A stretch of 34,520 nt of DNA. It comes from Micavibrio sp. (GTDB taxonomy: Bacteria > Pseudomonadota > Alphaproteobacteria > Micavibrionales > Micavibrionaceae). The position numbers were made by a program, and so were the translations under genes. This document shows positions 1 through 34,520 of this stretch, in pieces (the stretch's first letter is position 1; the number at the start of each line of letters is the position of its first letter). The stretch lies in assembly GCA_039808805.1 (NCBI GenBank), contig JBDHTU010000001.1:1-34520 (forward strand), in the 5' to 3' direction. The notes below the pieces were generated by a model. The model had not been told where the DNA came from, made no database searches, and worked only from the letters and a program-made list of their open reading frames with translations.

Positions 1-1178
1 AGGATTTTGTAATCAGGATGACGGGACAGGAAAGCCGAAACCTGATCTTCGTTTTCCTCCCGGAACAAGGAACATGTTGCATACACGAGACGGCCGCCAG
101 GCTTTACCTTGTCGGCAACCTTATCAAGGATGTCGGACTGCATCCGGATGATCTCCTCCAGCGACGGGCCGTACCATTTCCAGCGCAAATCTGGATTACG
201 CCGCCACGTGCCGGACGATGAGCACGGCGCATCGACAAGGACGACATCCATCGCGCCTTTTTGCCGGCGCAGCCATTTGCGGTTTTGTTCTTCTTCCAGG
301 GACCTGGTTTCGACATTGTGCACGCCTGCCTTGCGGTACCGGGGCTTGCCTTTTTCAAGGCGGCGCGTGTCGTTGTCCATGGCAACGATGTTCCCCTTGT
401 TGTTCATCATCGCGGCAAGGACCAAAGTCTTCCCGCCGCCGCCCGCGCAGAAATCAAGCACCCGCATACCCGGCTTTACACCGCTTACGAGGCCGATCAA
501 CTGCGATCCTTCATCCTGAATTTCGACAAGGCCGTTTCTGAACGCTTTTGAATCGCTCATGAACGGTTTTCCGGCAGCGCGAAGGCCAATAGACGAAAAC
601 GGTGTCTTGGCTGTGCGGATACGGTCCGCTTTCAGGGATTCGAGCGCCTCATCCCGCGTGCCTTTCAACGTGTTGACCCGCAGGTCCAACGGCGCGGGGG
701 CGATCATCGCGGCAAGGTCATCCTCAAACGTATCACCGAAAAGCGTTTTCAGTTTTTGAACGGCCCAGTCCGGACATTCACAGCGGACCTCTACCGGCAT
801 GGCGGGATCGGTCAGGCATTTGCCTGTCAGGAATTCTATGAATTTTTTTTCTTCCGTCTCCAGCGGTTCGGGATCGTGCCTCCCGCCCGTGAAGAAGGCA
901 TCAATATCAGCAAACGTTGCCCCATCATTCAACGCCAGATCGGCAATCACGCGGGCGCGGGATGTGTCCTGCATCTTTCCTTGCGCAATCCACCAGCCAA
1001 GCCGCGCATGGGCCCGCATGATCCGGTAGACCCGCTCGACAATGGCGGTCCGGTCCTTGGAACCGATGAATCGGCGCGCCGCCATAAAATCCCGGATCGT
1101 ATTGTCCATGGGAATTTTTCCGGCATTGATGCGGGCAAGGAGGTCTATGGCGCTGGAAATACGGGCGGCGTCTTTCAT
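1..1178 (-). CDS. RsmB/NOP2/Sun-family SAM-dependent RNA (cytosine-C5) methyltransferase. The 3' end runs off the window, so the C-terminus is truncated.
   Basis: The reverse-strand frame is open from the ATG at 1178 to position 1. It is absent from the ORF track because no stop lies in the window. The translation starts MKDAARISSAIDLLARI. It contains the SAM motif VLDFCAGGGGKT, the catalytic motif VLVDAPCSSSGTWRRNPD and the second catalytic Cys in YATCS. Confidence 0.85.
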   Translation of the reverse strand, partial: MKDAARISSAIDLLARINAGKIPMDNTIRDFMAARRFIGSKDRTAIVERVYRIMRAHARLGWWIAQGKMQDTSRARVIADLALNDGATFADIDAFFTGGRHDPEPLETEEKKFIEFLTGKCLTDPAMPVEVRCECPDWAVQKLKTLFGDTFEDDLAAMIAPAPLDLRVNTLKGTRDEALESLKADRIRTAKTPFSSIGLRAAGKPFMSDSKAFRNGLVEIQDEGSQLIGLVSGVKPGMRVLDFCAGGGGKTLVLAAMMNNKGNIVAMDNDTRRLEKGKPRYRKAGVHNVETRSLEEEQNRKWLRRQKGAMDVVLVDAPCSSSGTWRRNPDLRWKWYGPSLEEIIRMQSDILDKVADKVKPGGRLVYATCSLFREENEDQVSAFLSRHPDYKI

Positions 1179-1233
1179 GGCAGCGGGTTTAGCGCGTTTT
1201 GATGCAAAAAGGAAACTTTTTGAAAGGCCGCAT

Positions 1234-1260
1234 AAAAAAGCCCGCCTTGCGGCGGGCTTT
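1234..1260 (-). terminator. Rho-independent terminator after the 77-aa secreted-protein gene
   Basis: The stem is GCCCGCC / GGCGGGC with a 4-nt loop. On the minus strand it is followed by a T6 run, 18 nt downstream of the stop at 1278. Confidence 0.8.
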
Positions 1261-1277
1261 CCACAAAACAAAAACGC

Positions 1278-1511
1278 TTAGTGGGCGTGGTCTTCGGCCG
1301 GGTGCTCGTCGCCATGTTCTTCAGCATGTTCGCCAGCCGGGGCTTCTGCGTCCGGTGCAGCTTCTTCCGTGGCAGGAGCCGCATCTTCATCAGCAGGGGC
1401 GGCCTCCTCGGAAGCGGCCGGGGTTTCTTCAGCCTGGGCCTGGAAGGCATAGTACGCAGGGGCGGCGGCGATGAGGCCGGCAGCAGCCAGCATCAGGACG
1501 TATTTGTTCAT
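1278..1511 (-). CDS. Small secreted acidic protein with a His-rich C-terminal tail (77 aa), function unknown
   Basis: It has the signal-peptide-like N-terminus MNKYVLMLAAAGLIAAAPAYYAFQA. This is followed by E/A/P-rich low complexity ending EHAEEHGDEHPAEDHAH. It has its own terminator. The N-terminus is paralogous to the next gene. Confidence 0.6.
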   Translation of the reverse strand: MNKYVLMLAAAGLIAAAPAYYAFQAQAEETPAASEEAAPADEDAAPATEEAAPDAEAPAGEHAEEHGDEHPAEDHAH

Positions 1512-1610
1512 AAATCTCTCCGATATGAAGGGTTGGCGTTTCCATGTCCGGAAACATGTTCACTATGCCATGTTTGCAACAAAAATCAATCAGGCACCCG
1601 GAGCTTTTGC

Positions 1611-1642
1611 AAAAAAAGACCCGGCACAGGACCGGGCCTTTT
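1611..1642 (-). terminator. Probable rho-independent terminator after the 88-aa secreted-protein gene
   Basis: A short GC stem (CCCGG / CCGGG) is followed on the minus strand by a T7 run, about 20 nt after the stop at 1663. Confidence 0.55.
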
Positions 1643-1662
1643 CCGAATCCCCGGGCGATGCC

Positions 1663-1929
1663 TTAGTGGACCAGCTTGCCTTCCTTGACGGTCAGAGACG
1701 TACCGTCGCTGGCTTTGTGGTCACCATCCGGAGCGGCCGTCTTGGTGCCGTCGGCGGCGACGACAAACACGGCGTCTTCTTCAACGACAACCTTCGTGCC
1801 GTCTTCGAGCGTATATTCTTTTACGGTGACTTCTTCTGCAACCGGGGCGACAGCCTCTTCAGCCTTGACGATAGCGGGAGCGAACGCGACGAAACCGGCA
1901 GCAGCCAGCATAAGAGCATATTTGGTCAT
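1663..1929 (-). CDS. Small secreted protein with DGT(K/S) beta-hairpin-like repeats (88 aa), function unknown
   Basis: The ORF track gives 1663-1935. I prefer the ATG at 1929 because GAGGA lies 7 nt upstream. That start gives MTKYALMLAAAGFVAFAPAIVKA, parallel to the neighbour's MNKYVLMLAAAG. The mature part has three DGT-containing segments: EDGTKVVVEED, ADGTKTAAPDG and SDGTSLTVKEG. Confidence 0.6.
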   Translation of the reverse strand: MTKYALMLAAAGFVAFAPAIVKAEEAVAPVAEEVTVKEYTLEDGTKVVVEEDAVFVVAADGTKTAAPDGDHKASDGTSLTVKEGKLVH

Positions 1930-2131
1930 GGGCATGTCCTCTTCAAAACCGGTGCGTCATTGCCCCGGCCAGATCATCTAGGGTTAAACCCGCAAAAATA
2001 TCAAGGGCGCAGGAGGAGGAAGGCCGCAATAGACAGAATATATCCCTGTTTTTGCTGCAGGGCTGCGAGTCTGTTTTTACCGCGGCGGGAATGTAGCCGG
2101 CGCATAAAGATGGCGGTATAATTTCCATATT

Positions 2132-2686
2132 CTATGAGCACAGCACCGCCGTGTCCCGCCAGCCGTAACAGACTTCCTTCAGTTTCGACGGGCCGATTTC
2201 GATCATCTTATTGCCGATCTTCTGCCCGCCCATTTTTTCATAGAAGCTTTTGGCGCGCGCATTTCCATCCAGAACCCAAAGACAGACCGCCCCATGCTTT
2301 TGTTCTTTGAGCGTGCGCGCGGCGTGTTTGATCAGCATCGTACCGATCCCCCGCCGCCAGAAATCGGGATGAAGGTAGAGCGCATAGATCTCCCCGGAAT
2401 GGGAGGGGCGGATCGGGGACGATCCCGGCGGCGGCGTTTTGGTGCGACCGGTTACGACAAAACCGGCAGGCCGGCCCCCCTCTTCCGCCAGAAACACATC
2501 GCTTTCCCCTGCGGCCATCCAGTTCGTCCAATCGGCGATTCTTTTCCCGACGCTTAAGGAATCCAGATACGCCTGATCGACGATGCCGCCATAGGCGCCC
2601 TTCCATCCTTCGACATGAAGGGCCGCGATAGCGGGAATATCGGCCTGGCTGGCGGGACGGATGGTCGGCATGGCGTCTTCTTTCAA
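2132..2686 (-). CDS. GNAT-family N-acetyltransferase
   Basis: The acetyl-CoA binding core is YALYLHPDFWRRGIGTMLIKHA, followed by SFYEKMGG. An alternative start is the ATG at 2671 (MPTIRPAS). Confidence 0.85.
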   Translation of the reverse strand: MKEDAMPTIRPASQADIPAIAALHVEGWKGAYGGIVDQAYLDSLSVGKRIADWTNWMAAGESDVFLAEEGGRPAGFVVTGRTKTPPPGSSPIRPSHSGEIYALYLHPDFWRRGIGTMLIKHAARTLKEQKHGAVCLWVLDGNARAKSFYEKMGGQKIGNKMIEIGPSKLKEVCYGWRDTAVLCS

Positions 2687-2740
2687 ACTGCGCTAGGATC
2701 GAAGGGTTGTTTTATAGCTTATCTGACAAGGAATTTCATC

Positions 2741-2914
2741 ATGGCCGACGGAACGAACAAAACCCTCCTGATCGTCATTGCCCTGCTGCTGGCCGGTATC
2801 CTCGGCCTTCTCGTTCTGCAGGCGACCAAGAAAACGCCGCAGGAAAAAATAGCGGATTCGGTGAGCGAAACGATTAACGATATCGGCGACGCGGTTTCCA
2901 AAAAGGCCGAATAA
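2741..2914 (+). CDS. Small single-pass membrane protein (57 aa), hypothetical
   Basis: This uses an internal ATG of ORF 2615-2914. The sequence is MADGTNKTLLIVIALLLAGILGLLVLQATKK plus a charged tail. It is divergent from the GNAT gene. Confidence 0.45.
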   Translation: MADGTNKTLLIVIALLLAGILGLLVLQATKKTPQEKIADSVSETINDIGDAVSKKAE

Positions 2915-3016
2915 CCTCCCCTGTCCGTCATTCCGAACGAATGTGAGAAATCTTTGCCCTTAAACGGGGAGCGAAGATCCCTCACCCACAAAGGGTTCGG
3001 GATGACGGTTTATAAA

Positions 3017-4639
<1,623 letters not shown>

Positions 4640-4736
4640 TCATAAAAGTAAAATAAAGTTATGCGTGCGATTGCCGCCCGGCCAAGGAGCGGCTGCGCTT
4701 AAACCTTGAGTAGGCGTTGCGAAAAGTTAACGACTG

Positions 4737-5390
4737 CTAGGCCCGGCTTTCGGCGCTGCGGCGGAAGCCCGTTGCCACGACATATGTCTCCGGCGATTCC
4801 TTGCGCGAGGCCGGCGGCTTTATGTGTTTGACGGATTTGAAATCCTTTTTCATGCGCGCCAGAAGTTCGCCTTCCGTGCCGCCCTGAAACACCTTGGCGA
4901 CGAACGATCCGTTCGGCTTTAAAATCTCGATAGCAAAATCGTATCCGGCCTCGACCAGCGCCATGATCTTGTTGTGGTCCGTGTTGCGGTGTCCCACCGT
5001 GTTGTGCGCGATGTCGGACATCACGACATCCGCCTGCTCGCCGCCCAGCGCGTTCATCAGGACATCCGGCGCGTCGTCGTCCATGAAATCCATCTGGAAA
5101 AACGTCACGCCCGGAATTTCATCCATCTCCAGAAGATCGATGGCGACGACATGCCTGCACCCCTTTTCGACCGCGACCTGGCACCAACCGCCCGGCGCCG
5201 CGCCAAGGTCGACCACCACCTGCCCTTTTTTCAGGATGTGGGCTTTTTCGTCGATCTCCTTGATCTTATAGGCCGCGCGGGACCGGTATCCTTCCTTCTT
5301 GGCCTTGGCCACGTACGGGTCTGTCAATTGACGCTCGATCCATTTGATCGAGGAAATCTTGCGGCCTTTGGCTGTCTTGATCTTTTTCAT
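4737..5390 (-). CDS. rlmE: 23S rRNA (uridine-2'-O)-methyltransferase RlmE/FtsJ
   Basis: Motifs seen are WIERQLTDPYVAKAKKEGYRSRAAYKI, VVDLGAAPGGWCQV and VMSDIAHNTVGH. The start is taken at MKKIKTAKG (5390). Confidence 0.93.
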   Translation of the reverse strand: MKKIKTAKGRKISSIKWIERQLTDPYVAKAKKEGYRSRAAYKIKEIDEKAHILKKGQVVVDLGAAPGGWCQVAVEKGCRHVVAIDLLEMDEIPGVTFFQMDFMDDDAPDVLMNALGGEQADVVMSDIAHNTVGHRNTDHNKIMALVEAGYDFAIEILKPNGSFVAKVFQGGTEGELLARMKKDFKSVKHIKPPASRKESPETYVVATGFRRSAESRA

Positions 5391-5394
5391 GGGC

Positions 5395-5751
5395 TCACAA
5401 AACCATAACGAGGGCGGAAACGCAAAAGGCACCGATCATCATCGTGATCGAGGCCGCGATATGGATGCTCTTGTCCACGCCGGGGGAATAATGGGCCAGA
5501 ATCATAAAAAGCGTGATGAACAGCGCGTAGGTTACAAGACCCCTGGCATAGGCGTCGCTTTCCATCAGGCCGAAAATCCCGTTGGCATAGCCTATATCGC
5601 CCATCAGTTCGACCTGAAGGCGCAGCAAAAGGACGCAGGCGCAGATAAAACCCACCGTAAAGAGGCGCTTTCCCTTTTCCATCGTCAGGAGGGCGACGGG
5701 AATCCACATCAGGTCAATCCATTGATACAGGGTTTGGGCTAGGCTCATCAT
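5395..5751 (-). CDS. Hypothetical integral membrane protein (3-4 TM helices)
   Basis: The ORF is hydrophobic (WIPVALL, FICACVLLL, YALFITLFMILA, MMIGAFCVSALVMVL). Its stop lies 4 nt upstream of the rlmE start. The start is uncertain: 5799 on the track, but MMSLAQ at 5751 leaves room for a divergent promoter. Confidence 0.6.
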   Translation of the reverse strand: MMSLAQTLYQWIDLMWIPVALLTMEKGKRLFTVGFICACVLLLRLQVELMGDIGYANGIFGLMESDAYARGLVTYALFITLFMILAHYSPGVDKSIHIAASITMMIGAFCVSALVMVL

Positions 5752-5813
5752 GCGGCTTGGGCTATGGTTTGGGGGGCCCCAAGGCCCTGTTTTCACCATA
5801 ATTTGAATTCACA

Positions 5814-7196
5814 GTGATTGCCATGACGTTTTACAGATTGATCCGTTTTTTCGCTCTGTCCGCCCTTTGCGCCATGCTGTGGGCTGCGCCGGCAGCCGCA
5901 CAAACCATCATCCGCGACACGGAAATTGAGGCCGACATGGCCGAATGGTTCGCCCCTGTGTTCAAAGCCGCGGGGATGAGCCCGGACCAGGTCAATATCA
6001 TTATCGTGCAGGACGACCAGATCAACGCCTTTGTCGCCGGCGGCTCCAACATCTTTTTTTACACCGGGCTTTTGCAGAAAACCGAAAACCCGGGCGAAGT
6101 GATCGGCGTCATGGCGCACGAGCTGGGCCACATTACCGGCGGGCATTTGATCCGCGGTCGCGAAGCCATGGAGCAGGCGTCCTACGAGTCCATCCTGGGC
6201 ATGATCCTCGGCGGCGCGGCCACGCTCGCTACCGGCGACGGCGGCGCCATGGCCACCATCGGTGCGGGCGCGAATTCCATGGCCCAGCGCCGTTTTCTCA
6301 AACACACCCGCGCGTTTGAATCCAGCGCCGATCAGGCGGCGCTGAAATTCCTTGGCTCCGCGCATCTAAATCCCACGGGGCTCGAAACCTTCATGCACAA
6401 GCTGGAAGGACAGGAACTGCGTCCGGAATCGCAGCAATCGGAATATGTGCGCTCCCACCCGCTGACCCGCGACCGTATCGCGACGATCGAGGCACGCGTG
6501 GAACAATCCCCGGACAAGGACAAGGCGTATCCCGACGAATGGAACAAACAGCACCGGATGATGCTGGCAAAACTGCGCGGCTATATCACGCCGCAGCAAG
6601 TTGTGTGGACCTATGACGATCGCGACAATTCGCGTGAATCCGTTACCGCCCGCACCATTGCGGCCTATCGCACAAATGATGTCGCCAAGGCGTTGAAGCT
6701 TTCCGACCAGATGCTGACGATGGAGCCGAACAATCCCTATTTCCTCGAACTGCGCGGACAGATGCTGATGGATTTCGGACGCGTGGCCGAAGCCATGCCC
6801 TTCTATGAAAAGGCGGTGGCGCAAAAACCGGACGCGGCGCTGATCCGCACCGCTCTCGCCCATGCCCAGATCGAGACCGCCGGTAACGACAAGTCAAAAC
6901 TGCAAAAGGCGGTGAGCAATCTCACGCTCGCGCAAGAGGCAGAGCCGAAATCCACCCGCATCCACCGCCTTCTGGCCACGGCTTACGGCCGGATGGGGGA
7001 TGAGCCGCGCGCGAAACTTCACCTGGCGGAAGAGGCGCTTTTGCAACGGAAATACGATTACGCGAAAAACCAGGCCATGGCGGCGCAAAAAGGGCTGAAA
7101 TCCGGCTCGGCAGACTGGATCAGGGCCGGGGACATTCTAAATTACATTACCTATGAAAAAGACCGCAGCGGCGGCAATGACGAAGAACGGGGATGA
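5814..7196 (+). CDS. M48-family zinc metalloprotease with C-terminal TPR repeats (BepA/YfgC-like)
   Basis: It has a signal peptide ending AAPAAAQ and the HExxH motif in VMAHELGHITGGH. A downstream ADQAALKFL region follows. TPR-like helices occupy the C-terminal half. Confidence 0.9.
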   Translation: MIAMTFYRLIRFFALSALCAMLWAAPAAAQTIIRDTEIEADMAEWFAPVFKAAGMSPDQVNIIIVQDDQINAFVAGGSNIFFYTGLLQKTENPGEVIGVMAHELGHITGGHLIRGREAMEQASYESILGMILGGAATLATGDGGAMATIGAGANSMAQRRFLKHTRAFESSADQAALKFLGSAHLNPTGLETFMHKLEGQELRPESQQSEYVRSHPLTRDRIATIEARVEQSPDKDKAYPDEWNKQHRMMLAKLRGYITPQQVVWTYDDRDNSRESVTARTIAAYRTNDVAKALKLSDQMLTMEPNNPYFLELRGQMLMDFGRVAEAMPFYEKAVAQKPDAALIRTALAHAQIETAGNDKSKLQKAVSNLTLAQEAEPKSTRIHRLLATAYGRMGDEPRAKLHLAEEALLQRKYDYAKNQAMAAQKGLKSGSADWIRAGDILNYITYEKDRSGGNDEERG

Positions 7197-7284
7197 TGCT
7201 TTCGTTTTTGCCCTGCCCAAACCCGTTCAGGTAAGATACTATACGACCGAATTAACTTTGAACCCTATCAAGGAGATACGCACC

Positions 7285-8022
7285 GTGACCCGTTTTGCCC
7301 TGCCCCTGATGATGGCCGCCATCGCTTTTCCCGGCGTCGCCAAGGCTGAAATGACCGCCGAGCAGAGAAAGGAAGTCGAGGAAATCGTTCGCCAGTACGT
7401 TCTCGAACACGGCGATCTCCTGATCGAAAGCGTCAACAAATACCAGGCGAAACAGGAAGCCGAAATGAACAGGCTCTCCGAAACCAAGGCCAAGGAATTC
7501 GTCGCGACGCTGAAGGATGAGAAAAACCTCGCCATCGCCGGAAACCCGAAGGGCGACGTGACGGTTGTCGAATTTTTCGATTACAACTGCGGTTATTGCA
7601 AAAAGGCGTTCGATGAAATCCTCTCGCTCGTGAACGATGACAAAAACGTCAAGGTTGTGCTGTACGACATGCCCATTCTGGGCCCGTCTTCGCACGAAAT
7701 TTCCAAATGGGCGCTGGCTTCGAAAAAACAGGACAAATATTTTGAATATCACCGCGCGCTGATGACGCATAACGGCGAAAAGACGGATGAAGTGTTCAAG
7801 GAACTGGCCAAGAATGCCGGTATGGACCCTGATCAGCTTGCCAAGGACAAGGATGATCCGGCGATTGAAGAAGAAATCCAGAAACACCTGAAAATCGCAC
7901 AGGAACTCGGCATCCAAGGCACGCCGGGCTTCCTGATCAACGAATCTATTTTCAAGGGATACATCCCCTATGACCAGATGAAGGAAGTCATCGCCAAGGC
8001 CCGCGCCGTTCCAAAAAAATAA
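7285..8022 (+). CDS. DsbA-family thiol:disulfide oxidoreductase (periplasmic)
   Basis: The start is a GTG at 7285 preceded by AAGGAGA, in frame with track ORF 7153-8022. The signal peptide is VTRFALPLMMAAIAFPGVAKA. The active site is FFDYNCGYCKK, and the cis-Pro region is GTPGFLI. Confidence 0.88.
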   Translation: MTRFALPLMMAAIAFPGVAKAEMTAEQRKEVEEIVRQYVLEHGDLLIESVNKYQAKQEAEMNRLSETKAKEFVATLKDEKNLAIAGNPKGDVTVVEFFDYNCGYCKKAFDEILSLVNDDKNVKVVLYDMPILGPSSHEISKWALASKKQDKYFEYHRALMTHNGEKTDEVFKELAKNAGMDPDQLAKDKDDPAIEEEIQKHLKIAQELGIQGTPGFLINESIFKGYIPYDQMKEVIAKARAVPKK

Positions 8023-8035
8023 ACGGGGGACCATC

Positions 8036-8635
8036 ATGATATTCCGGATCGTCGTCATCTGCCTTGCGCTCGCAGCCGCTTACGTAGGGTATGAATTATG
8101 GGCGGTCCGGAATTTCTATAAAACGCTACAGGAGCCGGACCCGGCTTTTACCGTTGTCAATGACGGGAACCAACCTTCCATCACAATCGTTGAGCTTTTG
8201 AACTATAATTGCGTCGAGTGCCGCAAGGCGCATCTCGTGCTTTTGGATTATGCCGAAAGCAACAAGGACGTGCGGCTTGTAATCCGGCCGGTTCCTTTTA
8301 CCAATTCCAAAGACCCGACAGAACGCGCGCTGGCGGCGGGGCTGCAGGGAAAGTTCCGGGAATTTGATCGCGCAATGACGGAATTCGGCGGCCAGTATAC
8401 GGAAAAATTTTATCGTGAAGCGGCGGCCCTGTACGAAGTGGATTATGACCGGATGATCAAAGACTCCGCAGGTGAAACCGTTTTTGACATGGCGTCCGAA
8501 AATGCAAAGGCTGCGACGCTTGCCAGGATTACAACCACGCCGGCCCTCATGATCGGCAAGACGCTGTATCAGCCGGAAGGAGAGTTGACACTGCCGGATT
8601 TGATCCGCATGGTGCAACAAGAAAAGGCCCGCTGA
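8036..8635 (+). CDS. Membrane-anchored DsbA-like thioredoxin-fold protein
   Basis: The N-terminal TM helix is MIFRIVVICLALAAAYVGY. The CxxC motif sits in LLNYNCVECRKA, and TTPALMIG is the cis-Pro loop. It starts 13 nt after the preceding DsbA gene. Confidence 0.8.
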   Translation: MIFRIVVICLALAAAYVGYELWAVRNFYKTLQEPDPAFTVVNDGNQPSITIVELLNYNCVECRKAHLVLLDYAESNKDVRLVIRPVPFTNSKDPTERALAAGLQGKFREFDRAMTEFGGQYTEKFYREAAALYEVDYDRMIKDSAGETVFDMASENAKAATLARITTTPALMIGKTLYQPEGELTLPDLIRMVQQEKAR

Positions 8636-8684
8636 TCGATACGGTTTTTGAAATTTTGATCAATCTCATTGAAAGGATACATCG

Positions 8685-9470
8685 ATGAAACGCTCCCTCC
8701 ACCTTCTTCCCTTGATGGCGTTCACCGCCATGACGCTTGTTCTCGCAGGCTGCGACGACAAGGCGGAAGACCAATCCGCCGATGCGACGATCACCGCCCC
8801 GGCCGCCGACGAAACGGCAACCTCCGTCATGCCAACAGCCGAAACAGCGCCGGCCACAACGGATATGGTCGAGGCCGCGGCGCCGATGATCAGCGCAGAA
8901 GGCGCCAACGCCTACGCCACGGCAGAAGGCGCGACGACAGGCGCAATCTTTTTGACGCTGCACAATCCGGGCAGCGAAGCCGACCGCCTTGTCGGCGCAT
9001 CCACAACAAAGGCCGCCACGGTTGAAATCCATGAAAACACCGTTGCCGCCGACGGCACGATGGAAATGCGCAAAGTCGATGGCGTGGATATTCCTCCGGG
9101 CCAGCAGGTCAGCCTCAGCCCCAACGGCTATCACATCATGCTGATGGGTCTTTCCGCGCCGCTGGTTCAGGGCGAAACCTTCGATGTCACGCTGGACTTT
9201 GAAAAAGCCCCGGATGTGACCGTGCCCGTAACGATCACCGCACCGGGCGGCGATGCCGTCGGCAGTGACGGCACCGCGTCGATGGATCACACCGACCATG
9301 TCCCGGCCGAAGCCAGTGATATCCCGGCAACGGACGAACCTGTAACGGAAACCACGGCACCGGCCGCAGAAACCCCGGCGTACGGCTCCACCATGCCGGG
9401 TGAGGCTGCAGAGTCTTCGCCTTCGGCCACGACCGATACGCCGACGGCCGATGTCCCCGCAGGCCAGTAA
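8685..9470 (+). CDS. PCu(A)C-type periplasmic copper chaperone lipoprotein with low-complexity T/A/P/E tails
   Basis: The lipobox is LVLAGC. The copper motif H-x11-M-x21-H-x-M is intact: IHENTVAADGTMEM then 21 aa then YHIMLMG. The C-terminal extension contains MDHTDH. Confidence 0.85.
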   Translation: MKRSLHLLPLMAFTAMTLVLAGCDDKAEDQSADATITAPAADETATSVMPTAETAPATTDMVEAAAPMISAEGANAYATAEGATTGAIFLTLHNPGSEADRLVGASTTKAATVEIHENTVAADGTMEMRKVDGVDIPPGQQVSLSPNGYHIMLMGLSAPLVQGETFDVTLDFEKAPDVTVPVTITAPGGDAVGSDGTASMDHTDHVPAEASDIPATDEPVTETTAPAAETPAYGSTMPGEAAESSPSATTDTPTADVPAGQ

Positions 9471-9903
9471 AAAAATCCTGATCCTCAACGGCCCGAACCT
9501 CAACATGCTTGGGGTTCGGGAACCGTCTATTTACGGGCGCGATACGTTGCAGGATATCCATGTGATGTGCACGGAAAAGGCGGGGACCCTGACATATTCC
9601 GTCGATTTCCGGCAAAGCAATCATGAAGGCGAACTGGTCACCTGGATCCAGGAAGAGCGGAACTCCATCTGCGGCCTGATCATCAACGCGGGCGCCTATA
9701 CCCATACCTCGCTGGCGATCCACGATGCGCTCAAGCTTCTGGACGTGCCGATTATCGAAGTCCACCTGTCCGACCCCGAAAAACGCGAAGAATTCCGCCA
9801 TTTTTCATATATATCCCTTGTGGCCGCCAAAGTCATAAAAGGCAAGGGATCAGCGGGTTACAGCGAGGCGATAGAGGCCTTGTCCACATTGGTTAAAGCC
9901 TGA
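9451..9903 (+). CDS. aroQ: Type II 3-dehydroquinate dehydratase
   Basis: Motifs seen are KKILILNGPNLNMLGVREPSIYG, FRQSNHEGELV, IINAGAYTHTS and IEVHLSDPEKREEFRH. The start is taken at MSPQASKK, which overlaps the PCuAC 3' end by 20 nt. Confidence 0.93.
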   Translation: MSPQASKKILILNGPNLNMLGVREPSIYGRDTLQDIHVMCTEKAGTLTYSVDFRQSNHEGELVTWIQEERNSICGLIINAGAYTHTSLAIHDALKLLDVPIIEVHLSDPEKREEFRHFSYISLVAAKVIKGKGSAGYSEAIEALSTLVKA

Positions 9904-9985
9904 GCGCCCGATTCCTTTGACTTTTCAGTGCTTTTTCTCTATTCAAGGACGCTTGAAAATTAACGAATAGCGGTTGTGAGCCTGC

Positions 9986-10450
9986 ATGAAAATCGACGCG
10001 AAAGCGATCCGCCAGCTGGCGGACCTCCTGAATGAAACCGGCCTGACGGAAATCGAGGTCGCCGAAGGCGATCAGATGATCCGCGTGAACAAGGGCGGTG
10101 TTTTCCTGGGCGGCGGCCATGCGCATGCCGCACCTGCCAACATCAACATGCCGTCGGACCCGACGCTGCCGCAAAAGGCGAACACGGCCCTGCCGGCCAC
10201 GGTCACAGGCGACCATCCCGGCGCCGTCACATCCCCCATGGTGGGCACGGCCTATCTGGCCCCGGAACCGGGCGCGGCGACCTTTGTGAAAAAAGGCGAC
10301 ACCGTTGCCGCCGGCGATACGCTGCTGATCATCGAAGCGATGAAGGTGATGAACCCGATCAAGGCTTCCAAGGGCGGAACCATTACGCAAATCCTCGTCG
10401 AAAGCGGTAAGCCGGTTGAGTATGGCGACGTTCTGATGGTGATCGAGTAA
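9986..10450 (+). CDS. accB: Biotin carboxyl carrier protein of acetyl-CoA carboxylase
   Basis: It has a Pro/Ala linker and the biotinyl-lysine motif LIIEAMKVMNPI. Confidence 0.95.
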   Translation: MKIDAKAIRQLADLLNETGLTEIEVAEGDQMIRVNKGGVFLGGGHAHAAPANINMPSDPTLPQKANTALPATVTGDHPGAVTSPMVGTAYLAPEPGAATFVKKGDTVAAGDTLLIIEAMKVMNPIKASKGGTITQILVESGKPVEYGDVLMVIE

Positions 10451-10481
10451 GATCAAATCCGCGAAGGAGCCGAAGGCTTTC

Positions 10482-10967
10482 ATGGTCGCATTCAACATCA
10501 TTCCCCTCGTCGAAAAGCCTGAGTTGGTAGACGCTTGCGCGGCATGGAGCTATGCGGAATGGGGATCGCAGCTTTCGACGCGCACGTTGCAGCAGGTCCA
10601 TGAAGACTACAAAGCCAGCATACAGGGCGATACGCTGCCGGTGACATGGATGGCCCTGTCGGAAGACGGAAAACCCGCCGGCATGGTCCGCCTGAAAAAG
10701 AACGACCATATCGAACGTGAAGATTTAAAACCGTGGCTCAGCTCCCTTTACGTCCATCCCCGCTATCGGGGCGAAGGCCTGTCCGAACAATTGTGCGATT
10801 GCGCCGAAGATGCCGCGCAGCATATTTACGGATACGACAAGATTTATCTTTTTACCGGCACGGCAGAAGAATTGTACGAACGCAGAGGCTATAAAAAGAT
10901 TGGAACGGTGGAAGACCTTTCCGGTTACTATAAAAATGGCAAATCTCTTATGATGAAAGAATTCTAG
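10482..10967 (+). CDS. GNAT-family N-acetyltransferase, located between accB and accC
   Basis: The GNAT core is LYVHPRYRGEGLSEQLCDCAEDAA, followed by LYERRGYKKIG. Its stop lies 3 nt before the accC ATG. Confidence 0.8.
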   Translation: MVAFNIIPLVEKPELVDACAAWSYAEWGSQLSTRTLQQVHEDYKASIQGDTLPVTWMALSEDGKPAGMVRLKKNDHIEREDLKPWLSSLYVHPRYRGEGLSEQLCDCAEDAAQHIYGYDKIYLFTGTAEELYERRGYKKIGTVEDLSGYYKNGKSLMMKEF

Positions 10968-10970
10968 AGA

Positions 10971-12311
10971 ATGTTTAAAAAAATCCTCATCGCCAACCGC
11001 GGCGAAATCGCGCTGCGCATTATCCGCGCCTGCCGCGAAATGGGCATTCAATCCGTCGCCGTGCATTCCACGGCGGACGCAAATTCCATGGCCGTGCGCC
11101 TCGCCGATGAATCCGTCTGCATCGGGCCGCCTGCCGGGAAAGACAGCTATTTGAACATTCCCGCCATTCTCACGGCAGCGGCCGTCACAGGCGCGGAGGC
11201 AATCCACCCGGGATACGGCTTTCTTTCCGAAAACGAAATGTTCGCCCGCATGGTCGAAGAACACGGCTTCACCTTTATCGGGCCGAAGCCGGAGCATATT
11301 GAAAAAATGGGCGACAAGGTCGTCGCCAAGAAAACCGTCATGGATCTCGGCCTGCCCGTGGTCCCCGGCTCTGACGGTGCGGTAACCTCCGTCGAAGACG
11401 GTCTTGCCTTCTGCCGCAAGGCGGGATTCCCGGTGATCATCAAGGCTGCCTCCGGCGGCGGCGGGCGCGGCATGAAAGTCGTGCGCAGCGAAGACCAGTT
11501 TCAGGAACAATATTCCACTGCGCGGTCCGAGGCGAAAGCCAACTTCGGCGACGATACCGTCTACATCGAAAAATACCTGGAAAAGCCGCGCCACATCGAA
11601 ATCCAGGTATTCGGCGACAAGCACGGCAACGGCATCCATCTTGGGGAACGCGATTGTTCCATCCAGCGCCGCCACCAGAAGCTGGTGGAGGAAGCCCCTT
11701 CCCCGATCCTGACGCAGGAAGAGCGAGAGGCGATCGGTTCCCTCGCTGCGGACGTGATCCGCAAAATGGGGTATATCGGTGCGGGCACCATCGAATTCCT
11801 CTATGAAGACGGCAAGTTCTACTTCATGGAAATGAACACGCGGATTCAGGTGGAACACCCGGTGACCGAACAGATCACCGGCATTGACCTGATTGCCGAA
11901 CAGATCCGTGTCGCGGCCGGTCTGCCCCTTTCGCTGAACAAGGAAAACATCCGCTTCCGCGGTCATGCCATTGAAATCCGCATCAATGCCGAAGACCCGG
12001 ATACGTTCGCCCCTTCGCCCGGAAAAATCACCCAGTTCCACGCGCCGGGAGGCCTTGGCGTGCGGTTCGATTCCGCCATCTATGGCGGCTATTCCATCCC
12101 GCCTTACTACGATTCGATGATCGGCAAGCTGATCGTCACCGGCAAGACGCGGGATGAATGCATCGCCCGCATGCGCCGCGCCATTTCCGAAACCGTGGTG
12201 GAAGGCGTGAAGACGACCCTGCCGCTGCACCAGTGGATTTTCAACCAGCCCGAATTCGTTTCCGGCGAATACAACATCCACTGGCTGGAAAAGAAACTCG
12301 CGGAAAGATAG
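10971..12311 (+). CDS. accC: Acetyl-CoA carboxylase biotin carboxylase subunit
   Basis: It starts [26 protein letters not shown] and carries the ATP-grasp loop [14 protein letters not shown]. Further motifs are [14 protein letters not shown] and [10 protein letters not shown]. Confidence 0.98.
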
Positions 12312-12317
12312 GTCGCC

Positions 12318-12737
12318 ATGGGACAGCTGTTTTCTGTGCAGCCGCACTGGGAAACGCTGACGCCGTTCAACGTCCTTGCCGTGTACGCGCAGCCCGCGGT
12401 TGAAGCGCCCCGGCGCAGCCGTTTCGGCGCCATTCATTCCCATCACGTCTGGTGCCTGCGCCGGGACAATATCCTCCTCAAACAGGCGTTTGCCGACGCG
12501 CAAAGCGCCAATGCCGCGGCCTTTACCCTCGCCGCCGGCCTGCCTTCCCTGAAACCAGTCTCGCGCCAGCCTTTTGTCGCGGTGAGAACGGAAGACGTCG
12601 TAAAAGCTTTCAGCGATCAAAACAGGACCGTGATCGGTTTTCAGGGCGAGCGCGCTTTTTACGTGCAATACGCCCATGACTATGAAGCCAAGGCCTTGGC
12701 CGCGCGCGTTAAAAACAATCTGCGTTTGGGCGGATAG
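12318..12737 (+). CDS. Hypothetical protein (139 aa) between accC and aat
   Basis: It starts 6 nt after the accC stop. Its codons are GC3-rich like the neighbouring genes. I recognise no motif. Confidence 0.5.
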   Translation: MGQLFSVQPHWETLTPFNVLAVYAQPAVEAPRRSRFGAIHSHHVWCLRRDNILLKQAFADAQSANAAAFTLAAGLPSLKPVSRQPFVAVRTEDVVKAFSDQNRTVIGFQGERAFYVQYAHDYEAKALAARVKNNLRLGG

Positions 12738-12758
12738 CGGTTTGCGCTATAATAAACC

Positions 12759-13418
12759 ATGCACGGTACAACCCCGCTGACCACGATCATTCTGGAGGCA
12801 TACCGGGAAGGTATCTTCCCGATGGCCGAAAGCGCGGATGACGACAACTTCGCCTTTTACAAACCGCATATGCGCGGCCTGATCCCGATCCGGGACCTGC
12901 ACATACCCGCCAGGCTTTTAAAACGCCTGAAGCGGCGGGATTACACCGTCACCTTCAACCGCGCCTTCCGCGATATCATAGACGGCTGCGCGGCGCAGAC
13001 AGGCAAACGGCAGCAAACATGGATCAACATGCCGATCCGCAACATGTTCGTGCAACTGCACCGGGAAGGCCATGCGCATTCGGTGGAAGTCTGGGACAAA
13101 CGGGGCACTTTGATGGGCGGGCTTTACGGGCTTGCCATCGGCGCGGTTTTTTGCGGGGAAAGCATGGTGTCATTCCAGACCGGCGGCAGCAAACTCGCGC
13201 TTGTGTGGTTGTGTGCGGCGCTCTGGAAAGCGGGCTTTACCGTGCTGGATACGCAGTTCATCAATCCGCACCTGCTGCAATTCGGCGCCTATGAAATGAA
13301 ACAGGAAGACTATGAGGTTTTGATCCGGACGGAGATGAACCGCACCGCAGCGCCGCTTCGAACCGGTGAAATCAGTTCTGAACTATTTCAGAACTATCTT
13401 GAGATGCGAGTTCGCTAG
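12759..13418 (+). CDS. aat: Leucyl/phenylalanyl-tRNA--protein transferase
   Basis: Motifs seen are AYREGIFPMAES, FNRAFRDIIDGCA, HSVEVWDKRGTLMGGLYGLAIGAVFCGESM and LDTQFINPHLLQFGA. Confidence 0.93.
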   Translation: MHGTTPLTTIILEAYREGIFPMAESADDDNFAFYKPHMRGLIPIRDLHIPARLLKRLKRRDYTVTFNRAFRDIIDGCAAQTGKRQQTWINMPIRNMFVQLHREGHAHSVEVWDKRGTLMGGLYGLAIGAVFCGESMVSFQTGGSKLALVWLCAALWKAGFTVLDTQFINPHLLQFGAYEMKQEDYEVLIRTEMNRTAAPLRTGEISSELFQNYLEMRVR

Positions 13419-14127
13419 CCCGTACACGCTGCGCGCCTTTGAGCTTTTTCGCCGTATACATATCGGAATCGATCTGGCGCAGAACATCGCTCCTGAAATT
13501 GGCAGGATCGATTTCAGCATATCCCACACTCGCACCGATTTGTATGTCTTTACCTTCCCACACGAACGGCAGCGATTCCAGCGCATCGATAATTTCGATT
13601 ATTTTCTGCTTCGCGCCTTTCAGATTTGCATCGCGCAGGATCACAACAAACTCATCGCCGCCAATCCGGCAAACGGCATCTGTTTGGCGCGTCATCCCGG
13701 TGAGAGTGTCAACCACATGGCACAAAACGGCATCGCCCGCATCATGGCCATATGTATCGTTGACTTCTTTGAAGTGATCAAGATCCACCATCATCAGGAA
13801 ATGCTGACCCGTGGGTTTGCGTTTTTCAATGCGCAGTCCGCTTTGCATTTCGGCTATGGCCGATTGGAAATAACGCTTGTTGTAAGCCCCTGTCAGCGCA
13901 TCGGTAACGGAATCCCGTTCAAGATCCAAATTCCTGCGATGAAGTTCGGCAATGGTGTCGAGAAGTTCGGTCATCGCCTGTTTCCCGGCGGCGGGGTTTT
14001 TCCGGCACAGCCGGACAAGGCTGTCGGCAATACGGCCATGCAGCGTGTGATCGAGACTCAAGGCAGGGCGATGACTGCCAAGCATCGTCTGGATAAAACT
14101 CGTGATGATCGGTCCCTTTTTCCCCAT
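13372..14127 (-). CDS. GGDEF-domain diguanylate cyclase with a short non-membrane N-terminal region
   Basis: Motifs seen are DALTGAYNKRYF and MVDLDHFKEVNDTYGHDAGD. The active site is RIGGDEF, with an RxxD I-site (RQTD) exactly 5 residues upstream. Confidence 0.92.
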   Translation of the reverse strand: MGKKGPIITSFIQTMLGSHRPALSLDHTLHGRIADSLVRLCRKNPAAGKQAMTELLDTIAELHRRNLDLERDSVTDALTGAYNKRYFQSAIAEMQSGLRIEKRKPTGQHFLMMVDLDHFKEVNDTYGHDAGDAVLCHVVDTLTGMTRQTDAVCRIGGDEFVVILRDANLKGAKQKIIEIIDALESLPFVWEGKDIQIGASVGYAEIDPANFRSDVLRQIDSDMYTAKKLKGAQRVRASELASQDSSEIVQN

Positions 14128-14183
14128 ACGAACATCGTCGCATGGTCGAAATTCTTATGTCAAATTAACCACTTCAGGGAAAA

Positions 14184-14960
14184 TTAGTAAATGGGACTCT
14201 GAGGCGCGGCGGGCTGCGGCTGCGGAGGGACTCCTCCGCCCTGCTGACGCATCAGGTCATAGGCTGTAAAGCCTTCGCTGTCCTGCGGATTGGGTGCGGG
14301 CGGCGTTTGTTCAGGCTCTGGATAGACCGCACCGTCCTGAGCGGCGGGATATCCTTCTGCCCGGGGCTGCGCCGCAGGGATTTCCACCGGTCCGCTTTCT
14401 TCCGCTTCGGAATCTGTCGGGAACGGTTCCGCCTCGGAATCCGCAGGCATAGGCCCGGCTTCAGAATCCGTCGCCGCCGGCTCTTCCTGCGCCTGTGCTG
14501 CCGGCGGGGCGCCGTCCGTGCCGCTCAAACCGCTCTGGTCGGCCTGCTCGGTCGTTTCCGCGGCGGCCGCTTCCTCGTTCGGCTCTTCCCGGCCCAGGCA
14601 ATCGAGAACCCACACGTCATAAACCGGGTGATCCATGGCCGAAAGCGCGGGCGAAGACGCGAACATCCATCCCGAGAACACCCATTGCGATTTTTCCTGT
14701 CCCGGCGGCACTTCCCAGATCTGCAGGAACGCGGCGCTTTCCGGTTTTTCAATCGGCGGCGCCTTCCGACAGGCATGGATTTTGATGAAGAGCGGGCCGT
14801 ACTGGATGGTGGAGCCGACCGTCGCTTCGAACGTCACGGTGCGGCCGACGGATTTATCGAGGCCCTGAAGTTTTACGGAAGGATAATCCTCCATCACCGC
14901 GTGGGCGGGAGGAGCCGTCAGGAAAGCGAGCGTAAAAAAGCTGGCGAAAAGACGGCGCAA
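14184..14960 (-). CDS. DUF2155-family periplasmic protein with a long Pro/Glu/Ala-rich C-terminal extension
   Basis: A signal peptide is followed by VKLQGLDKSVGRTVTFEATVGSTIQYGPLFIKIHACRKAPPIEKPESAAFLQIWEV. This sequence and its position next to mlaD and NDUFA12 are typical of alphaproteobacterial DUF2155. Confidence 0.8.
   Translation of the reverse strand: MRRLFASFFTLAFLTAPPAHAVMEDYPSVKLQGLDKSVGRTVTFEATVGSTIQYGPLFIKIHACRKAPPIEKPESAAFLQIWEVPPGQEKSQWVFSGWMFASSPALSAMDHPVYDVWVLDCLGREEPNEEAAAAETTEQADQSGLSGTDGAPPAAQAQEEPAATDSEAGPMPADSEAEPFPTDSEAEESGPVEIPAAQPRAEGYPAAQDGAVYPEPEQTPPAPNPQDSEGFTAYDLMRQQGGGVPPQPQPAAPQSPIY
14404..14484 (-). repeat. Three degenerate 27-nt in-frame tandem repeats inside the DUF2155 tail
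   Basis: The units run 14404-14430, 14431-14457 and 14458-14484. They share the gc(t/c)tc(g/a)gaatc core and encode (A/P)(T/A)DSEA(G/E) segments. Confidence 0.7.
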
Positions 14961-14971
14961 GATAACTCCCT

Positions 14972-15466
14972 CTACGGATGATCTGCGGATGCGGCGGCAT
15001 CGCTCGACGCACCGTCATCCTTTTTGCTGTCCATGCTGAAGATGAACTTGCCAAGCAATTGTTCCAGGTTCTGCGGCGCCTGCGTGTATTCGATATGACC
15101 GCCGGAACCGAGCATTTCTTCGGAGCCGCCCGGTTGCAGTTCAAGATACTTGCCGCCCAGCAGGCTTTCGCTGCTGATAAAGGCGGACGTATCGTCCGGG
15201 AGCTTGACGCTGTCGTCGATTTCCATCGTTACGCGCGCCATGTAATCTTCGGACTTCAGTTCGATCTTCGCAACGGAGCCGACCTTTACGCCGCTGATTT
15301 GCACGGAATCCCCGATATTCAGGCCGCCGGTGCCGGTAAAGTCCGCCGTAATGTCATACCCGTCCACATTGCCGATATTCGCGGCGGAATAGCTGAACCC
15401 GAGAAAGACGATGGCAACGACCAGAACAACCGCGCCCAGCACCGTTTCAATGACATTGCGTTTCAT
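14972..15466 (-). CDS. mlaD: MlaD-type MCE-domain protein (outer membrane lipid asymmetry maintenance)
   Basis: It has an N-terminal TM helix and an MCE core: YDITADFTGTGGLNIGDSVQISGVKVGSVAKIEL, ARVTMEID and SESLLGGKYLELQPGG. Confidence 0.9.
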   Translation of the reverse strand: MKRNVIETVLGAVVLVVAIVFLGFSYSAANIGNVDGYDITADFTGTGGLNIGDSVQISGVKVGSVAKIELKSEDYMARVTMEIDDSVKLPDDTSAFISSESLLGGKYLELQPGGSEEMLGSGGHIEYTQAPQNLEQLLGKFIFSMDSKKDDGASSDAAASADHP

Positions 15467-15484
15467 AAATATTCCCCCTGAAAA

Positions 15485-15889
15485 TTATTCCGGTATCCAG
15501 GCTTGGTAATCGCCTGTCGCCTTGTCGCGCTGACCGCCTTTCAGAATATGGCCCGGCGGGCGATACGCCTGATGGGTGCCGGTCAGGTTCGGCGCATGCG
15601 GCTTCTGCCAGACGCGGCGGAAGCTTTCCTGCGCATAATCGGGCACCGCATCGCTCTGATGATGCAGCCATCCATGCCATTCCGGCGGCACGGCGGACGC
15701 TTCCGGCTGGCCTTTGTAAATCACCCAGCGGCGTTCGCGCTTGTACCCCTTGCGCGGTTTGGCGCGGTAATATTTGTTGCCGAGCTGGTCCGTGCCCACT
15801 TTCGTCGCGCCGGAGAACAGCGTAACAAAGGTGATATGGGCAGGCGACAGAGCACCGAGAAGCGAAGCGATTGGCGTCAGAAGTCCCAT
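15485..15889 (-). CDS. NADH:ubiquinone oxidoreductase subunit NDUFA12 (B17.2)-family protein
   Basis: Motifs seen are GTDQLGNKYYRAKPRKG, ERRWVIYKG and PPEWHGWLHH. Confidence 0.88.
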   Translation of the reverse strand: MGLLTPIASLLGALSPAHITFVTLFSGATKVGTDQLGNKYYRAKPRKGYKRERRWVIYKGQPEASAVPPEWHGWLHHQSDAVPDYAQESFRRVWQKPHAPNLTGTHQAYRPPGHILKGGQRDKATGDYQAWIPE

Positions 15890-15977
15890 GGGCGAAGAAA
15901 CCTTTTTTCTTTTCGACGGTACAGAATTGGCCTAAAAAAGCCCACAGATCAAGTTTTTAAAAGGAGATACGGCAAAA

Positions 15978-16445
15978 ATGAGCGCCCTTGAAACCCGTCT
16001 GCAACAACTCGGCCATACTTTGCCTCAGGCAGCGCCCCCTGCGGCCAATTACGTGCCTTATGTCGTGTCCGGATCGCTTCTTTTTATCGCCGGCCAGATT
16101 CCGTTCCTGAACGGCGTCAAAGCGCATACGGGCCGCTTGGGAGAGGATATGTCAATTGAAGGGGGCCAAAAAGCCGCCGAGGCCTGCGCCTTGAATATTC
16201 TGGCGCAGGCGCTTGCCGCCGTGGACGGCGATGAAGCCCGCCTCGTCCGCTGCGTCAAGCTGGGCGGTTTTGTCTCCTGCACGCCGGATTTTCACCAGAT
16301 GCCCGCCATCATCAACGGCGCGTCCGACCTTATCGTGCAGGCGCTGGGAGACCGCGGCAAGCATGCCCGTTTTGCCGTGGGGGCGCCGGCGCTGCCGTTT
16401 AACGTGGCCGTCGAAATCGATGCGGTTTTTGAAATCGCCGCCTAG
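15978..16445 (+). CDS. RidA/YjgF/UK114-family protein
   Basis: AAGGAGA lies 8 nt upstream of the start. Motifs seen are YVPYVVSGSLLFIAGQIP, RLVRCVKLGGFV and ARFAVGAPALPFNVAVEIDAVFEI. Confidence 0.85.
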   Translation: MSALETRLQQLGHTLPQAAPPAANYVPYVVSGSLLFIAGQIPFLNGVKAHTGRLGEDMSIEGGQKAAEACALNILAQALAAVDGDEARLVRCVKLGGFVSCTPDFHQMPAIINGASDLIVQALGDRGKHARFAVGAPALPFNVAVEIDAVFEIAA

Positions 16446-18214
16446 GCCCAGACCCAGATGATGGTCGGCACACCGAGCACGACCACCAGGATGGACAATG
16501 GCAGGCCAAGCCGCCAGTAATCCGTGAATTTATAGCCGCCCGGCCCCATCACGAGCGTGTTCGACTGGTGCCCGACCGGCGTCAGGAAGTCGCAGCTTGC
16601 GCCGACCGCCACCGCCATCAGGAACGCGTCCACATCCACGTTCATGTTCTGCGCCATGTTGGCCGCAATCGGCGCCATCAGCAGCACCGTCGCCGCATTG
16701 TTCAGAAAGGGCGTGACCAGCATGGTGGCGATCATCACGACGCTGAGAACGCCGTATAGCGGCATCGCACTGGTGACTCCGGAAATAGCTTCCGCGATCA
16801 ATTCCGCCCCACCCGTCGTCTGCATCGCCTGAGTGACGGGGATCAGCGCGCCGAGCAGGATGATGATCGACATATCGACGGAGGAGTAGATTTCATTGGG
16901 CCGCATGATGCGCAGCAAAGCGATGAGGATGACCCCGCCGAGGAAGGAGATCGCCAGCGGCAGGATGTCGAGCACGGCGAGCGCCACTGCTGCCGCCATG
17001 ATCAGCGCGGGCAGCATCATGAATTTGGGGCGGCCCAGTTGCAGGTTTCGTTCGGCCAGCGGCAGGCAGCCCAGCTCCGAAAGCGTTTCCGGAATGGATT
17101 CGAGATTCCCCTGGAGCACGATGACGTCGCCTTCCTCGAACCGCACGTTGCGCAGGCGGTTCTGCCGCCGCACGTCGGATTGCCTCACGGCAAGGAGGTT
17201 GACGGAGAACCGGCTGCGCAACTGCATTTCCCGCGGGGTGGAGCCGATCAGCTGCGATCCCGCCATGACCACGGCCTCGGCGATGCCGACATCGTCCGAA
17301 GTAATCGAAAGATCTTCCGTTTCCTTGCTGCCGATCAATGTCAGGCGTCCCGCATCCACGGCGTTCTTGAGCGTTACGGGATCGGTCTTGATAATCAGGA
17401 CATCGCCCGCGCGGACTTTAAGACGGCCAGACGGGGCCAGCGTCCGGTATCCGCTGCGCAGCAGGCCGACGATGGCGACCTCGCCTTCGATCAGGTTTTC
17501 GACATCGCGTATGGTTTTGTCCACGAACGGCGATTCCTCATCGACCGATACCTCGCTGACATAATCTTCTATCGAAAACCGTTCTTCCGGCAGCGGCGCG
17601 CCGCGGCGGTCTTTGGGCAGAAGTCGCCAGCTGAACGCCAGATAGACGAGGCCGACCACGCAGATGGCGGCGCCGACGGGCGTAAAATCGAACATGCTGT
17701 AAGGCTCGCCGACGAAATCCTCCCGGATGTTGGAAATCATCAGGTTGGGCGGCGTGCCGATCAGGGTCAAAAGACCGCTCAGCAGCGAGGCGAACGCCAT
17801 GGGCATCAACATCTCGGAAACATTTCTGCCGATCTTGCGGGCGAATGCCATCGCAATCGGCAGAAAAATGGCAAGCGCGCCGATATTGTTCATGAACGCG
17901 CCGACGCACGCAATCATGAAACACAGGATAAAAACCTGCATGTTCGGCATGGTGGAAAAGCGCGACAGCACCTTCAGGGGAATTTCGATGAAACCCGAAC
18001 GGGCGATGGCCGAACTGATCACGAGGATACAGGCGACGGTGACGACCACAGGGTCCGAAAACCCTGTAAACGCCTTGTCCGCCGGGACGATCCCGACCAG
18101 CACGGCAGCGAACAACGATCCCAGCGCCACGATGTCATACCGCCACCGGTTCCAGATAAAAAGTGCAACGGTGATGGAAATGATGCCGAAGGTCAGCATC
18201 TGGTCGAATGTCAT
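16442..18214 (-). CDS. SLC13/DASS-family anion permease with two central TrkA-C (RCK_C) domains
   Basis: Two multi-helix membrane halves flank two repeats of the TrkA-C type: VSVDEESPFVDKTIRDV ... LLRSGY and AVVMAGSQLIGSTPREMQLRSRF ... VRQS. Confidence 0.85.
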   Translation of the reverse strand: MTFDQMLTFGIISITVALFIWNRWRYDIVALGSLFAAVLVGIVPADKAFTGFSDPVVVTVACILVISSAIARSGFIEIPLKVLSRFSTMPNMQVFILCFMIACVGAFMNNIGALAIFLPIAMAFARKIGRNVSEMLMPMAFASLLSGLLTLIGTPPNLMISNIREDFVGEPYSMFDFTPVGAAICVVGLVYLAFSWRLLPKDRRGAPLPEERFSIEDYVSEVSVDEESPFVDKTIRDVENLIEGEVAIVGLLRSGYRTLAPSGRLKVRAGDVLIIKTDPVTLKNAVDAGRLTLIGSKETEDLSITSDDVGIAEAVVMAGSQLIGSTPREMQLRSRFSVNLLAVRQSDVRRQNRLRNVRFEEGDVIVLQGNLESIPETLSELGCLPLAERNLQLGRPKFMMLPALIMAAAVALAVLDILPLAISFLGGVILIALLRIMRPNEIYSSVDMSIIILLGALIPVTQAMQTTGGAELIAEAISGVTSAMPLYGVLSVVMIATMLVTPFLNNAATVLLMAPIAANMAQNMNVDVDAFLMAVAVGASCDFLTPVGHQSNTLVMGPGGYKFTDYWRLGLPLSILVVVLGVPTIIWVWA

Positions 18215-18246
18215 GACGGTCCCTGCTCTTTTATAGTTTTACGGCG

Positions 18247-18813
18247 TTATTTCTTCCGGCCTTCGGGAATGCGCCCGCCATGGCGTGCGACGAAATCCTT
18301 CAGCCTTTCCCCTTCGACATACAGTTCGCCCGGCAGAACCTTCCCGCCCGGCGTCACATGGAGGTCGAGGCTGAAGTCCCGCTTTTCCCGGATGAACAGG
18401 TCTTCCAGCGGTTTGGCCAGCGCCTCATCCACATAATATCTATGAACACCGGTATCGAAGCCCGAGTTCCAGACCTTTGTCCCGCGCAGGATGAAACGGC
18501 AATCCGGCAGGTTTCCCCCGGCCGGCAGACAGGCGGACAGCGATACCGGCGGGTTTTCCGCCCCCTCGCCTACGCACAGGCAGACGGATCCGCCTTCATG
18601 ATCTTTCTGCCACGCTTTGTCTTTCCAGTTCCACACCGTCTGGAACTGAAGGTAATGGCCGTAGAACAGGTCGCGCGGATCGTACGGCTCAATCTTCACG
18701 CGGAACGAGGGATAATCGCGGAACTTCTTGGCCGTCATCAGCGCGTTCGCCAGCGGCGCACCGACGGCGAGCGCGACGGACAGGACCGCAGCAATCATAA
18801 AACGGCTTTTCAT
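18247..18813 (-). CDS. GDYXXLXY-domain protein, a variant with GHY (periplasmic or anchored)
   Basis: The start MKSRFMIAAVLSVALAV at 18813 overlaps the upstream stop in an ATGA arrangement. The signature region is PYDPRDLFYGHYLQFQT, against the family pattern DPRDLFRGDYxxLxY. It is paired with a DUF2157 gene, as is usual for this family. Confidence 0.75.
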   Translation of the reverse strand: MKSRFMIAAVLSVALAVGAPLANALMTAKKFRDYPSFRVKIEPYDPRDLFYGHYLQFQTVWNWKDKAWQKDHEGGSVCLCVGEGAENPPVSLSACLPAGGNLPDCRFILRGTKVWNSGFDTGVHRYYVDEALAKPLEDLFIREKRDFSLDLHVTPGGKVLPGELYVEGERLKDFVARHGGRIPEGRKK

Positions 18814-19973
18814 GCTGCGGCCTCCGTCTTCGTGATGCGGCGGTTCAGGCGTCGCGCCGCGTAAATCAGCGCGAGCATCACCACCCCGCCGCTGATCAGG
18901 CCGAGCCCGGTGTTCATCAGGCTGCCGAACACTTCGACATAGATGATGAAAATACGCACCGCGATGACAGTGATCGCCAGCGACACGATCCGCATATGAT
19001 GGCATTTCTGGCCGAGCCAGCCGATATACGCCCAGTAGCCGATGAAGGCGATGGCGGGCACGATGGCCTCACCCGGTATGGGAAGGATCAGAGGCAGCAC
19101 GAAGGCGACAAGGCTGACCGCCGCAAAGATCGCCCCCGCCTTCATGGTTTCATCCTGCCTGTAAAATCTGTGCAGCATGGCATTGGCGGCGATCCCGGCC
19201 AGGCCCAGTGCAATAATAATGAGGCCGTGGTCTGGCTGCAGGAAACTGTTGTGGTTTAGAAGATTGCCGAAACGGCTCGACGGCCACATGGCAAGGCTGG
19301 CGCTCGCCTGCGCGATCATCAGCAAAATTCCCGCCCGCACCGCCACGTCGCACAAGACGGGCCGCCAGCGCCGGAACAGCGTGATCGTCCCGTCACCCAC
19401 CAGCGCCAGCGGCATCAGCGCGACGATGCCGACAGCGACGGAAAGGCGGTAGCTGTCCGGAAGGCTGTCCAGGTTTTCCGCGGCGACAATATAAACCGTG
19501 ACAAGGAACGCCAGCATCCACGGCGCGGCGGTCATGTAGCCCCGCCCCATCAAAAGGAAATACGGCAGCGTGATCAAAAGCCAGAACAGCGCGGCATCGC
19601 CCGGCGTGCCTGTCATCTGGAACACCTGGCCGATCAGGATGATAAGCGTAAAGGTCAGGCCGAGAAAAACGAGCGCCGCACCTTCGCGCCACAGGTCGCG
19701 TCCCGTTCGCGCCGCCCACAGGGACACAGCGCCGGCCGCAGCATTGATCAGAAGATGCGCGCCGATTTTCACGCTGCCGGGAATTTCGTGCCAGTTGGCG
19801 GCGATGATGGACAGCACGCCCACGAGGATAGCGAACAGGGAAAGCCCAACAAGCCCCCGGCCGAACCGTCCGCCCTTGCGGCGTTCTTCATAGGCATGGA
19901 TGGAGTCGGCCTGCGCCTCGGTCATAAGACCCGCCGCCACCCATTCGCGCAATTTTTTATGACGGATTGTCAT
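18810..19973 (-). CDS. DUF2157-type polytopic membrane protein
   Basis: The N-terminal cytoplasmic helix is KLREWVAAGLMTEAQADSIHAY. About 10 TM helices follow. It is translationally coupled to the GDYXXLXY gene. Confidence 0.75.
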   Translation of the reverse strand: MTIRHKKLREWVAAGLMTEAQADSIHAYEERRKGGRFGRGLVGLSLFAILVGVLSIIAANWHEIPGSVKIGAHLLINAAAGAVSLWAARTGRDLWREGAALVFLGLTFTLIILIGQVFQMTGTPGDAALFWLLITLPYFLLMGRGYMTAAPWMLAFLVTVYIVAAENLDSLPDSYRLSVAVGIVALMPLALVGDGTITLFRRWRPVLCDVAVRAGILLMIAQASASLAMWPSSRFGNLLNHNSFLQPDHGLIIIALGLAGIAANAMLHRFYRQDETMKAGAIFAAVSLVAFVLPLILPIPGEAIVPAIAFIGYWAYIGWLGQKCHHMRIVSLAITVIAVRIFIIYVEVFGSLMNTGLGLISGGVVMLALIYAARRLNRRITKTEAAA

Positions 19974-20015
19974 GGCTTTGCAGTATAGGTGAAAACGGCC
20001 TGCACGGCCATAGAC

Positions 20016-22322
20016 TTACTGCACGGTTTCTTTCGCTGCAGGCACGGCCTTCCGGGGTTTTCCGGCCTTGTCGATATCGAAGGCGATTTTGTCGTCCTTC
20101 ACCTTGATATGCGCGGTGCCGCCCTCGGCCAGTTCGCCGAACAGGATTTCCTCGGCCAGCGGTTTTTTGACGTTTTCCTGGATCACGCGGGCGAGAGGCC
20201 GCGCGCCCATCGCGGGGTCGTACCCTTTGTGCGCCAGCCATTGCCGCGCCTCTTCCGAAAGCTGCAAGCCGACATTCTTTTCCGTGAGTTGGGCTTCCAG
20301 TTGCGCGATGAATTTGTCCACGACCCGCACCATCGTTTCCTGCGCCAGCGCCTTGAACGGGACAATGGCGTCGAGGCGGTTCCGGAACTCCGGCGTGAAC
20401 ATCTTGTTGATGGCTTCCTTGTCTTCGTCCACCCGCACAGACCGTTCGAACCCGATCGGCGCGCGGGCCAGTTCGGCGGCGCCCGCGTTGGTCGTCATGA
20501 TCAGGATGACATTGCGGAAATCGACCGTCTTGCCGTTGTTGTCGGTCAGCTTGCCGTAATCCATGACCTGCAGCAAAATATTGTAGATGTCCGGATGCGC
20601 TTTCTCGATCTCGTCGAGCAGGAGCACGCAATGCGGCTGCTGGTCGATCCGGTCGGTCAGAAGCCCGCCCTGATCGAAGCCGACATAGCCGGGCGGGGAG
20701 CCGATAAGACGTGAAATCGAATGCCGTTCCATGTATTCGGACATGTCGAACCGCGCGAGTTCGACGCCCATCGTTTTCGACAACTGCTTGGCGACCTCGG
20801 TCTTGCCGACGCCCGTGGGGCCGGAGAAAAGAAAGCATCCGATCGGCTTGTCCGCATCGCGCAATCCGGCGCGGGACAACTTGATCGCATCGACCAGCGT
20901 GTTGATCGCCTCGTCCTGGTCGAACACCAGCGTCTTGAGGTCGCGCTCAAGATTCTTGAGCACCGCCTTGTCGTCCTTGGACAGCGATTTCGCCGGGATG
21001 CGGGCGATGGCGGCGACCACGCCCTCGATATCGGCCGTGTCGATCACTTTTTTGCGCTTGTCCGCGGGAACCAGCATCTGCGCCGCGCCGACCTCGTCGA
21101 TGATATCGATCGCCTTGTCCGGCAGCTTGCGGTCGGCCATGTATTTGGCGGACAGTTCGACGGCGGCCTTGATGGCGTCGTCGGTGTAGGTCACGCCGTG
21201 ATGCTCCTCGTAATAGGATTTGAGGCCTTTCAGGATATCGATCGTCTCGTCGATCGTCGGCTCATAGACATCGATCTTCTGGAACCGGCGCACCAGCGCG
21301 CGGTCCTTCTCGAAATGATTGCGGTATTCCTTGTAGGTGGTGGAACCGATGCATTTCAGCGTGCCGTTGGAAAGCGACGGCTTCAAAAGATTCGATGCGT
21401 CCATCGCCCCGCCGCTGGTCGCGCCCGCGCCGATAACGGTGTGGATCTCGTCAATAAACAGCACCGCACCGTCCACCTTTTCCAGTTCGGCCAGAACCTG
21501 TTTGATACGTTCTTCGAAATCGCCGCGGTAGCGTGTCCCGGCCAGCAGCGCGCCCATATCCAGGGAATAAATGACGGCGTCTTTCAAAACGTCCGGCACG
21601 TCGCCTTCGACGATTTTCTTGGCAAGCCCTTCGGCGATGGCGGTCTTGCCGACGCCGGGGTCGCCGACATACAGCGGGTTGTTTTTGCTGCGGCGGCAGA
21701 GGATCTGGATCGTGCGATCCACTTCCTTCTGGCGGCCGATCAACGGGTCGATCTTTCCGGTCCGCGCCTTGTCGTTCAGGTTTTTGCAATAGGTCTTGAG
21801 CGCCTCGCCCGCACCCTTCGCGCCGGGGGCGGCGCTGTCCGCCTCCTCGTCCGCGCCGCGCGGGGCCTTGGTGTTGTCGTTGTGGCCCGGCACTTTGGCG
21901 ATGCCGTGGCTGATGTAATTGACGGCGTCGAACCGCGTCATGTCCTGTTCCTGCAGGAAATAAACCGCATGAGATTCGCGCTCTGAAAACAGCGCGACCA
22001 GCACATTCGCGCCGGTCACTTCCTCGCGGCCCGAAGACTGGACGTGGATCGCCGCCCGCTGCAGCACGCGCTGGAACGCCGTGGTGGGCTTGGCTTCTTC
22101 GCCTTCCGGCGCGGTGAGATAGCCGAGTTCATGGTCCAGATACTGCTCCAGCTGCTCGCGCAGGTCGCCCATTGAAATCCCGCAGGACCGCAGCACGGCC
22201 ATCGCGTCCTGATCCTCGATCAGGGCCAGCAGCAAATGCTCCAGCGTCGCATATTCGTGGTTGCGCTGGTTGGCGGCGGCCAGCGCGCGGTGCAGGGTCT
22301 GTTCGAGATTGCGTGAGAGCAT
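20016..22322 (-). CDS. clpA: ATP-dependent Clp protease ATP-binding subunit ClpA
   Basis: The N-domain begins [34 protein letters not shown]. The two Walker A motifs are GDPGVGKT and GPTGVGKT. Further motifs are [11 protein letters not shown] and [11 protein letters not shown]. Confidence 0.98.
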
Positions 22323-22323
22323 A

Positions 22324-22551
22324 TTATATACCGAGCCTCCAACATTCTTGCCGTATTTCGGCTTCTAACGCTCGCCGGGAAATCTCATTGCTTTTTTTCC
22401 TTTCCTCCAGCATCAACCGTTGAATATCGGGCATTACATCACGGACGGACATTACATCACGGATGAAATTGTCCGGGTATTCAACTGCCGCTCCGGTAGC
22501 CTGATCCATAGCTGTTTTTAGATAGAGCAGTTTTTTAAATTCATCACTCAT
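22324..22551 (-). CDS. Hypothetical 75-aa helical protein wedged between clpS and clpA
   Basis: The ATG lies 3 nt after the clpS stop, with GAAGGAA upstream. Its TAA lies 1 nt before the clpA ATG. It contains an in-frame 18-nt tandem duplication (RDVMSV/RDVMPD). By eye it is visibly more A/T-rich than its neighbours. Confidence 0.55.
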   Translation of the reverse strand: MSDEFKKLLYLKTAMDQATGAAVEYPDNFIRDVMSVRDVMPDIQRLMLEERKKSNEISRRALEAEIRQECWRLGI

Positions 22552-22554
22552 GAT

Positions 22555-22983
22555 CTATTCCTTCTCCATCGTGCATTGCAGCGGCTGTTCGTTGGCGCGG
22601 GCGAAATCCATGACCTGCGCGACCTTGGTTTCCGCGACCTCATAGGTGAAAATGCCACAGACGCCGACGCCGCGGCGATGGACATGCAGCATGATATCGG
22701 TCGATTCCTGCCGGTTCTTGTTGAAAAACCGCTCCAGGATATGCACAACGAATTCCATCGGCGTGTAATCGTCGTTCAGCAGCAAAACCTTGTACATGGA
22801 CGGCTTCTTGGTCTTGGGCCGCGGCTTGAGCAATACGCCCGTCTGGCGCTCGCGCTCCTGGTCGTTGCCGCCGTTCTCGCCGCCCGGCGGCGGCAGGGCG
22901 AGCGGTTCGCCGTCGTCCATGCGGGGGCGAAAGTCAGCGGAAATCGGGGCTGGCGCCTGGGTCATACTGCTTAAAAAATCCAT
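22555..22983 (-). CDS. clpS: ATP-dependent Clp protease adaptor ClpS
   Basis: The core is [25 protein letters not shown] ... [24 protein letters not shown]. The length of the N-terminal extension is uncertain; an alternative start is MTQAP at 22965. Confidence 0.93.
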
Positions 22984-23071
22984 GGGTCATTTTATCAAAA
23001 AGGGCCTGAGTGGAAAAGAATATAGTACCGCGGCGCGCCGATTGAAAGCCGCCACAGCCCGTCCGGCCAAC

Positions 23072-23102
23072 AAAAAACCCCGCCGGAGGGGGCGGGGTTT
23101 TT
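23072..23102. terminator. Bidirectional rho-independent terminator (A6-CCCCGCC-loop-GGCGGGG-T5)
   Basis: A perfect 7-bp GC stem is flanked by A and T runs. It lies 16 nt after the phasin stop and separates that gene from the clpS operon. Confidence 0.85.
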
Positions 23103-23117
23103 AAAATTTCCGCGTGA

Positions 23118-23648
23118 TTAAGCGGCCATCGTGTCCGTGGCGCGCTTGATGGTTTTGCCCATCTGGTCGTTGATCGGCTCGAACGCGTCGGTACAGACCT
23201 TCACGGCTTTTTCAGAAATGCGCGTGGCGTTCGTCATGAATTCGTCAAAGCTGGCCTGCGCCAGTTTGGTCTGGATGTCCGTGAATTCATTCAGCGTCTT
23301 GCAGGCCATCACCGTCTTGGCGGCGGACTGGCTCTTTTCGCCGGCTTCCTGCGCGATTTCCATACAGGTTTTCATGATGTCTTCCAGACCTTTGGCAAAG
23401 ATCGTGGAGGACTTCATCATGGCATCGACCTGGTCCTGGCCGAGGACGGCGGCGTCTTGAGCGATTTTTTCGAATTGTTTGTTGTTGTTCAGCATCGTCG
23501 GTGTCTCCATTTTAAAGGGCTGGAATTGCGGGAAGCCCTTGGTGAAGGCAGCAAGGTTCAAAGGCGCGATTGCCGGTTTCGTGTTTTTCAAAACCGCCGC
23601 GGCCGTCTTTTTGGCTACGGTTTTCTTCTTCTTTGCTTTAGCTGCCAT
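23118..23648 (-). CDS. Phasin-family protein with a lysine-rich N-terminal extension
   Basis: The phasin-like helical body is NNKQFEKIAQDAAVLGQDQVDAMMKSSTIFAKGLEDI ... NEFTDIQTKLAQASFDEF. The ATG at 23648 has AGGAGG 5 nt upstream. That supports the long form, which begins MAAKAKKKKTVAKKTAAAVLK. Confidence 0.8.
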   Translation of the reverse strand: MAAKAKKKKTVAKKTAAAVLKNTKPAIAPLNLAAFTKGFPQFQPFKMETPTMLNNNKQFEKIAQDAAVLGQDQVDAMMKSSTIFAKGLEDIMKTCMEIAQEAGEKSQSAAKTVMACKTLNEFTDIQTKLAQASFDEFMTNATRISEKAVKVCTDAFEPINDQMGKTIKRATDTMAA

Positions 23649-23682
23649 CTCGGCCTCCTATTAGGTTGCTTTTTGTCATAAA

Positions 23683-23699
23683 TTTTTGCAACGCACAAA
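23683..23699. promoter_or_regulatory. Putative operator palindrome TTTTTGC-AAC-GCACAAA upstream of the phasin gene
   Basis: This is a 7-nt inverted repeat with one mismatch and a 3-nt spacer. It lies 35 nt upstream of the phasin ATG. It has the same TGC-N3-GCA core as the second site. Confidence 0.45.
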
Positions 23700-23737
23700 T
23701 CACCCTATCAGCAAAACGTACAAGCGTCAAATGTTTT

Positions 23738-23754
23738 TTTGTGCGGTGCACAAA
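23738..23754. promoter_or_regulatory. Putative operator palindrome TTTGTGC-GGT-GCACAAA upstream of the phasin gene
   Basis: This is a perfect 7-nt inverted repeat with a 3-nt spacer. It lies 90 nt upstream of the phasin ATG, in the AT-rich divergent intergenic region. Confidence 0.5.
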
Positions 23755-23837
23755 TTAGCATTTACGGTTGGGTTTATAGACAGGGAAAACTTTGTTGTTT
23801 AAACTACGAAGCGGGTTTACTCGCGTGAAATTATCGG

Positions 23838-25535
23838 ATGAAATTAGGGTCTTTTCAATCATCTTCTTCTAAGATGTTAACAAATATAAAACTGGCTTCG
23901 GACAGACCCGCATCAACGGTCCGCAAGTCCCCGGGAGAACAGGTTTTGCAGCGCATCGTTTCAGCCATGCTGATCTTTTGCATCGCCCTTGCTTTTCCTT
24001 ATGAAAGCTCGGCCGCGACCAAAAAGAAAAGTTCGGGAGGAAATCCCAAATACGCCTCCATCGTCATCGATGCCGCGTCGGGAACGGTTTTGTCCGAAAG
24101 CAATGCGGACAAATCCCTGCATCCCGCCTCGCTGACCAAGGTCATGACGCTGCTGATGCTGTTCGAAGCGCTGGAAAACGGCAATGTCCGCCTGAACGAC
24201 AAGATCTTCATATCCAAGCATGCCGCGGCCCAGCAGCCGAGCAAGCTCGGCATTGCCGCCGGCGGCTCGATCCGCGTGGAGGACGCCATCCTTGCGGTGG
24301 TGACCAAATCGGCCAATGACATTGCGACCGCCATCGGCGAACATCTTGCCGGGTCCGAAGGACGCTTCGCCCTTCGCATGACGCGCCGCGCCCATGATAT
24401 CGGCATGTCCCGCACCACGTTCCGCAACGCCTCCGGCCTTCACGATCCCGGCCAGGTGACCAGCGCCCGCGACATGGCGATCCTCGCCCGCTATATCCTG
24501 TTCCGCTATCCGAACTACTACCGTTATTTCGGCACGAAACAGTTCACCTACCGCGGCAAGACGATGACCAACCACAACCGCCTGATGAACTCCTATCCCG
24601 GCATGGACGGCTTCAAGACGGGGTTCATCAACGCGTCGGGCTTCAACCTGATCGCGTCCGCAAAGCAGGACGGCCGCCGCCTGATCGGCGTGGTCTTCGG
24701 CGGGCGCAGCTGGAAGACCCGGAATGACCATATGGCCGTGCTGCTGAACACCGGTTTTTCCAAGGCCCGCGATATCCGCTATGCGCAGGAACGCTCCGGC
24801 AACGGCGCAGGCGTCGCGGTAGCAGCCGCCCCGGTCCAGCCGCCGATGCCGCTCCCGACACCGAAACCGGTTCTCAAACCCACGGCCAATACGCTCCAGC
24901 TTCCTGAGCAGCGTGTTATTGCGGCGGCCCCAACCCCGCCGCCCGGGAATTTCACGTCTCTGTCCTCGCTGGAAACAGGGCGCAAGCTGGTGCTGGATAC
25001 GGCCCTGCCGCCGCCGCAAAACCAGGTGACCGCACAGGCCGTCGCCAATGCCCAGCGCGCGATCGACAGCGGGGAATACAGCGAACTGACCGGCGAAGGG
25101 GATTACGATCCCGGCACGGCCCGCCGCGTCGAAACCGGGCTGATCGCCGCCGCGGTCTATAAAGGGGAACATGACCGTGTCGAACAGATTCAACAGGCCG
25201 CCCGCCCGCCTGCCGCACCTGCGGCAACCGCGCCCGGCGGACAAGCGCAGCATATCCTGACCGTGCCCGCCGCCGCGGTCCAGCCGCAACCCGCCCCGTC
25301 GGACCTGTGGTCGGTGCAGATCGGCGCCTACAACAGCCGCGTCGCCACGGACGATGCGCTGCGCCAGGCGATCGGCCGCCTCCCGCCCGCATTGGCCCAT
25401 GCCAGCCCGCAGGTCGTCCCGCTGAACACCGCAGAAGGAACGCTCTTCCGCGCCCGCCTCGGCAACTTCACGCAGGAACAGGCTTCCGCCGCCTGCCGTT
25501 ATTTCCGCGACTGCCTGCCTGTTTCGCCGCGCTAG
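23838..25535 (+). CDS. Serine-type D-Ala-D-Ala carboxypeptidase (PBP5/6, S11 family) with Pro-rich linker and C-terminal SPOR domain
   Basis: The active-site motifs are SxxK in PASLTKVMT, SxN in KSANDIA and KTG in FKTGFI. The C-terminal WSVQIGAYNSRVATDDAL ... FRARLGNF matches a SPOR fold. The exact start is uncertain (23838 or 23874). Confidence 0.9.
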   Translation: MKLGSFQSSSSKMLTNIKLASDRPASTVRKSPGEQVLQRIVSAMLIFCIALAFPYESSAATKKKSSGGNPKYASIVIDAASGTVLSESNADKSLHPASLTKVMTLLMLFEALENGNVRLNDKIFISKHAAAQQPSKLGIAAGGSIRVEDAILAVVTKSANDIATAIGEHLAGSEGRFALRMTRRAHDIGMSRTTFRNASGLHDPGQVTSARDMAILARYILFRYPNYYRYFGTKQFTYRGKTMTNHNRLMNSYPGMDGFKTGFINASGFNLIASAKQDGRRLIGVVFGGRSWKTRNDHMAVLLNTGFSKARDIRYAQERSGNGAGVAVAAAPVQPPMPLPTPKPVLKPTANTLQLPEQRVIAAAPTPPPGNFTSLSSLETGRKLVLDTALPPPQNQVTAQAVANAQRAIDSGEYSELTGEGDYDPGTARRVETGLIAAAVYKGEHDRVEQIQQAARPPAAPAATAPGGQAQHILTVPAAAVQPQPAPSDLWSVQIGAYNSRVATDDALRQAIGRLPPALAHASPQVVPLNTAEGTLFRARLGNFTQEQASAACRYFRDCLPVSPR

Positions 25536-25545
25536 GGAGGCCCGG

Positions 25546-26244
25546 ATGTCACACCCATCCCCGCGCGCCGGAAATATCCTGATCTATCTTCTGGGGGCGA
25601 TTTTCCTGCTCGGCATCCTGCTGGCGCTGCTGCGCGGCAGTTTCCAGGAAGGCACCTCGGTCGATTCGGACAAGCTTTCCCTGAAGGTTTCGGAAGTGCA
25701 GCGCTACGCCGCTGAAATGGCGCGCGGGGTGAATTACATCCTGCAGAACGGCGCCAGCGAATCACAGCTTCTTTTTGCCGTTCCGACGGACAACAGCACG
25801 CCGTACGGGGACATCGCCACCACCCCGCCCTACCAGCTTTTTTCGCCGAAAGGCGGCGGCGTCGAATACAAGGCGCCCACCGCAGGGATCAATGACGGCA
25901 CCGCGTGGCAGTTTTTTGCAACGACACACATCGAAGATTTGGGCACGGACACGCATGCCGAAAGCAAGGCCGAACTGATCGCCGTCCTGCCCAACGTCAC
26001 CGAATCCTTTTGCCTGCGGATGAATCTTGCTATCGGTCAGGCCATAGATCTGGAAGAAGACACGGACGACTCCAGCGAAGGCTGCGTCTATGAACCGGGG
26101 TCGGAATTCAACGGCACTTACGCGTCCGGAACCGCAACCAATCTCCTGACCTCTGCTGAAATTCCGCGCCACCCGGCCACCGAACTTTGCGTCAGGTGTT
26201 CGACCGGCAACCTGCATTATTACCGGGTCCTGCTGGCGCGCTGA
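25546..26244 (+). CDS. Hypothetical N-terminally anchored periplasmic protein with 4 Cys
   Basis: GGGAGG lies 6 nt upstream, and the gene starts 10 nt after the carboxypeptidase stop. The TM helix is ILIYLLGAIFLLGILLALL. The cysteines sit at FCLRMN, EGCVYE and ELCVRCS. Confidence 0.6.
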   Translation: MSHPSPRAGNILIYLLGAIFLLGILLALLRGSFQEGTSVDSDKLSLKVSEVQRYAAEMARGVNYILQNGASESQLLFAVPTDNSTPYGDIATTPPYQLFSPKGGGVEYKAPTAGINDGTAWQFFATTHIEDLGTDTHAESKAELIAVLPNVTESFCLRMNLAIGQAIDLEEDTDDSSEGCVYEPGSEFNGTYASGTATNLLTSAEIPRHPATELCVRCSTGNLHYYRVLLAR

Positions 26245-26248
26245 TCGC

Positions 26249-26788
26249 TTATTTGTTGATCAAAGGCTCCATGGCGGGCAGTGAATTGGCGCTGCGGGTC
26301 ATGTATTTGCTGATGTCATAGGTGACGGGGAGCGCGTAGCTGTTGCTGGAAAGAAGCTGCGCCCGCTGTCCGCGCTCATGCAGGTAGAGCTTGACCTGCA
26401 TCGTCCCGTCCTTGATTTCATAGGTGCCGGACACTTCGTTGTACCCGCCGCCCGCATGCATCGTGTCGACAACGTTGTAGCCGAGCTGTGAAAACCGCTC
26501 GCGGATCTGGCCGCCGATAACCTGTCCCACTTTCGGGCTGGTGGTCACGGTTTTCTGGCGCGTGTCCGGAATTTCCTGAAGGTCTGAAACGAGCAGCGGC
26601 GTTTGCGGCAGCAGACGCTTGCCGGCGCGCTGGGCGAGGATTTCAGCCGCCGCGTAGGACGAATTGGTCAGGTTGACCCGCTTTTGCGCGATGATGCCGG
26701 GTGTGGCGACGCCCATCATCACGACCTCGCACCCGCCAAGCGCCACGGCGGCGCTCAGGGCAAGGACGCAAAGCGACGGGCGCAGCAT
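26249..26788 (-). CDS. Lipoprotein, possibly with a FlgO/LpoB-like fold
   Basis: The lipobox is VALGGC. A pattern follows of helix AAEILAQRAG, strand PLLVSDLQ, and then IGGQIRERFSQLGYNVVD. Confidence 0.65.
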   Translation of the reverse strand: MLRPSLCVLALSAAVALGGCEVVMMGVATPGIIAQKRVNLTNSSYAAAEILAQRAGKRLLPQTPLLVSDLQEIPDTRQKTVTTSPKVGQVIGGQIRERFSQLGYNVVDTMHAGGGYNEVSGTYEIKDGTMQVKLYLHERGQRAQLLSSNSYALPVTYDISKYMTRSANSLPAMEPLINK

Positions 26789-26794
26789 GAGCCT

Positions 26795-27418
26795 TTATTC
26801 CTGAAAGTTTCCGCCGGGGCCGGTCGGTTCCGGGATGAACGTGCCGGGGAAGGAGGCGAAGCGGACGTTGAGTTTTTCCGCGCCCTGAATGTAGAAGTCG
26901 CCGCTTTCCTGCGTGAGCATCCGGCTGTCTTCGCCGACCTTGTCATGCACGTGCAGCGTGATGCGCACGTTCGGGGACGTGTCGCCCGGCTGTACGGGTT
27001 CGGCTTTCAGCATCTCGGCATTGTAGGTGAACGCATAGGCATCGTCGGGCGTGTCCGCAAGGCGGTAGCCGACATGGCGCAGCGATTCGCGCAGGTCGTT
27101 GTCGAGGTTGGCATAGAACGGCGTCATCGGCTCGGGCTTGACCACATAGACCGGCTTCGGCGGCAGACCGGCGCGGGTCGTCAGCGTATCGACAAGCTGG
27201 TAGACCGACATGCGGAACTGTTCGGCCTGTTCAGGCCCCATGGTGGAGCGCTGCAATTCCGTGAATTTCGGCGATTCCGGCGGGTTCGGGGATTTGTACG
27301 GATCGTCGTGGTAGGCGTAGCCCTTCGGGATGGCGTTCGGGCTGCAGGCGGCGAGGCCCAGCGCGGCAACGCAGGAAGACAGGACAAGGGCGGAGAGTTT
27401 GGATTTCTTGTGAAGCAT
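26795..27418 (-). CDS. Lipoprotein, hypothetical
   Basis: The start is taken at MLHKKSKLSALVLSSCVAALGLAAC, which carries the lipobox LAAC. It shares the ...LRESLRHVGYRLAD element with the downstream lipoprotein. The gap to the next gene is 6 nt. Confidence 0.65.
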   Translation of the reverse strand: MLHKKSKLSALVLSSCVAALGLAACSPNAIPKGYAYHDDPYKSPNPPESPKFTELQRSTMGPEQAEQFRMSVYQLVDTLTTRAGLPPKPVYVVKPEPMTPFYANLDNDLRESLRHVGYRLADTPDDAYAFTYNAEMLKAEPVQPGDTSPNVRITLHVHDKVGEDSRMLTQESGDFYIQGAEKLNVRFASFPGTFIPEPTGPGGNFQE

Positions 27419-27533
27419 GGGGGACGATCCGTGAATAAGGATGTTGCAAATCAAAGACCCGGCCAGTCTACCAAGGATCGGATTGCCCGTATAGAGTCTT
27501 TGGGAAACAATCCCTTAGGCTTTTTGGCCGCCG

Positions 27534-27755
27534 TTACGCCGCTGTGCCCTGAACCCGCGCCTCCCCGGCCGGGGACAGGCGGCAGAAAAACCGGGCGTCG
27601 CCTTTTGCGCACGGCGCGCAAAGACGCTCGATCCACCCCTGCCCCAGCGCCTCGTTCACGGCCTCGCTGCCGTAACGGCGGAACAGATCGTCTTCATATT
27701 GAACGGCCTGGGTCGGTTCGAAATACACGGATAGCAGATAGAGATCGTGCAGCAT
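27534..27755 (-). CDS. Small hypothetical protein (73 aa) with CxxC
   Basis: This uses an internal ATG at 27755 with GGAGGG about 5 nt upstream. The sequence is MLHDLYLLSVYFEPTQ ... GWIERLCAPCAKGDARFFCRLSPAGE. The C-terminus looks like a winged-helix wing, but that is weak. Confidence 0.4.
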   Translation of the reverse strand: MLHDLYLLSVYFEPTQAVQYEDDLFRRYGSEAVNEALGQGWIERLCAPCAKGDARFFCRLSPAGEARVQGTAA

Positions 27756-27913
27756 GGCACCCTCCGATAAGGATTGGCGGTTGAAGAGAACGAACGGCGG
27801 AATCGCCGCTTTGATACTAAGAATTATTCGCAAAACAAGGGCGGGTGTCAAGCGCCTAAAAGTTAAAACCACAAGATATTGTGGATGAATGCGTTTTTAT
27901 AACACCAGATATA

Positions 27914-29395
27914 TTACCCGGTCTTGCGGGATTTATCGATGATCGCGGTCGTGCTGAACCCGTCCTGCATCGGCATGATCCGCACTCTGCCGCCATAAGA
28001 CTGCACGATCTTCGCTTCCGGCAGCTGGTCGATCGTGTAATCGCCGCCCTTGAAAAACAGGTCGGGCTTCAGGCTTTCGATCGCCACGCACGGCGTGTTG
28101 TCCTCCCCCGCCTTTTCGGCACCGAACAAAACCACCATATCGACGCTGCCGAGCGCGCCGATCACGGCGGCCCGCGCCTGTTCATCATTCACCGGACGCG
28201 AAGGGCCTTTGAGCAGCCGCACGGAAACATCCGTATTGATCGCGACGATCAGCCTGTCCACCTGCGCACGCGCCTGGGACAGGTATGTAACATGCCCCTT
28301 GTGCAGGATGTCGAAACACCCGTTGGTGAATCCCACCGTGGCCCCAGCATCTTTCCACGCTTTCACTTGCGCGCCCGCATCGTTCAGGCTGAGCAGCGGC
28401 GCAATCCCCGCGCCGATATCGCTGCGGCCAAGCGCAGCGTCCATATCCGCCGCCGTCACCGGCGCGGTGCCGATTTTCGAAACCGCAATGCCCCCCGCGA
28501 TATTCGCAAGCCGCGCCGAATCGTCCAGCGATGCGCCCGCCGCGAGCGCCGCCGCGAGGACGGAGATAACCGTATCGCCCGCACCGGACACGTCGAACAC
28601 ATCGCGCGCCTGCGCGGAAACATGAAGCGGTTTTGCCGTGACGGTAATGACGCTCAACCCGTCTTCGGACCGCGTGGCGATGACGGATTTGATCCCGCAC
28701 TCTTTCATGATCTTCTGCGCGGCGGCCGTGACGTCCGCATCGCTTTTCACGCTGCCCGCGCCCGCGGCCTCCGCGAGTTCCTTGCGGTTCGGCGTGACGA
28801 TATCCGCGCCGTGATAGATGGAATAATCCCGCCCTTTGGGATCGACCAGCACGGGAATGCCCTGCGCCTGTGCTGTTTTAATGATGCCCTGGATCAGGGA
28901 TTTTCCGAGCGTGCCCTTCCCGTAGTCGGACAGCACGATCGCCTTTGCCCCTTTTGCGGCTTTCTGCACGGTATCAAGCAGCGATTTTTCAATCACCGCA
29001 TCCGCCGCGTGCGTCTTTTCGAAATCCGCGCGCATCATCTGCTGGCTGCGCGCGAGGTAGCGGATCTTCTGCGTCGTCGGGCGCGAAGCATCGACGATCA
29101 GGCCGTGCGCGTCGTCGCCGTGCGATTTTGCGAGAGCGCGCACCGTATCCGCCGCGTCGTCCGCGCCGATCAACGTGAACAGGGACGGCTTCGCGCCGAG
29201 CGCGCAAAGATTGGCCAGCACATTGCCCGCGCCGCCGAGCATCAATTTCTCTTCCCGGATTGTCAAAACGGGCACCGGGCCTTCGGGCGAAATACGGTCG
29301 ACATCGCCCGCGACGAATTTGTCGAGCATCACATCGCCCACGACAAGAATTTTAAGACCCTGCGCCTTTTTTAGAATATTTTTAAATCCGTCCAT
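27914..29395 (-). CDS. hldE: Bifunctional D-beta-D-heptose 7-phosphate kinase / D-beta-D-heptose 1-phosphate adenylyltransferase
   Basis: The N-terminal ribokinase-like part carries ILVVGDVMLDKFVAGDVDRISPEGPVPV and DVSGAGDTV. The C-terminal cytidylyltransferase part carries GFTNGCFDILHKGHV. Confidence 0.95.
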   Translation of the reverse strand: MDGFKNILKKAQGLKILVVGDVMLDKFVAGDVDRISPEGPVPVLTIREEKLMLGGAGNVLANLCALGAKPSLFTLIGADDAADTVRALAKSHGDDAHGLIVDASRPTTQKIRYLARSQQMMRADFEKTHAADAVIEKSLLDTVQKAAKGAKAIVLSDYGKGTLGKSLIQGIIKTAQAQGIPVLVDPKGRDYSIYHGADIVTPNRKELAEAAGAGSVKSDADVTAAAQKIMKECGIKSVIATRSEDGLSVITVTAKPLHVSAQARDVFDVSGAGDTVISVLAAALAAGASLDDSARLANIAGGIAVSKIGTAPVTAADMDAALGRSDIGAGIAPLLSLNDAGAQVKAWKDAGATVGFTNGCFDILHKGHVTYLSQARAQVDRLIVAINTDVSVRLLKGPSRPVNDEQARAAVIGALGSVDMVVLFGAEKAGEDNTPCVAIESLKPDLFFKGGDYTIDQLPEAKIVQSYGGRVRIMPMQDGFSTTAIIDKSRKTG

Positions 29396-29556
29396 CTGGC
29401 TGGCCCTTTGAAAACAATCACTTCGCCCCGGGAGATTAAGCCTTTTTTTACCGGTTTTTCCAGCATTTTCGCCTATTTATTAGGATTTCATAAACCTTTC
29501 TTCGGCATACTAAAAGATGGGAAATTGGTAATAACGGTCTAATTACAGGGGAATCG

Positions 29557-30531
29557 TTGGGAGTGGAAGGACTCATCAACAGAAACGCGCCTTACAAAGG
29601 GGTTCTGACGGGCCTGAAAATCCGTCTGCACAAGAACCGCCTTGGCGAACTCCTCGTCCTCGACGGTTTCATCTCACCGGATGAACTGCAGCAAGCCCTC
29701 GTTATCAGCAAATCCACCGGCCGCGCTCTGGGGCATGTTCTCGTCGAAGACAATATCGTCGACCGCGAAGTCATCCGCCAGACGCTGATCGAACAATTCA
29801 TGCTCCGCATGATGATGACGGCATTGACCGTATTCATCTCCTTCGCCGGCATTGCCAGCGGCGGGATCAAACAGGCGAGAGCCGCCAGCATCAAGGATGT
29901 TCCGGCCCGCGTTGCGTTCCAGCAGGCTGCCGCTTACGCGCCGATGGGACAATATCCGAAAATTTTCGGCTCCAGCGAAAAACAATCCACCTCTCTCAAA
30001 GCCTTCACGAAATGGACCGGCATGTTCGACCGTTTCGATGCCGCGCTGAACAGCCCGGGCGGCCAGCAATCCATGAACGGATTTAAATCGCAGCTTGAAT
30101 TCCTGCGCGGCCTTCCGATGAACAAAATGATCTCCGGCGTGAACGATATCGTCAATCGCATTCCGTATGTCAGCGACGCCGCCGTGTATGGGCAGACGGA
30201 CTACTGGGCCACGCCGATGGAATTCATCAAAAACGGCGGCGACTGCGAAGATTTCGCCATCACCAAATATGTCGCGCTCCGCGCTCTGGGCGTTCCCGAA
30301 GAACGCATGCGTATCCTGATCCTGCAGGACATGCAGAAAAACATCCCGCACGCCGTTCTGGTCGTCTATTCCGACAACGGTCCGGTCATTCTGGACAACC
30401 AGATCAAGACCGTGACGCACGTGGACCGCATCTCGCATTATAAGCCGATCTTCTCGATCAACCGCGACGCCTGGTGGCTGCACACCAAACCGAAGGGCAA
30501 CGTCACCGTGGTGGCATCCTCGGCTCAGTAA
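29557..30531 (+). CDS. Fusion protein: N-terminal MshEN/T2SSE_N-like domain, one TM helix, and a periplasmic transglutaminase-like cysteine protease (BTLCP, LapG family)
   Basis: The start is a TTG with AGGGGA 6 nt upstream. Residues 28-51 are RLGELLVLDGFISPDELQQALVIS and residues 57-80 are ALGHVLVEDNIVDREVIRQTLIEQ, separated by 5 residues. The TM helix is MMMTALTVFISFAGIASGGI. The BTLCP triad context is GGDCEDFAITKY, IPHAVLVV and VILDNQ. Confidence 0.85.
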   Translation: MGVEGLINRNAPYKGVLTGLKIRLHKNRLGELLVLDGFISPDELQQALVISKSTGRALGHVLVEDNIVDREVIRQTLIEQFMLRMMMTALTVFISFAGIASGGIKQARAASIKDVPARVAFQQAAAYAPMGQYPKIFGSSEKQSTSLKAFTKWTGMFDRFDAALNSPGGQQSMNGFKSQLEFLRGLPMNKMISGVNDIVNRIPYVSDAAVYGQTDYWATPMEFIKNGGDCEDFAITKYVALRALGVPEERMRILILQDMQKNIPHAVLVVYSDNGPVILDNQIKTVTHVDRISHYKPIFSINRDAWWLHTKPKGNVTVVASSAQ

Positions 30532-30560
30532 GCCGGCCTTAAATTTGGCATAACATAAGG

Positions 30561-30587
30561 AACTTTCCAGCGATGGAAAGTTTTTGT
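30561..30587 (+). terminator. Rho-independent terminator after the MshEN-BTLCP gene
   Basis: The stem is AACTTTCCA / TGGAAAGTT with a 4-nt loop, followed by TTTTG. Confidence 0.85.
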
Positions 30588-30660
30588 GTTTGTGGCCCGA
30601 ACGGCTAAAGTCGGCTGGTTATTTCAGCCCTGTGAATTTTAAACGCGGATTTTAAACGTC

Positions 30661-32361
30661 ATGCTTCTGATACGTCTTCTTCTCTCTCTTGTCCTCGCCT
30701 CCTTCGTACTTTCCCCTGCCCCGGCGCTGGCCACTGCGGCGGTCTTGACGAAAGGCGGGGATACGGCGGCAGAGGAAGCCGAAAAAGCGCCGCCGCCCAT
30801 CGACCAGTGGGGGCGCAGCACGCCGCGCGGCTTGGTAGAGGGGTTCCTGAACGCCATCGGCAAGGAAGACTATGAGAAGGCGGCGCAGTATCTTGATCTC
30901 GGCAAGATTCCCGCGCGCGAGCGCGCAACCCGCGGCCCGCAACTGGCGCGGGACCTTCAGGGGCTGCTCGACAAAGGCGGCTGGTTCTACCCGTCTTCGA
31001 TGCTCAGCAGCGCGCGAGATGGAAAGCTGACCGATGAAACGCCCGCGGAAGAAGACCGGGAAGACGTGATCGGCAATCTGCGCGGCAACGGCAAAACCAT
31101 CGACATCATCGCGGCGATTTCCAAGGACGAAAACGGCCACCCGATCTGGCTGATCTCCGGCGATACGCTCTCGCAGATAGCCGGGCTTACGGGCAGCGCG
31201 GCGGATGAACCGCTGATCAACCGAATCCTGCCCGATACCCTGGTGGAATTGAAATGGGGCGGCGCGCCCGCCGGGCACTGGCTCGCAATGATCGTCCTGC
31301 TCGCCGCATCTTACGGGACCGCGTGGTTTATCATTCTGGGTCTGGTGCGGCTGGGCAAGAAGTACTGGAAGCGGCGCGCCTCGGTCAACGGCCATCATGT
31401 TCTGGACGCCGTGCGCGTTCCGGCAAGCCTCTATCTCGCCGTGTGGATCTTCGGCCTGGCCAGCCTGTGGCTCGGCGTTTCGATCATCGTGCGCCAGCAT
31501 ATCGGCCAGCTCAACGTTATCGTCGCATGGACGGCCATCGCACTGCTCGCCTGGCGGCTGATCGACATCTTCGCCGAGGCGACGCAGCAGAGGATCGGCT
31601 CCAACGGCCGCTTCTACGGCTTTTCCTCCATCCTCTATTTCTTCCGCCGGATCATCAAGATCGTGTTCGGCGTCGTCGTCGCGTTCATCCTGCTCGACAA
31701 TCTCGGCGTCGATGTCACGGCTGGACTGGCGGCTCTCGGGATCGGCGGTATCGCGCTCGCGCTCGGCGCGCAGAAGACGCTGGAAAACTTCATCGGCTCG
31801 CTCGCCATCGTCATCGACCAGCCGATCCATATCGGCGATTACTGCAAGATCGCGGGCGTGGCCGGAACGGTGGAGGATATCGGCATGCGCTCCACGCGCC
31901 TGCGCACCAACGAGCGCACGCTGGTCACCATCCCGAACGGCGACCTGTCGAACCAGACCATCGAGAACTACGCCCGCCGTCCGCGCTTCCTGGTGTCCAA
32001 GAAGTTCGAGCTGCGCTACGACGCGGGCGCCGGCGACATCCTCGCCTTCGTGCGCAAGTACGAAGAGATCCTGTTCGCCAGCGAACATGTCAATGAAGAG
32101 GGGTTCCCGGTGCGCTATCTCGGCCCCGGCCCGAACGGGCATATGATAGAACTATTCTTCTACATCAACGTGACCGACAACAACGAGTATCTGAAAGCGC
32201 AGCAGGCGCTGATGCTGCAAATGATCGACCTGGTCAACACGCTCGGCCTCTATTTCGTGATCCCGTCGCAGACGATGCTTCCGGCGGTGGATCAGCGGGG
32301 CGCGGAGGCCGGCGTTCACGCGGCTGCGGTCCCGTCTGTCAAACCCGCGGCGGCTCAGTAA
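30661..32361 (+). CDS. MscS-family mechanosensitive channel with N-terminal signal peptide and periplasmic domain
   Basis: The signal peptide is MLLIRLLLSLVLASFVLSPAPALA. The MscS core is GIGGIALALGAQKTLENFIGSLAIVIDQPIHIGDYCKIAGVAGTVEDIGMRSTRLRTNERTLVTIPNGDL. Confidence 0.9.
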   Translation: MLLIRLLLSLVLASFVLSPAPALATAAVLTKGGDTAAEEAEKAPPPIDQWGRSTPRGLVEGFLNAIGKEDYEKAAQYLDLGKIPARERATRGPQLARDLQGLLDKGGWFYPSSMLSSARDGKLTDETPAEEDREDVIGNLRGNGKTIDIIAAISKDENGHPIWLISGDTLSQIAGLTGSAADEPLINRILPDTLVELKWGGAPAGHWLAMIVLLAASYGTAWFIILGLVRLGKKYWKRRASVNGHHVLDAVRVPASLYLAVWIFGLASLWLGVSIIVRQHIGQLNVIVAWTAIALLAWRLIDIFAEATQQRIGSNGRFYGFSSILYFFRRIIKIVFGVVVAFILLDNLGVDVTAGLAALGIGGIALALGAQKTLENFIGSLAIVIDQPIHIGDYCKIAGVAGTVEDIGMRSTRLRTNERTLVTIPNGDLSNQTIENYARRPRFLVSKKFELRYDAGAGDILAFVRKYEEILFASEHVNEEGFPVRYLGPGPNGHMIELFFYINVTDNNEYLKAQQALMLQMIDLVNTLGLYFVIPSQTMLPAVDQRGAEAGVHAAAVPSVKPAAAQ

Positions 32362-32588
32362 CCGCTATATTCGTGCGCACCGAGCACGCCGTTGTTGTCG
32401 CGGTCCAGCATGATGAAGCGTTTCTGAACGGTTTTCATGTCATCGCCGCGATAACGGTCACGGAATTGCGCGTAGCTCATGCCCTGCGCCACAGGATCGC
32501 CGGCGCGGGAAATTTTGGGCGCCGCGGTTTCCACACCGCCGCAGGCGGCGAGAAACAGGGGCACTATAAAAAGGAACGGCTTCATCAT
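32355..32588 (-). CDS. Small lipoprotein with one canonical EF-hand calcium-binding loop
   Basis: The lipobox is FLAAC. The loop DRDNNGVLGAHE fits D-x-D-x-N-G-x-L-x-x-x-E. Its start overlaps the upstream HAD stop in an ATGA arrangement. Confidence 0.7.
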   Translation of the reverse strand: MMKPFLFIVPLFLAACGGVETAAPKISRAGDPVAQGMSYAQFRDRYRGDDMKTVQKRFIMLDRDNNGVLGAHEYSGY

Positions 32589-33211
32589 GCGGCCAGCAAC
32601 TCTTTTATAAAGGGATTCCCTGTAATATCATCGGGCCCGTCGACCAGAACGGCGTTCCAGCCGCGTAGCGAAGATACCTCGATATTGCGCGGATCGTCGT
32701 CAAAATAAAGCGGCGGATCAATGTGCGGATTTATCTCCAGCTCCTCTTCGATCTGCGCGAAATAATGCGGGTCGTATTTCAGGCAGCCGAGCCGTGCGGA
32801 ATAATAGAAATCTGCAAAATGGTCTTTCCAGCCAAGCGTGTTTTTCAGATACTGAATGCGTTCGTGACTCTGGTTGGTGGCTGTATAAAGGGAAACGCCA
32901 TCACGCCCGGACAGCGACGTCACCACATCGAACGCCGGACTTAACTTCGTATCGCGGCTGTGCCAGTAATCGATAACATCGGAAGACGCGTGATCGTAGC
33001 CGCGGGATTTAAGCCAGCGCTCCATCTCCTCCTGAAAATTCAAGCGCCCCTGCAAAACCTCCAAAAACCAGCCGTTGAAGATTTCCTGAAAATGGGCGGG
33101 CTTGATGCCGAGATCCCGTTCGATATGCGCATCCCACCGGTTGCGGCGTTCCGGTTTCGCATGAAACCCGTCGATCAAAACACCGTCGATATCGAAGAAA
33201 ATCCGCTGCAT
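32585..33211 (-). CDS. HAD-superfamily hydrolase
   Basis: Motif I is FFDIDGVLIDG, and a later motif is YFDDDPRNI. The ATG at 33211 has AGGAGAG upstream, whereas the track begins at the GTG at 33214. Confidence 0.8.
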   Translation of the reverse strand: MQRIFFDIDGVLIDGFHAKPERRNRWDAHIERDLGIKPAHFQEIFNGWFLEVLQGRLNFQEEMERWLKSRGYDHASSDVIDYWHSRDTKLSPAFDVVTSLSGRDGVSLYTATNQSHERIQYLKNTLGWKDHFADFYYSARLGCLKYDPHYFAQIEEELEINPHIDPPLYFDDDPRNIEVSSLRGWNAVLVDGPDDITGNPFIKELLAA

Positions 33212-33218
33212 CACTCTC

Positions 33219-34520
33219 CTATTCCACCCAGGCGATGCGCAGCACGTTGGTGGAGCCGGGGGTGCCGAACGGAACGCCGGCGGTCAGGACGATGCGTTCG
33301 CCCTTTTTCGCCAATCCCTTTTCAGCGGCGAGCTTGGTCGCGGCCTCCACCGTTTCGGCGAAGGAATTGACGTTGGTGATGTGCACCGGGTTGACGCCGT
33401 AGGACAGCGTGAGCTTGCGGGCCGTGGCGATGTTCTGCGTCAGGCACAGGATCGGCACTTCCGGTCTTTGCCGCGCGGTGCGCAGCGTGGTGCCGCCGGA
33501 CGTGGTGTAATTGGCGATACAGGCCGCGCGAATATCGCGCGAGACCGTGGCTGCGGCAACCGTGATGGCGTCCGACGAATCCATCTCCGTCTGCGGGTGG
33601 TTGGAGCGCATAATGGAATGATAGGTTTCATCGCCTTCGGTCGAGCGGCAGATACGGTCCATGATTTCCACCGATTCCACCGGGTATTTTCCGGCGGCGG
33701 TTTCGGCGGACAGCATGACGGCATCCGTGCCGTCATAGACGGCGGTGGCGACGTCGGAGGCTTCGGCCCGCGTCGGGCGCGGCGCCTCAATCATCGATTC
33801 CAGCATCTGCGTGGCGACGATGATCGGCTTTCCGGCATCGCGCGTCTGGCGAACGATGCGTTTTTGCACGGACGGCACGTCTTCCGGCGGGATTTCCACG
33901 CCGAGATCGCCGCGGGCCAGCATGATGCCGTCCACATGGTCGAGAATCTGCGCAAAGAATTCCAGCGCCGACGGCTTTTCGATTTTCGCCATCAAAGCGG
34001 CGCGGCCATTGATGATCTTGCGCGCCTCGGCGACGTCGGCGGCGGTCTGCACGAAGGATTGCGCAACCCAGTCCGCTCCCATTTCCAGCGCAGCATCGAG
34101 GTCCACGCGGTCCTTGTCCGTGAGCGCGGGCATCGGGATGATGACGCCGGGAATATTGAATCCCTTGTTGTTCGAAAGCTTCGATCCGGCGACGATTTCG
34201 GCGATCAGGTGTTCTTTCCCCTGTTCCTTGATGATGGCGCGGACCTTGCCGTCATCCAGCAGGATTTCGGACCCCGGACGCATGGCAAGGATGACTTCCG
34301 GGTGCGGCAGGCACACGCGGCTTTCATCGCCGGGCGTCGTGTCGAGGTCAAAGCGGATGATGTGGCCTTCTTTCACCTCAATCCGGTCATCCTTGAATTT
34401 GCCGATACGGTTTTTCGGGCCCTGCAAATCCGCCAGCATGGCAATGGGGCGGCCATATTCTTTTTCGAGGGCGCGCGCCGTATTCAGGTTTTTGGCGTGC
34501 GCCTCATGCGTGCCGTGGGA
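33219..34520 (-). CDS. pyk: Pyruvate kinase; the 5' end runs off the window
   Basis: The frame stays open upstream of the track start and reads SHGTHEAHAKNL ... AMLADLQGPKNRIG. Further motifs are MLARGDLGVEIP, IVATQMLESM and DAVMLSAETAAGKYP. Confidence 0.95.
   Translation of the reverse strand, partial: SHGTHEAHAKNLNTARALEKEYGRPIAMLADLQGPKNRIGKFKDDRIEVKEGHIIRFDLDTTPGDESRVCLPHPEVILAMRPGSEILLDDGKVRAIIKEQGKEHLIAEIVAGSKLSNNKGFNIPGVIIPMPALTDKDRVDLDAALEMGADWVAQSFVQTAADVAEARKIINGRAALMAKIEKPSALEFFAQILDHVDGIMLARGDLGVEIPPEDVPSVQKRIVRQTRDAGKPIIVATQMLESMIEAPRPTRAEASDVATAVYDGTDAVMLSAETAAGKYPVESVEIMDRICRSTEGDETYHSIMRSNHPQTEMDSSDAITVAAATVSRDIRAACIANYTTSGGTTLRTARQRPEVPILCLTQNIATARKLTLSYGVNPVHITNVNSFAETVEAATKLAAEKGLAKKGERIVLTAGVPFGTPGSTNVLRIAWVE

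Follow-up and report, generated by a model that had tools for sequence, protein, structure and literature searches.

A putative small-protein gene with divergent, apparently exchanged alleles at the clpS-clpA junction of uncultured Micavibrio-like bacteria

The 75-codon open reading frame (ORF) that fills the gap between clpS and clpA in a 34,520-nucleotide stretch of Micavibrio sp. DNA (hereafter, the window) is best read as the type A allele of an exchanged, lineage-restricted small gene, the product of which would be an accessory factor or client of the ClpS-ClpA machine. We put the probability of this reading at about one half. Few two-gene units in Proteobacteria are as well conserved as clpS-clpA. 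What sequence comparison points to at this junction is a protein-coding gene, selected in at least one of its types and apparently interlocked in translation with both neighbors, which occurs as discrete, recombining types beside a near-invariant ClpS and ClpA. Its distribution is restricted to a single group of uncultured bacteria akin to Micavibrio, and all of the contigs compared in this paper come from uncultured organisms.

Results

The first-pass annotation of the window described an ORF that occupies the clpS-clpA gap almost exactly, with a GAAGGAA Shine-Dalgarno run inside the clpS 3' end, and this layout was recovered in full (Table 1). Three nucleotides separate the clpS stop codon from the ATG of the ORF, and a single nucleotide separates its TAA from the ATG of clpA. 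By its Pfam domains the downstream gene encodes a ClpA of the double AAA+ type with a Clp_N domain, and the upstream product consists of the ClpS core preceded by roughly 45 lineage-specific residues at the N-terminus. The GGAGG that was proposed to serve clpA does lie inside the 3' end of the ORF, but at 13 nt from the clpA ATG its spacing is long; types B and C, described below, carry AAGG, GAGG or GGGG 6-10 nt 5' of that ATG. A consensus scan detected no promoter-like or terminator-like sites within the slot ORF, which is consistent with a single clpS-ORF-clpA transcript.

Table 1. Features of the clpS-clpA junction in the window
Feature	Position	Strand	Basis or remark
clpA, 768 aa	20016..22322	-	ORF list; Pfam Clp_N, AAA, AAA_lid_9, AAA_2, ClpB_D2-small
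Slot ORF, type A allele, 75 aa	22324..22551, stop included	-	ORF list
GGAGG	22336..22340	-	Within final slot ORF codons, clpA ATG 13 nt away
Imperfect 13-nt inverted repeat bracketing the duplication	Arms 22419-22431 and 22473-22485		Repeat search; 85% complementary
18-nt tandem duplication, in frame	22428..22463	-	Tandem Repeats Finder: 2.0 copies, 94% identity, 17/18 nt
clpS, 142 aa	22555..22983	-	ORF list; Pfam PF02617, 1.2e-35, residues 59-138
GAAGGAA, Shine-Dalgarno-like	22558..22564	-	In final clpS codons, 6 nt 5' of ORF ATG
Sigma-70-like promoter candidate, TTTCCA, 16 nt, TG-TAAAAT	22989..23016	-	5' of clpS; consensus scan only

The ORF is as AT-rich as it had appeared by eye, with a GC content of 45% (0.47 in 200-nt windows over the ORF) against approximately 62-67% in the flanks and 0.58 in the window as a whole, and its codon score is lower than that of every 75-codon window of host genes. 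The GC contents of its three codon positions are 0.56, 0.35 and 0.44, a coding-like order (GC1 > GC3 > GC2), and under a codon model of 47% GC its frame is the best of the six and beats 97% of non-coding frames. When the 225 nt of the ORF were shuffled, 11% of the shuffles left at least one of the six frames free of stops.

The in-frame duplication that had been placed at 22432-22463 is the same repeat as that in Table 1 in a slightly shifted register; it encodes RDVMSV-RDVMPD, is found in both type A alleles and is missing from types B and C in alignments. The significance of the inverted repeat that brackets it (22419..22485) is doubtful, and folding of this region relative to shuffled sequences gave z = -0.67. 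AlphaFold2 predicted two helices for type A, at residues 3-19 and 27-73, in agreement with the annotation's all-helical protein. The pLDDT was 85-94 over the last 35 residues of the C-terminal helix, and RDVMSV-RDVMPD lies in the low-confidence stretch that opens this second helix. A Foldseek search of the model against the PDB returned 0 matches.

Direct searches with type A, as the annotation had proposed, recovered only a twin; the relatives of types B and C were found through ClpS and synteny. Among 5.8 billion proteins in a word-indexed search the 75-aa query had one true match, a 96% identical copy, and an exhaustive phmmer search of 1.84 billion representatives again gave an orphan. A match to a tandem-repeat protein (P0003) was rejected as spurious because its E-value came from seven weak repeat matches. 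The best Pfam match of type A was irrelevant (E = 0.25), and none of types A, B and C matched the ClpS family (PF02617), which places the slot ORF outside it. The 75-aa sequence had 0 matches in NCBIfam; the best E-value in a PDB sequence search was 0.95, and a type C profile had 0 matches there. Across Pfam, NCBIfam and the PDB there was no sequence or fold likeness to known families of protease adaptors, anti-adaptors or inhibitors.

Mobile and defense-related collections were similarly empty. PADLOC gave 0 families, and the slot holds the ORF alone between clpS and clpA, with no toxin-like partner; PHROGs gave no match below E = 0.3; tblastn gave a best E-value of 4 in phages and no match in plasmids; and four viral-contig scans and a JGI metagenome scan found no homologue. 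No mobility gene accompanies the ORF, no second copy is present in the window (one contig of this genome) or in any compared locus, and in the loci and contigs searched the family was never found outside the clpS-clpA slot. A transposable or palindromic element was rejected on the lack of terminal inverted repeats (there is only the internal 13-nt pair) and of a second copy. An RNA element or riboswitch leader was rejected on the Rfam result (0 matches at the gathering threshold and only chance matches, E > 1) and on folding, which showed no excess for the whole insert (z = -0.67) or for its clpA-proximal part in five alleles (z = -0.2 to -1.3). A literature search for a small ORF, modulator or accessory protein encoded between clpS and clpA found nothing. 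Judged on these searches, the slot ORF appears to represent a previously undescribed small-protein family.

The spacers of 152 alphaproteobacterial clpS-clpA loci, with a median of 12.5 nt (30 nt or less in 92 loci and more than 200 nt in 16), bear out the premise that the two genes are normally adjacent. Contigs of relatives were located through ClpS and not through the slot ORF. By this route the slot was found to be filled in 16 related contigs from 14 samples, with ORFs of three types; no break in the frame was seen in any of the 14 related contigs that cover the whole ORF, and three further contigs carry its start. Slot ORFs of the subclade have 66-75 codons, start 0-3 nt past the clpS stop or overlap it, and end 1-7 nt 5' of the clpA ATG, some with stop/start overlaps of the form TAATG or ATGA. 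The annotation had asked whether close relatives would share the spacer without a conserved frame; frame, size and tight packing are all kept.

Sister lineages have a 6-nt spacer with no ORF in it, and the slot ORF is therefore derived and not ancestral. Where relatives have nothing in the slot, the clpS codons that correspond to the GAAGGAA run are likewise purine-rich (GAGAAGGAA in L003 and GAAAAGGAG in L176-L181) and stand 9 nt 5' of the clpA ATG. The later acquisition that had been suggested from the AT-rich composition thus holds in part: the gene is derived and its codon usage is foreign, but its low GC is no sign of a recent copy, since GC3 is 0.42-0.52 in all three types (0.63-0.81 in host clpS). 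We also weighed the possibility that the insertion struck the start codon of clpA, in which case the former clpA ATG would now serve the ORF; since the type B 3' junction (TAGAAAT-ATG) is close to the ancestral spacer seen in L176 (TAGAAT-ATG), the comparison does not single out an insertion point.

Other sequences were also seen at this junction. A contig of GCA_041443025.1 has a 79-aa ORF in the slot; L004 (JANQIB010000113.1) has a truncated ORF6N mobile-element gene; L153 has a transposon-like element with inverted ends; L082 has DUF1127 genes, as L072 probably does (by sequence resemblance, with no Pfam match); and L006 has a 222-aa antisense ORF. Kinship of our ORF with ORF6N (PF10543), the domain of the L004 slot ORF, was rejected, as there was no Pfam match and BLASTP against the L004 ORF gave no alignment at E <= 100. 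The spacer-filling ORFs of the GC-rich relatives L104, L022, L023, L018 and L153 were set aside as chance frames, with flat GC1/GC2/GC3 and low-complexity products rich in Arg, Gly and Pro; the ATG of such ORFs derives from the conserved GAA-TGA end of clpS.

The three types encode products of 75 aa (type A, in the window), 67 aa (type B) and 66 aa (type C). With relatives found through ClpS, the status of the ORF as a single orphan was abandoned: the locus is polymorphic, and the ORF is one of its alleles. Types A and B share their N-terminal third (hhalign, E = 7.7e-6, residues 1-22), types B and C show a weak likeness in the C-terminal half (E = 0.021, 32 C-terminal residues), and types A and C align over 10 residues (E = 0.078). 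The B-C and A-C likenesses are weak, and part of them could reflect nucleotide constraints in the clpA initiation region, not common descent. A C-terminal stretch, Q-[QE]-x-[WL]-x-[LI], is loosely shared. The relation of the reading frame to those of clpS and clpA differs among the types, and for this reason we rejected the idea that programmed read-through or frameshifting fuses the product to ClpS or ClpA. On these alignments the locus comprises at least three highly divergent types, with apparent mosaic homology.

Divergence at the slot is out of step with that of the host genes. Between the window and L169, which carries type C, ClpS is 99% identical and flank dS is 0.06-0.25, and the ORFs are 23% identical. 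Mismatches per 100 nt nearing and then entering the ORF number 1, 8, 11, 26 and 47, and divergence already climbs within clpS toward the ORF. Near-identical ClpS combined with such different ORFs, and with divergence that rises toward them, argues for allele replacement by recombination. L169 and L174 have an ORF dS of 0.26 against a clpS dS of 1.35, the window and L001 have an ORF divergence of 1.3% against a clpA dS of 0.155, and type is discordant with host relatedness. The pattern points to alleles swapped by homologous recombination via the conserved clpS and clpA. Types A and C were obtained from adjacent SRA accessions (SRR10090769 versus SRR10090784-786), presumably one study; their presence in adjacent runs, in hosts with nearly identical ClpS, resembles a balanced polymorphism.

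The check for purifying selection gave a positive result for type C and a negative one for type A alone. L169 and L175 differ at 30.2 of 41.3 synonymous sites and 27.8 of 156.7 non-synonymous sites (dN/dS 0.07, Fisher p = 4e-11), the dN/dS of L174 and L175 is 0.16 (Fisher p = 4e-7), and amino-acid conservation in this type runs the full length of the product and not the C-terminus alone. Selection of this kind in type C implies that the slot family encodes a functional protein. Type B gave dN/dS of 0.4-0.7 from only 5-7 substitutions. Type A is represented by only two alleles, separated by 3 non-synonymous and 0 synonymous changes, with no sign of protein selection. An early idea of a very recent foreign insertion, perhaps non-functional, with a frame kept for coupling only, was revised after types B and C were found; its basis was these type A changes and an ORF less diverged than the synonymous sites of its flanks. 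With its frame kept in relatives and type C selected, the slot ORF appears, from sequence comparison, to be a real small-protein gene.

Discussion

We propose that a lineage-restricted, fast-evolving gene settled at the clpS-clpA junction in one Micavibrio-related subclade of the Alphaproteobacteria. Translation of the ORF would start from the Shine-Dalgarno embedded in the clpS 3' end, a position at which a purine-rich run stands just 5' of clpA when the slot is empty. In turn, clpA would be translated by coupling, through the close stop-start pair and an AGG, GAGG or GGAGG in the final ORF codons. The poor spacing of the type A GGAGG, 13 nt from the clpA ATG, is an observation against the proposal. 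With the ORF coupled to the translation of both neighbors, synthesis of the small protein would always accompany that of ClpS and ClpA. From this operon position, it would most likely serve the ClpS-ClpA machine as an accessory factor or be its co-regulated client. A constant module for docking or oligomerization may be provided by the C-terminal helix, which is long, predicted with confidence and semi-conserved, and the interchangeable N-terminal part may be a variable specificity module.

The modulator or anti-adaptor role envisaged by the annotation is suggested by operon position only, that is, through guilt by association. The 95-aa ClpS core is identical in the window and five hosts of types B and C (L174, of type C, differs at 4 positions), and the ClpA proteins of type B hosts match that of the window at 98-99% identity; such invariance beside a hypervariable ORF argues against a large co-evolving interface. 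A more elaborate version, which we regard as quite unlikely, is that the ORF encodes a strain-specific N-degron specificity factor. Its constant C-terminal helix would bind ClpS or the N-domain of ClpA, and its interchangeable N-terminal modules would recruit, shield or mimic different substrates. Balancing or frequency-dependent selection, for example through an arms race in which phages, prey or competitors attack ClpAPS or exploit it, would maintain the types, and recombination via clpS and clpA would shuffle them between strains. If true, it would give bacterial AAA+ proteases their first adaptor or anti-adaptor of a polymorphic, cassette-like kind.

Among the alternatives, it is possible, though we consider it improbable, that the ORF is a passenger unrelated to Clp (for example a defense, anti-defense, immunity or addiction gene) at a site that is permissive and strongly and constitutively expressed. 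Loss of such a gene would be difficult, since clpA would now draw its ribosome-binding site from the 3' end of the ORF. A passenger would account for the AT-rich composition and atypical codon usage of all types, for discrete alleles that move between lineages and occur (A and C) in adjacent SRA runs in hosts with near-identical ClpS, for the unrelated foreign DNA in the slots of other relatives (L004, L153, L082, probably L072, and L006), and for a ClpS and ClpA that do not co-vary with the ORF. It does not sit well with the failure to find a match in PADLOC, PHROGs, phage and plasmid collections or viral contigs, with the lack of a partner (toxin) or mobility gene, or with a family seen in the clpS-clpA slot only.

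An unlikely alternative is that the ORF acts in cis as a translated spacer or leader that serves coupling, anti-polarity or the ClpS:ClpA ratio, and that the peptide is largely irrelevant or acts while nascent through its C-terminal residues. The very tight and sometimes overlapping start/stop packing in each type would be explained in this way, as would an ORF that takes over the clpS 3'-end Shine-Dalgarno run and gives clpA a new motif; the clpA-adjacent C-terminal codons are the part most alike among types, dN/dS is near neutral within types A and B, and the truncated ORF6N fragment of L004 is packed alike. Conservation of type C along its whole length (dN/dS 0.07-0.16) speaks against a mere spacer, as do the frame relation to clpS and clpA, which is not conserved, and the absence in any type of a predicted stem-loop that hides the clpA ribosome-binding site (z -0.2 to -1.3). 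Relatives, moreover, do well with a 6-nt spacer, and so an insert is unnecessary for coupling. Very improbable, and contradicted by the evidence once the whole family is considered, is the absence of any function, in which decaying foreign or non-coding DNA holds an accidental frame or specifies a structured or regulatory RNA: the stop-free frames of 11% of 225-nt shuffles, the accidental, non-periodic spacer ORFs of the GC-rich L104, L022, L023 and L018, and the 3 non-synonymous and 0 synonymous changes of type A fit it, but a frame intact in 14 spanning contigs and three types, purifying selection in type C, the GC1 > GC3 > GC2 order with the best-of-six frame score, and the lack of an Rfam match or excess RNA folding do not.

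If the slot protein acts on ClpAPS, it would constitute a new, rapidly diversifying layer of control over N-degron proteolysis. The ClpS core and the N-terminal region of ClpA are highly conserved among the alphaproteobacterial relatives compared, and heterologous testing would be possible if this conservation reaches model organisms. If it does not act on ClpAPS, the locus would be a clean case of a small foreign gene that lodged in an essential-type operon, where it took over one ribosome-binding site and supplied another in return. Small polymorphic genes of this kind escape standard homology search: direct searches of 5.8 and 1.8 billion proteins left this one an orphan, and its relatives were found by synteny only.

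Comparison with known systems

Several small proteins adjust AAA+ proteases through their adaptors or unfoldases. The anti-adaptors IraD, IraM and IraP act on RssB-ClpXP, and McsA and McsB are encoded 5' of clpC, in the same operon as the unfoldase. ClpF is a partner of plastid ClpS1 (PMC7966870). These factors are small and modulate an adaptor or unfoldase; the slot product is likewise small and is apparently co-transcribed and co-translated with ClpS and ClpA. It differs from them in having no sequence or fold likeness to them (Pfam, NCBIfam and PDB) and in its hypervariability from strain to strain beside putative partners that do not vary. To our knowledge, such hypervariability with invariant partners has not been reported for IraD, IraM, IraP, ClpF, McsA or McsB.

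The closest reference genome, L004, offers a parallel at the junction itself. Its ORF6N fragment lies at the same position and on the same strand, is as tightly packed (5 nt past the clpS stop and 3 nt 5' of the clpA ATG, with GGAGGAA in its final codons) and has a GC content of 0.44 against 0.48 for its locus. Unlike our slot ORF, it can be recognized as part of a DNA-binding domain from mobile elements or phages (PF10543 positions 49-86).

Regulatory upstream ORFs and arrest peptides, as in SecM-secA, MifM-yidC2 and VemP-secDF2, monitor the machine encoded downstream. The slot ORF resembles them as a small ORF directly 5' of, and apparently linked in translation to, the gene of a protein-handling machine, and in a C-terminal end that is the most conserved part between types. 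It is unlike them in that no conserved arrest motif was identified and folding predicts no stem-loop to mask the ribosome-binding site, and in that type C is constrained over its full length.

The pherotype loci comC and agrD have polymorphic alleles between conserved flanks that are swapped by homologous recombination, and the horizontal switching of intergenic regions is a further case of such exchange. The slot differs from comC and agrD in that its variable unit is one ORF of some 70 aa, cytoplasmic-looking and set in a protease operon, with no co-varying receptor or partner gene, signal peptide or processing gene at the slot. Like those loci, it shows little divergence among alleles of one type and a great deal between types, with a peak at the slot that decays into the flanks, and its type is at odds with the host background.

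Organization of the clpS-clpA junction

In the Micavibrio window the junction between clpS and clpA (the slot) is occupied by a 75-codon ORF, and the ORF list and sequence place all three genes in the same orientation on the minus strand. The clpS TAG and the ATG of the slot ORF are 3 nt apart, and its TAA is 1 nt from the clpA ATG. The first-pass annotation had described this layout, the motifs, the base composition and the tandem duplication correctly throughout, save for a 4-nt shift in the register of the repeat. Its premise that clpS and clpA are normally adjacent also holds, since the median spacer is 12.5 nt over the 152 alphaproteobacterial loci recovered via ClpS, and is 30 nt or less in 92 of them. 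GC content is 0.45 in the slot ORF, compared with 0.62-0.67 in the flanking 200-nt windows and 0.58 in the entire window.

A 26-nt direct repeat (77% identity, copies 286 nt apart) lies either side of the insert; either two conserved motifs resemble each other by coincidence, or the repeat may be microhomology that bears on rearrangements of the junction.

Features of the window and of the clpS-clpA junction in related contigs
Feature	Sequence	Position	Strand	Evidence or content
clpS	window	22555-22983	minus	Pfam ClpS, 1.2e-35
75-codon slot ORF	window	22324-22551	minus	ORF list and sequence
clpA	window	20016-22322	minus	Pfam Clp_N and two AAA+ modules
GAAGGAA	window	22558-22564	minus	within final clpS codons
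GGAGG	window	22336-22340	minus	inside slot ORF, 13 nt from clpA ATG
18-nt tandem repeat	window	22428-22463	minus	two copies, 94%; Tandem Repeats Finder
26-nt direct repeat, copy 1	window	22280-22305		clpA 5' end (EQTLHRAL)
26-nt direct repeat, copy 2	window	22566-22591		clpS 3' end (EQPLQCTM)
Peptidase S11/SPOR-type gene	window	23838-25535		D-Ala-D-Ala carboxypeptidase-like protein
Hypervariable patch	window	~24810-24910	plus	Pro-rich linker of the above; corresponds to L169:101-200
Longest listed ORFs	window	8547-12677, 26603-29374		GC1 0.65-0.77, GC3 ~0.6
Slot ORF, 114 aa	L004 (JANQIB010000113.1)	4300-4644		N-terminally truncated ORF6N (PF10543 positions 49-86 only, E = 2.9e-9)
283-nt spacer	L153 (Ga0255057_10002820)	3322-3604		terminal inverted repeats
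413-aa ORF	L013 (CAVOOS010000034.1)	4433-5674		two ClpA N-domain-like repeats and a ClpS-like domain
Two DUF1127 genes	L082	1169-1354, 1435-1677	minus	antisense; Pfam matches
DUF1127-like ORF	L072	4447-4647	minus	antisense; by resemblance only, no Pfam match
222-aa ORF	L006	4362-5030	minus	antisense; no Pfam match

A family of slot genes in three types

Direct searches with the window protein (type A), covering a word-indexed set of 5.8 billion proteins and, by exhaustive phmmer, 1.84 billion representatives, returned one relative, the 96%-identical twin P0002, whose gene likewise lies between clpS and clpA on both of the short contigs that carry it (L001 and L002). The type A ORF had no family match in Pfam, PHROGs, NCBIfam or PADLOC, no homologue among PDB sequences or, by tblastn, in phages and plasmids, and nothing beyond the twin in a JGI metagenome scan; there was no Rfam match, and RNA folding did not exceed that of shuffles. 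The sequence-based test of no named family assigned it to that family, and the family described below is absent from all curated libraries searched. A repeat protein was rejected as a homologue, its E-value having been inflated by seven weak matches. The literature searched reports neither a gene between clpS and clpA nor a ClpS/ClpA anti-adaptor of this kind.

The family was found by synteny. At 90% identity the window ClpS clusters with six further proteins, whose contigs (L163-L173) share the neighbourhood of peptidase S11, phasin, clpS, slot, clpA and then DUF2157, the last seen only where the contig extends that far (L163). In every case the slot is filled by an ORF whose sequence differs from that of the window's slot ORF. 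Type B, of 67 aa and present on 8 contigs, starts with MSNEFKKLIG... Type C proteins have 66-67 aa and the N-terminus M(M)ADIELEAIFVKETGTWE..., and their start overlaps the clpS stop. A profile of the three types retrieved two further type C proteins, P0013 and P0014, on contigs L174 and L175, again between clpS and clpA. In profile-profile comparison, A and B are linked over residues 1-22 (E = 7.7e-6, 55% identity), B and C weakly over the C-terminal 32 residues (E = 0.021), and A and C over the last 10 residues only (E = 0.078); DNA alignment of the types gives the identical mosaic. Of the 8 residues by which type A is longer, the 18-nt duplication explains six.

The slot is empty, with a 6-nt spacer, in L176-L181 (contigs with ClpS 80-90% identical) and in the Micavibrio MAG L003, and a second such MAG, L007, has a short 23-nt spacer without an ORF. 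Because these lineages just outside the group lack it, the slot ORF is a derived feature of one subclade. In the genome GCA_041443025.1 (ClpS P0016, 86% identical) a 79-aa slot ORF has a 4-nt overlap with the clpS stop and is separated from clpA by 57 nt. This ORF was not among the proteins retrieved with the family profile, and may represent either a fourth allelic type or one more unrelated insert. In our view the small-protein family is new and varies known kinds in an unusual way, but is not categorically new, because no new mechanism is demonstrated.

Coding status and selection

Scored with the host codon table, the slot ORF falls below every 75-codon window of host genes. Its codon-position GC of 0.56/0.35/0.44 is gene-like, and a codon model trained on 47%-GC relatives ranks its frame first among the six and above 97% of non-coding frames. 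The type A ORF and its twin differ by 3 substitutions, all non-synonymous, and the adjoining 839 nt of clpA by 37, of which 28 are at third positions (dS 0.155); the ORF DNA is thus less diverged than neighbouring neutral sites, and no protein-level constraint is visible in this pair. Comparisons among type B alleles give a dN/dS of 0.4-0.7 from 5-7 substitutions; the A and B sets (3 non-synonymous, 0 synonymous in A) are small, and such a pattern is often met in very recent comparisons.

Type C alleles are diverged enough for a selection test. Between L169 and L175, 30.2 of 41.3 synonymous and 27.8 of 156.7 non-synonymous sites differ (dN/dS 0.07, Fisher p 4e-11), and between L174 and L175 the values are 28.0 of 41.0 and 38.0 of 157.0 (dN/dS 0.16, p 4e-7), with conservation spanning the entire protein. 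Judged by these substitution patterns, the slot ORF is a protein-coding gene, and the type C ratios of 0.07-0.16 bear out that part of the first-pass interpretation which saw a real gene between clpS and clpA.

Elsewhere, the conserved clpS end ...GAA TGA yields an out-of-frame ATG (gaATGa) in many relatives, as at the spacer start of L104, L022 and L023. In GC-rich genomes this ATG gives rise to accidental spacer-filling ORFs of 49-75 codons without codon periodicity, a trap for gene callers. The longest listed ORFs in two stretches of the window (see table) are probably wrong-strand or wrong-frame shadows of real genes; confident genes have GC3 of 0.72-0.82.

Exchange of alleles

Between the window, of type A, and L169, of type C, ClpS differs at one residue, yet the slot ORFs are 23% identical. 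Flanking dS runs from 0.06 (phasin) to 0.25 (clpS). Over most of the shared 2.4 kb there are 0-3 mismatches per 100 nt, rising to 8, 11 and 26 across the final 250 nt of clpS and to 47 within the ORF, a profile that reads as the footprint of an import by recombination or of a balanced polymorphism of long standing. The reverse is seen in L169 and L174, with a clpS dS of 1.35 and an ORF dS of only 0.26, and divergence between the two alleles of type A is lower, by a factor of four to ten, than at synonymous sites of their flanks. From these alignments, slot alleles appear to be swapped, not drifting in place. The SRA runs with types A and C have adjacent accession numbers (SRR10090769 and SRR10090784-786) and presumably belong to one study.

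The A/T-richness noted by the first-pass annotation is confirmed, but not as a sign of a recent copy: GC3 is 0.42-0.52 in all slot-ORF types, compared with 0.63-0.81 in host clpS, so low GC is a family property and no evidence of recent arrival.

A second local hypervariable patch between the window and L169 (33 mismatches and 6 gaps in ~100 nt, surroundings nearly identical) lies in the peptidase S11/SPOR-type gene.

Expression and predicted structure

No promoter-like or terminator-like sites were found within the insert, and a promoter candidate lies upstream of clpS. The slot ORF start adjoins the purine-rich motif within the 3' end of clpS; in empty-slot relatives the corresponding clpS codons are 9 nt upstream of the clpA ATG. 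All types end in AGG, GAGG or GGAGG, with the stop 1-7 nt from the clpA ATG. We infer that ClpS, the small protein and ClpA would be made by sequential translational coupling, in which case the small protein would be produced whenever ClpS and ClpA are.

AlphaFold2, given five family sequences, predicted a short helix at the N-terminus, joined through a low-confidence linker to a long C-terminal one (pLDDT 85-94); the pTM of 0.37 indicates no compact fold. The model suggests that a partner or self-association is required by the C-terminal helix. A Foldseek search gave no analogue of the model.

Possible function and alternative explanations

Our preferred reading is that the product of the slot gene acts on ClpS-ClpA as an accessory factor or is its co-regulated client; the C-terminal helix would be the semi-constant part of the protein and the N-terminal module the exchangeable one. 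Operon position is the one line of evidence pointing to a Clp partner, and the reading is weakened because, among the hosts compared, those of types A and B and most of those of type C have a fully invariant ClpS core, and ClpA is near-invariant between the window and type-B hosts. That the gene is real and exchanged is highly probable; a Clp-related function, taken singly, is doubtful. For the combined statement we put the probability at about 0.5.

A less probable explanation is a passenger gene unrelated to Clp that exploits a permissive, well-expressed site. It is favoured by other foreign DNA in this slot, namely an ORF6N fragment (L004), a transposon-like element (L153), DUF1127 genes (L082 and, probably, L072) and an antisense ORF (L006). 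The insert of L004, the closest GTDB reference genome (ClpS core 92% identical), is unrelated to the window ORF and similarly packed, 5 nt past the clpS stop and 3 nt ahead of the clpA ATG, with GGAGGAA in its final codons. A cis-acting translated spacer or leader is disfavoured, since type C is constrained along its whole length and no predicted stem hides the clpA ribosome-binding site. The explanation as non-functional DNA is contradicted at the level of the entire family.

The inverted repeats at the two ends of the L153 spacer are long and almost perfect (ATACCAATGATCCTTAGTAATGACCCATAGAGA... and its complement), which gives the spacer the look of a miniature transposable element that has inserted there. 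Contigs L082, L072 and L006 have long clpS-clpA spacers holding antisense small genes, and the L013 ORF between clpS and clpA seems to have arisen when the junction genes were duplicated and fused.

The slot-ORF family is confined to uncultured bacteria, and heterologous ClpAPS components may serve for testing the accessory-factor or client reading if conservation is sufficient. A hypervariable, translationally interlocked gene inside clpS-clpA would come as a surprise to specialists in regulated proteolysis. Functionally, the nearest concept is that of protease-adaptor accessory proteins; evolutionarily, it is that of polymorphic loci swapped through conserved flanks.

Follow-up and report, generated by a model that had tools for sequence, protein, structure and literature searches.

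Can one small protein carry out, by itself, the c-di-GMP-dependent control of a periplasmic enzyme, and if so, at which step would the ligand act? This question is raised by a gene in a 34,520-nucleotide stretch of Micavibrio sp. DNA (the window). To our knowledge, the only arrangement described so far by which c-di-GMP controls proteolysis in the periplasm is a relay of two proteins, as in LapD-LapG and DvhD-DvhG. For this gene, the original prediction proposed a fusion of an MshEN-type c-di-GMP receptor with a LapG-like cysteine protease, acting as a one-component switch in which the ligand gates a tethered enzyme. The fusion itself is confirmed, as the NCBIfam model NF053729 (51.6 bits) and the Pfam model PF06035 (73.3 bits, cutoff 27) both match the product of one open reading frame, which begins with a TTG start codon:

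29557..30531, + strand: whole gene, 324 aa, stop codon included; MshEN_N module, hydrophobic segment and BTLCP domain
29547..29552, + strand: Shine-Dalgarno-like AGGGGA, 4 nt 5' of the TTG start, from direct reading of the sequence
30558..30585, + strand: terminator-like hairpin 3' of the stop codon, a 12-bp stem followed by a T run

With this hairpin next to it, the gene looks monocistronic. An internal start that would yield an ordinary secreted BTLCP was ruled out because Met82 is found in 18 of the 64 orthologues and no Shine-Dalgarno sequence precedes Met82 or Met85. Sequence comparisons support one polypeptide in which a c-di-GMP module of the MshEN_N type, one membrane segment, and a BTLCP domain with all its catalytic residues are joined. 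Micavibrio-like genomes at species level (63 of them, with identities as low as 42%) all encode the fusion in one reading frame, and the c-di-GMP contact residues and the catalytic triad are invariant across the family, so it is not an assembly or annotation accident. No published description of an MshEN-BTLCP fusion was found in the openly readable literature.

The part of the protein that bears most directly on the step at which c-di-GMP would act is the region between the two domains:

29806..29808, + strand: Arg84, an n-region-like basic residue directly before the hydrophobic segment (Arg in 63 of 64 orthologues, Lys in one)
29809..29868, + strand: uncharged hydrophobic segment, residues 85-104, either a signal anchor or the h-region of an internal signal peptide
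29875..29883, + strand: Ala107-Arg108-Ala109, a (-3,-1) box of the signal-peptidase-I type whose predicted cleavage point follows Ala109
29887..29907, + strand: juxtamembrane motif SIKDVPA, residues 111-117, pLDDT <50

The single transmembrane helix that had been predicted here is borne out insofar as residues 85-104 form the sole uncharged hydrophobic segment of the protein (Kyte-Doolittle maximum 1.75 in a 19-residue window). However, this segment is short (16 to 18 residues in 55 of the 64 orthologues, with charged residues in none of them) and, together with the box that follows it, aligns with the true signal peptides at the N termini of BTLCP-only relatives and with their AxA sites; the core identity of these relatives to the fusion protein is 42-53%. 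By this alignment, residues 85-104 and the cleavable Sec signal peptides of the related BTLCPs are homologous. Apart from the [A/S/V]-x-A box, nothing is conserved in the linker, which carries indels of up to ~45 residues and is disordered in the AlphaFold2 model (residues 102-121, pLDDT <50). Position -3 of the box is occupied by Ala, Ser, and Val in 55, 5, and 4 orthologues, respectively, and position -1 by Ala in 62, with Ser and Asp in one each; the signal-peptidase (-3,-1) rule is obeyed in 63 of 64 orthologues and in all 20 divergent representatives, at 36-47% identity, in which Ala109 is invariant. The SIKDVPA motif is shared by close orthologues and by the nearest of the BTLCP-only relatives but is gone in divergent members of the family. 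LapG-type di-alanine autoproteolysis was considered and ruled out, as position 110 is Gly, Ala, or Asp and the Ala109-Ala110 pair is not conserved.

The region combines the features of a signal peptidase substrate (a basic residue, a hydrophobic core, and small uncharged residues at -3 and -1) with a layout that differs from that of a classical signal peptide, in that 84 residues precede the core and the flank on its other side is positive (Lys105, Arg108, Lys113, and Arg118). Lys105 sits at -5, and the net charge just after the box is positive; positive charges near or after the cleavage site are atypical of Sec-cleaved proteins. Flanking charges alone do not fix topology, and the positive-inside rule gave no orientation for segment 85-104 because the charges on its two flanks are nearly balanced.

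These observations are best explained by a BTLCP enzyme of the periplasm that is controlled by c-di-GMP within one polypeptide and can do without a receptor of the LapD type. It appears likely that c-di-GMP sensed by the N-terminal module controls the delivery, retention, or activity of this enzyme. A narrower version, in which c-di-GMP regulates cleavage and release, is offered tentatively, and its most explicit form, a ligand-gated signal peptide by which cytoplasmic c-di-GMP decides whether signal peptidase I frees the periplasmic protease, is possible but more doubtful. In that scheme, the N-terminal module would stay in the cytoplasm and bind c-di-GMP while the C-terminal enzyme is exported, and ligand occupancy would act on the anchor helix. 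The precursor would then either remain uncleaved, held at the inner membrane, or be cut by signal peptidase I to give a soluble periplasmic protease. By analogy with LapD-LapG, high c-di-GMP might favor retention and low c-di-GMP release, this polarity being a guess. The substrate would be an envelope protein encoded elsewhere, with a type-I-secreted RTX/VWA adhesin for prey attachment or an HvyA-type target in surface polysaccharide assembly as candidates.

Control of anchoring versus release is favored over allosteric gating of an enzyme that stays tethered because the segment is short and signal-peptide-like and is followed by a conserved box in a variable linker. Two general considerations weigh on the other side: a folded 80-residue domain ahead of a cleaved signal peptide is unusual, which counts against the release model, and something other than cleavage could account for the conservation of the AxA box. 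The finding that the Desulfovibrio vulgaris protein DvhG works while permanently membrane-anchored (PMC13090378) also speaks against release. A precedent for ligand-regulated signal peptidase cleavage of an N-in single-pass protein is provided by the Bacillus subtilis anti-sigma factor RsiV (PMC4183432, PMC6066255), in which, as is predicted for the fusion protein, an N-terminal domain in the cytoplasm is followed by a single membrane segment and, just outside the membrane, by a signal peptidase site, and which is cleaved conditionally, on binding its ligand. The two proteins have no sequence relationship, and the direction of signaling differs: in RsiV, lysozyme binds outside and the information passes inward to the sigma factor, whereas in the fusion protein the ligand would bind inside and the product would act outside.

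Of the alternatives, the one that survives best, albeit as a rather unlikely one, is a permanently tethered one-component switch, in which residues 85-104 are a never-cleaved signal anchor and c-di-GMP alters how this anchor oligomerizes, where it lies in the membrane, or which partners it binds, and thereby the access of the BTLCP domain to its substrate or the cutting of it. Such a switch fits the single uncharged segment between Arg84 and Lys105 and the AlphaFold2 model, in which the last helix of the second MshEN_N motif copy runs on into the membrane segment, so that sensor and anchor form one continuous helix (residues 70-100). DvhG is an example of a functional membrane-anchored BTLCP, and the positive charges past the segment disfavor a classical cleaved signal peptide. 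However, a permanent tether gives no account of the [A/S/V]-x-A box as the sole conserved part of an indel-rich disordered linker, nor of the alignment of this box with the real cleavage sites of the relatives, and 16 to 18 residues are short for a stable anchor. A disordered linker cannot pass a conformational change to the protease domain and, together with its variable length, argues against direct conformational gating through the membrane. This tethered switch is the model of the original prediction, whose one-polypeptide architecture is supported; its description of the protease as tethered is doubtful given the short, signal-peptide-like segment and the predicted cleavage box, and its direct gating is disfavored.

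The same signal peptide homology and (-3,-1) box would also be expected if signal peptidase always freed the BTLCP domain. The MshEN module would then act earlier, through c-di-GMP-dependent stability or Sec targeting of the precursor, or persist as a 109-residue membrane-anchored c-di-GMP-binding stub with a role of its own, and either role would accommodate the strong purifying selection on the ligand-contact residues. Such constitutive cleavage is nevertheless unlikely: neither role of the MshEN module has a known precedent, no conserved gene for a cytoplasmic partner lies nearby, and an extra component, a protease or a targeting factor, would be needed.

The preferred explanation, c-di-GMP control within one polypeptide, requires that the N-terminal module be a c-di-GMP receptor. 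This module consists of two 24-residue motif copies preceded by a short extension:

29599..29637, + strand: N-terminal extension, residues 15-27, outside the canonical MshEN motif; Gly15, Leu17, Lys21, Arg23, Leu24, and Asn27 are conserved
29638..29709, + strand: MshEN_N motif copy 1, RLGELLVLDGFISPDELQQALVIS, residues 28-51; Leu29, Gly30, Gly37, Leu44, and Leu48 are invariant or nearly so in 64 sequences
29710..29724, + strand: spacer KSTGR, 5 residues, 52-56
29725..29796, + strand: MshEN_N motif copy 2, ALGHVLVEDNIVDREVIRQTLIEQ, residues 57-80; Leu58, Gly59, Leu77, and Gln80 are found in 64 of 64 sequences

The two segments and their 5-residue separation are as originally described. The match to NF053729 ("c-di-GMP_motif, MshE-related"; 53 positions, curated cutoff 38 bits) covers residues 28-80 and all positions 1-53 of the model with an E-value of 5.9e-14, and the same model is matched by 19 of the 20 divergent representatives. 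The expectation of an MshEN/T2SSE_N profile hit was borne out by this model and not by Pfam T2SSE_N, which did not match the fusion protein even at E<=10; the 53-residue subdomain escapes the full-length Pfam model. In a PDB sequence search, residues 25-86 matched the GSPII domains of Thermus thermophilus PilF (E-value of 2.6e-13) and Vibrio cholerae MshE (5htl, E-value of 2.6e-5). The AlphaFold2 model, with pLDDT of 90-96 for residues 31-80, has the compact four-helix fold of ligand-bound MshE or PilF GSPII-B; it superimposes on c-di-GMP-bound PilF GSPII-B (8pfa/8pdk) with an rmsd of 1.0 Å over 53 residues (43% identity) and on MshE 5htl with an rmsd of 1.7 Å over 56 residues. The assignment to MshEN_N is considered settled because the NCBIfam model, the PDB sequence matches, and the fold match all point to it.

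In MshE, the residues essential for binding are Leu10, Gly11, Leu25, Leu29, Leu39, Gly40, Leu54, and Leu58, and mutation of the Leu or Gly residues abolishes binding, while mutants of Arg9, Asp12, and Gln32 change the affinity less than 5-fold (PMC5013675). The equivalents of the essential residues (Leu29, Gly30, Leu44, Leu48, Leu58, Gly59, Ile73, which is Leu or Ile in the family, and Leu77) are invariant or conservatively replaced in the 64 sequences. Sequence and model comparisons thus show residues 28-80 to be a minimal MshEN_N four-helix module, predicted to bind c-di-GMP, with ligand-contact residues invariant across the family; the strong purifying selection on these residues indicates that the module is used. 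Of the motif deviations noted in the original prediction, those in copy 2 are exact: position 1 is Ala (Pro, Gln, or Arg in the family) and position 10 is Asn (Asn, Arg, or Ala in the family), the third polar position, 24, being Gln in 64 of 64. Copy 1, with Arg, Gly, and Ser at its polar positions (position 24 is Gln in 35 of 64), fully fits the relaxed published motif. The deviating residues Ser51 (equivalent to Gln32) and Ala57 (equivalent to Arg38) belong to the polar/charged class, whose tested members matter less than 5-fold in MshE.

The absence of the canonical Arg (position 1) and Gly (position 10) from copy 2 counts against a binding module, and it would be explained if the N-terminal module no longer bound c-di-GMP and served as a protein-protein adaptor or localization domain, like the N1 domain of GspE/XpsE-type ATPases, with the BTLCP domain regulated otherwise, e.g., transcriptionally, as HvyA is. 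Loss of binding has precedents among MshEN-like domains (XpsE and PilF GSPII-A), and the conserved extra helix at residues 15-27 (predicted for residues 18-25, ahead of the MshEN motif, with pLDDT of 50-63) is reminiscent of the helix by which the binding site of PilF GSPII-A is blocked. Loss of binding is nonetheless improbable, given that all MshE-essential hydrophobic and Gly positions are invariant, that the fusion protein scores above the NF053729 cutoff and nearly all divergent members match this model, and that the best structural match is the ligand-bound GSPII-B.

The C-terminal half of the protein belongs to the BTLCP (Peptidase_C93) family and is complete, as had been predicted:

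29959..30510, + strand: BTLCP (Peptidase_C93) domain with its N-terminal lobe, residues ~135-318
30241..30252, + strand: Asp229-Cys230-Glu231-Asp232, the catalytic Cys with flanking acidic residues (64 of 64), aligned with GGDCEDFAI of LapG
30349..30351, + strand: catalytic His265 (63 of 63), aligned with the LapG His
30394..30396, + strand: catalytic Asp280 (63 of 63), aligned with the LapG Asp

All three motifs of the original description (GGDCEDF, PHAVLVV, and ILDNQ) lie in this domain, and Cys230, His265, and Asp280 align with the catalytic triads of Legionella pneumophila and Pseudomonas fluorescens LapG. In LapG and other BTLCPs, the acidic residues that flank the catalytic Cys form a calcium site or motif (PMC13090378, PMC4241560); the corresponding Asp229-Cys-Glu231-Asp232 is invariant and is a calcium motif predicted by sequence. 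LapG structures were matched in the PDB sequence search with E-values of 2e-22 and 6e-21, and a Foldseek comparison of the domain (pLDDT of 83-98) with LapG gave a TM score of 0.67. The LapG equivalog model NF045674 was matched by all 20 representatives at E<=0.001 (best E-value of 5e-35), but the score of the fusion protein, 100 bits against a cutoff of 320, does not reach the equivalog level. The label "LapG-like" therefore holds for the family and not for orthology: judged by its alignments, the BTLCP domain of the fusion is not a LapG orthologue and is closer to the signal-peptide-bearing alphaproteobacterial BTLCPs, the group that includes HvyA. Among the BTLCP relatives with long N termini, a check for other sensor domains found none. 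Two of these relatives carry C-terminal SPOR domains.

It is very improbable that the protein is a LapG orthologue still dependent on a receptor of the LapD type and an adhesin of the LapA type whose genes lie elsewhere, with MshEN adding a further level of control. In favor of this reading, no solved structure is closer than LapG, and Micavibrio aeruginosavorus ARL-13 encodes an attachment-induced 2892-aa RTX/VWA protein with adjoining type I secretion genes (PMC3189940). Against it stand, besides the equivalog score, the identity of ~30% to LapG, as opposed to 42-53% to the alphaproteobacterial BTLCPs, a His-Asp spacing of 15 (the value in the HvyA numbering) versus 17 in LapG, and the absence of LapD, type I secretion genes, and an adhesin within 10 kb of the fusion gene in 63 loci.

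How the fusion compares with known systems can be summarized by its two halves. The LapD-LapG systems of P. fluorescens and Legionella (CdgS9-LapG) share with it the BTLCP fold, the Cys-His-Asp triad, and the DCED calcium motif, as well as the proposed input, cytoplasmic c-di-GMP, and output compartment, the periplasm. They differ in that the receptor LapD, with degenerate GGDEF and EAL domains, and the soluble protease are separate proteins, whereas the fusion would carry an MshEN_N receptor on the export segment of the protease itself, scores below the LapG NCBIfam cutoff, and lacks genes for LapD, LapA, or type I secretion in its vicinity. In the Lap system, LapG cuts its adhesin at a di-alanine behind the retention module and binds to the tryptophan of the LapD motif GWxQ. 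DvhG of D. vulgaris Hildenborough resembles the fusion in its architecture, a membrane-localized BTLCP in which an N-terminal transmembrane helix is combined with a long disordered linker, but it has no c-di-GMP domain of its own and is controlled by the separate receptor DvhD in an adhesin/type I secretion operon; its orthologues mostly have plain signal peptides (PMC13090378). The nearest non-fused relatives of the fusion protein are alphaproteobacterial BTLCPs that carry a Sec signal peptide. The characterized alphaproteobacterial member, HvyA of Caulobacter crescentus, and its Sinorhizobium homologues are periplasmic BTLCPs of alphaproteobacteria with the triad, the calcium residues, and a His-Asp spacing of 15 (PMC4241560); the apparent likeness of the fusion to HvyA is drawn from this published numbering and description, and among the compared BTLCP sets no protein has the HvyA residue numbering. 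HvyA differs in having a plain N-terminal signal sequence and no second-messenger domain, and it is controlled by its abundance over the cell cycle; it blocks capsulation, and adhesin cleavage is not among its known roles (PMC4241560).

On the receptor side, the same 53-residue two-motif module serves as a regulatory add-on in MshE/PilB-type ATPases and in the NfrB glycosyltransferase. Alg44 of the alginate system likewise unites, in one polypeptide, a domain that binds c-di-GMP in the cytoplasm, a single transmembrane helix, and a domain that functions in the periplasm, but its receptor has the PilZ fold, and its output is a scaffold in a polysaccharide secretion complex and not an enzyme. 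A minimal MshEN_N ahead of an envelope peptidase, as in the fusion described here, is represented by the MshEN_N-Peptidase_M23 combination (Acaryochloris NlpD), which is listed solely in Supplementary Table 4 of PMC5013675, comes from two cyanobacterial genera, and is uncharacterized (PMC5013675). The BTLCP output distinguishes the Micavibrio protein from the other MshEN_N fusions, and the MshEN_N-BTLCP combination is absent from the same table (PMC5013675).

Some genes of the neighborhood are conserved. In a synteny sample of 63 loci of ~20 kb each, the fusion gene is accompanied by hldE (divergently transcribed, 59 loci), genes for pyruvate kinase, a DD-carboxypeptidase, and two small lipoproteins, and, further, by ClpS/ClpA, phasin, and ribonucleotide reductase genes. 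The window itself also encodes no LapD, LapA-like adhesin, or type I secretion system, in agreement with the original reading, which had also pointed to a cyclase gene some distance away:

13372..14127, - strand: GGDEF diguanylate cyclase, 251 aa, Pfam score of 124 bits, without a recognizable sensor domain

This protein has an RxxD I-site (RQTD, five residues ahead of GGDEF), as had been claimed for it, and is a possible source of c-di-GMP; in other genomes the two genes are unlinked, as no homologue of the cyclase is found within 10 kb of the fusion gene in the 63 loci.

The fusion family would show that the task of the two-protein relays can be done by one small protein with a different receptor fold, and a system of 324 residues would open the transmembrane transmission of a second-messenger signal to direct dissection. 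It widens the catalogue of MshEN outputs by the BTLCP domain and flags a large group of alphaproteobacterial BTLCPs, HvyA and its relatives, as targets of second-messenger regulation. If the signal peptidase box is functional, it would represent a new principle, second-messenger control of signal peptide processing. A ligand-gated signal peptide, if true, would mean irreversible, one-protein inside-out signaling that couples c-di-GMP to attachment or envelope remodeling in Micavibrio-type predators. We know of no c-di-GMP output described in this lineage of obligate epibiotic predators. The fusion is a syntenic core gene of the whole lineage and therefore provides an entry point to the switch between searching and attachment.

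The open reading frame placed at 29557-30531 by the original prediction is present in the window; AGGGGA lies four bases 5' of its start codon, and the gene looks monocistronic.

29557-30531, plus strand: fusion gene, 324 amino acids, TTG start
30558-30585: 12-bp hairpin and T run after the stop codon of the fusion gene

Full-length relatives at 60% identity or more number >120 in a database of 90%-identity clusters and, where named, are labeled Micavibrio or Alphaproteobacteria. Scanning one genome per species yielded 63 loci, nearly all in Micavibrio-like or alphaproteobacterial metagenome-assembled genomes (MAGs). The predicted one-polypeptide fusion is borne out at each of them, down to 42% identity, by a single reading frame that continues to the C-terminal end of the query and, in all but one, starts within its first 15 residues. 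Several loci (L043, accession DATJGZ010000021.1; L052; L011, L022, L039, and L062) are labeled Patescibacteria, Bdellovibrionales, or Pseudobdellovibrionaceae. The last label arises because NCBI files Micavibrio under Bdellovibrionota, whereas gene content and the 2011 genome paper place it in the Alphaproteobacteria; faulty binning probably accounts for the Patescibacteria label. When 1.84 billion 50%-identity representatives were searched exhaustively, 7,694 BTLCP relatives were recovered (E ≤ 0.001). Among the best 150 of these, only 27 clusters (∼20 of them full length) contain the N-terminal module, the remainder being ordinary proteins of 200 to 260 residues with N-terminal signal peptides, so the fusion is a single clade inside a large BTLCP radiation.

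The two 24-residue MshEN segments predicted with a 5-residue gap occupy residues 28-51 and 57-80, separated by KSTGR. The expected MshEN/T2SSE_N match was obtained through the more specific NCBIfam model only: NF053729 (53 positions) is matched over its whole length at 51.6 bits (curated cutoff, 38; E = 5.9e-14), followed by MshEN-bearing glycosyltransferases, including NfrB, but Pfam's longer T2SSE_N domain was not reported in the protein. A sequence search of the PDB retrieved MshE of V. cholerae (5htl; E = 2.6e-5) and the GSPII domains of T. thermophilus PilF (E = 2.6e-13). In an AlphaFold2 model built on 46 homologues, residues 31-80 have pLDDT values of 90-96, and the module superimposes on c-di-GMP-bound PilF GSPII-B at 1.0 Å over 53 residues (43% identity) and on MshE at 1.7 Å. 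Taken together, these matches make the likeness to MshEN greater than a chance resemblance. Among the 64 orthologues (the window protein and those at the 63 loci), L29, G30, G37, L44, L48, L58, G59, L77, and Q80 are invariant or nearly so, and the c-di-GMP motif model is still matched by 19 of 20 representatives at 36-47% identity. According to the mutational data in the founding MshEN paper, changing the MshE counterparts of the invariant Leu/Gly positions lowers or abolishes binding (PMC5013675). The window protein deviates at polar positions, with S51 for Gln in copy 1 and A57, the equivalent of MshE Arg38, for Arg in copy 2; in the same data, alteration of MshE Arg9, Asp12, or Gln32 (the equivalent of S51) changed affinity less than fivefold (PMC5013675). 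N66, in place of the copy 2 Gly (Asn, Arg, or Ala in the family), is a caveat; on sequence grounds, competence for c-di-GMP binding appears well supported. Ahead of the canonical motif, residues 15-27 (29599-29637) form a conserved extra segment (G15, L17, K21, R23, L24, and N27), modeled with low confidence as a short helix. Since the c-di-GMP site of PilF GSPII-A is occluded by an N-terminal helix, this segment could, by analogy, modulate binding.

The predicted BTLCP domain in the C-terminal half is recognized by Pfam PF06035 at 73.3 bits (cutoff, 27), and its GGDCEDF, His, and Asp context all aligns with LapG of L. pneumophila and P. fluorescens (E = 2e-22 and 6e-21, respectively). The protein model gives a Foldseek TM-score of 0.67 against LapG, and C230, H265, and D280, along with the flanking D229, E231, and D232, are invariant in the 64 orthologues. 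The description "LapG-like" is apt at the level of the family but does not extend to orthology. The protein reaches 100 bits on the LapG equivalog model, whose cutoff is 320. LapG structures share ∼30% identity with it, versus 42-53% across the catalytic core for BTLCP-only relatives that bear signal peptides, the nearest organism-named one being from an alphaproteobacterial MAG. On these values, the protein is not a LapG orthologue, so its substrate need not be a LapA-type adhesin; a candidate of that type in cultured Micavibrio is an attachment-induced 2892-aa RTX/VWA protein encoded beside type I secretion genes (PMC3189940). The characterized alphaproteobacterial BTLCP, HvyA of Caulobacter, is Sec-exported and periplasmic and prevents capsulation; its abundance is the level at which it is controlled (PMC4241560). 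Its triad and calcium residues are identical to those of the fusion protein, and the His-to-Asp spacing is 15 in both, in contrast to 17 in LapG, which would place the fusion protein near HvyA indirectly, via the published residue numbering and description of HvyA. Two BTLCP relatives (cluster representatives P0242 and P0224) carry a C-terminal SPOR (septal peptidoglycan-binding) domain, a hint that, for some of this radiation, the cell wall or division site may be the place of action instead of adhesins.

The hydrophobic segment that joins the two domains is bounded by Arg84 (63 of 64 orthologues) and Lys105, is free of charged residues throughout the orthologues, and spans 16-18 residues in 55 of the 64, its 20 residues in the window protein being due to a three-residue insertion. 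It is followed by Ala107-x-Ala109, with Ala (55), Ser (5), or Val (4) at position -3 and Ala (62), Ser (1), or Asp (1) at position -1. The 20 most divergent representatives all have Ala109, position -3 in them is always Ala, Ser, or Val, and the linker (residues 105-133) is otherwise unconserved, with insertions of up to ∼45 residues. In two fused family members (P0131 and P0133), insertions of 20-45 residues directly follow the AxA box, so the periplasmic linker tolerates large changes in length. In an alignment of fused and unfused proteins, the segment and box line up with the N-terminal signal peptides of the latter and with their AxA sites (ARA/ASIKDVPARV in the window protein, AYA/SSYYDIPDQV in P0137, and AYA/VNLRDIPDYI in P0138). 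The modeled helix 70-100 runs unbroken from the last ligand-contacting MshEN helix into the hydrophobic segment, and residues 102-121 are then disordered. Like the identities, order, and conservation of the domains, the conserved (-3,-1) box is directly observed, and the alignment suggests that the membrane segment is a disguised signal peptide. On the simplest evolutionary reading, an MshEN_N module would have been joined to the signal peptide of a periplasmic BTLCP, with selection maintaining the signal-peptidase site from then on. An internal start giving an ordinary secreted form was rejected, as such a start is not conserved.

No gene for a partner or substrate of the fusion protein was found at any of the 63 loci. 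The hldE gene is divergent from the fusion gene in 59 of 63 genomes, and pyruvate kinase is usually encoded directly 3' (median distance, ∼680 nt in most related genomes); farther upstream are genes for a DD-carboxypeptidase, two small lipoproteins, ClpS/ClpA, and phasin. The fusion gene belongs to the syntenic core, among housekeeping and envelope genes. In the window, a lineage-specific insertion into this conserved block (30661-33214) separates it from the pyruvate kinase gene:

30661-32361, plus strand: MscS-type channel
32585-33214, minus strand: HAD hydrolase

Besides these two, ClpA/ClpS, phasin, DD-carboxypeptidase, HldE, and pyruvate kinase, the window encodes IMP dehydrogenase, RlmE, an M48-TPR peptidase, DsbA-like proteins, PCuAC, biotin carboxylase, Aat, and a CitMHS transporter. 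The predicted GGDEF protein (13372-14127, minus strand) is present, with 251 amino acids and an RxxD site. Neither its gene nor an adjacent pair of genes for uncharacterized membrane-associated proteins at 18247-19973 (minus strand; DUF2157, 18810-19973, and GDYXXLXY, 18247-19005) was found linked to the fusion gene at the loci of other genomes. Two small proteins with lipoprotein-type signal sequences (…LGGCEV and …LAACSP) and no Pfam match are encoded at 26249-26788 and 26795-27454 (minus strand), downstream of hldE on the same strand, and are kept beside it in ∼40 of 63 genomes. A 232-aa protein (25546-26244, plus strand), also lacking a Pfam match and with a single N-terminal hydrophobic segment, is kept after the DD-carboxypeptidase gene in ∼40 genomes. 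Long frames at 27881-29374 (plus), 29674-30483 (minus), and 30652-32142 (minus) are antisense to hldE, the fusion gene, and the MscS gene and were rejected as genes; some have "conserved" counterparts at other loci solely because real genes are shadowed. CtrA-like boxes (TTAA-N7-TTAA, at most one mismatch), of interest because hvyA is cell-cycle regulated, occur within 300 nt 5' of the fusion gene in 39 of 62 genomes, compared with 19.8 ± 3.5 in mononucleotide shuffles, a weak control. In the window (region searched, 29300-29598), the box is TTAAGCCTTTTTTTA at 29436-29450.

All functional steps are ones that we infer from this arrangement. The topology would be N-in/C-out, because c-di-GMP occurs in the cytoplasm, members of the family are periplasmic, and the domains are separated by one uncharged segment. 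Direct gating of a tethered protease, as originally proposed, is right in placing sensor, segment, and BTLCP in one chain, but a disordered linker of variable length would relay no conformational signal to the catalytic domain. Since the sensor is modeled as rigidly joined to the anchor helix, we think that regulation acts at the anchor. In our preferred but tentative model, c-di-GMP occupancy of the MshEN module would set whether the bond after Ala109 is open to signal peptidase I, the outcome being either a precursor held in the inner membrane or a free periplasmic enzyme. Such release would mirror the sequestration logic of LapD-LapG, and RsiV provides a precedent for conditional signal-peptidase cleavage (PMC4183432, PMC6066255). 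The general claim, that c-di-GMP sensing by the module governs the delivery, retention, or activity of the periplasmic enzyme, is probably correct.

A tether that is never cleaved and works through oligomerization or localization is conceivable but doubtful; in its favor are the precedent of the membrane-anchored BTLCP DvhG (PMC13090378) and the positive charges that follow the hydrophobic segment. Constitutive cleavage after Ala109, in which the module would govern the fate of the precursor or persist as a stub, appears improbable. Loss of c-di-GMP binding by the module is more improbable still. A conventional LapD-dependent LapG is very improbable; nothing resembling LapD, type I secretion, or a large adhesin, all predicted to be absent, was found in the window.

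The fusion combines two well-known modules. MshEN_N, a c-di-GMP receptor module fused to many outputs, is well established and widespread, and BTLCPs are established periplasmic enzymes, with LapG as the classic c-di-GMP-controlled protease. The fusions listed in the founding MshEN paper comprise ATPase, glycosyltransferase, REC, CheA/CheX, cyclase, kinase, and Peptidase_M23, with no BTLCP on that list (PMC5013675). The open full-text literature, searched for MshEN together with BTLCP, LapG, or transglutaminase and for Micavibrio together with c-di-GMP, yielded no account of the fusion, and the most recent structural paper on BTLCP regulation describes a membrane-anchored BTLCP with no sensor fusion (PMC13090378). 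The arrangement of a sensor on a signal peptide could be the part that is new in principle. The fusion would offer a one-protein alternative to LapD-LapG that is clean, conserved, and open to direct testing, in a predatory lineage that has been little studied.
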